Of a DNA stretch of 64,000 nt, positions 1-64,000 are shown piece after piece. The notes under the pieces were generated by a model. That model was not told where the DNA came from, ran no database searches, and saw nothing but the letters and a program-made list of their open reading frames with translations. Within the stretch, counting starts at the first letter, position 1. Each line of letters opens with the position of its first letter. This DNA comes from Vicugna vicugna (Eukaryota): the NCBI GenBank assembly GCA_013265495.1, contig MU057651.1, forward strand, positions 879,674-943,673. The letters are read 5' to 3'. The translations under genes were made by a program, and so were the position numbers.

Positions 1-446
1 TTGGTGGACTGTATGTTTCCAGAAACTTGTCCATCTCCTCTAGGTTATCCAGTTTGGTTCCATATAGTTTTTCATAATATTCTCGTATGATATTCTGTAT
101 TTCTATGTTATTTGTTGTAATGTCTCCATTTTCCTTTCTTATTTTGCTAATTTGTGCTCTCTCTTTTTTCTTCTTTGTGAGTTTGGCCAGAAGTTTGTCG
201 ATTTTATTTACTTTTCCAAAAAAACAGCTTTTGGTTTGATTGATTTTTCTATGGTTTTTTAAAAATCTCTATTTTATTTATTTCCTCCCTAATCTTTATA
301 TTTTCCTTCCTTCTGCTGAATTTTGGGTTTTTTTGTTCTTTTTTTTTTTTTTCTTTTGTATTCTTCTTTTTCTAGTTCTTTTAGTTGGTGGGTTAAATTG
401 TTTATTTGAGATTATTCTTCTTTTTTGAGGAAAGCCTGTATCACTT
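1..446 (-). mobile_element. L1 ORF2 fragment (lineage-specific L1), continues off the left edge
   Basis: Antisense L1 ORF2-like sequence (e.g. ttggccagaagtttgtcgattttattt...aaaacagcttttggtttgattgattttt), ending abruptly against an older L1. Confidence 0.8.
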
Positions 447-1590
447 TTTTAAATCCATTCGCCTATTAATGGACACATGAGCTATTTCCAGTTTGGAGGT
501 ATTATGAACAAAGATACTATGAGTATTCATATACAAGTTTTTGTGTGGACAAATGATTTAATTTCTCTTGGGGAAATACTGAGGAATAGAATTTTTAGGT
601 ATTACGATTGCTGTATATTTAGTTTTATAAATAACTACAAGATATTTTTCCAAAGTGGTTATTCCATTTTATACGCCCACTAAAAATGTACACCAGTTCC
701 AGTTGCTCCACATTCTTGACAACATTTGGTGTTGTCAGTCTATTTAATTTTAGACATTCTTGTAGATGTGCAGTGATATCTCATTGTGATTTTAATTGGC
801 AATTTCCTAATGACTAATGATGTTGACTACATATTCATGTGTTTATTGGACTTTCACATATCTTATTTTGTGAATATTCTGTTCAAATATTTTGCCCATT
901 TTTATTAGATTATTTGTCTTTGTATATCCTGGATATCAGTCTGTTATCATATACATACTTTGTGAATATTTTCTCTTAATATGTGGCTTATCTATATATT
1001 TTCTTAATAGTATCTTTTCATAAAAAGTGTTTTTAATTTTGATGAAGTTTAATTTATCAATTTTTAAATTATATGATTATTGTTTTCTGTGTCTTTACCT
1101 ACCCCCAGTGATAGAGATATACTCCTGTGTTTTCTTCTAAAAAATTTATGGCTTAAGTTTTTATATTAGGTGTGTGATCCTACTCAAATTAATTTTTGTG
1201 TATGGCTTAAGATAGGGTTGGAGGTCTATTTTTTTCTATTTGGATATCCAGTTTTCCAGCACCATTTGTGGAAGAGACTTTACTTTTTCTTTTTGATTGT
1301 GTTGGCACCTTTGTCAAAAATCAAATGACTGTATAAGCGTGGGTCTATTTCTGGGCTCTGCATTTTGTTCCATTGCTCTATTTGTCACTCCTTATGTCAA
1401 TACCATATGGTCTTGATTACAGTATTTACAGTAAATGTTGAAGTCAAGTGTAGTAAGTTTTCTGACTTTATTCTCTTAAAGATTGCTTTGGAAATCTAGG
1501 ACCTTTGCATTTCAAAATAAATTTTAGAATTAGCTTGTACATTTCTACGAAATGCCAGATGGGATTATGTTTGGCATGTCATTGAATATT
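447..1590 (-). mobile_element. Old L1M ORF2 3' part, degenerate
   Basis: Antisense ORF2 motifs (gttccagttgctccacattcttgacaacatttggt; ttccagcaccatttgtggaagagac; gtctatttctgggctctg). Confidence 0.8.
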
Positions 1591-1599
1591 TTTTAGAAT

Positions 1600-3540
1600 T
1601 CCATTCTAAATTAAAATCCAGTTATTGGCATTTTAGTTATACCTCATTGTATTACACTTTTATTGGTTTCTTTAGAGATTACAATATACATCGTTAACTT
1701 TTCATTGTTTACTTAGAATTAATCTTTTATCTTTTCACATAACATATAGAACTCTTTCAGCTGTTTAGTGAATTTACCTTGATTCTCATCTGTATGCTAT
1801 AGTTGGCAAATAGATTATTCCTTCATACATTTTAACTCCAACACAATAATGTAGTCTTTGCTTTAAACAGTTACACATATTTCAAAGAAACTAAGAGGGA
1901 AATAGTTTTTATATTTACTAGATATTTACCATAGCCAGTAATTCTTTATTCCTTCCTGAAGATTACAGTTTTCATCTGGTATCATTTCCCTTCAGCCTGA
2001 AGAACTACTTTTATTATTTCTTGTAGTACTGATTTGCTACACATAAAGTCTCAGTTTTCTTCTATGTAAAATTATATTCATTTCACATTCATTCTTGATG
2101 GATAGTTTCTCTGGATATAGGATTCCGGGTTAAGAGATGTTTTTCCCTTTTAGTCCTTAAAGATATTATTCTACTGTCTTCTGCACTCTATTTTTTCCCT
2201 GCTAATTCCAACATCTGGATCATTTCTAAATTCTTTGAATCATTATTCCCCAATATAATATATCATTTTCTTTGGCTGTTTTAAAGATTTTCTCTTTATA
2301 TTTTGGTTTTAATCAGTTTGACTATGATTTTCCTCCACATGGCTTTCTTTGTATATATTCTTCTTAAGGTTCACTGAGGTTTCTGAATCTGTAAATGTAT
2401 ATCTTTCACCAAATTTGGGTGAAAAGCTCTTATTTCTTCAAAAAGGTTTTTAGCCTGCTTCATTATCCCTCCCTTTCCTTCTGGAACTCCAGTTACACAT
2501 AACTTAGACCTTTTGATATTGCCCCACTGATCCCTGAGGCTATGTATTAGTTTGGAGTTTTTGTCCACATTTTTTTCTTTTTTCTTCAGATTAGATAACT
2601 TATATGGATCTACCTTTAAGTTCACTGACTCTTCCTTTGTCATCTACACTCTGCTGTTAAGCCCATTTAGTATTTTTTAAAATTTTATATACTGTATTTT
2701 CAGCTTAAAATTTTTTTTATTTATACTTTCTATTTCTCTGATGAGATTCCCAATCTTGGCCTTCATTTTAGGCATATTTTCCTTCACTGAGCATAGTTAC
2801 AATAGCTGCTTAAAAACCCTTGCCTGCTAGTTCCCGTATGAGTCATTTCAGAGTTGATCTTCATTGAAGGTTTTTTCTCTAGAGAATGGTTCATATTTTC
2901 CTGATACTTCATCTATCACATAGTTTTGGATTATAACCTGGGCTTCATGAATAATATGGGAACTCTGGGTAATGTTATATTTCCTTGAAGAATGTTGATA
3001 TTTTAACAGGCAATTAAATTATTTGGACTTCAAGTGCAAACTCTGACTCCGGGGTGGCAGCTTGATCTCAGATTAGTTCTTTTATCCTTAGATGAACTTC
3101 TTGGAGTCCACTTTGCACCCCTAAAGTGCAGAGGTCCACAGAGATTTGGAAATAATTTATACACAGAGTTTTACCCTCTCCTCTTTGCTGCTTTCCTTTC
3201 TGAGAGTCTTCCCTCACTTTCTAGCAGCTGTGATTGCCCCGAAGTCTATCTTGTAGTTACTCAATCCAGAAAAGCTGCCAGTTTTCTATCAGAGCATTAG
3301 CTGGCTCAGTATAGCAAGGACTCGGGCCTGTCCTCAGCAAGAAACTGTAAAAAAGGAAACTTATACTTTGCCATTCTCTTTGACCAAGTGTTGACCCCCC
3401 TTCCCTCCAAAATCTGCCTGTTTTCTGCTGCATTCTAGTCTCTTGATGGAGTTGTTTTTCAAATTTTGTCCAGAGTTTATATTTTTATCTTCAAGAGGGT
3501 TGGTCCAGTAGGCATAGTTGGTCATTACCAGAAGTAGAAC
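1600..3540 (-). mobile_element. Old L1 5' end (ORF1 and 5'UTR remnant, L1ME-like)
   Basis: ORF 2371-2643 reads LRDQWGNIKRSKLCVTGVPEG...NLFEEIRAFHPNLVKDIHLQIQ, matching the L1 ORF1p motif LRDLWDNIKRSNIRVIGVPEG...FPNL. Confidence 0.75.
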
Positions 3541-3789
3541 CTATTAGTTTCTCCTAAAAATATTTTAAATCACAGAAATAATACATAGGCTATGTTCTTT
3601 ATTCTCCTTATTAAAATTTCAAATCACATAGACAGAGTGAAGATCCCTCTTGGCCTATCTCATCTTACTCCCCTACCCCAAGGTAACCACTATTACCAGT
3701 TTGATACACATCCTGCCAAATCTTTCTCTATGTAATAAAATGTATACATATATCTGCTAATATAAAAATTGGGGGTTTACTTATGTAAA

Positions 3790-4060
3790 TGATATAGGTA
3801 GTATAATATGGAGGTTAAGAGCATGGGTTCTAGTGTCAAACTGCCTGAATTCAAATCCCCATTTTAGCGCTTATCATTTACATGTCCTTAGAGAATTTCC
3901 TCAAATATTCTATGCCTCAGTTTTATCATTTGTGAAATGGAGGTAATGACATTGCCTACCTCATAGGCAGGGTTGTAATGATGGTGATACTTAATACATA
4001 TAAAGGACTTGGGGCAACATCTAACATATATTAAGCTCTCAGTAAGCTGTTATTATTCTG
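3790..4060 (+). mobile_element. MIR SINE
   Basis: MIR core tgcctcagttttatcatttgtgaaatggaggtaatg, with tRNA-like head ggttaagagcatgggttctag. Confidence 0.8.
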
Positions 4061-4784
4061 AAACTCACTTTTCCCCCTTAATAATGCCCTGAATATTTTT
4101 ATCCTGCTGCATATTATTACATATTATGGATGTACCAAGAATTTTTTGTCTATTACCCTACTCATGGACATTTAGATTATTTTCACTTTTTTCCTTCTTT
4201 TATGGAATAGACCACAATGAATATCCTGGTACATGCCTCTTTTATGCACATAGAGGAGTTTTCCCCTAGAAATAAAAATGTGTACATTACAGTTTTGAAT
4301 GTTATATGGAATAAAGAAAATGAATAATTGAGTGATATTCCCATTCTATCAACACTGCTATCCTTGAGAACAAGGATACTCAGTGTGGAAAAAGGGAGGT
4401 ATAGATGTAAGGTAGAAGAGGTTAATAAACTCCCATGTCATCCTGAGTATGAACTGGGATGATCAGTATAATCTCACATGCATTTTACTTACACAAAAGA
4501 CACAATCTAATTCAGTCCTCAGAAAGTGGTCTTGAAAGAATACTTCATGTGGAAGATAGGACTTCTTGGAGAAAGAGCTAATCATTCTTTTCAGTGGCCT
4601 GCAAAGCCCAGCAAGACCTGGTCCCACTGTAGTCCTTATGCCCGTTTCTTTCCCCATCCCTCATTCTTCTCTTGCCACACTCATCACCCTATTTAATAGT
4701 GCAAATCACCCCTTGACCCCAACACTCCTGATCGCCCTTACACTTCCACTTTTAATTTTTTCCATGGCACTTAGCATCTTCTGA

Positions 4785-4885
4785 CAAACATATACATATA
4801 TATGTATGCATACATATATATGTGTGTATTCATATGTGTTTATGAGATTTTATATATATAATACATATATACACACACATATATA
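4785..4885. repeat. Degenerate (TA)/(CA)/(TG) microsatellite
   Basis: catatacatatatatgtatgcatacatatatatgtgtgt... Confidence 0.8.
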
Positions 4886-4894
4886 AAACTTACA

Positions 4895-5330
4895 TCAGTC
4901 AAGTATTGCCAAATAATTGTGTTAACAAACCATCCCAGTTTTCAGTGGCTTAAAATGACAATCATTTGTTCTCAGTCATTTATTTATGGGTTGACTATGG
5001 GTGGCTCCAAGCTGCAATTTGGGTCTAATTCTCCTTCACTTATCTCTCATCTTCTTTGGACCAGCAGGCTACCAGGCACATATCCTTCTCAAGCTTATGG
5101 CAGAAGCACAAGAAAGCAAACCCAACTGCACAAGCACATTTTAAACTTTTGTTCACATCACCTCCACCAACATCCCATTGACAAAAGCAAGTATCATGGC
5201 AAAATCGACGTAAATGGGATAATGTAAACCAACAATTACTCTGTATCTAATAGAAGGGACTACAGAGTCACAGGGAGTATAGATAGAGGAAAGGTGAAAA
5301 TTTGGAGACAGTAATTAAATCTACCACACT
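4895..5330. mobile_element. MaLR (MLT1-like) solo LTR inserted in an L2
   Basis: taacaaaccatcccagttttcagtggcttaaa...cccattgacaaaagcaagtatcatggc...aatctaccaca; L2 pieces on both sides (4580-4790 and 5330-5480). Confidence 0.65.
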
Positions 5331-6059
5331 AATTGTGTTTATTGTTTATTTTCTGTCTTACTCAATCAGAATACACATTCCACAAAGGCATATTTTGTTC
5401 ACTGATTATTCCAAGTGCCTAGAATAGTACCTGGCACCTAATAGGTGCTGAGTAAACATTTCTTGAATTAATATATGAATGAAATATTCCTGTTAGAATT
5501 AATAGCTCCTTCTTCCATATCAACTAGTTTAGGTCTCTCAGGTGACACAGTGCAGTGAGCCTTGCATGTGGATTCCTCAGGGGACATGTAGGACTGTGTA
5601 TCTACTAATATGTCTACATGCCCAGCAGCAAGGAGGAAAGGGCAGAGACCTCAAGTCTCAGCCTCCTATTCTCAACCCTGAGAAGGCACTGTGTTGGGTT
5701 GGCATTGCTTGCTGGTCTACCACCTATGCAGTGTTCTGCTTGCAATGACAAGTGAAAAGCAAAGGGCATTTCTGATTCAAAAAGATAAACTACAGTTATG
5801 ATATGGAATCAAAAGAATGAGAAATGCAGAATTATTCTTTCTATCCCCAAGCACAACTTATCTGTGCTGTCTCATCCCTGCCAGGTCCTGTATTACACTA
5901 GCTGTCACCCTGGCAAGGGATTGGAGCAACTTCCTCTAAGCTGTTAATGATTGATAATGGCATATTTTATCTTCTTTGCAACTGAACAGGACATTGCCTT
6001 AACCCTGAGGATCTAGTGGATGGGACAGAAGCTAGATGGGGACAAATGGCTTTTTTAGA

Positions 6060-6220
6060 TCTCGATGAATCATCTAGCAGAGAGCCTAGTCCTCCCCCTA
6101 CCCCAATTGCTAAACCCCAATTCCAGAGATTCTGATTTAATTGGTCTGGGCATTGGGATTTTTAAAAGAAATCTCCCAAGTAATTCTAACATGCAGAAAA
6201 GCTTGAGAATGACTGCACAT
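6060..6220. mobile_element. MER5-like hAT-Charlie element
   Basis: cagagattctgatttaattggtctggg...ctcccaagtaattctaacatgcag...ttgagaatgactg. Confidence 0.7.
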
Positions 6221-6289
6221 GGCTTGATACAACTGTCACAAACTAACACCAGATAGATGAGGATGCTAAGAAATTTCTGTCTACTGGAT

Positions 6290-8155
6290 CTTTCCTAACA
6301 GCATAAAACATGTTATTTCTCCCATCTTTAAACAAAAATCCTCTTCATGACTTCACTTCCCCCTCCAGCTAAGGCTCTGTTTTGTCTTTTTCTTTCCTCT
6401 TATAGAAAAACTCCTTGGAAAGGATTGTCTATACTCTCAGTCCCCCATTTTCTTCCTCCTATTGTCTCTTGTGCCCATTCTAATAAGACATTGTCTCCCA
6501 CAGTCAGTGGCTCTGATCAAGATCATCTACTGGTGATGTCACTCATCAATGTTACTAAATCCAAAGTTTAATTCTCACTTCTCATCTTTTTCCCCTCCGT
6601 GGACATGAGTTTATTAGAGGAGTCAGGACAGATCTCAGTTCTCATCTTACTTGACCCACATTTTTTCACAGCTGGTCACTCACTCTTCCTTGAAATACTT
6701 TCCTCACTTGGCTTTGAGGATGCTACACTCCTTTATCCTCTTACATCTATGGCCACTTCTTCTCAGTCTCCTTTGTGGGCTTCTCTTCATCTTCCTGTCC
6801 TCCAAATATTGGAGTGACCAGGGCTCAGTCCTAGTACCTCTTCTTATCTCTATCTATCTCATTCCTTAGAGCATCTCATTCAGGCTATTAATTTTATATA
6901 CAATCAGTGCAGTGATGACTCCAATTACCTATTTGACCCACACTTAGATGTCAGATAGGTATTTAAACTGAACATGTCCACACTCAGTTCCTGATCTTCC
7001 TCTTCCAAGCCTGCTCCTACTGTTGTCTTTCACATCTCAATAAATGACAACTCTTTATTCCTTCTGCTAAGATCCAAAACCTTGGGCTTATATCTAATAT
7101 CTGATCTATCAGAAAATTATGTTGGGAGTTTGAGGTTTGCATTGGGAGTTTGAGATTTGCAAAGGTTAACCACTATACAAAAAATAGATAAAAAAAACAA
7201 ATTTCTTCTTTATAGCACAGGGAACAATATTCAATATCTTGTAATAATTTGTAATGAAAAAATATGAAAATGAATATATGTACATATATGCATGACTGGG
7301 ATATTGTGCTGTATACCAGAAATTGACATGTTGTAACTGACTATACTTCAATTAGAAAAAAGAAAATTATGTCCACTCTATCTTCAAAGCTGACTGAGAT
7401 CTGACCACTTCTTACCACTCTGCCACCCTGGCCCAAGTCACCATCCTATCTTTCATGGATTATTATAGTAGGCTTCTAACTGATGTTCTTGCTTCTGCCT
7501 TGACCCACCATAAGTATATCCTCAACATAAGAGCCATAGTGATCCTATGAAGATACCAGTCAGATGACACTCCTATGCTCAAAATCCTTCAACAGTTCCC
7601 CATCTCCCTCAGAGTTAAAACCAACATCCTAATCATGACCTTCAAATCCTTACATGATCTGGCCCTGTTCCCTCTCTGACCTCATCTCCCTACCACTCTC
7701 CCCCTCATTCTATCCTCTCCAGCCACACTAAAATCCTTACTGTTCCTTGACCACACCAGGCATTGCCCTTCCTTAGAGCCTTTGAACTTCTCTGTTCCTT
7801 CTTCTTGGAATAGTTTCTCCCAGATATCCACATGTCTCACTTCCTTGGCCTCTTTCAAATGTCACCTTCTCAATAAGGTCACCTTATCCCAGAATTGCAA
7901 ACCCCACCCTCATCCTCATCACATACATTCCCTATCTCCTTCTCTGCTTAATCTAATATAGTATATATCGCAATCTAACATGGTACATATTTTGCTTATT
8001 TATCTTGTCTACTATTTGGCTGCCCACACTCACTAAAATGTGTACTCCACAAAGGTAGAGATTTTGTTTGTTAACTGACATTCTCCAGAGCCTATAACAA
8101 TGCTTGGCACATAGCTGGAGCCTAAAGATACTTACTGACAGGATGAATGATTGAA
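6290..8155 (+). mobile_element. L2 LINE, ~1.6 kb of RT region and 3' end, with two later insertions
   Basis: ORF 6599-6817 SVLILLD...HSLFLEILSSLGF matches L2 RT ([28 protein letters not shown]); 3' end tgcttggcacatag...gatgaatga. Confidence 0.85.
7123..7360 (+). mobile_element. 5'-truncated cetartiodactyl-type L1 3'UTR with TSD
   Basis: tatagcacagggaacaatattcaatatcttgtaata...actatacttcaatt plus A tail; TSD agaaaattatgt at 7111-7122 and 7361-7372. Confidence 0.85.
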
Positions 8156-8436
8156 AGAAAGCAGAGGGTAGATTTCTTTATTGATGACATTTCATCTTTA
8201 CTGAACAAACTGGCTCAAACCTAGGATCTCATTCTATTTTTAGATCAAAGCAGTTATCAATGTGATTAAAGGCATGGGCACCAGAGTTCAACAGTCTTCA
8301 TTATAAGCTGTGTGACTTTGGACAAGCTACTTAACTCTCCTGAGCCTAAGTTTCCTAATGAGACACATGCGCCTCAAGTGAGATAATTCATTAAACTGAT
8401 AAGCTTATCGGCCTGATGGGTCAAAGGATGCTTTTT

Positions 8437-8710
8437 ATGATTCAGCTTATATGAGGGATCTAGAATAGTCAAACTCATAGAAGCAGAGTGCAGAACGGTG
8501 GCTGACAGGAATGGCGGGGAGGAGGAAATGGAGAATTCCTAATCTGAGGTATAAAGTTTTAATAATGTAACATGAACATATTCTAGAGATTTGCTGTACA
8601 ACATTGTGCCTATAGTTAACAATATTGTATTAAACACTTAAAAATCTGTTAAGAAGGTAAATCTCATCTAAGTGTTCTTACTACAATAAAATAAAAATTA
8701 AAAGAAAAGA
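8437..8710 (+). mobile_element. L1MA/L1MB-type 3'UTR
   Basis: atagtcaaactcatagaagcagag...gtgttcttactacaataaaataaaa. Confidence 0.75.
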
Positions 8711-8809
8711 AAGACCCAAAATACCGAAACCAAAAATACTGAATAACCCCATAACTGTAAAGTAAATTGGTTCCTTAATTAAAACTTTCCTACAAAGAAG
8801 AAAAAGTGT

Positions 8810-9559
8810 TTTATAGTAGATGTTTTAATTTTCTTCTACACTGTTGGTTGGAATGTAGTTTGGTGCAGTCATTATGGAAAACCGTATGGAGATTCTTCAA
8901 AAAAGTGAAAATAGACTTACCCTATGATTCAGCAATCCCATTCCTGGTCATACATCTGGAGGAAACTCTAATTCAAAAAGATATATGTACCCCAATGTTC
9001 ATAGCAACACTATTTACAATAGCCAAGACAAGGAAGCAACCTAAATGTCCACTGACAGATGCCTGGATAAAGAAGATGTGTTATGTATATACAATGGAAT
9101 ACTACTCATCCATAAAAAAGAATAAAATCATACCATTTGCAGCAACGTGGATGGACCTGGAGATCATCATACTAAGTGAAGTAAGCCAGAAAGAGAAAGA
9201 AAAAAATACCAAATGATATCACTTTTATGTGGAATTTAAAAACAAACGAACAAACAAAATGGGACAAATGAACTTATTTACAAAACAGAGACAGACTCAC
9301 AGACATAGAAAACAAACTTATGGTAACAGTGGGGACAGAGAGTGAGGGGGGATAAATTAGGAGTTCGGGATCTGCAGATACTAACTACTACATATAAAAT
9401 AGATAAACAAGGCCCTACTGTATAGCACAGGGAACCATATTCAATACCTTGTAATAACTTATAATGAAAAAGAATATGTATAAATGAATCATTATGCTGC
9501 ACACCAGAAATTAACACAATGTTGTAAATCAACTATATTTCAATAAAAAATACTTTAAA
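8810..9559 (+). mobile_element. 5'-truncated L1 (ORF2 C-terminus and 3'UTR) with 16-bp TSD
   Basis: ORF 8806-9216 [22 protein letters not shown]...PMFIATLFTIAK...TMEYYSSIKKN is the L1 ORF2p C-terminus; TSD aaagaagaaaaagtgt at 8794-8809 and 9560-9575. Confidence 0.92.
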
Positions 9560-9689
9560 AAAGAAGAAAAAGTGTGCTTTTCAAATGTGAAGAAACAAAA
9601 TAGTCAAGGTGGCTCAAAACCATTAAGATAATGGGTCTTAATTTAGATGTCCAGTCAAGTTCTTTGACATCATATACAAAGTAGTAAAC

Positions 9690-9870
9690 AATGCAAGAAC
9701 TTTAGCCATGATCTGGATTTAAATCTTAGCTCTATTATTATATGACCTTGACTAAGTTATTACTTAACTCCTTTGAGACTTAATTCCCTCATCTGTAAAA
9801 TGGGGATAAAAAATGGAGTTGTTGTGGGAAGTAAATAAAATAAAGCATACTTAGCTCAGAGCTTGCCACG
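9690..9870 (+). mobile_element. MIR SINE
   Basis: ccctcatctgtaaaatggggataa core. Confidence 0.75.
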
Positions 9871-10849
9871 TATTATTATTATAATTATTATTTCAGTAGC
9901 CATAATTCAAGCACATATGCATTTATCTGAGGTTTAAGGAACTCTATGGCCTAATAACTATTAGATGCTACATAGACATATTTTTCATGTATGAAGGAAT
10001 TCCGATTTGAACCAAGTTGATCTGCTTATTAACACATACCTAGGGCCCATCAGCAGAACTTTTTTTTTCTTTTGTGCTTATGAGCTGTAACACAATCACC
10101 AAATGCACATCTCAGGGGCATCAAAGGGCATGAAATTGGTGAGAATAATACATTTAGCATTTTTATTTATGCTTCTGAAGCCGCTTAAAAATGGATATTT
10201 CAGGAGAAAAGACCAAGTAATACAGATTAAAGGTCAAATGTTTTCTGTAGTTAGAATATTTTCAATTAAATTGAAATCTGACATCAAAGATAAGTTGGAA
10301 ATGGAAGAGGGGAAGGGGGAGTCCATTTTCAGTGGGAATTCATAGTGGCCTAGCCTCCTTGATGTGTTAATACTCAACTGGTACACAAATATGAAAATTG
10401 ATATAAAATTGCTTCTGAGGCTGCCCTTATGACTCCTAAATAACCAGATCTAGTCAGTACAATGAAAAAGTCCCTTAGAACTCTTTGCTTGGTTACACGT
10501 AGCCAAAACATGTATTTGATTTAATTTTTCACTTCTCAGCCAGTTCCGTGGGTGACAGGCAGACAAAGCCCAAATTTGCTTTTTTCTTCTTTTCTTTTTT
10601 TTTTTTAATCTGATGCCTTGCTTTTGGAAATGGAAACGTCTGAGTCTCAATAGGTCACAATCAATTTGTCACTGAAGCACAAAGAACACAAAAGTTAGAG
10701 ACATTTTGAATGAAACCAAGGATGTCACCTACCTTTAGCTTTGAGAATAGTTCTTGATGGAGTATCAGCTCACTCTGGTTCACATATAAGCACATCCTTA
10801 TTTTTATTAATAAGTGTACCTTGCATATGAATAGCTTTTTGTCCTCTTT

Positions 10850-11080
10850 TGCCCCAAGGGAATCTTTACATACATTGTCTCATTTGTCTCTCAAAACAAC
10901 TCTTTGAGGTGAATAAAGTAAGTAAAACTCTCCTCCCATTTTATAGATGAGGAAATTGAGGCAGAGAACTGGTTAGTGAATTCCAGAAGATCACATAGGT
11001 GTCTAGTGATAGTGGTGAGACCAGAACCTAAATTTCCTAACTGCTGGTCCAAAATTTCCAGTAAACCACAGTGCTTCCTT
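10850..11080 (-). mobile_element. MIR SINE
   Basis: cccattttatagatgaggaaattgaggcagaga core in antisense. Confidence 0.8.
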
Positions 11081-11212
11081 AAGCCAGGACTGCGTTACAT
11101 GTTTTTCTGAGCCTGCCCATCATGGTGATCCTCAGGGAAGGACAAAGTCCTCCTGACAAGATTATACAAAATTATTTGACTTTTTTATTGTTTTTATTTT
11201 TATTATTTTTAA

Positions 11213-11277
11213 AATTAGCAATAAAATTGCACCTCGGATAAACCTCATTGGCTATGATACTGTCACTGTGCAAAGTT
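11213..11277 (-). pseudogene. RNU4: U4 snRNA 5' fragment (3'-truncated retropseudogene, ~65 nt)
   Basis: Minus strand AACTTTGCACAGTGACAGTATCATAGCCAATGAGGTTTATCCGAGGTGCAATTTTATTGCTAATT vs U4 AGCTTTGCGCAGTGGCAGTATCGTAGCCAATGAGGTTTATCCGAGGCGCGATTATTGCTAATT; most substitutions are CpG transitions; followed by an A-rich tail. Confidence 0.92.
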
Positions 11278-11279
11278 TA

Positions 11280-11468
11280 TTTTTTTAATTGAAGTATAGT
11301 TGATTTACAATGTTGTGTTAGTTCTGGTGTACAGCATAGTGATTCAGTTATACATATATATATATTCTTTTTCATTATAGGTTATTACAAGATACTGAAT
11401 GTAGTTCCCTGTGCTATACAGTAGGACCTTGTTGTTTATTTTATATATAGTATCTGCAAATCTCAATG
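11280..11468 (-). mobile_element. Short L1 3'UTR fragment
   Basis: ttgaagtatagttgatttacaatgttgtg...gttccctgtgctatacagtaggacc; same family as 9350-9550. Confidence 0.85.
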
Positions 11469-11674
11469 TTTGACTCTTTTAAAAGCCTCCTTTAAGTAAG
11501 TAATGAATGAATGAATAAATGACTCTTCCAAGCCTCCCACCACCTGCCTATTGTCATTCCCTCAGAAACTCATGGAGCTGCAAAATCTAACAAGTAATTT
11601 GCTTTAGGCATTAAGGACCTTCTCTCCAATGTCATTCTTATTTGTTGGTTCTTATTTAAAATACAGTTTCCTAA

Positions 11675-11940
11675 TTGTGGTGTTGTATCCTGGATGGAAA
11701 CCTGGAACAGAAGAAGGATATTAGCGGAAAAACTGGTGAAATCTGAATAAAGGCTGGAGTTTAGTTAATGGTAATGTATCAATAAGTTTAATCTCTTAAT
11801 TTTGAAAAATGTGCTATAGTTGTGTAAGATGTTGACATTAAGGGAACTTGAGTGAATAGTATATTAGAAGTCTCTATGTTGTCTTTGCAACTTTTCTGTA
11901 AGTATAAAATTATTTCAAGGTAAAAGTGTATTAAAATATA
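11675..11940 (+). mobile_element. Old L1MC/MD-type 3' end
   Basis: tcctggatggaaacctggaacagaa...tctttgcaacttttctgtaagtataaaattatttcaa. Confidence 0.7.
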
Positions 11941-13633
11941 CTTAAAATAACGTGTTTAAATTACTGTAGTTTTAAAAGGTACAGTAACAATGAAATTAAC
12001 CTGCAGTATGTCTCACCCAGAAGAATATGTGTTTTTAAATCAGTATCAGCATATTTCTACCTTTTCGTCTACTTTTTTGGTAACTCCCACATTGGGGGAT
12101 GAGGTGAATAAAAAATGGTATCCCCAAATAATTTTCAGTCTTTCTCCTTTAAAACACCTGTCACAGATGCCAGCAAATGCTTCTTGGAGCTATAAGCACA
12201 TGGCATCAGTCTGAAGAATAAGCTTTGTATTGACATTGGAAGTGAAATTAAAGGAGTAGAGATCAGCAGCTGGCTACCCACTGTCTAAAGAAAATAAACA
12301 GTGACTACCACTCACTCCCTTCCTCAAACAAGCTGCGCGATCTTTTTCCTAAATTAAAGTTCATAAGCCATAGACTGAAGGAAAGAAGATCTTCAGAGCA
12401 AACCCCATCTTTAAATAATTTTGTCAACCATATAAACCACCTTCCTCCTTCTTATAAACACACTTCACACCCAGAATCTCCAGTAAAATTCTTCCTTTCC
12501 AGCATTTTGCCTCTAAGTGGCACTTGTCAGTATCATGACGTACTTAATTGTGACAGAGAAAGAGAAATATGCTAAGAAATCTAGATTGGGTTGCGTTGGC
12601 ACTAATGATGGTGTAACTTTAGCAGAGTCAATGTTCTTTAGTAAATGGGAAGATAATCTACAACATGACTAAAGGATATTAATGGTAATGCTGAGCTAGG
12701 AACCACATTCTTTCTTAAATTTTCTCCACTCCACCTATCCTGACTTCTGAGCAAAACTGTCAAGAGAAAGAGGAGGAGAAAATAGTCTAAGTGATATACT
12801 GTATTTACTATAAAGGCTATGTTCCTACAAAGCAAATTCTTTGAGATGCTCTTTCAGTACCCAGGCTCAGCTGCAAGGAACCATCCCCACTTTCCTCTAC
12901 CCCTCACACTGTTCCTTCTGACCAAGGAATGCCATACTTAGGGTTTGATTAGGTAAAAAGCCTTTGAGTTTGTACCTACATAATGTTTTTATATATTAAC
13001 CAATGTTGTATTTTCCTTCCGGGAGTTTCCTGTTGTTCCATTACTGTTCTTCAATTCAGGCTGATCCCCTTAGTATCAGTATCTGTTGCCTCAGAGTAGG
13101 GACATCACAGCATAAATAATGGGAGAAAGAAAAGAGTCAATTGTTGGCTCTTAAAATTCACACAGAAACAAACCAAATGCCCATCCAATGTGAACTTAGT
13201 TGAGTAAGCTGTGATATCTTCACCTGATGGAACATGTACTGCCATCAAAATAAATGATCTAGAGTGATGCACAACAATGTTGATGAAGTTAGCAATATGA
13301 TATACTATGTGAAAAAAATGAAGTCCAAAAAGATTTTTCATAAGACATGATACCCCTTTAATAGAATTAAAAACCATGATTTTAAAAATTAAGTACTTTC
13401 TGTAAGACATGAAAATGTATTAAAATTACATCAAAAAAGAAAGCAAAAGCATGATAAGCATGGGATTCAGGATAATGGTTACATCAGGGACGGCTGGCAG
13501 GGGAAGCAGGGCTATGATGGGGCTAGGACACACGGTGAGATGTAGGTAAGCTATTATTAAGGTTTTAAATTTCTAGATTTTGTTTTGAGTAGGGGTGTTT
13601 TGGGTGTGTTACAATTATTAAAAATAAATAACT

Positions 13634-13773
13634 ATAGCACAGGGAACTAGATTCAATATCTTATAGTGACCTATAATGAAAAGGAATATATGTATGTATA
13701 TGTAAGACTGAAACATTATGCTGTATACCGGAAATTGATACAACATTGTAAACTGACCATACTTCAATAAAAA
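13634..13773 (+). mobile_element. Short L1 3'UTR fragment in the tail of an older L1ME-like remnant (~13160-13620)
   Basis: tatagcacagggaactagattcaatatc...acttcaataaaaaaaa; flanked by aaataact at 13626-13633 and 13774-13781. Confidence 0.8.
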
Positions 13774-13899
13774 AAATAACTCAAGTCAAAGAGGGCCATA
13801 TGTGGAACAATGATGAGGTGTCTCTTGAAGCAAAGATAATGATGAATCCATTTTAATATTAAATAGCAACAAATAAACTCATAGCAGAGAGAATCATTT

Positions 13900-14510
13900 G
13901 AGAACAACAGGTTTTGAGTTTCTTAATCCCTTAGCCTGAAACTCTGGGCATAAACAGAGAATGTGAAGAAAAGACTTTTCTGTACTCCCATATTGATATA
14001 AATGGGAGTATAAAGATCTTCCAAACGGGGGAGTCAGTGAGGCAGCAAGGCAGCTGGTAGCGAGCCCTGAGTGGGGGCCCTGCATCTGGTGTCTGACACT
14101 TCACTGGGAGGCATCCTGGAGGCAGGAGGAACCGTGGACTTTCCAACCAGTTTGTGGAACCCAAGAGGAGACTGGTCCTGTGGGCCAGTCCAGATTATGT
14201 GGACTTGGAAGAAATGTCTACAGATGGGACTGAGGCAGCCGCACTGAATTTCTTGCAGCTCCAAAGAGACAAAGGAGGAAGTCTTGTATAACCCCATTCT
14301 GGGCAAACTTTGGAAACTCCTCAAGCCTTAGATACAACTCAGGAGAAAGGGGAGGAGCCGGAAATGACTGAAAGGACCAAAAGTGACTAAGATTGACAGT
14401 CTACTACCAGCCTGAAGGAAGACAATATAGAAATTAGGCTTAGTTATGGAAGATTTAAGAAAATTACATTTCTTACACAGCTGAGCTTGTGGCTAAGAAA
14501 CCCCAGTATA
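13900..14510 (+). mobile_element. Ancient LTR, MamGypLTR-like
   Basis: Start cccttagcctgaaactctggg and end ttacatttcttacacagctgagcttgtggctaaga resemble recalled mammalian Gypsy LTR consensus ends. Confidence 0.45.
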
Positions 14511-14890
14511 TCTAAGCTGTCCAGTCCATCCCTTGGCTATTTGGGAATATGATATATGGAGACAAAGCATACGGATTAGCCCAACCTTTGCAACATAGCT
14601 GGCTATGTAACTTACAGCAAATCACTGGGCCTCATCTCATTCATATAAAATAAGGGTGACGGCTAGAACCTAGGTCAAGCTCTGACCCTGCCAGTAACTT
14701 ATCGTGGGACTTTGAACACGTCTCTTTCTTTCTCTGGGTCTCCAGTTCCTCATCTGCAATGCAAGGGAGAGAGATGAAATCTATATGTTCCTTTTAGCTC
14801 CAGCTCACCATAATTTAACTTTTGTATGGGCTTCTTTGGACTTTGAATGCACTAGATACAGATAATATCCCCTGGTTTCACTAACTTTTA

Positions 14891-15651
14891 TTTATTTATT
14901 TGGTGATTTTATTTATTTATTTATTTATTTATTTAGGTATAGTAAGTTTACAATGTGTCAATTTCTGGTGTCAGCATAATTCTTCACTCATACATGAATA
15001 TATATATATATACTAATTTTCATATTTTTTTCACTATAAGCTACTATAAGATATCAAATATATTTCCCTGTGCTTTACAGTATAAATTTGTTTATCTATT
15101 TTATATACCAGTCAGTATCTGCAAATATTGAACTCCCAGTTCATCCCTTCCCACATCCTCCCCTCTGGCAACCACAAGTCTTATTCTATGTCTGTGAGTC
15201 TGTTTCTGTTTCATATATAAGTTCATTTGTCTATTTTTTTTAGATTCCACATATGAGTGATGTCATATGGTATTTTTCTTTCTCCTTCTGGCTTACTTCA
15301 CTTAGAATGACATTCTCCAGGGACATCCATGTTGCTGCAAATGGCATTATTTTATTATTTTTTATGGCTGAGTAGTTATTCCATTGTATAAATATACCAC
15401 AACTTCTTTATCCAGTAATCTGTTGATGGGCATTTAGGTTGTTTCCATGTCTTGGCTATTGTAAATAGTGTTGCTATGAGCATTGGGGTGCAGGTGTCTT
15501 TTTGAATTAGGGTTCCTTCTAGATATATGTCCAGGAGCGGGATTGCTGGGTCGTATGGTAAGTCTATTTTCAGTCTTTTGCGGAATCTCCATATTGTTTT
15601 CCACAATGGCTGCACCAAACTGCATTCCCACCAATAGTGAGGAGGGTTCCC
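14891..15651 (-). mobile_element. 5'-truncated young L1 (ORF2 C-terminus and 3'UTR) with 15-bp TSD
   Basis: ORF 15376-15657 [17 protein letters not shown]...[13 protein letters not shown]...; (TTTA)n tail; TSD tttcactaactttta at 14876-14890 and 15652-15666. Confidence 0.92.
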
Positions 15652-16209
15652 TTTCACTAACTTTTAATATGAAGGTAATTTTTATTTTCTTTTAAGAAGT
15701 AGACAGCCAAACTGAGTCTGTAGAGGGTCTTTATCCAGATCTATAGCCTGTCACTCAGATGACCAGAAACAGCTGAGATGTTCATATTTAACCATGAATA
15801 AGCAGCAGGATTCCTCTGCAGAGCTAAATACAGTCAATTTTTGTTATTTTTCTAAATATTATTGGCTTGGCTGTCTCTGCTTGAGAATGGTTTCGTGGGT
15901 CATGAATATAATCAGACAGCTCTCTTCTTCTAATCCAACCTCTAAAGAGAGAAGGTGGGTCTATTTGTTTTTTCAGGAGTCAGTGTATAATTTTTTACTC
16001 CCTGCCTATTCTATTTATTTGCCTGTGAAACACCATGAAAATGGGGAGGTGGTGAGTGAGGAATCTGGGGATGGGGGCACCAGGGGCTTCACTATCAGAG
16101 AGTGTGGGGAAAAGGAAAATAGAGGCAGCGGTGCATACCAAGACATGTGTAGACACATAGCCTACAGACCTGAACACAGGGCACCATGGGGGATTGTGGG
16201 ATGGGTGGG

Positions 16210-16690
16210 ATAGTGAGGGGGTAAGAGCATGGGTCTTAGATTTAGGCAGCCATGAGTTTGAGTCCTGGTTGCACTCCTCAGTACTTGTGTGACTGTCCGA
16301 ATCTGTGAAAGATGGGATGACTACCTACTTGATAGGGTTACTCTGAGGCCATTTAGAATATATGTAAATGAATTCATGTAATTCATTCAGAATACACCTT
16401 GAATACATTCAAAAGAATACATGTAAAAATACTTAGCATCATGCCCAGCACTTAATGAGTACCTAATAAATGATAGGTAGTATTCTGATTATTAATAATA
16501 ATTACAATTCTACAGAATCACAAAGCTAGAAGGAACCCCTGAGATCACTTAACTCAGTTCGTTAATTGTGTAGATGAAGAAGCCAAGACCCAGAGAGATG
16601 AAGGGATTTGTCTGAGGGCACACAGCTAATGACAACACCCGGACTAGTTCTGGTCTCCTGAAGTGGGTCCCTAAGACCTTTTACCCCATG
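16210..16690. mobile_element. Two MIR SINEs in opposite orientations
   Basis: + copy ~16210-16500 (taagagcatgggtc...acttagcatcatgcccagcacttaa); - copy ~16510-16690 (gtagatgaagaagccaagacccagagag). Confidence 0.7.
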
Positions 16691-18984
16691 GCACATATAT
16701 ATTTTGGCAGAATTGTGATGAGGGTCGCTTTGGTCCTTTGTGTCCTTCCACCCATCCTTTTCCCATTCTGGGCTCAATCAAAAGCCCAGGTGATTCCTAT
16801 CTGGGGTAGATGTCAATCCCTCAGATTTTAAGGAGGATCACGGTCAAGGAGAATGGTAAGAGCAACTTCCTCAGCATCCGGAACTACCTCCTTCTGTGCA
16901 CACTTCCTGCATGCCCACTTCCTGCCAGCCCTTGTACTAGATGCCGTGTTTTCTACCCAGGGAGACTGTGACAATGCCAGTGCTCATGGCTTCAGGGCTG
17001 CTCCGAGGAATTAAACAGATTATTGTTGTTTTCCTCATGAAGATCCTGGGGTGCTTTTTTCAGTAAGTTTCTCCTCACCACCACCAGCAATGCAGGTATC
17101 ATTTTTGACGTACTTAGGATGATTTCCAAAATACTTAATTTCTGGACCAGCTTGGTCAATAACCAACTAGAAAAGATGTCAGAGGCCCATGGGTGCAGGA
17201 TACTGAAGGCCCTCTGCTGTACCAGCCATTAACCCTTTAGATATGGATCATGGGGAGAACTTAAGGGTCCCAGGGGAGGGGCAGGAGCAGTGGAGGCTGC
17301 AGGGGACACTTGGGGACAGCAACACTTTGCCCAGTGCCAAGGAAGAATTTCAGTGCTTTAACAATGGTACGGCTGCATCAGAGAGTACTGCTACAATTCT
17401 GCCTGGATATACGCAGGTTGGGCTTTAGGCCTGGGGCTGTCAAAGATAACCAGCCAGAGGTGGACAGGCACTCTAGAAGCTTACATGTCAGACAACTATA
17501 CCCATGCAAGGGTTCTAAGACAGCTGAGCAGAAGCGTGAACCCCCTACCTACAGCAACGTGTTGTTCCCAAAGTTGAGAAGTCTTCTTTCTGCCACTGCC
17601 TTAGCCATCAAGGATTTCGACTAGTAGATACCTCAGGGGACTTAAGACTTTGTACTTAGTACGTTTAGGCAAGGAGTCTTTTTTTTTCCACAATGGATTG
17701 GTCTGGTATTATTTTAAATCGGAACTGAAAAGAAAGGCACTGGTCTATGGGGGACACCAATATCTTTTTTGACGCCAATGATTTGCCATAGAGTCACTCT
17801 CCTTCTCCTTGTTTTACACAGTAAGGTGTTCCAAGAAACCGCGGTAGCACCAGCTCTCCACGATGACTCTCCAAATGCATATTTAGTCCACGTTGTTTTG
17901 AAAAAAGTCAAGCTCATCAAATGAGCGGCCTGAAGATGATAATTAAATTAAATGAAATTAATCCCAAGAACTACCATTATGGGATTGGCTGATTACATAG
18001 GTAGCTAAGACCCACTAACTACCATTTTCCCTGCTGGACTCAACGACATGTTGGTTATGGATGAATAAGTAGTAAGAGCAGCCCAGCCCTGTTCACAGAA
18101 GGAGCTCTTCTTTACGTGTCCTGTAAATCAAGGGGCAGGACAGAGTCCCCGCGTGTGCCCTGGCCTGATGGCCTCCCCCCTGAATGCTCCTTGCTGTGCT
18201 GTGCCACGATTAATCAGGCTTTCTAGGTTTTAGTTAATTTCAGGACCCCAATAAATTGGTTTGTACTGGCATTGGTCCAGCCCTGATAATTTCACAGCCG
18301 TGTGCTTGGGAACTGTGGCAAGTTTGCACAGGACTTAGCAAGCACAGAGCAGGGGGAGACGGCATAAAAGGAACTCTTGTTTGGCTTAAGTTCCATTAAT
18401 ATTGGGGAAAGCTGAACTCTAAGTGACAGAAAAGCATGGCTGAGCACGTGGACTTTGCAGCTGGGAGGGGATCTCTCTCTGTTTTTTCGACCCTCCCCCC
18501 AACCCAGGGTGGATTTGAAAACACTAAAATTAAATAAACCCAAACCTTAGTTTGACATTTCTCTTTGTCTGATTGTTCTCAAGTTTTTGTCTCTGATTTC
18601 ACAAGAGTCCCCTGAGGAATAAGCACTGGAGCCCATAATCTAGTAAAAGGTTCATTTGGGTTTAGGCTTTTTATTTTTAAAGATATGATTCTTGGAGGTT
18701 GGTTTTTTTTTTTTCGATTACAGGCAGCTTCTATGACTGAGAGGTTACCACGAAAATTTAAAGGCAGTGAGAGGAGGGCTGCCTCATGAGTATAGATATT
18801 TGGGGCCGCCTGTGTAAATTAGCTGCAGTACAGAATAAGCCCAACAGCCAAGTCTTACAGGATTTCAGAGGCTCGGCAATATCTCTGAGACTTGGGTTCT
18901 AGAATGCTCTATGGCCAGAGAAACACAGCTTGGAAGGGGCCAATAGGCTGGGTAACTGGGTACCTGGAAAATGATTTTATAATC

Positions 18985-19140
18985 AAAGACTGCTAGAGCT
19001 TGAAGGAAACTGAGAGATCATGGAATTTAACTCTAGCATTTTACAGATGGAGAAACTGAGGCCCACAAGGAGCAGGACGTAAAGATGTGATCCATCCAAG
19101 GCAGAGACAGGACTGGAGCCCAGAGTCTTAATTCTCACGT
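18985..19140 (-). mobile_element. MIR SINE
   Basis: cattttacagatggagaaactgaggccca. Confidence 0.75.
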
Positions 19141-20236
19141 CAAAGATCCACCCAAGCTCTGATGCTGCTTCTTTTGTGGCAAAAACATATTTTCTCTAAT
19201 ATGAAAAGGAGGGGAAAAAAGAATTGGACACTTGGTTATGGGGCCAATGTGAGAGTGGCTGTTTAGATTTTCAGATTTTCTTGGCAAAACTCCCTGGACG
19301 TGCAGATTCTTTGCTAGGTTTTAAAACCATCCAAACACAGGGAAAACTGGAGATGAGTGTTTGACTGTGTCTACATGATGCCTAAACAGACAGTTGATTC
19401 AGTCAAAAAATATTATTCATGTTGCTGGTTTGGCAACACCACCAGTTTGTGGACTGAATCTTTCACTTTTTAACTCTTTGAGAGGCAGTAAGAGTTAGAA
19501 AAAAGAAATGTCTCAGACTGGCTCTCAGTAAACCAGACTTCCAGACCCGATTGAACCACTTACCTACCCTCTGCCCCCTCCCTGGGCCTCAGTGCTCCCT
19601 GTGTAAGTTAATCAGATTCAGACTAAGTTGTCTCCAAGGTGCCATAGAGTTTTCACCTTCTGGAGTATGATTCTCTGCACACCTAGTCATTTTCCAGTAG
19701 GGGAGGTGAGAAGAGGATGTCCCTACTTGTGGTCTTTGCCATCTGCATTTGAGGCCAGCAGCCCCACAGTGCTAGTGTGAGAAGAGATTTCTGGATGTAA
19801 TTCACAGCCTATTTCTATTTCTCTCCCAACTTGGCTTCTAAATAGGCAGCTCACTGCTCTCCTTGGTCCCCTCCCTTAGTCTCCTTCTCATGAGAAGAAA
19901 AGGAGCCTATATTTGGTTGACAGGAAGGACTCAGCAGTACCATCAGGGGGCCTGTGTTTTGTCATCTGACCTCATCAAGCTAGTGCCAACCCTTCATCAG
20001 TCCACACCTCCCTCTCACATTACCCATGCCCCCAAACTGGATAATTGGCCCCTGGGATTTTTAAAAAGAGGTGGGGAACAAGGAAGTAGTGTTGACTTAA
20101 TGATGGGTTCCATGTCAGGTGTTGAATCTGACTTTTTCGGGTAGATTTCTGACTCTTAGCCTGTGAATAAGATCTCCTGGCTCCCGCCCCTACCATCCCA
20201 CTTACTTTACTGAAGCTTTTTTGAGTGGATTCAAGC

Positions 20237-20445
20237 CAGTGGTGTTCTGGAGCCAGCTCTCACCAGCCTGTGAGAGGCAGTTGTGTGCATCACTTACCAG
20301 CTCTGCATTAAGTGACAACACGTTGATAGTTTGAGATCAATCATGTTGGGGATATTTATATAACAGAAACTCGCAATTACTACAAATCAGGATTACTTTT
20401 CTTCCTAGAGAGCCATTTGTTAAATAGTTATCACTGTACACCATA
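20237..20445. mobile_element. MER63A-like hAT MITE
   Basis: Starts cagtggtgttctggagccagctc and ends gagagccatttgttaaatagttatcactgtacacca; 8-bp TSD attcaagc/attcaaac. Confidence 0.7.
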
Positions 20446-20820
20446 ATTCAAACTCAAATGCCTCTAGAGGCTAGAAAGGTAATCTGAATGAGTAAAGCAG
20501 GCCTGAAGGTAACAAGAGGGACACAATATGGAGTGGTGGGGGCTGTGGCAATTGGCGAGCACATATGCTATGTAAAAGCAGCAACCACTATTCTATTCTA
20601 GCCTATGTTACTATGCAGAGATGTCAGCCCAGTGTTGCCAGCAATTCTAATTTTTCAAGAGGAACTGGAAATCAAGGTTTTTGTGTGAAATCTCCTAATA
20701 ATAAACATTAAAGATTGTTTGGAACTAATTCAAAATTTGAAAAAAAAATCCCTGTTCAGTCCAAGCAAAACATGTGTGCAGGCTCTCCTCAGCCTTTGGG
20801 TCAGCAGTTTGCCATCTTTG
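20446..20820. mobile_element. MER102-like hAT-Charlie element
   Basis: tcaaactcaaatgcctctagaggc...cagcccagtgttgccag...tgtgaaatctcctaat. Confidence 0.6.
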
Positions 20821-22499
20821 CTCTCTAGATCCTCTGTTTCCTGCTCTTATTCCCTGGGTTATAACTCTGATGCTGAGTTGTCGGCCTTGTTTCTTAATGA
20901 GAAACAAACTTTCCTGCCTTGAGAACAGAAAAGAACAGGGAATTCAGATGTGAGAATATCCAGGTGGCTTCTTATGATTCTACCCTGTCTCGTGTCTTGT
21001 TTTCTAGTCCACGTGCCATGAAGCTGGAGAAGAGGCCCTTAGGCCCAAATCTGCATCTAACATTTGATGATGTCGTCCCGGCACCAGGACCATTCCCCAG
21101 TGCTTATGCACCTGTGTGTGAGGAGAGCGTGCCTTCCATTTTGGCATCAGTCTCTCGACTGCTCCACTCGAAGGCATGTTGGTACTCTACTCTCCAGCTC
21201 ACTCCCTGCCTAGAGGAAGAGGGTGGGAAATTCAGCTAATTATTGGTTTTCTCTTCCTGCTTTTATCTCTACTCTCTTCTAAAGACAGGCACACTGAAGC
21301 TTGATTAGCTAATAAAGGACTTAACTGAGTGTGGAATCTCTCTCACATTTGGCCTAAGGAATGGGGGCAGGGAGGGAAAGTGAGGATGAAAAGATCTATC
21401 AGGCACCTACTATATGTCAGGCATTATGCCAAGCCTTCCACAACAGCATTGTTAGCATCCTCTTTTTACATGGAAAGAAACAGACTCAGAAAAGTTACAT
21501 GACTTGTTGGGACTCAAACTCAGGGATGCTTGATTCTAAAACCTTGGTTCTTTTGAGGGCATCATGCTACCTCCCTGAGGAGAACTGGATGCTGTAGTTA
21601 AGACAATGAGACAGTCACTTCTGTTGGTTCTGCCGAAGAATAATAGTGGATAGCTCTGCTACCTAGCTTAGGAATAAAGGCAAATACTGTGGGATGTACA
21701 TGGTGGTTCTAAGGAGCTGCCTGTGGGTACCTTGAGGTCCTATAGTAAGCTATCTAAGCAAATGCAATTTAATAGCATTCTCTATAGCAATACAGCTTCT
21801 AGGAAGGCAGTTTTGATACCGCCATATTGCATTTTTCTATGCACAGTTTAACACTTGGACGTATTAGATCACCAGTTTGTTTTTATGATGTCCCTTGTTA
21901 ACAAGTTTCACATACCTTTATAAGACTGTTTGAAACGTAGTTAAACTACGTGAAAAATCCTCAATCAGAAATGAACGTATTTTATGCTCTGCCCAGTTGA
22001 CTCATTCAGGATAATTGTGGGCATGCTACAATTTTGAATCAAGGAACACACTTCCTCTCATCTTTTAGATATTTACTATAATCCTGCACACTATTATGCA
22101 TTTACCTTGATTTTTAAAATAAGTATGTTCCTGAAATTTTCTGTAAGCCAAATCTTGCTTTTTCATTGGCCTTTATGATAAATCTGGAGATGTGCTCCTT
22201 TGGAGAAGACAATCACTTAAAATGTTCCTACAAATATCTTAAAATCAGTTAAAAGGAAAGTCATTTCTATAAAATACTATTCAGACCTAACACAAAACAC
22301 AAATTAAAAATTACCTTGGGTTATTTTTGTTTGATAGAGTAACTGAAAGGCAAAAATGGAAAATGACAGCTCAACTGAAAAGAACATATTGAACCAAAAA
22401 ATGATGGCTTCTATGAATTCTATTTCCAAGATTCTAGAAGCTGCTCTCTCTGTTTACTTCTCTGGTTTTCATAAACTGTGAGGAAACAATTGTTTTTAC

Positions 22500-22895
22500 T
22501 GGTGTTATCAGTCAGGATTTGGCAGGTTATGCTGCAAAAAGAAACAACTTCCAAATCCCAGAAGCTTAACACACATAGTTTTGTTTATTAACACGTTAGG
22601 TTTCTGAAATGAGTTGGCTGGGGGCTTTGTTCATCTTAATCACTCAGAAATTCAGACTTCATTTCAATATAATCATTCATGATTCCTGTGGCAGTGGGAA
22701 GGGAATGGGGCAAATCCTGCACCAGCTCTTTGTTTCCACCCGGAAGTAACACATCACTTTTGCTAAGATTTCAATGGCCAAAGCAAATCAAATGGTCATG
22801 CTCTACCCCATAGCAGGAAGGTGGGTAAAGGTCTACCATGAACCTGAAAGGAAGAAAGATGGAAATATTAGATGAACCACACTAATGACAACCAA
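22500..22895. mobile_element. MaLR (MLT1K/L-like) solo LTR
   Basis: tcagtcaggatttggcaggttatgctgc...catcacttttgc...atggccaaagcaaatca...actaatgacaacca. Confidence 0.65.
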
Positions 22896-23304
22896 TTCTG
22901 TGTTTTAGCACTTTTTAGAGATGACTAGCAGGAAGAAAATACAACAAAGAGACAAAAACTCAGTAACAAGTAAGAATATATATACATGATAAAGGGGCTT
23001 ACATTAAAATACAGCTTAAGGGTCCTGAAAGGTCTGTAGAGTGAATTGTCAACTTCTAAATATTGAATCAAGTATTTGATTAATACAAACTCTAGGTTAG
23101 TCTGATTTTCTGTATAAAGAAGTAAACATCCACCATAAATATCCTTCATTAATCTTTATGTGTCCTGCTATTGTTTTGAAAGTTAATCAAATAATCTGGG
23201 TTTTCCAGTTTCAAATTAGATAAGAAGCATTTAAAAGGCTAAAATTTGTATCCTCAGAACATTGTTCAGTATTAATCATTCTGTAACACCTCTATTTTCA
23301 CATT

Positions 23305-23815
23305 CATTTCTGCCACTTTTGACAACACGGATGGACCTTGAGGACATTATGCTAAGTGAAATAAGTCAGAGAAAGACAAATACTGTCTGATCTCACTTAT
23401 ATGTAGAATCTTTAAAAAAAAATCAGGCTTGGAAACAGAAAGTAGAATGGTAGTTGCCAGGAGCTGGAGGATGATACGGAAGGAAATGGTTAAGATGTTG
23501 GTCAAAGGGTACCAACTTCCAGTTATAAGATAAATAAGTTTTGAAGATCTAATGCACAGGATGATGACAATAGTTAGCATATAGTTAAGTATATAATATA
23601 ATCATATTATATACTTAAAAATTACTAAGAGAGTAGATCTTAAATGTTCTCACCTCAAAGAAATGTAATTACATGAGGTGATGAATGTGTTAACTAACAT
23701 TATTGTGGTAATCATTTCATAATATATGCATATATCAAATCATCATGTTGTACATCTTAAACTCATACAATGTTTAATGTCAATTATATCTCAATAAAGC
23801 TGGAAAAGATTAATA
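23305..23815 (+). mobile_element. L1MA9-like 3' end
   Basis: acaacacggatggaccttgaggacattatgctaagtgaaataagtcaga...gtcaattatatctcaataaagctgg. Confidence 0.85.
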
Positions 23816-23839
23816 AAATGAATATGTGTTCTGCAACAC

Positions 23840-25855
23840 ATTATACACAAGATCAGCACACAACAATCAATTGCATTAATACATACCAAGAATGAACACT
23901 GGAAATTGAAATTTAAAAAAAATAACATTTACAATTGCTCCAAAGAAAATTAAATACTTAGGTATGAATCTAACAAAACATGTACAGGTTCTATATGCTG
24001 AAAACTAGAAAGCATTGATATATGAAATCAAAGAAGACCTACAGAAATGGAGAAACATATTCTGTTGAGGGATTGGAAGACTCGACACAATGGAGTTGTT
24101 AGCTCTTTCTAAATTGATCTATAGGTTTAATGCAATTCTTATCCAATTCCGAGAAGGGTTTTTTTCTTTTTGTAGACATAGATGATCTTATCTGAAAATT
24201 TATACAGAAAGGTACAGGACCCAGAATAGCTAAAACAATCTTTAAAAAGAATAGGGTGGGAGGACACTCTACTTGATATTAATCCTACCATATGCCTACA
24301 AAAGTAAGAACTGGGTGCTGTTGATGGAGGAATAGACACAGAGATCAATCAAACAAAATAGAGAAACCAGAAATAGACCCATACAATACCAACCATTGTT
24401 TGATCAAGGCGTTAAAGCAGTTCAATGGAGGAAAGATAGTTTTTTAAAAAAAATGATGCTGGGCAATTGGACATTCATAGTCAAACAAGTGAACCTTGAT
24501 CTAAATCTCACACCTATATAAAAATTAATTCAAATGGATCATCAATTAAAATGTAAAACTTAAAACTATGACATTATAAAACATAGGAGAAAACAGTTGG
24601 GCCTGGGACTAGGCAGAGCATTCTTAGACTTAATGTCAAAATGCAGTCTATAAAAGGAAAAACTGATAAATTGGACTGCATCAAAATTAAAAACTTTTGT
24701 TCTATAAAATCCTGTGAGAAGAGGATGAAAAGATAAACTACAATCTGGGAGAAAATATTTGCAAACTATGTGTGGAGCAAAGGACTAGTATCTAGAATAT
24801 ATAAAGAACTCTTAAAATTCAACTGTAAGAAAACAATCCAATTAGAAAATCTCAAAATTACATGGAGACATTTCACTAAAGAGGATATACAGATGTTAAA
24901 TAAACACATGAAAAGATGGTAGACATCATTAGATACTAGGGAAATGCAATTCAAAACCACAATGATATATCCCTATACCCCTATCAGAATGGCTAAAATA
25001 AAAAATAATGACAACAACAAATGCTGACAAGGATGTAGATAAACTGGATCTTTCATTCATTACTGGTGGGAATATAAATAGCACAGCTTCTCTGAAAAAG
25101 CATATGGCGGTCCTTACGAAACTAAACATGCACTTACCACACAATCCAGGAACTACACTGTTGGGCATTTGTCCCAGAGAAATGAAAACTTAGGCTCATG
25201 CAAAATCTGTAGACAACTGTTCATAGCCCCTTTATTTGTAACTGCCAAAATCTGGAATCAACCCAGATATCCTGCAATAGATGAATGGTTAATTTCTAAG
25301 CTGTGATACATCCATACCATGGAATACTACTCAGCAATAAAAGGAACAAACTCTTGATACTGGAATAGCTTGAATGGATTGCCAAAGAATTATGTTGAGT
25401 GAAAAAATCCACTTTCAGAAGTTTACATACTGTATGATTTCATGTAATACTCTTAAATGACAAAATTATAGAGATGGAGAAGAGTTTAGTGGTTGCCAGG
25501 GAGTAGGAAGAAGAGGAGGGAAGATAAGTGTGATCATAAAAGAGTAATACTGGAGATTCTTGTGGTGTTGGCACTGTTTAGTATCTTGATGGGTGGTAGT
25601 GATCACATCAACCTACACATGTCATAAAATGTCATAGAGCTATATACACAGGCAGATGGCTGCATATAAAACTGGTGAAATTGGAATAAGGTGGATGGAT
25701 TGTATTGATCTCAATTTCCTGTTTGTGATATTGTACTATAGTTATGCATGATGTTATCATTGGGGGTGAAGGGTATTTAAGATTCCTTTGAATTTATTTC
25801 TTACAATTGCATGTAAATCTATGATTATCTTCAAATAAAACATTTTTTAAAAAAT
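23840..25855 (+). mobile_element. Old L1MC/MD ORF2 3' half and 3'UTR
   Basis: aaatacttaggtatgaatctaacaaaacatgtaca...ggaatactactcagcaataaaagg...tttcttacaattgcatgtaaatctatgattatc. Confidence 0.85.
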
Positions 25856-26829
25856 GAGTATGAGATGATCTATGCTCTAGTCACCATTTAATAAATAGAG
25901 AAAAATAAGGCATAGAGATAATCATTATTGTAGCTTGAATAAGACCTGGTAAGAAGTCTAGGTTAGGACCCAAATCGGAGTTCCCAATTCAGAAATCAAG
26001 ACTGGAACTAATACAAGGACCACCAGCATTTACACTAATGAAGAACCTTTCAGAGAATTTGAGCAGCCCCCTTATACTGTTGCCAAGTATGTAAGAGATC
26101 CTGAGCAAAAACTGCCCAGTTGAAAAGAACCATTTGATCATAATAAATCATTTTAAGCTTTTAAGCCACTAGGTTTTGGGATGGTTTGTTATGCAGTAAT
26201 CAGAATACTACATCAAGCAAGGGGAGTCAGTGGTTGTAGCCAAATAGATGAGCTTTTAAATCTCAGTGAGTCTACTGATTTTAAATGCTAGGATCCATGT
26301 TTGTCCCAAGCTATTCCCTGAAACCCATTTTCCTGAATACCTTCTAAGCACGTTGGGAGTGATGATGGGGGTTGGGGGTGCAGATACAAAGGAACTTGAA
26401 CAACCAGTCCTTGCCCTTGAAGAACTCAGTGTAGTGAGACAAAACATCAGTGCATTAAATAGCATGAGAACAGTTATAAGGCAACAAATTAGCAAGTTCA
26501 AACTATACAGTACAGCACAAATTGAATGCATGTGGCAATGTATGGCTACCCAAGCAGCAGGATGGAGCTAGACATTTTGGGCCCTGAAGGCAACATTTCA
26601 GAAAGGGCCTCCTTTTCTTTGTTAACAGTGAAATAAACATCTCCAGCAATGCAGGAGCTAGTTGTATGATAGTAACACTTTTGAAGAAAGAAAAAGGAGA
26701 TAACTTCCAGGGACAGTTATTTTTGTTTTAATTTTCCTTTGTTCTCTTTTCAGGATATGTGTTTTTTTGGCAAGCCACAATTTCCCTGAGCAGCAATTTC
26801 CTCACCTATAGACTGGAGATAACAGCCAG

Positions 26830-27115
26830 AGAGTAGTGGATTGAAAGTCAGGAAATCTGAATTGGAGTCTCAAATCTATCATTTACTAGCTGTGTGACCT
26901 TGGATACATCACCTCCCTGTCCCCTCCCCCACATCAGTTTCTTCTGTGCCAGGAAGAGACTGAGCTGAATGGTCTAGAAAGTCCTGGCCAACTCTAATGC
27001 TTGAGGCCACACACAGATAATTCAGCATGTTGAGAGTTGAAAAAGTAATGATGATGTATGTGAAAGTGCTCTGTAAGCCATAAAGTGGCATACAGATGTT
27101 AGGAATATCAATATT
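26830..27115 (+). mobile_element. MIR SINE fragments
   Basis: tttactagctgtgtgaccttgga...catcagtttcttc; atgtatgtgaaagtgctctgtaa. Confidence 0.6.
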
Positions 27116-27559
27116 ATTGCAGTTCCACGTGGAAAAAAAGCCCTGCAGTTCTCCTCTAAATTTAGGGCTTAAATATAAATGGGTACTGTCTGTCAAGGCA
27201 ACGCTTTCAGGCCCTTAGAGGATTCTGATAATTCTTTGTAACTATAGCTCACCGAATAAACACAAATTTGGACTAGTCTGTTGCAGGCTTACCAAGGCAT
27301 CAGCAGTGCTACTGTGATTTTAAGGATGGGTTTTTGGCCCAAGACAGAATCACAGGGACTGCTAGAACAGTGGTGGCTACCTAAGGTGAGCCGCTCCAAG
27401 TTTTCAAGACACCTAACAGTTAGTAGAGGGCCTTTCCGTGGGGCTTGGGAGCCCTCTTTGTAGAAGAAAGCAGATTTCTAAGTCGTCCCCTCTCCCTCCA
27501 CCCACACACCCATCTCCACCCTGCCTTGAGGGACACCAACGCTTTGTCACTTTACTAGT

Positions 27560-28800
27560 TGCGATGTGGACTTGGGAAACGCCCCGAAATGATAAGCATC
27601 CTGCTAGGGCATAATTTTCGAGACCAGCTCATCCTGCGTCCCGCGCACCAGCTCAGTACTGGACCAGGTGCACGCAGAGAGGCCGTTGTGCGGGAGGAGA
27701 GGGGTCGCAGGCTTTCGGCTGGGAAGTTGGAAGGTAGCCGGGGTCTTCAGACCGCCGGTGCGAGCGGTGGGGAGCTCCTAGGTGCACCCAGCGCCGAGGG
27801 GGAGGAGGGGCGGGAGGAGATGTGCGGTCCCTTTAAGACCCCAACGCTCGCTTCGCCGGAGGAGGGGGGTGCCGTGGGGGCGCTGCGTGATGGGAAAGTC
27901 GCCGGCTGAGCCTCACACTTTCTCCCGATTTCTTAACTTTCGGGTTGGGGGAGCGGGAGTAAAGGCCGACTTGCTGGGGCGGAGAGGGGCTGCCGGCTTG
28001 CAGCGGCTGCGTGCTCGCGGACTTCCCGCCCGCGCCGAGCGGCCGGCCTCTCCGGCCAAGTGGGGAGCGGGCGGCGGGCGGGCAGGTGGCCCCGGGCCGC
28101 CGCGCCCGCGCCTTGGCTCTGCCCCCGGGAGCCGAGCGAGCCGCTGCTCCCTCGTGGTGTGAGGGCGGTGATGTTTTTCCTCCCACCCACTTTTGAGTCC
28201 CCCCTCCTCCCTCGCGCACTCTAGCTCTCGCCACAACCTGCGAGCCCCAGACCTCGGAGGAGCGCCCCGGGGAGCTCCGAGCGCTTGCACGCGTGGAAGA
28301 CGGAGAAGGCCAGTGGCCAGGTCAGTGAGCAGTGCCCGGCGCCCGCTTCCCCTCCCTCCCTTTCCAGCCGTTGCACAGGTGGGCTATCTCCCCCCAGGGC
28401 AACCCGGACTCCCCACTCTGCCACCCCAACCCGCTCTACCGTCCGGGGCGCCGGACCCCCAGGCAGGTCGGGGTTGGGGGAGGGCTTGGATTCGAACTCA
28501 CCACTCGCCACTCCCGCTCGGCCTGCATATCTCCAGTCTCTGAAGCTGCTGGGAGGCCACTTGGGTAACTACCTAACGGGTTCTGCAGTCGCCTTAGTAA
28601 TCGTGTGTCCTGAGCCCTTTTCCTCGCTTGCTGAAGTGCCCTGGACCAGTGGGTGGTTCGTAAGTGCAAAAGTTAACGAAACAGGGCGGACAAGCGAGAG
28701 GCTCCTCTCTCCGCTGGACATGTCTCATTTTCCGGTCAGGACCACTGGGGTCAGAGTTGGAGACGCTAGGCTTAGGGAGTAACGCAGTATCGCCAGAACT
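27560..28800 (+). promoter_or_regulatory. CHRDL1: CpG island / CHRDL1 promoter
   Basis: Sharp switch to GC-rich, CpG-dense, repeat-free sequence with GC boxes (gggcgg) in an otherwise CpG-depleted window, 3.6 kb upstream of the first coding exon. Confidence 0.88.
28200..28320 (+). other. CHRDL1: CHRDL1 exon 1 (5'UTR; start approximate)
   Basis: Donor CAG|GTCAGT at 28320/28321 inside the CpG island; ...gacggagaaggccagtggccag resembles the recalled CHRDL1 5'UTR; TSS cannot be fixed from sequence. Confidence 0.7.
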
Positions 28801-30332
28801 TAGGGCCTGAAAAGCCTGCCTTCTAGTTTCTGCCGGCCCTGCCACGAACACTATGAGAATGGGCAGTTGAGTTGTCTGGGCTCCAGGGTGCCCGTTTTGA
28901 AGGTAGTAGAGTTGTTGTGGGCAATAAAATGAAATGATAGAAAGCAAGGTGTTTTGCAAGCCGAAGTCAAGGCATTGTTTGTCAGTCATAGCAGCAATGA
29001 CGGCATCTCGACTCTGACCAAAGACACCCAGGGCTGAAGCTGCTATTTTTCAGTAGCAACCTACCACGGGTGAACTGAACTTTTCTTGCTGGGTGGTAGA
29101 CTGGGGAGAGGATTTTAGCTGATGGACAGGGGCCTGAGACTCCAGTGTCTTCTTCTTGTTTGTCAGAAAGAGAATTGCTACCCTGGGGGCTGTCCCACAG
29201 ATGATAGTGAATGTGAGATTACAAGGGCAGTGAAGCCTCTTGGGAGGATTAAAGAGATACTGTGGGGCGTGAAGAGCTAGCTGACATGGGCTCACCCCTT
29301 AGCCTTCCTTTGGGAATGCCTCTGATTCTGTTCTACCGAGATGTCTTCTGAGAATAGGCAGACGCCTGACACTTGATGGCCCAGATCGCTTTGTAGTTAC
29401 AGTTGGGCAAGGAGCCCTTGGTCCCTTTGCTTGATGCAAATGAACTCTGAGAAGGTGAAGGCTTGTTTCACTGGGGCAGCTTAATCAATACATGTCTTTC
29501 AGTTCTGACATGTTTCTTGTGCTCTTGGAAAGCCCACCTGCTCTCCCCAGCTCCTCAGTGTTAGTCTGGGATTTTGTTTTCTTTGTTGTTTTCTTGTTGG
29601 GGCCTGGATTCCCCCTCCCCAAATATGTCAATGGCTACATTTCTAAGTAACCTGTGAAAGAGCCAGTGCAAGTTCAATGGCCCAGCAGCCTCTGTGAAGC
29701 AGACAGAGAGTTAATGCTGAAATAACTCCAGTTAACTGGGTCAAAGTATAATTTGAAAAATTAAGGACAGTTTGGCTCTTTGCAAGTGTAAGAGTAGGCA
29801 TGTTTGCTGAGCAATGCTTGCTTGTGTTTATTGCTGCAGCCCCAACAAATGTCTTGAATCAACCCCCTTCCCCAAAAGAAAAAGTTAAAAGGATAAAATG
29901 AAATTGAACAGAGACGTGTGGAGGGAACTCTCCTAGGGTTATATTTCTGCTCAGAATACAAAGGCAGGACTTCAGAATCTTGTAAATCAAAAGTGATTAT
30001 TTATAAAGCGATTCACTTTCTGATGGTCTCCATCACAGCCTGGGAGGCCACACAGATGACAGGAACGCCGAAAGAGATTAATTACTCTCTAGTCACCAAC
30101 TTTTCTATTTGCTCATACCATTAACTGAGACCTAAGAAAAGCAGTAAAATTCTCAGAGCCGTTTTCTTGCCAGCTTGAGTTATGAAGCAATGCTACTGTT
30201 CACCGAATCACCCAACCATTGTACAAGAAAAACAACCCAGTTGGTTCTTGCTTGGGGAGACCCAAAAACTGTGGTTTCAAAAATATCCCCTGAGATCCAG
30301 ATGTGATTGTGATCAATTGGATTTTGGTGGTA

Positions 30333-30370
30333 AAAACAAAAACAAACAAAACAAAACAAAAACAAAAAAA
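30333..30370. repeat. (AAAAC)n simple repeat
   Basis: aaaaacaaaaacaaacaaaacaaaacaaaaacaaaaaaa. Confidence 0.85.
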
Positions 30371-31907
30371 CACCTTTCCCATTTGGAGACTTGGGGGATC
30401 AGCTTATTAAAGTAGGCTCAGGAAGAAGCTCACTGGGATGGGTAACTGTGTTAAACTGTCCATGGAAATGATTTGCTTCAAGGGAACTTGGTAGCTCTCA
30501 GAGGATAGAGATAGGCATTCTGAGTGATTGAAGGTGGACCAGAAGCTCATAGAGGGGACCAGCACATCAGGAGCCAGGCCTTTGGAAGGCTACGAACATG
30601 TCCTAGGAGAATTCAGTCCTTGTTTAAGAAGCAAGGAGGAAGTAGAGAATGCAGACCAGTGCTGCAAATCCCGGTTGATAGAATAAGTTATTCTCTATGA
30701 TCAGTTTTTTTTGTTACATACTCATAATTTGAAACAATGGATTTTAAATTATCTGGCCAATTTCATAGCATTTAAAGTAAGAGCTATGGCATCCACAGCG
30801 TGGCCCAAAGACAATTCAGTTCTCCGGAACGATCATCTTGCATTCCATCCAGCTCTTTATACTCAATATTTAGGTTGGACCCTCTGAAGAGATCGTTGAG
30901 CTCAGTTCCCATCCAAGGTTAACCCCAGTTTGAAATGTGGTGTTTCTCGAATTATTTAAATATTTTCAAATCACCCATTTGAAGAGTTTTGCCAACTCTA
31001 AAGTCTATAGAGATGACCTATGACTGGGTATGAGCTATAGCAAACCTTCTGTGTTCTAAGACTCGAAAGGTTTAAGATTTCCACCCCTTAGACTGGAAAT
31101 ACAGGTCTCATATTTTTAAGAGCTGTAGTTCCTTTTTTTTTTTTTGATGGCCTTTTGCATGGTAATGTAGTACGAACACATTACCTATTTAAATTTGCCT
31201 GATATTCCTTAAAAACGGCCCGTTTTAAATTGCTATTTCACAAGGGACTTCATGTGACAGGAATATGTCTGAACCATTCGGTGTTTAAATTGCATCCATT
31301 TGCTAAGTACGTCTATCTGTTCCAACATAGGTAGGCAAGCTGCAAATCCTTATAGATCTCATAGCAGACACAGGAGAAACATTGACCAATTTGTGCCTCA
31401 TCCCTGAAGGATTAATAATAATGGTAGTCTTAAAGCTCCAATCCATTAACTTTCATTTCAGAAATTGTTTGAGTCACTGCCCATTATTTTTATCTTGTTT
31501 GCCAAAGTAGCCGTTTTGCAAGCCCCAGTTTCCCTGTTCTCCCAAAGAAAACCTCTTGAGAAATCAACTTTTAATTCCCTTAGAAATGAGGGTTTCAAAA
31601 TTTCTTTTTATTTTCCTATCACTTGCCCGTAAGGATTTAGCCTTAGCGTTGGATAGGAATATATGTTCATCTGCTTGAATTTCCCCCTACGATCTTTGCA
31701 GGACAGGAGAGGCAAGTTCTCTTTCTTGGGGTGGGGGGGCGAGGGGGGAGGAACAATGCTTGCACCTATGTAAATTCGCCAGTGTTCTCCTCCCACCCCC
31801 ACTGCCCTCCAAGCAAGTTAGAAGCCTAAGCATCAGAGATCTCCACTGGTTCCAGAGAATCTGCTCTAAGTCTTTGTTTGTTTGTTTGTTTGTTTTCTTC
31901 CCAACAG

Positions 31908-31959
31908 CTTGAGTACACCAGGCCCTGAAAGTTTCAAGTTGCCCTTTGTAGTGGCCAGA
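31908..31959 (+). other. CHRDL1: CHRDL1 exon 2, 5'UTR part
   Basis: Acceptor ttttcttcccaacag| ending 31907, after a (TTTG)n tract. Confidence 0.7.
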
Positions 31960-32056
31960 ATGAGAAAAAAGTGGAAAATGGGAAGCATGAGATACATCTT
32001 TTCCTTGTTGCTGTTCTTTCTTTTCCTAGAAGGAAGCAAAACAGAGCAAGTAAAAC
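31960..32056 (+). CDS. CHRDL1: Chordin-like 1, first coding exon (signal peptide)
   Basis: [32 protein letters not shown] plus 1 nt (97 nt, phase 1); donor AAC|GTAAGT; matches the CHRDL1 N-terminus [31 protein letters not shown]. Confidence 0.96.
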
Positions 32057-33942
32057 GTAAGTGTCTTGAGTTTAAAAAAACAAGTTACTTTCTTGTAATT
32101 TTGAAAATGTGGTTATACTCTATAGGGATTGTGATTTAGCCCAAATGTGGCCGTGCCATCATTCTAAGAGAAGAAAGTGAATGTTACTGGTTTATGCATG
32201 AGTTGATAAAAGAATGAGAGCTTTGAATCGGGCCAACTAAATTTGGGGCTGTTTTTCTGATTATCATATAGTTTTCATCTCACAGAACACATGACACATT
32301 AGCCTATTTGCCTTTTCCTGTTCTAAACTGTACAAATCTCATTCCATTTTACGTAATTCTAGAAATATCTGACAGATGAGCTGGATTTTTTCCCAAATTT
32401 CAGACTCTTCAGCAAAGATTTTCAGTTTATGAAAAAGAATAACACAGGAAAAAAAAAAGAGCGAGAGAGAGAAAGAAAAAGTAAAGCAGGCTCTGCCTTG
32501 TTCCCTTTTGCCGGAAAACGAAGAAGGAAAAAAACCTTCACATGAACTGGATTCGGATGAAAAATCCTTTGAGGAAATTGAGATTCCAGGGACCGTGAGC
32601 AAATTGGATGCCATTTATTGAAAGGAACGTCCCCACAAAGCCAGGGAATATTTCTAGAAAGTCAGCGATCCGTGTGATGGGCTAACACATTGGAGAAAGC
32701 AGAGCGGCAGGAAAGGGGATAATTAACCCTCCTTGCGGCCACATTTGGGAGATTTATGAGTAGCTGTTGACATCTCTGCTCTTGTTAGGAGCCTTCTGCT
32801 GCCTTCACCCAGTGTGAGCCTTACCTTCTTTGGGCCACTTGCAGCCACCTCTGAGGTGGACCCTTGCTCTAAATTTGAAGGAAAAGCCATAGTCTGGTTC
32901 CCCTTTCTGGCTGCATCAAAAGAAGCACAAAGTGGAACTGGTCCAAGAGGGGCATTCTCTGCTCCACTGAACTTATTCATGAGAAGGAACTGAAAATATG
33001 CTTGGTAGGAGCTGAAACAGCATCTGAAGCCCATCACTTAAATATTTATCTCCTTTATCAGCACAAGTTCAATATATGAGGCCTGAGGCTGGCTGACTGG
33101 GAGAGCAGTGCCAAACCTATTCCACTGATACATGTGTTTCTATCCCACTGTGATTTTCATAGTAAAGTTAGTCCTCTTCCTGGGAGAAACAGTGCTTTTG
33201 ATTAGGCTTTTAAGCATGAGTGATCTGTGGTGATATCTAGTATGAGGGATACACAGAAGGAAGTTTGGCAGGGCACTGCCTCAGCAAGGAGTCTTGGATC
33301 AGCCTCTCCTCTTGTATTCCTCAACTGACCTCCTTCTCCTTCTACTCTGAATCCGTCTCAGAACCCTCTTCTTCCAGAAGTCCTCCTTGATTTAAGTGAA
33401 TGTGATAGAAAAGTTGCTTATCCGTTGTCAGCTAAGCTCACAAGCAGTTGGACTTAAAAACCTTCCTCTCTTAGGAAGAAACTTCCCTTCGGGCTCTATG
33501 GCATCAGGGTGAAGCTTGCAACATTTAGAGGACCATCTCTTCTGGGAAGCCTTCCATATTCATGAAGAATTAAGGCATATTATCCATGCAACTTAGAGCT
33601 TAATTGACAAACCAAAGAAAAATATGATTTAAAAACGATCAACAGACCCCAAACTATCACTCTCTAACATTTCCTACTGCCTGTGAGTTTGTCCCAAGCC
33701 CTTTTGATATTCAAGTGGTGTCAAAATGATTATGTAACAGGTGGTCTAGGGAACCAGTTCTAGTCTAGTCTTTCAGGCTTATAGTCAGATAACGAGGCTA
33801 AGGTCATGGTCATTCCCTGAATGAGCCACTCGGCATCATTCTGTGTGACCACATCCATGCTAACTCTCTTGAAGACATGTGCAAAGTTATCTCTACTAAA
33901 AGGAAACTCTCAAAGCGTATGCCCTATATATGTTGCCTTGAT

Positions 33943-33977
33943 ACACACACACACACACGCACATACACACACACACA
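33943..33977. repeat. (CA)n microsatellite
   Basis: tacacacacacacacacgcacatacacacacacaca. Confidence 0.9.
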
Positions 33978-34129
33978 GCATGCACAAAGATTTACATTGC
34001 AGCTTTAACAGGGAGAAACTAGAAGCAGTGGAGAATGGTTACATAAATGATCCATGTAATGTACTATCATGCTACCATTCAAACACTGCTTATTGAATAC
34101 TTGATAGCCCTGGAAAAGGCTTATATTAA

Positions 34130-35270
34130 CTTATTTTGAAATTTCTTAAATTTTAAAATTAATAATACTCATTGTACAAAATGACATGAGAGTATCTGAG
34201 CTTTATAAAGAATGTATATTCTTCAACTTTCATCCCACTCCCTAGAGATGACCATGACTGATAGCTTGCTATGTATTCTTCCAAACTCTTTTCTCTGTAT
34301 GTTATAAAAACATACATACATGTCTATAGGGTTTTTTTCTTTTACAAAAGATGGGGTTTTATATATATCTTTCCTGTAACTTGCTCTTATTCAGCAATGT
34401 ATCCAGGACATTCTTCCATGTTAGAACATTGAAGTGTAACTGTACCATAGTCTTTCTAATGCCTACATAGTTTCCAGTTATACTAGTGAGACATGGTTTG
34501 TTTAACCAGTCCCTATTTGTAGGTATTTAGGTTGTTTCCAGTTTTTGCTCTTACCATAAATAAGGCATTAATGAACACTTTAAGGCACTTAAGCAAGTGT
34601 TTGTGAGGAATTGTTAGGTCAAAGTGCATGTTCAGCTTTAATCTTGGTAAGAACTGTCAAATTGTCCTTCAGAAAAAGTCATATCATTGTGTCAGTTTCT
34701 GGTGTACAGCATAATGTTTCAGTCATACATATACATACATATATTCCTTTTCATACCATTTCTAATTCCTTCACCAAAAGTATTATTACTCTTGGTATTT
34801 TAGGGCTAATTTAACCAGGGAAATTGTATTTCAATTTTGCTGTGATAGTTTCCTATTACTGGAGGATCTTTGCAATTATTTTTTAATTCAATTGTATTTC
34901 TTCAGTGAATTGGCTATTTTTCAGTTGGGTTGTTTGTCCTATTGATTTGCAGAGACTTATTTATTAACATTCTGTTATTTCAAATGTTGTTATTAACCTT
35001 TCATATTTCATGTATTATTTACCCAGTCTTCCCTTTGATTTAAGCTTTGTGTAAGTTGTGTTGTCCCGTACAGAAGTTTTACATTTTTGTGTAGTCAGAT
35101 CTGCCATTCATTTCCTTTGTGGCTTGTAGACTTCTTATTCCTAGGAATGTCTTTCCCACTCCATACTCTTGTATTTTCTTCGACTACTTCTATAATTTGG
35201 TGTTTTACCCATAGTTCTCTATTCCATCTGAAATTTATGTTCACATGTGTTGTGCAATAAGGAACTACTT
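34130..35270 (-). mobile_element. Old L1ME-type fragment(s)
   Basis: tatttaggttgtttccagtttttgct; tacagaagttttacatttttgtgtagtcagatctg; tattccatctgaaattta. Confidence 0.65.
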
Positions 35271-36739
35271 CTTATCTCTGGGTAGTAGATTCATGACTGT
35301 TATTTTTGTTTGTTTTTGTGCTTCTTTTATTTATTCCAAAGTTTTCACAATTGGCAAGTATTATTTTTACAACAGGGGAAAAGTCCTTTAAAGTAAAAGA
35401 ACATCTTGTTTCCCATATTTCTGTTGTCAAGTTCTAGAGAAGGGTAGGTTTGGGAGTGGAAGAAGGAAAAAGAGGGGTTTTTTAACTTAAAAAAAACTAG
35501 AGAAACTTGAGGGAACGTGTAAGTTTAAGGGTAATAAGGCTTCACATCTCTCCTTGCTGCCTGATGCCATCTTACCTAAGGAAACCAAGGTTTTTGATCT
35601 TCCACAGGCTGGTTCGAATATGAGCTCCTAGATCAAGGTGGATGCTCTGTAGCCTGTCCCCTCTCCTATTTTAGGCATCAGGGTGGAATGGGGGGTGGTG
35701 CTGTTCTGGTCAAAGATGCACACTCAATTGGTGAAGAATCTGAAGAGGTCTGGAGAAAATGCTTTATTTGCAGAAAATTATTTTCACAAGGAAAGGTAGA
35801 AGTGCGTGCTACCACTTGCTAATTAGCCGGAGTTACGGTGCTCTCATGGGAGGGAAAACAGGCTCAGGAACCCAGGAAATACTGACGGTGCATTGCAGTA
35901 GATGAATGAGCCATTTGTGACTTATATGAAAGTTTGTTACTGTCCAGAAGCAGCAAGGTTTGAGGTCTTTAGCTGGGAAAAGTCTTTCTGTAACACCATT
36001 ATGCTCTGTTGTTATAGTTGTAGTCAAAAGAGGCCAGGAAGTTCTTTTGAAGTTCAAGGGAGCATAACATTCAGTGCATAATATTCATGCAAATATAGGA
36101 CAAACTGGGCTGAAGAGTTTGCCTCTTTTGGCAGATCTGACTTAGGTAATGAACTATTGATCAAAGTGAGGTGGAAGAATTGAGTTGTTAAGAATACTCA
36201 GTTATGTATTTCAAATGGACCAGCCTGTGCCAAGGCTGACAAAATCCTGGGGGGAGAAATAGTTCATGTATTTTATGGCGTCCATCCCTGCTTTGTACGG
36301 TGAGTTAGCTGGATCTTCCGAGGGACTAGATTCTCAATCATTTTTCTCCTCAGGAGAAAAGCTTCCAACATTTGTATTTGGCTGAAAATGGCCTCTGAAC
36401 TTCCCAGGAAGAGTGAGTCCCCAAAAGATTGACGGGAAGGAGGAAGATACTTAGACAATTTGAGACATGGGAAGCACGGCCTTATGGAGCTTACCCAGAG
36501 CCTCTTTATTGTGAAAGCCAGCCAGAGAGGCTTGACTTTTCCTCCTCCAGATTCTCACTTGGACATTCGAAGTGATTATTTGACAAAAGAAAGAAACAAG
36601 CAAAAGAATAGACCTAGTCACTTCTTAGAAGTTGAAATAGGTGGGAAAGTAAATGAAGAATACTTTAAAATTAGATAGCTTAATGCTTTTCAAGGTATAG
36701 TATTAATTATTTTTTATGTTGAGGTGGAGGAATGGGGTT

Positions 36740-37135
36740 GGATATGGAGGTTCTAGAGTCCACGTAGATCAACCCCAGCTCCCTGACTTTTGTAACGTAC
36801 CTTGGGAATGCTGCTTAACCTCTCCGACTTTAGTGTTCTTATCAGTATAGTTGGGAAAATAATAGTATATTGACCATCAGCATGGTTGGTTGAAGAATAA
36901 ATGAGACTGTGCACACCAGGGGCTTTGCAACAGTGGCTGGCACACAGTTTTTAGTAAGTGGTAGCTACTAGAGTAACTCTATTGCAAGCCAAATGATATA
37001 ATCCCCTTAATTTTTAGATGAGAAACTTGAAACTCAATGAGATCCAGAGACTTTGTATAAGGACAGAGAGCAAGTCCAAGCCAGGGCTAGAACTAAAACC
37101 CAGGTCTCCAAATTCAGTGTTATATTCGCTACAGC
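36740..37135. mobile_element. Two MIR SINEs, opposite orientations
   Basis: ccttgggaatgctgcttaacctctc (+); ttttagatgagaaacttgaaactca (-). Confidence 0.65.
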
Positions 37136-40100
37136 ATCTTGCCTCTGATGGCTCTCTGAGGAGGCCAATGCGTTCTCTGGAAGAGAAGCCCAGTCCTTTG
37201 CACATGGCAGCCACTTAACACGCAAGAAATAATACAAGTGAATGAATAAAGAACTCTGTAACTAGAATTCCTAAGACAGGCAGTATACTATTTGGGAGTT
37301 AAAAGACAGAGACTAGGACTAAAGTTATTCAGGAGCTTAAATAAGCTAAGCCAAAGGAAATTTGTGAGAAAGGTTAAAAATATGTGCCATTATGTCCATG
37401 CTTCTTCGCTTTCCCTGACTTCTCAGTAGGATTGGAATGTCCTCACAGTCTAATGGAACGAGGACTGTGCTTTAAGTCAGGAGACCTGGTTTCTGGTCAG
37501 TTCTGTTGCTTGCTGTGTGTATTGGTTGAGTCATTCATGCTCTCTGGACTAAAGATTCTCTACTTATAAATGGAGGAATTCTCACTTTCTGGACAACAAA
37601 CTGAAGGATACCAGAAGAGGGGCTAAGGAGGTGAGACAAGGAAGACCAAAGCTCTGGCTTTAGATACTTGGAGCACACTTGGACTTTTCTCATTGTCACA
37701 AGATCATTGCAAAGAGTATTTTATTCACTTAAGACTTATAGACTGCCTACTTCTAAAAAGATCAGATAGAGGTTGTATATGAAAGAATCATTGCAAGATA
37801 ACTTTTTGAAAGGTGAAACAAAAAAATAGAAGCCATCTGAAGACAGTATAAAGAGTAGGTGTTTTTAACACCTGGTTTGGTACATTGTAGTATTCACGTG
37901 CTAAATTTGGCTTATGCTTCCTGAAATGATAAAAGGAGAAACTGCATTTATTTGTTGGCAAGAGAAAATTAGTTTCATCTACAGAGATTCATTTCCCACC
38001 TCCTACTTACTCAAACAGCATCAATGATGGGATGTTTGAATAAAATACATTCTGGGTGGTACAAAGACGCCAACTGTAACCTTGATTTCATAGAAGAAAG
38101 AATTGTGTTTGGCATTTCTTTATTGACCTTTCTGTAAAGGAAGAGGGCAAGTATTAAATTATAACTCAATAAAAGTCTTTCTCTAAGTGCTAAAGAAATG
38201 TGGTCTGGATATTTTACCTCTGGATGATCTAAGTTAATTGAAGGCTGTAACATGGAAATGTTAAACAAATGGCCATTTAGTATGTCTAGTAGAATGGATT
38301 GCCAATTATTGGATGCCCTAAGCAAACTTTGTATTAATGTGATTTTTTTTCTATTTTAAAATAGATACTTATTGTTAAGTATTCAGAAGATACATAAAAG
38401 TATTTGGAAAACAAAAGTTATTGGTAATCTCAACATTTACTTATGGTTATCCCATGGTTAATTGGCATACAGACTTCTTTTTTTTTCTGTGCTCAGCTAT
38501 ACATACAATTTATTTTATAGAAATGAAGCACTGTCTTGTAACCAATTTGATTTTTTATGTCAGTTCACAACTGATTCTTTAAAATGCACCTGTAGTGGCA
38601 ATATAGCCCATGTTGTCTGAACTGACAGCTGGATATTTTAGATACCACTTGCGGGGCATATAGAGTTGAGTCTGTTGTGAAAAGTTCAAAAGCACAACTT
38701 GAATTCTTGACCAAACAGAAATTCAACCTCCTTTAGCAGAGACTTGGGCAGCTGAGGTGCTGATAGAGAGAACAATTTGTTTTTGCGAACAAGAGCTTTG
38801 ATTTTTGCCCCAAGCCCTATGCCAGATGACAAGTAAGAGATGATTTTCTCCAGAAAAATATTCAGATCAGGTTTCACCAGCCAAGCAGTAAAGACTAATG
38901 AGAATACCATCAACTCCCAGTTATCCATGCTAATGAGAACTAGAAGAGCACAGGGAATTGAAATTTCATGGAAAATCTCCGTTTCTCATCTTAGCCAATG
39001 GTGTTGCCTTACTCAACTGTCAAACCTCTTTGAAATATGGACCCTTTTCTTCTCATTGAGTTTGCCCACCTGCTAGTAGAAAAGGCAGGTAGTGGGAGGG
39101 CCATTCTGTGCATAGGCCACTCAGTATATATGAAGTTGAATTAATTTTGAACAAATGATCCACCAAGTAGGAATTAGATAATTAACTCCTAGATAAAAAG
39201 GAATAAGCTGTATTCCTAAAGTGGAGAACTTGACTTTTTTCCTGGCTCTCCTTTTCCCCTGGCTTCCACAGCCTGTAAATGAAGTCTTAAACCCCTGAGG
39301 AAATCTGACCAAGACTTCAATTCTAGAAACCCAATTTCCAGAGAAATAGGACACTTTTTTTTCCTGTAACCACTACATCTTGCCTTTCCTCCATTCTGCT
39401 TCAAATGTGATAAATGACAGAAGAGAAGTACTTATGCTTTTAATGTTTTCTTCACTATTAGGGTAGCCTTCTTAAAAAATAAATACTTAAATGGATTTGT
39501 TTACTTCATTTGTCTACTTATATAATGAAGAGCAAAGATTCGTCTCTTCCTTTCCACTGACTGTTTGTGTTATAATAAAATAAATATTATTCTAATACTT
39601 ACATGATGAGGTGTCTACAGTAATAGCTCTTATCAAAAGCAGTTCATGGGAATGTTTTCTTGCCTTTAGACTGGTGATGAAGTTATTGACCTTTTGACCT
39701 AGTCCTGGGTGCTAGACAGTAATGATTAGGCAAAGCATCGAATGGTATAGTGACACATCTCTGTTGTTTCTGTTAACAAACGCCCTTAAAGTAACAGGGA
39801 TTGCCACTTTTAACTAGGGCTAGCAGAACCATTTGAAAAATAGGTATGATGGTGCAGGTTGAAGATCCATCTCAAATGTTAGTTGGAACTCCTACCAAGT
39901 TCTACTCAGCAGATACCATTAGGTAGTGGTAAGTCATGAATTCTCTAGCTGATATCTCTCAGATAATGGCAAGTGATAAGCTTACTTTACTTGCCTGAAT
40001 CTCCTACAAGTTGGCGAGGCATCATTGTTTCAATAAAATCAGCTCACTTTTGCTTCTTGTCCAAAATGATATTCTGGGACTTTAGGTGTGGTCAGTGATG

Positions 40101-41024
40101 CTGTGTAACTCATGAAATTCACTCCTGGGTGATGCCAAAGGTTTTTAAAGTTCAGATCTATAGGCATGTGCTGAAATTGACTTTATTGTAGTTTCTGAAA
40201 ATTGATGATTGTTCAGTGTACCCGTGGAGAAATCAGCTATAATTGTGCTAACCACTTAATCTTAGACAACCATGGTAAAACAAGGCTTGACAATGATAGT
40301 GTTTACTTTTGTTTTGTAATCGAAAAAAAAATCAGTGTCAAATAATTGCAGAAGCATCGTTTAAAAGCATCAGTAGCATTACTGTTTAGCTCCTTGTCTC
40401 TGCCTTTAGTTCCTGAATTTGCCCCTTCCAGGAATTTGTGGTTTATTGTCTGGGGCATAATTGGCCAAATCCCATATTGCTGAGATAATAGGACCAATGT
40501 ACTTGATGAAAGACCATTAAGTTTACATTTAGGGTCAGGTTTCTATCCAAAGTTAGTATTTGAGGAATATATTTTCATCTTCAACATGCATAATTTGTAA
40601 GACACTAGTATCGTAATATGGGATAAGTGCCATGTGAGTATTAAGAGGAAAGTTCTGTTAGATATAAGGAGAACGAAAAAGAACTTTTAGCTGGGCTACC
40701 CTTGTCTTCTCAACTAGATTTCATAGCCCTTGAGAGCATGGGCACTATTTCATACTTTATGAGTTAGATACCAAAAAATGCAAAATGAAGTCTGCCAGCT
40801 ACACCATCTCATGTAGTCTATTTGAGTATGACTTGACTTTACTACAGACAACACCTGATTCTTTAAAAGGTGAGTAAAGCTGTGTTTCAATGTTAGGGTG
40901 GAAGGGTATTTCAAGAAAAAGTTAGGCAAGAATGTGTGGAAGCCTTTTATTTTCCATGTTCTAAAAGCGGGTGATATGCACCTTACAACTAGGTAACAGG
41001 AGAGACAAAATTCTATACTGGTTC

Positions 41025-41280
41025 CAGTTTTTGGTTCTGAAGCCAGACTACTTAGGTTTGAATCTCAGCTCTATACCTTGACTAGTCATGTCAATTTGGG
41101 CAAGTTACCAAGCCTCCCTGTGCCTCAGATTCCTCATCTGTAAAATGGGGCTAATAATGGGACCTACCCTGTAGGGCTGTTGTGAGAACTTAGTGAATTC
41201 ATAGGTGTAAAACCCTTAGAACAGAGGCTAGCTCATACGAAGTGTTCAACAAATTTTGTTGCTGTTTTTATTACTGTTAT
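41025..41280 (+). mobile_element. MIR SINE, near full length
   Basis: tgggcaagttaccaagcctccctgtgcctcagattcctcatctgtaaaatggggctaataat. Confidence 0.88.
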
Positions 41281-42689
41281 CATCATTCTCATCTGGCTCT
41301 GTGTTTTTTAGGACCTGGTTCCTTGGCTGCTTTTTACACTTATCATCTACCTCCTTTAGCCTTTGAGCCAAGTTTGGAGCAGGAAAATTCAGATCACTCA
41401 GTTTTCACACATTGGCTAGCAATATTCTTTAGAGGCTGGATTTGGGGAAAACAGAATCTATTGGCGAAAACAAGTTATTTGGATTATTTGTGGTTTTCAT
41501 GAATAATGATGAGCTCAGATATATTGAAAAGATCCATTCAGTAGTGTCCATGAAATAACCTGTCTTAAAGATATTTCAGAGAAGCAGTAGCAACTTGCTT
41601 AAAAGCTGTATATAAAGAATACCCTCCTTGTGGCATCTGTATATACAGTTCCTTTGGAAACAGACTTTCTTGCAAGTTAGAACCTTTAACAGTTTGGATG
41701 TGAGTTTTAAAAATATGTAAATGCATTTGAAACCCATATTTTAATAGCTTATCTTATTTTAGTGCTTGCTTATAGTCTTTCAGAGGTCCTTGTCTTCTAT
41801 TATTCCATTTCTTTTTCATCAAGAAGAATAAATCCCCCAACCATGCAGATCACATAGCTGATAGTGAAAGCTCATCCAATTTCATATTTAAGTAGGTAGA
41901 ACTGATATCAACCTCTGAGTGAGCTAATTATCTCTGGCAAAATAATCCAGAATCAAATACATAATACACAATGTGGATTTAAATCAACAAAGTAACTTCT
42001 AGCTTACCATCATTCAAACTTAGTGGTTGCAGAACCATACAAGTAGGCCAATTTATGCCAGCCTAATAATGCCATTTAATCGCCCCCTTCATGGATTTAC
42101 TTTAAGTGTATATTTAGATTCTTTCTGAAATGTCTAGATAAGTTGTATGTATGAAATACAAATAACTTAGGTGTATGTCATTGATTATAAATTTATTGTC
42201 GAGAAAGAGTCACTTCTCTCACCAACATGTGGAGGTTTGCAAAAGTTACCTCATTTAGATGTTTGTTTTGGGAAATTCATGATTATCTCTCCTCAGTTAA
42301 AGATACAAGGATTGTTAACATATTTCCTACTCCATTCTAGAACATTGTGGATCAGAAGTCTAATTTGTGTGTATGCCAAGAAAATTATATTCCTAAGAAT
42401 TAGCTAAAAGATACACAAGTTCTGCCTACAAAGTAATTTTGATTTTCTGAGTTCTTTTAATTAGTAAATGGTTTTCAGCACTTATATTTAGTCCAGGAAT
42501 ATAGCTTAATATAACAATATTAATGATAATAACAGTAATATCATAAAAGAGGAAATAAAAATAGTTATTAAAAATGAATATATATTTTAACATTCCTGAT
42601 AAAGAAAAAAAGGAATGTTTCCATTTCCCTTACCAAATTGGCAAAGTTTTAAGCAATTCTTTTTCTTATTCTTAATTAATCTAACAAAA

Positions 42690-45600
42690 TAAAGTTAGGT
42701 CAAAATAATAATAGCAACAATGTGTTGGGTGATGGTAGTTTATGGAAAAGTGAAATGAATAGCAGCACTTTATAAAGAATGGGAGAGAGGAATTGGGAAT
42801 ATGCTGCTATAAAGTATCAGTCCCTGCAGTACCTGTGAAACAGTATAGTGTTATTTGAAAGTGGACTTAGATTAGTGTGAATCTATATTGCAAACTCTAA
42901 GACTACTACTAAATTTTAATAAAAAATAAGTATAATTGATACGCTAGGAGAAAATAGAATAATAGAAAATACTTAGTTAAAGCCAGAGAAGGCAGAAAAA
43001 GAGTGAAACATACATACACAAAAGAAAAAAATCAAAGGCAATGAATAGAAAATAATTATAAATATGGTCTATATTAGTCCAGCTGTATCAATAATCACTT
43101 TAAATGTGAATGGTCTATATACCCCAATTAAAAGACAGTTAATATCAAAGTGGATTTAAAAAAAAGCAAGATACAACTATATGTTGTCTACAGGAAATAC
43201 ACTTTAAATGTAAAAATACTTATAGATTAAAAGTAAAAGGATGGAGAAAGATATTGCATTCTAACACATACTAGTCAAAAGTAAATGGGAGTAATTATAT
43301 TAATTTTAGACAAAACAGACTTCAGAGCAAGGAAAATTATGTGTATGTACCTAGTAGAGCATCAAAATATGTGAGGAAAAAACTGATAGAACTGCATGGA
43401 GAAACAGACAAATTCACTATTATACTTATTTTTATACCCCTCTCTTAGTAATAAACAGATCCAACAGGCGGAAAATCAGTAATGGTATAGTTAAATTGAA
43501 CAACACCATCAATCAACTGGATCTAATTGTCATCTACTACCAACAATAGTAGAATACACATTCTTCTCAAGCTCACATGAAATATTCACCAAGATAGACC
43601 ACATTCATGGGACATAAAACACACCTTAACAAATTTATAAGAATAGAAATTGTACTATATATGCTCTCATAACACACTGGAATTAAACTAGAAATCAATA
43701 ACCGCTGTAAAATCTAAAATATTTAGAGATGAAACAATATACTTCCAAATAGCACATAATAGATCAAAGAAGTTTCAAGAGAAATTTAAAGATATTTTAA
43801 ATCATATGAAAATAAAAATACAGTTTATAAAAAGTTATGGGATACAGTAAAAACAGTGCTTAGTGGGAAATTTATGGCATAGAATTAATATATTAGGGGA
43901 AAAAAGATCTAATGTCAATAATCTAAGATTCTACCTTAGGGAACTAGAAAATCAAACCCAAAGTAAGCAGAAGAAAAGAAATTTTTAAAAATTAAAGTAG
44001 AAATCAATGAAGGTGAAACGAGGAAATCAATAGCAAAAAAATCAATGAAACCAAAAGCTGGTTCTTTGAAAAGATCAATAAAATAGAACTCTAGCCAGGT
44101 TAACTAAGAAAAAAAGAGAGAAGGCACAAATTATTAATACCAGAAATGAAAGGAAGGCCATCATTACTACCAAAGGCATAATAAAAACTATTATGAACAA
44201 CTCCACACCCACAAATTTGATAACCTAGGAAAAAAAAAAGACCAATACTTGGGAAGATACAACCAACTAAAACTTGTACAAGAAGAAATAGACAATCTGA
44301 ATAGGTTTATATCTATTAAACAGATTGAATCAACAGTTAATAATCTTTCAAAACAGAGAGCACTAGGTCCAGATGATGAACTGATGAATTCTACCAAATA
44401 TTTAAGGAAGAGGTATTACCAATACTCTCCAATCTGTTTCAGAAGATAGAACCAGAGGGAACACTCCCTAACTCATTCTATGAGACCAATATTACCCTAC
44501 TACCAAAACCATATAAAGACATTATAAGAAAGAAAAACTACAGATTAATATCTCTCATGCAAAAATCTTCAACAAAATATTAGCAAATCTATTCCAGTAA
44601 CATAGGAAAAAAATCCACAATCAAGTGGTATTTATTCCAGGTATGCAAGGCTATTTTATCATTCAAAAATCAAGTTAATGTAATCTATCACATCGACAGG
44701 CTGAAAAAGAAAAACTACATGATAATATCAATAGATGCAGAAAGCATTTGACAAAATCTGACCCTATCCAGCAAATGAGAAATGGCGGCGGGTAGAGAAC
44801 TTCTTCAACTTCATACAAAATATCTACAAGAAATCTACAGCTAATACCATACTTAATGGAGAGAAACCAGATGCTTTTCCCCTAAGACTGGGAACAAGGC
44901 AATGAATGATGTCCTCTCTCACTACTCCTATTCAATGTTGTACTGGAAGTCCTAGCTAATGCAATAAGATGGGAAATGGAAATGAAAATAAAAGGATTTG
45001 GAAAGAAGAGATAAAATTACCTTATCTAGCAGATGACATGATTATTTTAAATATCACAAAGAATCAACCAAAAAACCCTCCTAAAATTAATAAGTGATAA
45101 TACCAAGGTTGAAGGATGTGAGATTAATATATGAAAGTCAATTGCTTGCCTATATACCATCAATGAACAACTGGAATTTGTAATTAAAAACACAACACCA
45201 TTTACATTAGCACCAAAAAATGGAACACTTAGGTATCAATTTAGCAAGATGTGTACAAGATCTATATAAGGAGAACTACAAAACTCTCAGGAAAGCTATC
45301 AAATAACTAGAAAGAGATTCCATGTTCATAGGCAGAAAGACTCAATGTTGTTAAGATACCAGTACTTCACGACTCAATATGTAGATTCAATGCAATACTT
45401 ATAAAAATCCCAGCAACTTACTTTGTGGAAATTAACAAAGTGACTCTAAAATTTATATGAAAGGCAAAAGACCCAGAATTGCCAGCACAATATTAAAGAA
45501 CAACAAAGTCAAAGAACTAACAACTGCCAACTTCAAGACTTGCTATAAAGCTATAATAATTAAGACAATGTGGTGGTGTTGAAAGAATAGACAAATGGAC

Positions 45601-47070
45601 CAGTGGAGCATAATAGCCCAGAAATAGACCCACACAAATATATAGACCCACTGATCTTTGACAAAAGGAGCAAGGACAATTCATTGGAAAAAGGGTAATC
45701 TTTTCAACAAATGGTGCTGGAACAACTAGAGATCCACATGCAAAATATGAGTATAGACTTGACCATAAACAGAAATAATTCACAGAATAGATCAAAGACC
45801 TAAATATAAAATGCAAAACTATGAAAGTTCCAGAAAATAACATTGGAGAAAAATCTAGGTGACCTTGAGTCTGACAGTGAGTTCTCAGATACACCAAAAG
45901 TATGCTCCATGAAAGAAAAACTGGATAAATTGGACTTCATTAAAAGTGAAAAATTCTGCTGTGCAAAAGACACTATTAAGAGAGTAAAAAGACAGACTAC
46001 AGACTGAAGGAAAATATTTGCAAAATGCATGTCTGGTAGAGGACATGAAAATATACAAATAACTCTTAAAACTCAACAATAAGAAAATGAACAACCCAAA
46101 TGAGCAAAAGAGCTAAACAGATACCTCACCAGAGGAGAAGATAGATGGCAAGCAAGTATATGAAAAGATGCTCAATATCATAGGTTGTTAGGGAATTGCA
46201 AATTAAAATAACAAATGAGATACCATTACACACCTATTAGAATGGCTAACACCTGAAATACAGACACCACCAAAATACTGATAAGGAAGTGGAGCAACAG
46301 GAACTCTCATTTATTGCTAGTGGGAATGCAAAGTGGTACAGTCACTTTGGAAGACAGTTCGGCAGTTTCTTAAAAAGTTAAACGTAGCTTTACTATAAAA
46401 TCCAGCAACCTTACTCTCAGGTATTATGTAAATGAGTCAAAAACATGCCACACGAAGACCTGTACACATGTGTTTTTAGCAGCTTTATTCACAATTTCCA
46501 AAAATTGGAAGCAATCAAGATGTCCTTCAATAGGTGAATTGATAAACAAGCTGTACATTTATACAATGAAATATTATTCAGTGATAAATGAGCTGTCAAG
46601 CTATGAAAAGACTTAGAAAAATCTTAAATGCATATTGCTAAGTGAAAGAAGCCAGTCTAAAAAGACTGCATACCCTGGGATCCCAGCTATGTGACATTTT
46701 GGAAAAGACATAACTATAGAGATAGTAAAAAGTGTCTTTCAGGAGTTGTGGGAGTGGAGAGGGGAAAAGATGTACAAGCGATATTTAAGGCAGTGAAACT
46801 ATTCTGTATGATACTGTAATGGTGGATGCATGTCATTATATGTTTGTCATAACACATAGAACTACACAGAGTTAGCTCTCATGTAAACAATGTACTTTAG
46901 TTAATACTAATATATCAGCATGGGTTCATGAATTATAACAAACATAATGCAAGACGTTAATGCCAAGGAAAAGGGAGTGAGGTAAAGAGGGAATATATGA
47001 GAACTTTCTAAACTTTCTGCTCAGTTTTTGGTAAACCTAAAACTGCTCTAAGAAATGAAGTCTATTAATT
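42690..47070 (+). mobile_element. ~4.4-kb degenerate L1 (ORF2 EN, RT and C-terminus plus L1MC1-like 3'UTR), sense to CHRDL1
   Basis: atcaataatcactttaaatgtgaatggtct (ORF2 start); tcaatagatgcagaaagcatttgacaaaat and gcagatgacatgatt (RT ADD motif); 3' end ctttctgctcagtttttggtaaacctaaaactgctcta. Confidence 0.9.
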
Positions 47071-47174
47071 CAGAAAAAGGAAAACAAAGATTGGAAGGCT
47101 ATTACCGGAATGTTAAAAGTAGTTGTCTTCTGGAAGTGAAATTATGTGTGATTTTTCTTTCTTCTATATATTTC

Positions 47175-49290
47175 TTTTTTATTGTCTTATTAAGGTATTA
47201 CATGCAGCAAAATTCACCCTTTTTAGTACACCTAAAACTAATACAATGTTAGATGTCAATTATATCTCAATTTTAAAAGTTAAAAAATAAAATTTAAAAA
47301 TTCACCCTTTTTGAGTACAGTTTTGTGAATTTTGACAAATGGCACCACCATAATCAAGATATAAAATAGCTCCATCACTCCCAAATTTACTCTGTACCCC
47401 CTTGTAGTAAAATCCTTCCTCCACCCCAGCCCTTGGCAACTACTAATCTGTTTTCTGTTCTAATAGTTTTGCTTTTTCCAGAATGAAAATAATTAATTGT
47501 AATCATATATTATGTAGACTTTGAATCTGGCTTTTAAAAATTTACCATAATGCATTTGAGATTCATCCATGTTTGTGTGTATCAGTCTTTTCTTTTTATT
47601 GCTGAATAATATTCCATTGTTCGGATGTTTTAAAATTCATCAGTTGAAGGACATTTATGTGGCTTACTGGTTTTGCAGACTATGAATAAAACCGTTTTAA
47701 ACATTTATGTACAGGTTTTTGTTTGAATATACTTTTAATTTAGTTGGAAAAATACTTAGGTTTTGGATTGCTGGGTGGTATAGTAAGTGTATCTTTAACT
47801 TCAGAAGAAACTGCCAGGTTGTTTTACACCAGCACTGTATGAGGAGAGTTCCAGTTGCTTCACATCCTCATCAGCACTTAGTATTGTCAGATTTTTTTGA
47901 GTTTAACCATTCTAGTAAGTCAGTACTGATATGTCCTCATGGTTTCCATATTCATTTCCCTGATGACTAATGATATATGTGACATCTTTGTATCTTCTTT
48001 GGTGAAGTATCTATTCAGATTGTAATCCCATTTTTAAAATTGAGTTGTTAGTTTCCTTATTCTTAAGTTTTGAGATTTCTTTATATATTCTGGATAAAAG
48101 TCCTTTACAGAAATGTGATTTGCAGGAAATTTATCCCTGTTGGTGACTTTTCTTTTTAGTCTCTTGACACTGTCTTTCAAAAGCAGAAGTTCTTAATTTT
48201 GATGAAGACTTATTTTACAAAATTTCTTTTATAGATTGTACTTATGATATCATATCTAAGAACTCTTTGCCTAACATAAGGTCACAAGGATAGTCTCCTA
48301 TATTTTCTTTTAGAAGTTTTTAAGTATTAGGGTTCACATTAAAGTGTGTCTATGATCCATCTTGAATTAATTTTTGTAGCTGGTATGAGATATAGCTTAA
48401 AGTTCATTTTATTTTATTTTATGTTTTGCATATGATTATCCAAATGATGCAGCAGCATTTGTTGAAAGGCTATTGTTTCTCCATTGAATGGCCTTTGCAC
48501 CTTTGTTGAAAAATCAGTAGACCCATAAGTGTGGGTTTATTGTGTATTTTTTGACTCTCTATTCTATTCTATTGATATATTTGTCTAACCTCTTGCTAAC
48601 ACACTGTCCTGAAAACTAGTTTTGTATTGTCTTGAAATCACATAGTGTGTTTCCTCCAACATCTGTCTTTTTCAAAATTGTTTTGGCTATTCTACTTCCT
48701 TTGCCTTTCTTTAGAAGATGTAGGACTATTCAGGTTATCTAGTTCTCCTTGAGTAACCTTTGGTAATTATATCTTTCAAATAATTCATCCCTTTCATCTA
48801 AGATGTTAAGTTAACTGGTGTAAAAGATATTCATAAAATCTCCTTTTAATCCTTTTAATATCTATAGGATCTATAATGAAGTTTTCTCTTTTGTCCCTTC
48901 ATTAATAATTTGCATATTCCATTTTTTATGTCATTGTTAGTCTTACTAGAAGGTTATCAATTTTATTAATAGTCTTTAAGAACCAGGTTTTGGTCTCATT
49001 GGTTTTTTTTTCTATTGATCTTCTGTCTTCAATTTAATTGACTTCTGCTTTTTATTATTCATTCCTTCTATTTTCTTTTGGTTTATTTTGTTCTACTTTT
49101 TCTAGTTTCTTAAGGCATTGATTTGAGACTGTTCCCCTTTTCTAATATAGGTACTTAGTGATATAAATTTCCCTCTAAGCACTTCTTTAGCTGAATCTCA
49201 CCAATTCTGATATGCTGTGTTTTCATTTTCTTTTAGTACAAAATACTTCCTAATTTCTCTTTTGATTTTTTCCTTCAATCCACAGGCTAT
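47175..49290 (-). mobile_element. Old L1MB/MC-type element (3'UTR and ORF2, internally deleted near 48715)
   Basis: ccccagcccttggcaactactaatctgttttctg; gttccagttgcttcacatcctcatcagcactt; aagaaccaggttttggtctcattgg. Confidence 0.85.
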
Positions 49291-49479
49291 GTATAAATTA
49301 CTAGAGTATTAAAAGTGGTTCTGTCTTATGCTGGAGTTCTGTGTATGGAATGTTTCTTTTTTCTATATACTTTTATGTTTTTATTTTGTTCTTTTTCTGT
49401 ATTCTCCAGTTTTCTACACTGAGCATGCATTACCTTTGTAATTAGAAAATAATCAATTAATATAAAACAACACTCTACA

Positions 49480-49670
49480 TTTTGTAGCACTTTATAGTTT
49501 ACAGGAGCTTTATCTAATCTTCTCACGTTTGCTTGAGAAAGATATAATCCGTATTTCATTGGTGTTGAAAATTGAGATTGATAAAGTTAAATGACTTGCT
49601 CAATACCACACAACTAGAGGCAGTTAGTTAGGATTCAGACCCAGAGTTTCTGATTCCTAGTTCATTATCC
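49480..49670 (-). mobile_element. MIR SINE
   Basis: aaaattgagattgataaagttaaatgacttgctcaa...ggattcagacccag. Confidence 0.6.
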
Positions 49671-50784
49671 TGAAGAAGTTAGAAATAAAGGTTTGAAAAG
49701 TAAATTGGAATTTATCTTGTGGGAAGTTGGAAAGAATCACAGAGGGTCTTTGAAGCAGTAAGTAACTTGAAGCATTTATCTCAGTGTAGTTGTAATTTGA
49801 ATCTCTGATTACTAATGAGGTTGAATCTTTTCCTGTTTATTGCCTGCTCTCATTTCTTCTCTAAATTGCTATTCATGTCCTTAGATCATTTTTCTATTGG
49901 GTTTGTTGGTCATTTACTTATTGGTTTGAATGATTAAAAAATGTTCCAGATACTAATGCTGTATTTATACCAATACTTTATTTGTTGGAAATATCTTCTC
50001 CCTGTTTCTTGCTTATTTGTCTTTATTATTTCAGTTTTGGTCATCAGAGGAATGTCTGCAAGGGAGTGTGTGTGTGGGGGGGAAATTAATGTGTTTGCAA
50101 CAAGAGGAGTCTTGGTTTATTTTGACTTTGTGTGATGGGAAGGAGGATGGGAAGCAGGAGCTAGAAGAGGATGGGATTGAAAGACAAATCATATGATTTG
50201 GAAATTTACTTCCTTGTTATTTGTCAATTACTTACATTAGTGGCCACAAAGTGTAGTGAGAGACAGTAAAGAATGAATGTTGCCTACGTTTGAGAACCTT
50301 TTACCCTGATGGAGAAATAAGACACATAAAAGAAGACAAGTAACACAGTATGTGCTCAAGTAACTGTGGTACAAGATAAGCTGTGGCTATCAAAATCTTT
50401 ATTCCAGCAAAGGGGAGGGAGATATTACTTTTAGTTAATTGGGGGTTTTCTGCATAAGAAGTCTGTAAGTTGAATGAGAACAAAGAGGAGCTGTGTGTGT
50501 TTTTGCTCACCATTTTATCCCCAGCACTTAACATAGGGCCTAGCAAAGAGCAAGTGCCCAAATATTTGTTTAATGATTAAATGATATTAGCATCCATTAG
50601 CAAAGCCATTTGTAGAGACCTAACACAATTTGTGTTTAGTCCATCACTCCTATACCACCACCAGACAGCTCTGAGAGTGTTTGTGATAGATCAGCATTTC
50701 AGACATTAGCTTGTATTTCCAAAGCAAGGGAGCACAACCTTTTCCTAAAAGGACACACAGTGTGCTCTCTTATCTTACCCTTAC

Positions 50785-50975
50785 CACAGAGCAGTAGTCA
50801 AGATTTTGGCTTCACTCTCAGGCAAACCTGGGTTTGAGTTTCATGTCAGTTACTAACTAGTTATATGACTCTTGATTTCCCTCATCTGTGAAATGAGACT
50901 AATAGTGGATCATTGTAGCATCAAATAAGGGAAGCATGTAAAACACAGCCTGTAGTAGGGGTCTATAAATATTTC
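50785..50975 (+). mobile_element. MIR SINE just upstream of exon 3
   Basis: cctgggtttgag...tttccctcatctgtgaaatgagactaata. Confidence 0.75.
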
Positions 50976-51089
50976 CTATGTCACTTCTCTTGATGTACAT
51001 GAAAATGCATGGAACTTGTGACTGCCTGTGGATTTTGTGATTTGGTCCATATTTTCTAACCAGCATATTCTCCATCTTCTTCCTCATAG

Positions 51090-51202
51090 ATTCAGAGACA
51101 TATTGTGTGTTCCAAGACAAGAAGTACAGAGTGGGTGAGAGATGGCATCCTTACCTGGAACCTTATGGGTTGGTTTACTGTGTGAACTGCATCTGCTCAG
51201 AG
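51090..51202 (+). CDS. CHRDL1: Chordin-like 1, second coding exon (first half of VWC domain 1)
   Basis: Acceptor tcttcttcctcatag|; (H)[37 protein letters not shown]; 113 nt, phase 1 to 0; donor GAG|GTACAA. Confidence 0.97.
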
Positions 51203-51836
51203 GTACAATCGCTCATGGCATGTGATTTCCCACTTTGCTCCTCAGCACATAGAGATGCTTTCAAGTGCCTAGGTGGCCAGGGAGCGTGAGTGATAAAAGC
51301 CTAAGAGAAGTTGAGAAGCAGATTATAAGGAAAAATACACATCTCCTGTCCTTTTTTTTTTGATAGCTTTTTGGCTTTATTTTCATGTGATCTCGTTTTT
51401 TGCTATAGACAGATACTGATGTCTCTTCGCCAAATGAAATAGGACATGGAAAAAGTGGAGTGGAAGAAAAAGCTCAATATAATGCCTGGATTGTAAGAGA
51501 AAATCACTTTTGAATACTGGTGCAAGACTGGCCTTTAAAAAGAGATTAGGACAGTTCGTAAATTGGTTCATTGGAAGAGCGTACTTTATGTTGTTTCAGC
51601 CAATAACTATAATTAGGATTGAGGTTGTGAAACCTTGGCCTGTTTCTGGTGAGGATTAGAGTTCTCTTGGCTTGACTTTGGCTCTTGTCCAGTCACGTAA
51701 AGAGGCATTTGAACAGCTTAAATGCCATCTTTGCAATAGACAAAACAGGTAGTCCCATCTTCTTTCCATGGCCTTGACCCAGGACCACAACTATGGCCCA
51801 TCTTTCTGAATAAGCTTCTACTGTCAAGGACTAGGC

Positions 51837-52046
51837 CAGGGTTTCTCAGCCTCTGCACTATTGGCATTTGAGGACAGATAATTGCTTGTAAGAAGCTGTC
51901 CTGTGCATTGTAAGCTGTTTAGCAGCACCCCTGCCCTCTAGCCACCAGACCCCAGTAGCACTAACCCCAGTGTGACAACCAAAAATGTCTCCAGACATGG
52001 CCAAAGTTTCCTGGGGAGCAGAATGGCCCCTTGTGTAGAACCAATG
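51837..52046. mobile_element. MER20 hAT-Charlie MITE
   Basis: cagggtttctcagcctctgcactattggcattt...tgtgacaaccaaaaatgtctccagacat...agaaccaatg; flanks gactaggc/ccctaggc look like a degenerate 8-bp TSD. Confidence 0.85.
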
Positions 52047-52284
52047 CCCTAGGCCAATTGGGAAGGGAGGCTTTGTACTAGGTCTTGAGAATTGAGAATT
52101 CTGAATATAGAGAAAGAATTTTCAGGACTAGCCTCTCACTTGAGACCTCGTGGAAGAACTGCAACTCCTCGCTAGTGCCCAGGTAGAGCAGGAACAGTCA
52201 CTTGCAAGCCTGATTCTTTTGCCATTTGAACAGAAAATTGGCTTTCAGAATTTTGACTATGTGTAAATCGAACCTTTAGGCAAC

Positions 52285-52560
52285 ATTAGGTGGTCTTAAG
52301 AGGCTTTAGGGCTCTAGAATCAAGACAGACCAAGTTTCCAACCCTGGCTCTGCCACCCAGGAACCAAGTTACATTGAACAAGTTACCTCACCTCGCTGAG
52401 ATTTCTTCAGCTTCCTCTTCTTTAAAATGGTATAATGGTATTACCTATTTCACGGGGTTATGATAAGGATTAAATTCACTAATTCATCTCAATTACTTAA
52501 AACAGTGCTTGGCCACAGTAAATATTTAAGAAATGTTAACTGCTGTAACATCACTATCAT
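52285..52560 (+). mobile_element. MIR SINE
   Basis: ttgaacaagttacctcacctc...tcagcttcctcttctttaaaatggtataat...aacagtgcttggc. Confidence 0.8.
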
Positions 52561-53805
52561 TATGGTTATTATTTTTATTAATCTATTAATTCTAGAATAG
52601 AAATCAGTATAAAGCATTAAGGAGGAATCAGTTTAGACCTCAGCCAGGTTTCTGATGTGCTTTGGTGATCTCGGGACACGACCTGGCTCTGAGGAGTGAC
52701 ACGCAAGGAGGCCCTATGGTGTTTCCAAATGCAACACTCAAAAAATTTATTCTAGAAAGTACATGAGAAAAGAAAAAGGGTTGTGGTATAAGGTGATTCA
52801 GATTTGGATGAAAGACATCTGCCTCTTTAAATGGCTAAGACAGTTATTAAATAGAGCATCTAGAGACTGATTAACTGCCTGGTATGGCATGATTGTGTCA
52901 GATTCTTGACCCAATCCTTTGGAAATGGACAGCTAACCCTTGGGGGCTGAGGCTTTGCTGTCTGCAGGGCAGTGAAAATGTTAATATGATCCCAGTGCCA
53001 GCGGTTCAAGTGCTAGGCATCTTCTCTTTCTCCATCCTTTTCATCACCCTCTTCCCCCATCAGAACCTGACAGATACAGGTAACCCTTGCTCCCAATAAA
53101 TTATGGATGGAAAATGTTAATGCAAAATTGATTTCCAAAGCCTTCTTTTGTTCTAGGAATTGTTGAAAGCAGTCAAAGCTAAAGATCTTGTAATTGCAAA
53201 TCAGGCAGGGACCCAGTCGCCCCCTCCCCTAGTCACACTAGCTAATCAGCTCAATTCCAAACTCTAACTTGTTCTCAGAAAAATTTTGACCTGAAAGGAA
53301 ATGAGGAGAGGAGGCACTCAACTTACTGGACTAAAGCAGAGTTCTGTGGAATTCAGGATCCATGTGCTAGGGTAATATCTCTTTGCCCAGGGGTGGGTAG
53401 CAGCTTGCGGGACCCATCACTCATGATCCCTTTTTTCCATGCTACTGGGCAGGTGATTATGAAATCAGACTAGGCTCTTGGAGAAGACGTGCAGAGCTGG
53501 GGGATGGTAGAAACATCACAGAGCCAAATCAGAAGAAGCCTCCCACTAGTTGTGGGAGGCTTTGAAAACTGGGGCAGTAGTGATCCCAGCCTTAGAAAAA
53601 TATGCCAATAAGCTATCATCCAAACCCAGCGGAGGTGCTAGTGATGAGAAAAGGGAAGAAAATGCTGATTTCATTCAGTTTCTCGGGAATGCATTATTCA
53701 CCGTCTGGGTGAGTCCCCGCATGACTGTTTCCCAAACTGGCATAATCCCAGTGACCTATGAAAGACACTTATTTTTTGTTGGTGGTGTTGCCTCCTCTCT
53801 TTCAG

Positions 53806-53899
53806 AATGGGAATGTGCTTTGCAGCCGAGTCAGATGTCCAAGCCTTCATTGCGTCTCTCCCGTGCATATTCCTCACCTTTGCTGCCCTCGCTGCCCAG
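53806..53899 (+). CDS. CHRDL1: Chordin-like 1, third coding exon (second half of VWC domain 1); gene continues beyond the window
   Basis: Acceptor cctcctctctttcag|; [31 protein letters not shown] plus 1 nt (94 nt), ending in the VWC CCPxC motif; donor CAG|GTAAAC. Confidence 0.97.
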
Positions 53900-54705
53900 G
53901 TAAACCAGCCTGCCTCTTTCTTCCCAGCTGTGGTTCTCCTTCCTCCCTCTTCCACCCAATCCACTCCGTCTTCCTAATTCCCTGGAAAGGAAACTTCCAG
54001 ACAGAAATCACAATAGGATACTTTTAGGTAGCCTGCACTGGCCCCTAAATACTGTTTATAGCCCGAGGTGGGCACATTCTAGGTTCTAACAAGTTATTGA
54101 GTTCCAAGTAACAGATTTTCGCTGGGCTTTTAATATTTGAAGGTGAATGTCAACTCGGGGAAGGGAATTGTGGCCCAGAGATTTTCTGCCATAAACAGCT
54201 TCTTCCTGCCATGAGCAGTGGACACCAGGGGAGTTGTAGCACAGAGACATGTGTCCTCCACAGTTAGTGCTGGGACTGCACCTGAGTATAGCTTCTAAGT
54301 GATAAGGGGCTGTTTATAAATCCAAGGAGCTGAACCAGTGAGGTTTATGACAGTATAAAGCTGCCTGCCTGCTGAATGGTCCCCTCCCCCAGACTGTACA
54401 GTTAGTATGTATACATCGTTCAGATCAATGCTAAGGGGGAGGCAGACAGAGTTTTTCACAAGGCTGTTAGGACATCTGTCTTCATGGTTTGCAGCTACAG
54501 TGTTTGTATGAGGCAGAGGCTCCCTCAGTGACACTGTTCATGTCTGACTGGGGCCTGGCTCCCATGCCAGAGGCGTGCAAACACAGAATGATTCAGAGAA
54601 TGCCTGTGGGCCTGACAGCAGTCTTAGGAAAGGCTAAGTGACAATCTTGGCATCTGGGCAGTAGAAACTTTGTAGTCCTATAAGTCGGTTCTGATTGCCT
54701 CAAGG

Positions 54706-54885
54706 ACAGAGGTTCTTGAGTTGGGGTCTGTGGGTGGGCTTTGGGGGGCTAGTGAACCCTTTAAAATTGTTTGCAGCTTTTGGTGTAGCTATGTATATGT
54801 CTAAGTTCCTTTAGAGATGACCCATAGCTTTATTGGTATTCCTAATGGAGTGTACATGACCCTAAAAATATGAAGAACCACCGGT
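54706..54885. mobile_element. hAT-Charlie-type MITE
   Basis: TIR-like ends cagaggttctt... and ...aagaaccaccg; internal gtgaacccttaaaattgt and cccatagcttt. Confidence 0.55.
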
Positions 54886-55719
54886 CCATAGCAAAAATGA
54901 TGCTTTTTTAAAGTAGTGAGGAACTTAAATAGAGAAAGCAAAAGTATCAGGGCAAAAATGGTAGGAATGGGGTAAGAACGAGGTTCAGTAAACACGTAGT
55001 TAACTGAAATGTTACAGGAATGGAGATTTTGTTTAATGGAGAAAAAACCCCCAAACCCTTTCTGTCACCACCTTTATAATGTATACTATCCTACATTGGT
55101 AAATACACTCTGATGGACATCTGGGATTCTTTCCCAGATGGCAGAGGGTCATGCCATGTAACAGGCTTATCATTCTGAGTATTGGTGACAATAGTATATG
55201 CTTCAAGATATGAGAGACTGATTGGCAAATGATCAGCCTAAAAGTTGATTTTGGAATAAATCCCTAAATGAGGTTTACAGTTGTTGTATGTGTTTATTTG
55301 CTTCTATTTAAACTGGATTACAAGGGTTTAGTATGGGACTTTACAAAGAAATCTACTACGTTACCTGTCAAATACTTTATAAAAGCTTTTCCCCCAAGAA
55401 GTCTCTAGAAGTGGTCTAATGTCATAGGAGTTTATCTAAATTGCTGTGTAGAGATTGTTCTTCCCTGGGAATGAGGTTGGGGCAGCTGCCTAACAGGAAG
55501 CAAGTACTGAGAAGAAGGAAAAGTATAAGCTAGCAGTTCTTTTGAGAGAAAAAGAAAGTATCAAAGAATTGAGGTCATAAATCCCAGAAAAGAGAAAATG
55601 GAAAGAAATAAACACCATTATCTTTTAAGACTTAAAAAGTCCATTTTGTGGAGTATAGAAACCAGCGGTTTGTTTCCTTTGCCCCCTTGTCCTTGTGGGT
55701 CACTTCCTTGTGAGTTCAT

Positions 55720-56495
55720 TTTTCTTTTTCTTTTCTTTTTTTCTAGTTGAAGTATAGTCAGTTTACAATGTTGTGTCTATTTCTGGTGTATAGCACAATG
55801 CTTCAGTCATATGTGAACATACATATATTCGTTTTCATATTATTTTTCACCATGAGCTACTACAAGTTATCGAATATAGTTCCCTGTGTGATACAGTATA
55901 AACTTGTTTATCTATTTTATATGTACCAGTCAGTATCTGCAAATCTCAAACTCCCAATTTATCCCTTACCATCCCCTTTCCCCCTGGTAACCATAAATTT
56001 GTTTTCTATGTCTGTGAGTCTGTTTGTTTTATATTATAAGTTCATTTGTCTTTTTTTTTTTAGATTCCACGTATGAGTGATATCATATGGTATTCTTCTT
56101 TCTCCTTCTGGCTTCACTTTGAATGACATTCTCCAGGGCCATCCATGTTGCTGCAAATGGCATTATTTTATTATTTTTTATGACTGGGTAGTATTCCATT
56201 GTATACCACAGCTTCTTTATCCAGTCATCTGTTAATGGACATCTAGGTTGTTTCCATGTCTTGGCTATTGTAAATAGTGCTGCTATGAACATTGGGGTGC
56301 AGGTGTCTTTTTGGATTAAGGTTCCCTCTGGATATATGCCCAGGAGTGGGATTCCTGGATCATATAGTAAGTCTATTTTTAGTTTTTGAGGAACTTTCAT
56401 ACTGTTTTCTATAATGGCTGCACCAAACTACATTCCCACTAACAGTGTAGGCGGGTTACCTTTTCTCCACTCCGTCTCTAGCATTTGTCGTTTGC
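55720..56495 (-). mobile_element. 5'-truncated young L1 (ORF2 C-terminus and 3'UTR)
   Basis: ORF 56083-56400 [19 protein letters not shown]...[17 protein letters not shown]...; very similar to the copy at 14891-15651. Confidence 0.92.
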
Positions 56496-56519
56496 ATTTT
56501 TCGTGTTAACTGTAACGTT

Positions 56520-58045
56520 TAACAATTCTTTCTGTGATACTAAACAGAACTAACAGTTCAGTGGTACTAAAGTTCCTTCATCCTTATATGCAGAAAATGT
56601 GTTTATTTTGCCCTCATTCTTGAGTGATAATTTGGCTGGGTATAAAACTATAGGTGCCCATTTATTTTCCTTCAGCACTTAGAAGATATTAATAAATGGT
56701 TTCTTGATGTCTTTGTGGATAAGAAGTCTCCTCTTTGATTATAGTTCTTTTGTAGGTAATCTGTTTTCTCCTTCTTCTAGCTTTTAAGATTTTCTCTTTT
56801 TCTTTGATACACACAGTGAGGCATGTAGATGTGTGATTCATTTTTATTTAGCCTCCTCAGCACATGACTTCTTTTTGGCCAAAGGACTCAAATTTCTCTT
56901 CAATTTTAAGTCATTACTTTTGTGAAAATTACCCCTTCTTCTTTTTTCTAATTCTTAACCTTGTCTTTGGTGTATGTTGTTGCAGCTCATTTAATTGACA
57001 TTCTGTGTCTCTTAATGTCTCCTCTATTTTTTCCCCCATGATGATATATTGGTATATTCCTTGTAATAGTACATTACTTCAGTTCTGTCCTCCAATTCAT
57101 GAATTCTTTCTCCATCTCTTTCATGCCTACTATTTAGGCTCTCTGTTAGGTTTTATTTATGGTTTTATTTTTAATAACTGTGTTTTCCCCAATTTTTTAA
57201 ATTAGGTTTAAAAATATTTACATGTTGCTACTTTATAAACCCCTGTTATTGTTTCTTGGGGTCTTATTCTCTTACTTATTTCTTTAAGGTATTTAAATAT
57301 TTAAAGTCCATTTCTGATTGCTCAAATATCCATATGTTTTTCAGGTGTGAATTCTCACTTTTGGTGGGTTTCTTAATAGCTTTTCTTAGTTCTGGATTCC
57401 CCCTTGTTTTCTAAAATTGTTGTTTAAGATCTCATCAGCTGTGGGGGTTTTCTCTTGCATAAGCCTTTCTTTTCTTGTGCTAGCATTATTTCAGGCCTTG
57501 TAGTTCACTTAGCTCTAAACCAGACCATATATTGGTGTCCCACCTTGGGCTCCCTCATGCTTAGATGGTCTATTTTTACCTCTATTTTCTTGTGCAGTGC
57601 TAGCCCCTGATAATGATCTTGGATTGGGACCTCAGCTATAGCTGCCTACCTTGGGCAATCAAACCATTTGAGGAAACAACCTTGGGTGGGCAGAGCTGTG
57701 TCAACCCCTATTGACATGTGAGAAGTGTGACCGTACTCCCCAGCTTTATACAGAAAGCCACTTAGCGGCCATAGTTCTTGCTCAGCGGTCTGGCCCCAGC
57801 TGTCTATATCCAGTCCCAGTTGCCAATGGACCATATGTCTTTGTCCCCCCATTTATTTGTGTACTTTCCTCTGTGTTTTATTTCATAGAGAGTTTCCTTT
57901 TGTTTCTGAGAATGATTTTTGCAGTTTTAAAGCCTGGTTATTTATTTATTTATCTGTAGTTTTATATTTCACATATTACTCTTCTTTGTTTGGAAAATAA
58001 CAGGGAGTTTTCTCATGTGCTGTCTCTGCCATATTGAACTGGAAT
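56520..58045 (-). mobile_element. HAL1 / L1 ORF1-only element, degenerate
   Basis: ctcattcttgagtgataatttggctgggtataaaa, ttctagcttttaagatttttctc; 5' end (minus) ttccagttcaatatggcagag. Confidence 0.6.
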
Positions 58046-58074
58046 GCAAACCAGCTATTCTTTCTTTTTGTTGA

Positions 58075-58322
58075 AGATGAAACAAGAATAAACATGTTTA
58101 AACCATAGCAGAGAAGAATGGAGTTTGATAAAAGAAAGACCTTTGGGACACAGTGGTGGTTAAATCCTAGAATAAATGACTAAGGAGAATTATAGTCTCT
58201 TTACTGAATATTTCTGGAAATAAAAAGGTACCCACCCATCTGAGATAGAGTTGGCAGTTTTGCTTTGAGACAGGGCAGTGGATGTGATGACTCCTCTGTA
58301 TTCCTTCCATCCCAGTGATTAT
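58075..58322 (+). mobile_element. L3/CR1 3' end
   Basis: agtggatgtgatgactcctctgtattccttccatcccagtgatt resembles the CR1/L3 terminal motif. Confidence 0.55.
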
Positions 58323-59181
58323 TAGGCATGAGGAAACTCATGCCTTCAGGGCCACAGGAATGTTTGGCCAAAGGAAGGGGCTCTGGTTTTCTGTCTTAAC
58401 CCAATGGAAGGTACTGTAATGAAAATGTCTTCACTTAGAAATAGAATATTTAAAAACCCAAGATGATGGACAAGTTCTATATTAAAAAGAGAAAACAAAC
58501 AAGGAAGCCATATATCCAAGGTTTTGGTTTTACATGCTATCCCATAGCAGAATCAACTTCAGGGAGTGTTTATTGGATAGTGATGGATTGGTGGGAAGCT
58601 CCTACCTGCCATGCCTAGAGCTCATCTTCCACTGGAGGGGACAGAGACTTTACCTCTTATGTGTTTCTGTGTGCCCCATGGCTCTTGCTTTCTAAACTCC
58701 CTACCCTCTGAAATTTCCAAGGTTCTCACTTGCATTTGAGATTGTCTCCTGTAGTTTCTGCTGAACCGTGGGAATCAGAGTGTGCAGACTGCTTTTCCAG
58801 AATTACCAGAGAGAAATTGATACTGATTCCCATGAATAACAAGTGAAATTTTTTTCTCCATCACTTCCCCAAGTCTTCATGGCAGAGGTCAAGTCTTGGT
58901 CACATACTGCAGGGCTCTGCTGGGCCCAGAGAGGCTAGTGCTACACGGAGGCTAGAACATTCTTAATGAAAAAGTAAAGACTGCACAGAAGTCAGAAAGT
59001 TCATTAAATTCATCCTAGTCTCTAAGCAGGACTCTCTGTTGATCCTGCTGAGAGATTTGTAAATTCCGTATCTTCTCTTTTGGTGGAGTAGAGTGGTAAA
59101 GGAGGGAGGGGGATAGAAAGAATATGACTTGTTTCCTTTTGTTCTTTATGTATAATTTTACCACCAAAAAGAAGACTTTTA

Positions 59182-59329
59182 GGGGGGAGGGAGTAGCACA
59201 AGTGGTTAGCATACACAAGGTCCTGGGTTCAATCCCCAGTACCCTCTCTGAAAAAGTAAATAAATAAATAAGAAACCTAATTACCTCCCCCCTAAAAAAA
59301 ATGAAAAAAATTAAAAACAAACAAACAAA
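59182..59329 (+). mobile_element. tRNA-derived camelid SINE (vic-1-like) with 17-bp TSD
   Basis: ggggagggagtagcacaagtggt (A box)...ggtcctgggttcaatccccagtacc (B box)...aaacctaattacctccccc plus A-rich tail; TSD caaaaagaagactttta at 59165-59181 and 59330-59346. Confidence 0.85.
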
Positions 59330-59425
59330 CAAAAAGAAGACTTTTATAGTGACCAGGAGCCTAAATCATGATGTTATCTGGCAGTTTTCTTAAATGGCCG
59401 TTCCATGAAGAATTCACTATTCAGA

Positions 59426-59567
59426 ATGAATTCTTCCTCTATCCCTTTCATGCCTACTATTTAGGCTATCTTTTGGGTTTTATTTATTGTTTTATTTTTA
59501 ATAACTATATTTTCCCCAGTTTTTTGAATTAGGTTTAAAAATATTTACATGTTGCTATCTTATAAAC
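59426..59567 (+). repeat. Dispersed direct copy of 57099-57240 (142 bp)
   Basis: Ungapped manual alignment, 13 mismatches in 142 nt. Confidence 0.95.
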
Positions 59568-59917
59568 TTTATAAATTTGGGTTCCCTTAGAGATATTCCA
59601 GCATTCCCAGGTCATTAAAGAGGTGTTATAAATTTGCCAAAATATCCGATTTGATCTGTTACCAGAGACCTAATCCTGTGTTTCCTTTCAGCTAGGTGTG
59701 AAAAAGTTTAGTTCTATGATATGGTTTTAATAGGGAGAGTGACATTGTAGTTTTGCCAAGAGAGGCATTCCTCACCCCAGTCTTTTAAATTCCAGGTAGG
59801 TTAGGGAAACAACCTTTCCACTGATGCACTGTAGCCTGTGTGTTCCCATTAGGAGATGCTGGAAGCCCTCTGCTCTTTCTCTCTCAACAGGAGTTGGGTA
59901 GTAAGCTGGCTAGCAAA

Positions 59918-60415
59918 TACAGGCATTTCTGCTATAATGCAATATGTGCATTTCTGAAAATCCTCCCATTTTGCGAAATTGTACACTGAAAAATAACAGG
60001 GCTTAAGGAAAAAAACAGGATTAGAAAAAGCAACTCTAAAGTTATGCAACTTTGTAACCAGAGTACTAACAAAACAGCTATACTAATAAGATACTAGCAT
60101 GGTTTGAAAAGTCATCTTAGATTTCTATTAAATCAAAGATTACAGTAAGTATAGACTTCATCCTTTAAAATGGTGACATTAGGTTGAAGGAAGAGGTATA
60201 AGGAAGGGTTGTTTCCAAGTACACTATTTCAGTTGTGTTAGTGTACTTAGTATTTAGCTGCTGTCACTTGATGGTGCAAAATATTAATTTGTGGGAAAAA
60301 TCATGTATGAACCAATGCAATTTCTATTTTATACCAACATCATGCTCTTATCTGCCACTCACATATGAACAAGTTTAGATTACACAAATCTATACTATGC
60401 AGAAACAGACTGCAT
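59918..60415. mobile_element. Possible TcMar-Tigger-type element
   Basis: Imperfect inverted ends tacaggcatttctgctataa / tatgcagaaacagactgca. Confidence 0.35.
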
Positions 60416-60669
60416 AAGATGAGGTAGATATAAAGCACTTGGCCTTGGACAGTTTAGCATTAGGGTTGTAAGTCACCCAACCACTTTGACTCTGTTTTTT
60501 GGTCTGTAATCCTGACCTACCTGCACATTGTGCTCTCGTACTCTTTAAAAAGGGGACCTAGTTCTGGGACTATGTCTGTGTCTGTGACTTACAGTATTAC
60601 AGTAATCAAATAGACAGGCCTTTTTTGCTCCCTCCAGTTTTTTAAGGGCAAAAGTTCGAGGGGGAGATT

Positions 60670-61270
60670 TATTTATTTTTCATTGTGGTAAAGTACACAT
60701 AACATAAAATTTATAATTTTAAAGTATACAATTCAGTGGCATTAAGAACATTCACCATGTTGTGTAATCATCACCACTAACCTAGTTCCTGAAATTTTTT
60801 GCCACCCTAAAAGGAAACCCTGTGCCCATTAAACAGTCACTTCCTATTACCCCTCCCACCTCCCACCAGCCCCTGACAACCACTAATTTGCTTTCTGTTT
60901 CCATGGATTTTCCTATTCTAGACATTTCATGTAAATGAAACCATACAATATGTGGCCTTTTGCATCTGGCTTCTTTCACTTGGAATAATGTTTTTAAGAT
61001 TTATCCACTTTGTAGCACATTTCAGTACCTGATTCCTTGTAATGATTGAATAATATTTCATTGTATGGATATACCACATTCTGATTATCCATTCATCAGT
61101 TGATGGACATTTGAGTTGTTTCTACCTTTTGGCTATTGTGAATAGTGCTATGAACATTCAAATACAAGTTTCTGTGTGGCATATATTTTTGATTATTTGG
61201 GGTATATACCTAGGAGTGGAATTTCTGAATCATATGATAATTCTATGTTTAACTTATTGAGGAATTTCTT
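60670..61270 (-). mobile_element. L1MB-type 3' end
   Basis: ccagcccctgacaaccactaatttgctttctg...ttcatcagttgatggacatttgagttgtttc. Confidence 0.88.
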
Positions 61271-61769
61271 TGAAATATTAAAGCCATCTCACTTTTCACT
61301 TTATCTCTTTGAGTATCTGCTGCCATCCTCAGGCTTGCTGCTGTTGCTATCATCCATGTCAGCTCTCCATTGCTCTCTGCATTTCTCCTTTTGTTCTTTT
61401 CTGAATTCTGTATTCACTTGCCTCTTGGATCTTATTGAAAAAGATCAATTCCTTTTAAATAGTAACAGTAGTTAGCATATTCTTTTCCTCCACTAAGGGA
61501 ACTACGAAAGCCGTAGTTTACAAGGGCTGTTTCTTTGCCTGGAAAAGATTGGTATATAGAAAAAACAAAACAAAAGCAAAAAACAAACAAACAAACAAAA
61601 AACCCCAAAAAGCCTCTGAGTCCAGAGCTATCCAAAAGCATGAGGATTCTGGAATGCTGATCTCTAGATAACAGAGGTTTTACTTAATTATCATTGTTAT
61701 CATTGTTAGGTTTCTTATACTGATTGTTGACAGGTCACCATAGAGATGTTCACTATTGATCAGTATGTT

Positions 61770-62347
61770 TTTTTTTAATGTAAGTAAGGAAAGTCTTTAA
61801 TTTTTTCTGTTTTCTTTTTCTTTTTTTCTCTTTTTTAAATATTTAACAAATGCTTTACTGTGAAAGTAGCTTTCTCGATGTCCATAATACAGAAACACTT
61901 TCACAATCCAATAAACAACTCGAAAAGTTTTACAGCACAAGAGTAAATGTAAGTTTCCAATTTGAATGAGGTCTAAAATACACAAATCAGGACGCTGATC
62001 ATACAAAAGGATAATATTCAAAGGAAGCTCACAGTTCAGAATCATCCTACTGTCTTTGTGGAAAACCCACAGCAAATTTTTTTGTAATAATTGGGTATAA
62101 CAGTATTATAATTCTAATGAACAAGTTAAATCAGGGATCTCTAAATTTTGGAATCACACTGTTAATCAACTACAAACAAATATTAGCCCACATCTATCAC
62201 CAATGACTCAGATGTTTCTTTCTAATGAATTGACCGTTACATTTCCAAAGTTCTTAAATGGCCATCAGACCACAGAAAGACACTTCTCTAGGCTCCTGCT
62301 TGAAACCAACAGCTTCAGCAGACTGCTGGCCTTGATTCAGGACCAAA
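61770..62347 (-). pseudogene. snoRNA retroposon: SNORA2B-like RNA, 3' trailer and poly(A), with 16-bp TSD
   Basis: Perfect direct repeat tattgatcagtatgtt at 61754-61769 and 62348-62363; T-tract (minus-strand poly(A)) at the left end; snoRNA begins 1 nt inside the right TSD. Confidence 0.9.
62210..62346 (-). ncRNA. SNORA2B: Box H/ACA snoRNA copy, SNORA2 (ACA2) family, most like SNORA2B
   Basis: Minus strand TTGGTCCTGAATCAAGGCCAGCAGTCTGCTGAAGCTGTTGGTTTCAAGCAGGAGCCTAGAGAAGTGTCTTTCTGTGGTCTGATGGCCATTTAAGAACTTTGGAAATGTAACGGTCAATTCATTAGAAAGAAACATCT (137 nt); two hairpins, H box AGAGAA (62289-62284), ACA (62215-62213) 3 nt from the end; closely matches recalled SNORA2B. Confidence 0.88.
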
Positions 62348-62849
62348 TATTGATCAGTATGTTGATCACTGTTCATGTCTCTACTGACTGCCTTCTTACC
62401 TCTCAGACCACTTTCACTGTCTTCCATGCTATATTTCCATTGTTTTCCTCATACACTTGGTCCTTGAACACTGTGCAGGGTATAAAGGGTTAAAACTTCT
62501 TCAGGAACGTGACATCCAACTTGCCTTCTGCCAGGTGAGGTGATCTTTGTCTCTGGTAAACCCTGGGGATTTAGCTGCTTTTTAAAAAGAATGTGATTTC
62601 CTCTTAGTATTCTAGAAGCCCTTATGCCATATAAGAACAAGACTTTTAGAAAACTGTGACTTTCTGTCATGGTAGAACAGAACTCTTCTGTTTCTTTCAA
62701 TGGACATTAATCAAACCTGGCCTCACACAAAGGTGAAGAAGGTGGCATATCCTTGAGGGATACCGAAAAGCTCCATTTGTCCCAAATAAATCTTCCATGT
62801 GCTTTCTGTATTTAAGAAACCTCCGCCATTACAATCACTCTTCTGGGTT

Positions 62850-63155
62850 AAGACATCGTTTCCCTAAGTTTGTTACATGCATAAAAACACAATTTTATGG
62901 GATTAAAATTAAAATATAGGGTTAACTAGAGAAAACATTTATATGGTCCAATAAACTTGAGAGTTTCTGGACTAGAGATAAACAGGTTTCTTTTACTGCA
63001 GGACTTCTCAGAGCCTTTAATATATTAATATGCATTATGAATCTATAAGCGAGTGTATAGGATGCAGTATTTTCCAAACTTATTCAGCCATGGAACCTGT
63101 TTCTTGTAGAGCACTTTGCAGCATTAGTGTTTAGTATATGTTCTAGGAAATCTTG
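62850..63155. mobile_element. hAT-Charlie-type element
   Basis: actgcaggacttctcagagcctttaatatattaat...tttccaaacttattcagccatggaacc. Confidence 0.6.
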
Positions 63156-63277
63156 GATTATGCCATTCAATTTCTAGAAGTTATTTATATTATAGCAATA
63201 AGCTATTGGAAAATAGGTATCTTAGTTTGGGGAAGGCCATTAGGGTAGCAGGCCATTTTAGAACAAGACCCCCAAAT

Positions 63278-63440
63278 TAATGTTATTCAAACTTTAGTGT
63301 GCTTAAGGGGATTTGATAAAATGCAGACTCTCAGGCCCTACACTAAAAATTCAGATACAGTTGGCTGCAGTGGGTATTCTGCATTTTAAACAAGCACCTC
63401 AATTAATTCCGATGCAGCTGGACTGGGGAGTGCACTATGG
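63278..63440. mobile_element. MER5-like element
   Basis: tcaaactttagtgtgc...aaaatgcagactctcaggccc...tctgcattttaaacaagcacctc. Confidence 0.65.
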
Positions 63441-64000
63441 TAATAGGGCCCGGGGGAGATCTTGATAAAGGAGGCCGAGAGCACTGCCTGCAGAGAGCAG
63501 TCCAGGCCAAGATCTTGGCGTAGGGAGCCCTGTGCATTTGCAGAGAGCCGGGGGCAACTTAACAACATTGTTTCTCTGATAATGGGGAGCATAGGCACCC
63601 CGGAAACTTACTTTGCCTGCGTGACACTTCTCCAGGACCAACCCTGCAATAACATGGACTCACTGTTCCCTCTGGCTGGCCTCCCTGCTTTCCCAGCACT
63701 CCCACCCAAAGCCTTTGTCTTCTGCCATCTTCCACAGTCAGAGCCCCTGGCTGTCATGTCCAGAAAGAAAGACCCTCCGTGGGGAGCTCACCCCTCTACC
63801 CCACCCATTGTCCATGACTTGTTGTTGGCGAGAAATGAATGGCATTTCTCGGAATTAGCCCAGGAATTTCTGCTGATAAACAAATGAAACTCTCAAAGGG
63901 AAAAGCAATCAACATAGTTTGAAATAAAATCAGTGTTTTCAGCTTAGTCTGTTTTCAACTTAATTTGAAATAAGAGTCACATCCAGGGTATTTTAAGGGA

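Follow-up and report, generated by a model that had tools for sequence, protein, structure and literature searches.

Evidence for a second-generation SNORA2-family snoRNA retroposon in an intron of CHRDL1

Here we describe an insert in an intron of CHRDL1 that is very probably a second-generation Type-2 snoRNA retroposon, a copy made from an earlier retrocopy, called C6656 after its contig. It lies on the minus strand of the window, by which we mean the whole 64-kb stretch of DNA that was analysed. What might pass for its poly(A) tail holds, in order, the A-tail of C6656, the 3′ target-site duplication (TSD) of C6656, 9 nt of the C6656 flank and a new A7, so ordered that the apparent pedigree is unusually legible: from a KANSL2 intron to C6656 and from there to the CHRDL1 intron. 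Retroposons of snoRNAs (snoRTs) are a documented route by which snoRNA genes move and multiply, and their Type-2 class is defined in the text of Weber 2006 (PLoS Genet, PMC1687206). The window element is an ordinary example of this known kind of mobile snoRNA, and it calls for no new mechanism and no new RNA class.

The insert and its host intron

The features of the host gene and of the insert are as follows.

51092..51205, plus strand: CHRDL1 coding exon, first half of VWC domain 1 (Pfam VWC 1-38, 19.1 bits, below cut-off; tblastn)
53803..53900, plus strand: CHRDL1 coding exon, second half of VWC domain 1, 3′ boundary approximate (Pfam VWC 25-57, 20.7 bits; tblastn)
62348..62363, minus strand: TSD copy on the 5′ side of the element, AACATACTGATCAATA in element sense, a perfect 16-nt repeat of 61754-61769
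62347..62347, minus strand: templated base (T in RNA sense) before Rfam model position 1, the true RNA 5′ end
62210..62346, minus strand: copy of a SNORA2/SNORA34-family H/ACA snoRNA, 137 nt (RF00410)
61837..62209, minus strand: trailer, 373 nt, traced back to the KANSL2 intron, where it is the 5′ portion of the sequence beyond the snoRNA
61802..61836, minus strand: A-rich tract, very probably inherited from the A-tail of the parent retrocopy (aligns to the tail of L002, the C6656 locus, in a global pairwise alignment)
61786..61801, minus strand: apparent copy of the parent’s 3′ TSD (ATTAAAGACTTTCCTT), containing a poly(A)-signal hexamer and lying partly within the 22-mer match
61777..61785, minus strand: 9 nt apparently from the parent’s 3′ genomic flank (ACTTACATT; parent, ACTAACATT), from alignment and 22-mer search
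61770..61776, minus strand: the element’s own short poly(A), A7 (at most A9 counting the first two A of the TSD), 19 nt past the hexamer, by direct reading
61754..61769, minus strand: TSD copy on the 3′ side of the element (direct repeat)

CHRDL1 runs on the plus strand; the named protein matches of exon 51092..51205 are all chordin-like protein 1, and 53803..53900 is the last CHRDL1 exon detected before the insert. No exon for any part of the 445-aa CHRDL1 reference past residue 173 or so is found in the window by tblastn, which puts the insert in the intron behind 53803..53900, the fourth coding exon that the window shows (intron 4). It is antisense to its host, and therefore it would not be processed from the host intron.

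The 16-mer TATTGATCAGTATGTT, at 61754-61769 and 62348-62363, is the sole direct repeat in 61500-62600 that is not of low complexity; by simple arithmetic, chance would give about 1e-4 such 16-mer repeats in 1.1 kb. The L1 endonuclease prefers TT/AAAA; compared with this consensus, the window insertion site TC/AACA agrees at 4 of 6 positions, the C6656 site TT/AATA at 5 of 6, and the site of a further copy, L015, at 6 of 6 (TT/AAAA). Sampled words reached shares of 0.73-0.89 in 14 of the 24 listed sequencing runs (organism codes A-D), these figures being word shares only.

At 62210-62346, minus strand, the covariance model RF00410 (SNORA2/SNORA34) is matched over its full length (model 1-137 of 137; 146.8 bits, gathering threshold 70, E = 1e-28), an assignment at family level only, and this is the sole Rfam match across the window. 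The H/ACA layout is intact, with a hinge H box AGAGAA and a tail ACAUCU in which ACA is followed by 3 nt; in the Rfam alignment, two non-canonical pairs fall in the upper stem of the 3′ hairpin. SNORA2 snoRNAs guide the pseudouridylation of 28S rRNA. One base, the T at 62347, separates the snoRNA from the TSD, and because the same T precedes the snoRNA in the KANSL2 intron it is templated; the boundary T-TTGG is found in the KANSL2 intron and in several other copies.

A first-pass annotation of this DNA had described a perfect 16-bp TSD around a minus-strand insert in CHRDL1 intron 4, with a complete 137-nt SNORA2-family H/ACA RNA starting 1 nt from the TSD, and had proposed the Rfam covariance search of 62210-62346 given above; in all of this it is borne out. 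It had also called the element a retroposed snoRNA with a long trailer and a poly(A), of which the mature 5′ end, the 3′ extension and the TSD stand, while the stretch 61770-61836 that it read as poly(A) is A-rich but composite and is no simple tail.

Source intron and immediate template

Searches of the same genome gave 16 matching places for the trailer and 15 for the snoRNA; the two together occupy at least 16 genomic places, and a tailless copy brings the loci to 17. The trailer, 100% identical to itself, is 96% identical to C6656 and 86% identical over 371 nt to a copy at C5495:5732093-5732466, with at least 14 further places besides. The C5495 copy, which has neither A-tail nor TSD, is flanked on the same strand by KANSL2 exons (PF13891 matches and exon map), whose peptide is 94-100% identical to named mammalian KANSL2, with 0 matches against PDB sequences; this copy is evidently the original source of the family. 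The source paralogue lies in the intron after exon C5495:5732681-5732782; this intron and the next two of KANSL2 all bear snoRNAs, the next two holding one further RF00410 match each. The snoRNA begins 84 nt into its intron, which continues for about 2.9 kb past the trailer end to the next exon, and that exon is absent from the copy. In the alignment, the 14 copies that are complete on the 3′ side all share a common end, GTTAAATAT, just past AGTAAA (in the window copy the trailer ends 15-16 nt past this hexamer), and the 10 full-length retrocopies start no more than about 2 nt from model position 1.

The closest of these copies to the window element is C6656, at a K2P distance of 0.036, the next five lying at 0.109-0.145 with KANSL2 among them at 0.119; in a maximum-likelihood tree the window copy and C6656 form a clade with support 99/99 on a stem of 0.033. 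At an assumed rate of 2.2e-9 changes per site per year, a distance of 0.036 would correspond to less than about 10 Myr. A global alignment sets the window tail against the A-tail of C6656, then its 3′ TSD, then its flank. At the C6656 locus AATAAAGTCTTTCCTT stands directly 5′ of the snoRNA and AACAAAGTCTTTCCTT past the A-tail, and because the TSD of C6656 is thus also found 5′ of its own snoRNA, the direction of copying would be from C6656 to the window. A 22-mer taken from this locus has a single match in the window, at 61777-61798 on the minus strand, with 2 mismatches and at the predicted place; of 100 shuffled 22-mer controls, none had any match. The 3′ flank of C6656 is single-copy in the assembly.

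Measured against these results, the annotation’s trailer of “non-repeat” sequence does not survive, whereas its expectation that the trailer would lead to KANSL2 proved correct, the ultimate source being the intron sequence that follows a SNORA2 paralogue there. Its derivation of the element from a KANSL2 snoRNA intermediate holds for the ultimate source; the immediate template is very probably C6656, on the strength of 96% identity and the nested tail. A first-generation retrocopy taken straight from the KANSL2 pre-mRNA or an intron intermediate would account for a trailer homologous to the intron downstream of the snoRNA and for a mature 5′ end, but it is highly improbable, with an overall identity of 86-89% to KANSL2 against 96% to C6656, a 99/99 clade, and a tail that carries the TSD and 9-nt flank of C6656, neither of which the KANSL2 intron has past GTTAAATAT. 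That the copy holds sequence beyond the parent element would also fit a DNA-level event, segmental or repair-mediated, that duplicated the C6656 locus into CHRDL1. We regard this as extremely improbable: the copy begins exactly at the snoRNA 5′ end, without the parent’s 5′ TSD, its new A7 stands 19 nt past a poly(A)-signal hexamer, and a 16-bp TSD lies at TC/AACA. A snoRNA-exact start, an A7 and a TSD are hallmarks of target-primed reverse transcription, and the window flanks outside 61754-62363 had no homology to the C6656 flanks in the alignment. In an alternative alignment with a 13-nt gap, the window A7 falls on a genomic A7 run further into the C6656 flank, in which case it would have been templated by that flank instead of being added where cleavage is proposed.

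The parent might instead have been a lost, polymorphic or unassembled duplicate of the C6656 locus, which would leave the window element second-generation all the same. The window branch of the tree (0.030) is longer than that of C6656 (0.0075) and the assembly, in 12,405 contigs, is fragmented, as this would suggest; nevertheless we hold it to be very unlikely, the C6656 3′ flank being single-copy and the branch asymmetry not significant (18 differences, of which 12 are window-derived, 5 C6656-derived and 1 ambiguous; binomial p = 0.14). The idea that the window copy had evolved faster or been edited was rejected on the same p value and on finding no editing-like substitution bias. As to its present state, the copy scores level with its putative parent (146.2 bits) and above the KANSL2 copy (137.1 bits), and its H and ACA boxes are intact, which would suit a live gene whose snoRNA is made from an antisense or a separate transcript inside CHRDL1 and enters an H/ACA snoRNP. 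Such a gene is improbable here, in view of the orientation antisense to the only gene detected, the two non-canonical stem pairs, and the text of Weber 2006 (PMC1687206), which terms such copies “dead on arrival”. The window-derived changes since the split number 3 in the 137-nt snoRNA (2.2%) and 9 in the 371-nt trailer (2.4%), so there is no sign of constraint on the snoRNA. Most likely the window copy is an inert fossil, dead on arrival with its H/ACA features still intact.

A broader reading, which we think unlikely, is that the SNORA2 snoRT of the KANSL2 intron became a small self-propagating, SINE-like family with retrocopies as masters. C6656 may then have been the master of the window copy, and a separate master, with a 110-nt deletion and diagnostic substitutions, may have given rise to seven copies. 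The KANSL2-resident parent (snoRNA at C5495:5732468-5732597) may meanwhile be missing 7 nt, a deletion that takes out the 5′ arm of the 3′ guide pocket, and following such a loss one or more retrocopies may now supply the guide function. If true, the replacement of the KANSL2 guide by retrocopies would be Weber’s “safeguard” scenario caught in the act.

Polyadenylated snoRNA intermediates and known systems

The hexamer occurs in three versions, AATAAA, AACAAA and ATTAAA; at the 3′ end of C6656 it is AACAAA today, and a majority reconstruction from the three suggests that it was ancestrally AATAAA. Past the cleavage point, C6656 has a GU/U-rich stretch, TGAAGTGCTTTTT. The RNA 3′ ends sit 15-19 nt past poly(A)-signal hexamers, which points to snoRNA-capped, mRNA-like polyadenylated intermediates. 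The intermediate first proposed, 5′-mature, 3′-unprocessed and polyadenylated, thus keeps its mature 5′ end, while its 3′ end is better seen as the product of cleavage and polyadenylation at a poly(A) signal.

The proposed route, in which the transcription of C6656, the ends of its RNA and the use of the hexamer are read from DNA fossils, would begin at the demonstrated source with an RNA of the KANSL2 intron, trimmed at its 5′ end to the snoRNP-protected 5′ end of the snoRNA and given its 3′ end by cleavage and polyadenylation about 15 nt past the intronic AGTAAA, where 373 nt of intron follow the snoRNA. With its snoRNA cap and poly(A), this RNA would have been retroposed by the LINE-1 machinery repeatedly, and one of the insertions would be that in C6656. 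The C6656 copy would then have been transcribed itself, and the nested sequence suggests that the new RNA again started at the snoRNA 5′ end and read through the old A-tail and the 3′ TSD, which would have supplied an AATAAA-type hexamer. Cleaved 19 nt past the hexamer, 9 nt into the C6656 flank, and then polyadenylated, this RNA would have been inserted into CHRDL1 intron 4, making the 16-bp duplication, after which the antisense insert would most likely have been inert. From the presence of the mother’s TSD and flank in the daughter, we infer that a promoterless retroposed snoRNA copy was transcribed and 5′-processed at the snoRNA boundary, and that the RNA was 3′-processed and mobilised again. 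The two insertions can have happened in one order only, so the nested structure would serve as a clean phylogenetic marker.

The window copy has the features of a Type-2 snoRT: a mature 5′ end, downstream intron sequence, an A7 tail and a 16-bp TSD. The text of Weber 2006 (PMC1687206) describes a cryptic-poly(A) sub-case that is alike in joining the mature snoRNA 5′ end to only the 5′ part of the downstream intron, in ending just past a poly(A)-signal-like hexamer, and in having an A-rich tail and a TSD of about 14-16 bp that abuts its ends. The difference lies in the template, which here would be an earlier snoRT and not the host gene, so that the window copy adds the parent snoRT’s A-tail, its TSD and 9 nt of foreign flank. 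No chain of one snoRT from another was found described in passages of the text of Weber 2006 or in literature searches. Human ACA2c and ACA2d, retrogenes listed in Table 1 of Luo & Li (Nucleic Acids Res 2006/2007; PMC1802619), are also L1-type and intronic and belong to the same family (ACA2 is SNORA2), but in another species and at other loci.

A further likeness is to the 3′ transduction of L1 and SVA elements, as treated in the text of Weber 2006 (PMC1687206), in which read-through to a downstream poly(A) signal carries along flank that identifies the source locus. Unlike those elements, the window copy carries only 9 nt, the signal lies inside the source’s TSD, and the mobilised unit would be a promoterless snoRNA retrocopy. 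Known SPA lncRNAs have box C/D snoRNA caps, come from the Prader-Willi locus and measure tens of kb, whereas the intermediate proposed here would be H/ACA-capped and about 0.5 kb long, and is known from DNA fossils alone. The likeness lies in a snoRNP-protected 5′ end and a 3′ end at a poly(A) site, SPAs being 5′ snoRNA-capped and 3′ polyadenylated, as they are named in the abstract of PMC9896466. The insert thereby offers fossil evidence for H/ACA-capped polyadenylated RNAs.

Surroundings of C6656 and the other copies

Around C6656, no sense-strand host gene was found by Pfam among 132 ORFs within 10 kb on either side (matches came from 7). On the opposite strand there are a KRAB exon about 7 kb upstream and a sub-threshold S1-domain match, and on the same strand a frameshifted olfactory-receptor pseudogene lies 1.3-2.3 kb downstream. 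Candidate host transcripts for C6656 would thus be an antisense transcript running upstream from the promoter of the KRAB-ZNF gene, or one in which C6656 falls in a 5′ UTR intron of the olfactory-receptor pseudogene.

With a setting of at least 16 nt and at most 1 mismatch, TSDs were detected in 6 of the 11 copies tested (L001, L002, L004, L006, L010 and L015) and not in L003, L005, L007, L011 and L012; shorter by-eye candidates for L003, L007 and L012 are left out of this count, and L008, L009, L013, L014 and L016, which lack the boundary motif, fell outside the search. A BLAST of the flanks of all copies against all gave only their own TSDs and one 14-nt match at chance level, in a comparison that was insensitive, having the low-complexity filter on and missing the relation of L001 to L002 (C6656) as well. 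One copy, L016 (C9280), is 67% alike, has neither tail nor TSD, and gives no SNORA2 match even at E <= 0.1.

Seven short copies share a 110-nt internal gap. Canonical splicing was rejected as its source, the borders GATTC(T)/..GAACTG...TAAAAC/TTTTTGAG having no GT-AG on either strand. Skipping of a stable hairpin by the reverse transcriptase is not supported: the predicted fold of the 131-nt region has -22.3 kcal/mol (z = -0.59), and 56 of 200 shuffled sequences are no less stable.

A snoRNA retrocopy in an intron of CHRDL1

Two copies of the 16-mer TATTGATCAGTATGTT, at 61754-61769 and 62348-62363, make up the sole direct repeat within 61500-62600 that is not of low complexity. Between its two copies, on the minus strand, a snoRNA matches the Rfam model RF00410 (SNORA2/SNORA34) at 62210-62346 over all 137 model positions with 146.8 bits (gathering score 70), the only Rfam match in the 64-kb window; in the alignment its hinge is AGAGAA and its tail ACAUCU. 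The repeat search and the Rfam match thus bear out the first-pass annotation, which had described a 16-bp duplication and, 1 nt away, a complete 137-nt H/ACA RNA expected to belong to the SNORA2 family. At 62347, the one position separating the duplication from the start of the model, the RNA-sense base is T, and since T also stands at that place in the KANSL2 intron, the retroposed RNA started 1 base before the Rfam model start, without untemplated bases.

Complementary halves of a VWC domain lie in two plus-strand frames of the window, the named relatives of the first frame are all chordin-like protein 1, and a 445-aa CHRDL1 reference maps to four coding exons.

CHRDL1 coding exons in the window, from the map of the 445-aa reference
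about 28171-28318, plus strand, coding exon
about 31906-32058, plus strand, coding exon
about 51092-51205, plus strand, coding exon with a VWC half
about 53803-53900, plus strand, coding exon with a VWC half

No exon was found in the window for the reference past residue about 173. The three lines of evidence agree on the host that had been named, CHRDL1 intron 4, and the exon map places the insert, antisense to the gene, in the intron that follows the last of these four exons; copies of this sort are called 'dead on arrival' in Weber 2006 (PMC1687206). A 145-aa open frame at 8779-9213 (plus strand) may be the C-terminal portion of a LINE-1 ORF2 protein.

A family rooted in KANSL2

The 2.03-Gb assembly (12,405 contigs, with the window on C600) was searched with the snoRNA and with the trailer, the 373-nt segment 3' of it (61837-62209); the counts are lower bounds. 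The family has at least 17 loci, and the trailer, described earlier as non-repeat, therefore recurs within the same genome. Besides the window, at least seven loci match the trailer over its full or nearly full length.

Trailer identity to the window copy, by contig
C6656: 96%
C4614: 90%
C8245: 87%
C5495: 86%
C2026: 85%
C3299: 79%, reaching trailer position 267 only
C850: 74%

The snoRNA lies directly 5' of the trailer in all copies without 5' truncation, and 11 of 15 loci (L002-L016) pass the Rfam gathering score, with 112-152 bits. All 14 copies that extend to the 3' end share the terminus GTTAAATAT, 15-16 nt past an AGTAAA hexamer, a variant poly(A) signal, and A-rich sequence or an A-derived microsatellite comes next. 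An automatic search for duplications (at most one mismatch), which took in 11 copies and left out five others, gave repeats of 16-19 nt in six and no duplication in five, the host-gene copy among the latter. A copy on C9280 (L016, C9280:8446818-8447143) is 67% identical and colinear with the snoRNA and long trailer; an A-tail, a duplication and an Rfam match at E <= 0.1 were looked for there and none was found, and the stretch could be an ancient copy or of some other origin.

Several members have features of their own. The C9881 locus (L024:997-1093) has the snoRNA as a Type-1 form: its 5' part is missing up to about position 44, 2-3 extra bases and a long A-tail come after it, and the 16-nt duplication ATATTTGTAGATAGGT encloses the whole. 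On C2026 a U2 snRNA-like fragment (L006:1439-1534; RF00004, 41.2 bits, below the 46-bit gathering score, E = 1.8e-5) lies directly past the retrocopy's 3' duplication in opposite orientation, with a third copy of the 15-nt target sequence GAATCTCCCTTCCTT beyond it; one target site may have been used by two insertions. Six weak-to-moderate tRNA model matches (32-54 bits) in the flanks of family members (L019, L020, L022, L023 and L008) are probably tRNA-derived SINEs.

Beyond GTTAAATAT the C5495 copy gives way to unrelated sequence that is not A-rich, and the copy is not flanked by a duplication. Two zf-C3Hc3H (PF13891) exons stand on either side of this minus-strand copy; the peptide of the exon with the first PF13891 domain is 94-100% identical to proteins of many mammals named KAT8 regulatory NSL complex subunit 2, and tblastn with one such protein maps nine KANSL2 exons on the contig. 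The resident snoRNA (C5495:5732468-5732597) begins 84 nt past the exon at 5732681-5732782; homology to the trailer stops at 5732093, and about 2.9 kb more of intron leads to the next exon at 5729222, so that the carried segment is only the 5' part of this intron, terminating past a poly(A)-signal-like hexamer. The following two introns hold one RF00410 match each (71.9 and 109.9 bits). To judge from these sequences, the KANSL2 intron is the original source of the family. The earlier proposal that the trailer is KANSL2 intron from just 3' of the snoRNA thus holds at the family root, but not for the immediate template of the window copy, which appears to have been the C6656 retrocopy.

The resident snoRNA (L018:469-598, minus strand) is 130 nt long, still scoring 137.1 bits, and is without 7 nt (ATGGTCT) in the 5' arm of the internal loop of its 3' hairpin; all retrocopies keep these, and the paralogue in the next KANSL2 intron keeps a near-identical arm. 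The parent may truly have lost a guide pocket, or the gap may be an artefact of assembly. The last residues (..HCLTRIFLL..) of a 375-aa predicted whale KANSL2 (P0002) match read-through of exon F into the snoRNA-bearing intron, a weak lead, from a gene model and not from a transcript, that hints at an annotated intron-terminating isoform.

Descent of the window copy from the C6656 retrocopy

By K2P distance the window copy is closest to C6656 (0.036); the next five copies lie at 0.109-0.145 and the KANSL2 copy at 0.119. In a maximum-likelihood tree (16 rows, 513 columns, rooted on the divergent C9280 copy) the window and C6656 form one group with 99/99 support and a stem of 0.033; C8245 and the KANSL2 copy group together (97/96), and most other forks are unresolved.

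The tail of the window copy gives the direction. At C6656, the duplication stands as AATAAAGTCTTTCCTT directly 5' of the snoRNA and as AACAAAGTCTTTCCTT past the A-rich tail. In the window, the trailer is followed by an A-rich tract that aligns to the C6656 tail, then by ATTAAAGACTTTCCTT, which is C6656's duplication, then by ACTTACATT, against ACTAACATT in the C6656 flank, and last by A7 and the window's own duplication. The poly(A) reported earlier is accordingly real at its end, the A7, but the stretch as a whole is composite. A 22-mer of C6656 duplication and flank has one match in the window (61777-61798, minus strand, 2 mismatches), and none of 100 shuffled versions matched; the C6656 3' flank occurs only once in the assembly. 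Because the duplication string is two-sided at C6656, but in the window lies solely within the element's 3' end, the direction is from C6656 to the window. A DNA-level duplication of the C6656 locus was rejected, for the window copy, which begins exactly at the snoRNA 5' end, carries a tail and duplication of its own and not the 5' duplication of C6656. On this sequence evidence, the window copy is very probably a copy of the C6656 retrocopy.

A fairly young insertion would agree with the K2P distance of 0.036 and with a 16-bp duplication that has stayed perfect, and the common stem of 0.033 may partly reflect C6656's time in the genome before copying. Since the split, 12 changes have arisen in the window copy (3 in the snoRNA, 9 in the trailer) and five in C6656, with one ambiguous, an asymmetry that is not significant (p = 0.14); the window changes are evenly spread and so give no sign of constraint. 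In 14 of 24 listed public runs (four organism codes), 0.73-0.89 of words sampled from 61600-62500 were present, figures that are word shares, not junctions.

A proposed second RNA and possible master copies

The hexamer before GTCTTTCC is AATAAA in the 5' copy of the C6656 duplication, AACAAA in its 3' copy and ATTAAA in the window, and the majority base at each position gives AATAAA. The window A7 starts 19 nt past the hexamer, and the C6656 sequence 3' of the proposed cleavage point, TGAAGTGCTTTTT, is GU/U-rich. We propose that C6656 was transcribed through in sense, that an H/ACA snoRNP would have halted 5'-to-3' trimming at the snoRNA boundary, that the C6656 target-site duplication by chance would have given a canonical poly(A) signal, and that LINE-1 would have mobilised the product, an RNA of about 0.6 kb. 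Insertion took place at TT/AATA (C6656) and at TC/AACA (window); the preferred L1 site is TT/AAAA. The proposed read-through to a downstream signal, with flank carried along, resembles L1 3' transduction.

Within 10 kb on either side of the C6656 copy, 7 of 132 ORFs gave Pfam matches. On the opposite strand are a KRAB-box exon (93.5 bits; L019:2399-2557), about 7 kb upstream, and one S1-domain match below threshold. The same strand has, 1.3-2.3 kb downstream, a frameshifted olfactory-receptor pseudogene (7tm_4 and 7tm_1 pieces in three plus frames; L022:1583-2610). As a guess, read-through may have come from divergent transcription at the KRAB-ZNF promoter or from a receptor-gene exon lying further upstream.

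In every feature tested, the window element agrees with RF00410 and with Type-2 snoRNA retroposons (snoRTs) as Weber 2006 (PMC1687206) describes them, and human ACA2c and ACA2d are given as retrogenes of the same snoRNA in Table 1 of PMC1802619. No snoRT tail with its parent's duplication and flank was found in the literature passages searched, those of Weber 2006 and PMC1802619 among them. The element is a variation on a known theme, that of master copies and 3' transduction, and not a new kind. Schmitz et al. 2008 is said to be a paper on platypus snoRTs.

Seven copies (L009-L015, on C11790, C5515, C12404 twice, C6399, C3156 and C3091) are without about 110 nt of the trailer, positions about 173-282, with positions about 1-172 and 283-373 joined directly. 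They form one clade (81/92) and share GGATCC, against AAATCC in all long copies, old and young, as well as further substitutions. No GT-AG splice sites were found at the borders of the gap, and an origin by hairpin skipping was not supported by a fold test. The deletion could conceivably have come from an extinct KANSL2 allele. The long form is present in the KANSL2 intron and in both older and younger long copies, so the short form is most simply derived from a separate master with the deletion, which suggests a second master copy.

Follow-up and report, generated by a model that had tools for sequence, protein, structure and literature searches.

The SNORA2 retrocopy and its surroundings

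The stretch of DNA analysed here (the window, 64,000 nucleotides of Vicugna vicugna contig MU057651.1) carries two plus-strand exons of a VWC-domain gene, which we take to be CHRDL1; the VWC matches of both exons (E 0.0017 and 0.00053) fall below the curated Pfam cut-off. A CpG island at about 27600-28600 on the plus strand probably represents the promoter and first exon of this gene. On the opposite strand, 8 kb downstream of the second of the two exons, lies a small nucleolar RNA (snoRNA) retrocopy that spans 62363-61754 and was assigned to the SNORA2 family from Rfam. It is antisense to the VWC-domain gene and presumably intronic in it, the following exon not being seen in the window. We take the snoRNA to be the SNORA2B paralogue, and KANSL2 to be the host of SNORA2A, SNORA2B and SNORA2C. 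The features are, in the order of the minus strand for the retrocopy:

51090..51202, plus strand: AG/GT-bounded exon of the VWC-domain gene (E 0.0017)
53806..53899, plus strand: next exon of the same gene (E 0.00053)
62348..62363, minus strand: 5' copy of the target site duplication (TSD), 16 bp, 16/16 identical to 61769-61754
62347, minus strand: lone T separating the 5' TSD from the snoRNA, an untemplated or precursor base, read from the sequence
62210..62346, minus strand: full-length SNORA2-family H/ACA RNA with two hairpins (Rfam RF00410)
62289-62284, minus strand: H box AGAGAA, located by reading the sequence
62215-62213, minus strand: ACA box, located by reading the sequence
61837..62209, minus strand: 373-nt trailer, putative host-intron sequence 3' of the snoRNA, common to about 8-10 loci
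61926..62037, minus strand: 112-nt segment of the trailer, kept here and missing in about four paralogous loci
61859-61854, minus strand: first-tier poly(A) signal AGTAAA, 17 nt ahead of the A-rich tract
61836-61801, minus strand: A-rich tract of 36 nt, 30 of them A
61801-61796, minus strand: second-tier poly(A) signal ATTAAA, which shares its first A with the end of the tract
61777..61800, minus strand: 24-nt tag, unique within the window and also present in contig 17 of sequencing run X17
61770..61776, minus strand: terminal tail A7 (an A9 at 61776-61768 if the first two TSD bases are included)
61754..61769, minus strand: 3' copy of the TSD, a 100% match to the 5' copy

The snoRNA is well preserved. 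Its match to the RF00410 covariance model scores 146.8 bits against a gathering score of 70 and covers model positions 1-137 of 137, and SNORA2 is the sole Rfam family detected within the window. The copy folds into two hairpins (z -2.47), a fold equalled by 5 of 200 shuffled sequences. A gapless comparison by eye with the rhesus SNORA2 sequence printed in PMC2832892 revealed differences at 12 of 137 letters. The trailer that follows would derive from the host intron downstream of the parental snoRNA.

The original prediction had described, on the minus strand, an AGTAAA, 17 nt, a decayed A-tract of about 36 nt, an ATTAAA, 19 nt, a clean A9 and the TSD. All of these positions hold, including the 19-nt spacer between ATTAAA (61801-61796) and the A9, except that the last two A residues of the A9 belong to the TSD. 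"Decayed" is apt for the tract, yet provides no date. A third ATTAAA, at 61779, overlaps the start of the terminal tail. The tract may represent a first-generation tail, its distal part possibly being the A-rich TSD of an intermediate copy, and the 24-nt tag would then be transduced flanking sequence of the source locus.

Several features are those of an L1-mobilised snoRNA retroposon. The 5' end is that of the mature snoRNA with one extra T, where type 2 snoRNA retroposons (snoRT) have 0-10 extra bases, and the A7 tail and 16/16 TSD agree with their A-rich tail and 7-19 bp duplication. The L1 endonuclease site reads tcAACA and differs from ttAAAA at two of six positions; the match is weak, and one or two substitutions were tolerated by Luo and Li (PMC1802619). 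The element would thus be a retroposon of the kind described by Weber, of type 2 provided that the trailer holds intron only. The empty target site (62375-62348, 61769-61740) is itself semi-palindromic and contains the palindrome TGATCA twice, at a spacing of 13 nt.

Other repeats occur in the window. There are many 5'-truncated L1 3' ends (7141-7366, 8836-9571, 11276-11466, 13633-13779, 14907-15654 and 55719-56463), presumably of cetartiodactyl type, and a 34-nt AT-rich palindrome (23585-23618) lies within an old L1 3' end. A 142-nt local duplication (57099-57240 and 59426-59567), 91% identical, 2.3 kb apart and located in the same intron, corresponds to no obvious known repeat. No tRNA gene was found in the window, and no young SINE appeared in its self-comparison.

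Trailer paralogues in public sequencing runs

For 61500-62210, 24 public runs from organisms A to D are listed; the region is present at least in part in 20 of them and to half or more in 14. Four runs were compared over 61640-62210 at 80% likeness: X1 (organism A) and X3 (organism B), which are genome-sized DNA, and X15 and X17, which are RNA by guess only, so that expression is not claimed. The contig comparison rests on the best 30 of 77 pieces and on 40 of 110 difference rows. In X1 and X3 alike, three contigs extend across about 61840-62043, one identical to the window and two that are 92% and 85% alike. At four positions of the trailer the depth amounts to 7.5-12.4 single-copy equivalents, and inside the 112-nt segment to 3.1-3.6; these values are rough, overlaps inflating and the filter deflating them, and they leave aside tailless or snoRNA-only copies. 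The number of related trailer loci can thus be put at about 8-10. A range of 2-41 SNORA2 copies is given for 60 mammals, no camelid among them (PMC13197249), and the SNORA2-trailer family is of ordinary size, falling inside that range. The high copy number of a SINE was not found, and the description of a self-propagating, SINE-like family was overstated, since only one tagged locus is certain.

Contigs that skip 61926-62037 occur in all four runs, and the depths of the deletion joints sum to 4.1 copies in X1 and 3.9 in X3. Splicing was considered as the origin of this skip and rejected: read by eye, neither strand offers GT-AG ends, whichever of the allowed shifts is taken, and three joint variants fit one deletion. 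Moreover, older copies retain the segment (X17 contig 19, 79% alike, and X3 contig 26), which together with the absence of splice sites indicates one derived deletion inherited by several loci.

Grouping was based on the depth of 26 difference rows apportioned among the listed contigs. Copies with the deletion keep the letters of older copies at 61895, 62083 and 62095. The undeleted, window-like group comprises X15 contigs 9, 10 and 11 and X17 contig 17. X15 contig 10 and X17 contig 17 are about 98.5% alike to the window, while contig 9 of X15 has the window's letters at 61895, 61937 and 61970 and contig 11 has them at 61986, 61999, 62083 and 62095. Two such groups could not have arisen from one linear parent, which makes a secondary source or a duplication of DNA probable and would trace the family to more than one source. 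The tree is not cleanly split in two, however: at 62159 and 62161 a deletion copy (X3 contig 29, X1 contig 8) has the window's letters; X15 contigs 9 and 11 were found in only one of the four runs, and contigs can be mosaics. The pattern does not indicate which group holds the parent, and a secondary source, even if real, could belong to the deletion group and not to the line of the window copy. Within X15, depth is 47-104 for the window-like group as against 8.55 for the deletion type, a cover that would suit the parental gene if X15 is RNA.

The tail and tag are represented more sparsely. A repeat mask covers 61800-61839 and three loose ends there were dropped, so that the sequence after the tract in other copies is unseen. 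No cover of 61640-61839 was obtained in either DNA run although each holds more than 80% of the words; the gap is therefore a filter effect and does not prove the absence of a second tagged locus. The sole contig to cross the tract is X17 contig 17 (253 nt, 62019-61768, gapless, four differences, 98.4%), and it places trailer, tract and tag in organism D. It stops in the terminal A-run and its last letter fails to align to the TSD, which is how an RNA with its poly(A) tail added after the tag would end. Its source may be the orthologue of this locus, the intermediate copy or a transcript of the parent. Metagenome contigs gave no hit to patterns from the trailer end and the snoRNA core, and viral contigs none to the snoRNA core and the tag; neither collection is mammalian, so these negatives are uninformative.

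Two further departures from the trailer were observed. X17 contig 19, an old paralogue, leaves it at 61943 into A-rich letters, and X15 contig 11 ends at 61944; about 20 nt upstream of 61943 the window reads ATTCAAA, one letter off a signal. The departure suggests a further poly(A) site, about 106 nt upstream of the first tier. Loose ends at 62185 in X1, X3 and X15 mark a paralogue that departs with AT-rich letters, near-identical in the three runs, possibly an indel near the 3' end of the snoRNA.

Possible origins of the two-tier tail

The chance occurrence of poly(A) signals was estimated at random window positions, with the signal ending 10-30 nt upstream. One of four common signals (AATAAA, ATTAAA, AGTAAA, TATAAA) precedes 6.8% of positions in this way, one of 12 hexamer variants (the list of which is our assumption) 15.8%, and AATAAA or ATTAAA 4.0%. 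Both tiers would arise by chance with a probability of 0.3-2.5% assuming independence; the tiers are not fully independent because the end of the A-tract helps to form ATTAAA. Among the 12 hexamers, AGTAAA alone is present in the 373-nt trailer. Tracts of at least 28 A in 36 number seven in 128 kb (both strands), the element's own included, so that equally A-rich native tracts occur about once per 21 kb (six others). Within the window, the tag matches only itself at up to three mismatches and has no exact match of at least 12 nt elsewhere.

The explanation preferred here, to which a probability of about 0.6 is given (a judgement and not a computed posterior, as are the gradings of all readings), is that the copy is a second-generation retrocopy carrying an ultra-short 3' transduction, and probably a grand-daughter of the host gene. 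This was the core of the original prediction; it is the likeliest reading on anatomy and on the two groups of paralogues, while its source locus is predicted rather than demonstrated. Two signal-spacer-tail units with canonical spacing lie inside one TSD, and tail, unique tag and tail within a single TSD pair constitute the anatomy of a 3'-transduction offspring. The H/ACA boxes and hairpins are intact, as renewed trimming requires. The two apparently separate groups of trailer paralogues point in the same direction.

A possible pathway begins with a host-intron RNA whose 5' end was trimmed to the H/ACA RNP. Cleavage of this RNA 17 nt past a cryptic signal, the AGTAAA, and addition of a poly(A) tail would have been followed by its retroposition to an intermediate site, S. 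Intronic H/ACA RNAs have no internal Pol III promoter or other promoter of their own, and S should therefore have been part of a Pol II transcript, in the sense direction. From there the 5' end could have been set again by the intact H/ACA RNP, with read-through of the weak AGTAAA. The ATTAAA would have been born where the old tail met the A-rich target site of S, with cleavage 19 nt further on, and the distal part of the tract would be the TSD of S itself, as in SVA elements. The last step, an L1-type insertion at the present site with A7 and a 16-bp TSD, is the only one directly visible. The present copy is probably a dead end because it is antisense to the local gene. A bolder extension, possible if on the doubtful side, is a promoter-less secondary master: a still-transcribed sense-intron SNORA2 retrocopy whose H/ACA RNP recuts the 5' end and whose target site supplied the poly(A) signal that makes the 3' end. 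This master and a separate deletion-bearing source would each have founded a small subfamily, a traceable early transition from snoRNA to SINE.

The tract and tag could instead be native to the parental intron, the element being a first-generation type 2 snoRT and ATTAAA an intronic poly(A) signal of the parent; other copies would have stopped earlier through alternative sites or internal priming on the tract. Type 2 copies are indeed cut at cryptic intronic signals (Weber, PMC1687206), and window-like contigs occur in both of the runs guessed to be RNA. The strong window-like cover in X15 and the end of X17 contig 17 in an A-run after the tag fit this explanation equally well, and the exit of X17 contig 19 at 61943 suggests that the source used several 3' ends. 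Relative to the remaining listed contigs, window-like contigs also have 1.21-1.64 times the median depth in X1 and 1.36-1.48 times in X3. A near-identical source, whether the parent or another, might be concealed in this surplus, which is weak: one non-window contig in X1 reaches 1.42 as well. Moreover, the window-like contig is unbroken over 61840-62043, with no difference, in both DNA runs. A parent 2-5% divergent would share a 31-mer with probability 0.89-0.997 and would likely have broken it, barring merger by the assembler. For a native tract two things must also have coincided: the parent would have been cleaved just where such a rare A-tract stood, and an AGTAAA would have lain by chance 17 nt ahead of it (7-16%). 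On balance this origin seems rather unlikely.

A one-step chimera is a good deal less probable. An unrelated polyadenylated RNA would have been the first template of reverse transcription, over its last 25-30 nt, before a switch to the poly(A) of the RNA that contains snoRNA and trailer; alternatively, both RNAs would have been joined beforehand. ATTAAA, 19 nt and poly(A) resemble any mRNA end, there is a single TSD, and template switching has precedents for snoRNA copies (PMC1802619) and SVA (PMC12593883). The published cases have a recognisable partner stretch, whereas nothing else in the window, L1 ends included, matches the tag. The poly(A) between the two parts favours read-through, switching being inferred in the SVA paper where such a tail is missing (PMC12593883). 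The six non-A letters in 36 are also more than point mutation would produce at a divergence of 1.6-3.7% (p up to 0.002), a weak argument and a weak clock because tails mutate fast. Indeed, 383 of 543 young SVA tails are interrupted (PMC12593883), so that these letters do not prove the age of the tract. Least credible of all are two independent insertions at one site, or local DNA captured during insertion: nested insertions with target-site triplication have been reported by Weber (PMC1687206), but only two TSD copies are present here and the tag is repeated neither 5' of the element nor nearby.

The second-generation and native-tract origins differ in what the element would mean, although the general model is unchanged under either. 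Were the tag found in the flank of a retrocopy, a chain of parent, intermediate and offspring would be mapped for a snoRNA. If true, a promoter-less RNA could spread by borrowing a host intron, which would help to explain the range of 2-41 SNORA2 copies among 60 mammals (PMC13197249). A native tract would make the element a commonplace relic of polyadenylation within an intron.

Comparison with known snoRNA retroposons

Retroposition of snoRNAs is documented: type 2 snoRT were described by Weber in 2006 (PMC1687206), and snoRNA retrogenes with 3' flanks, including human ACA2c and ACA2d, by Luo and Li in 2007 (PMC1802619). The element described here shares with type 2 snoRT the mature-snoRNA 5' end, a long 3' trailer, a cryptic poly(A) signal, an A tail, a TSD of 7-19 bp and a site derived from T2A4. 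According to Weber (PMC1687206), transcription of snoRT depends on their insertion into a gene, and sense-intron copies are expected to retropose again; in the passages compared, such re-retroposition is a prediction only and no copy with two stacked signal-tail units is described. Most snoRNA retrocopies have been argued to be non-functional (PMC5967550). A literature search that covered few subscription papers found none on the SNORA2 family in this lineage, and nothing relevant on KANSL2 with SNORA2B or intronic polyadenylation, on source elements or subfamilies of snoRNA retroposons in camelids, or on retrocopies of retrocopies.

By copy number the element is not a member of a SINE family; it probably behaves as a 3'-transduction offspring. 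The deletion in about four loci and the shared substitutions, with one conflicting pair of sites, may reflect subfamilies from secondary sources, as in a SINE, or DNA duplication. The snoRTE of platypus, a snoRNA-headed retroposon like the present element, reportedly has an RTE-derived tail, where here there is poly(A); in the self-comparison the trailer matches no repeat of the window, and a LINE-derived tail was thus not found. About 40,000 copies of snoRTE (Schmitz et al. 2008, as cited in PMC2832892) compare with about ten loci here. A likeness also exists to SVA and L1 3' transductions, which combine an old tail, a short flank including the source's TSD, a new tail and one outer TSD; ultra-short transductions carrying the TSD of the source are described for SVA (PMC12593883), in which no internal promoter has been identified either. 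The sources of SVA are mapped whereas that of SNORA2 is a predicted one, and the 5' end is set here by the H/ACA RNP and not by a start site.

A precedent is rhesus SNORA25, whose stacked poly(A) blocks, present in 6 of 11 aligned paralogues, were attributed to several rounds of retroposition by Zhang et al. 2010 (PMC2832892). Both cases are H/ACA retrocopies with stacked poly(A) tracts and a TSD. They differ in snoRNA and lineage, and the blocks of SNORA25 are common to several paralogues as against one certain tagged locus here. The SNORA25 case rested on alignments of paralogues, and a mapped SNORA2 chain, if true, would go beyond it. The idea of multi-round snoRNA retroposition is thus not new; the locus presents a real two-tier tail on an otherwise ordinary snoRNA retrocopy, probably of the second generation as judged from its sequence, for which SNORA25 provides the precedent.
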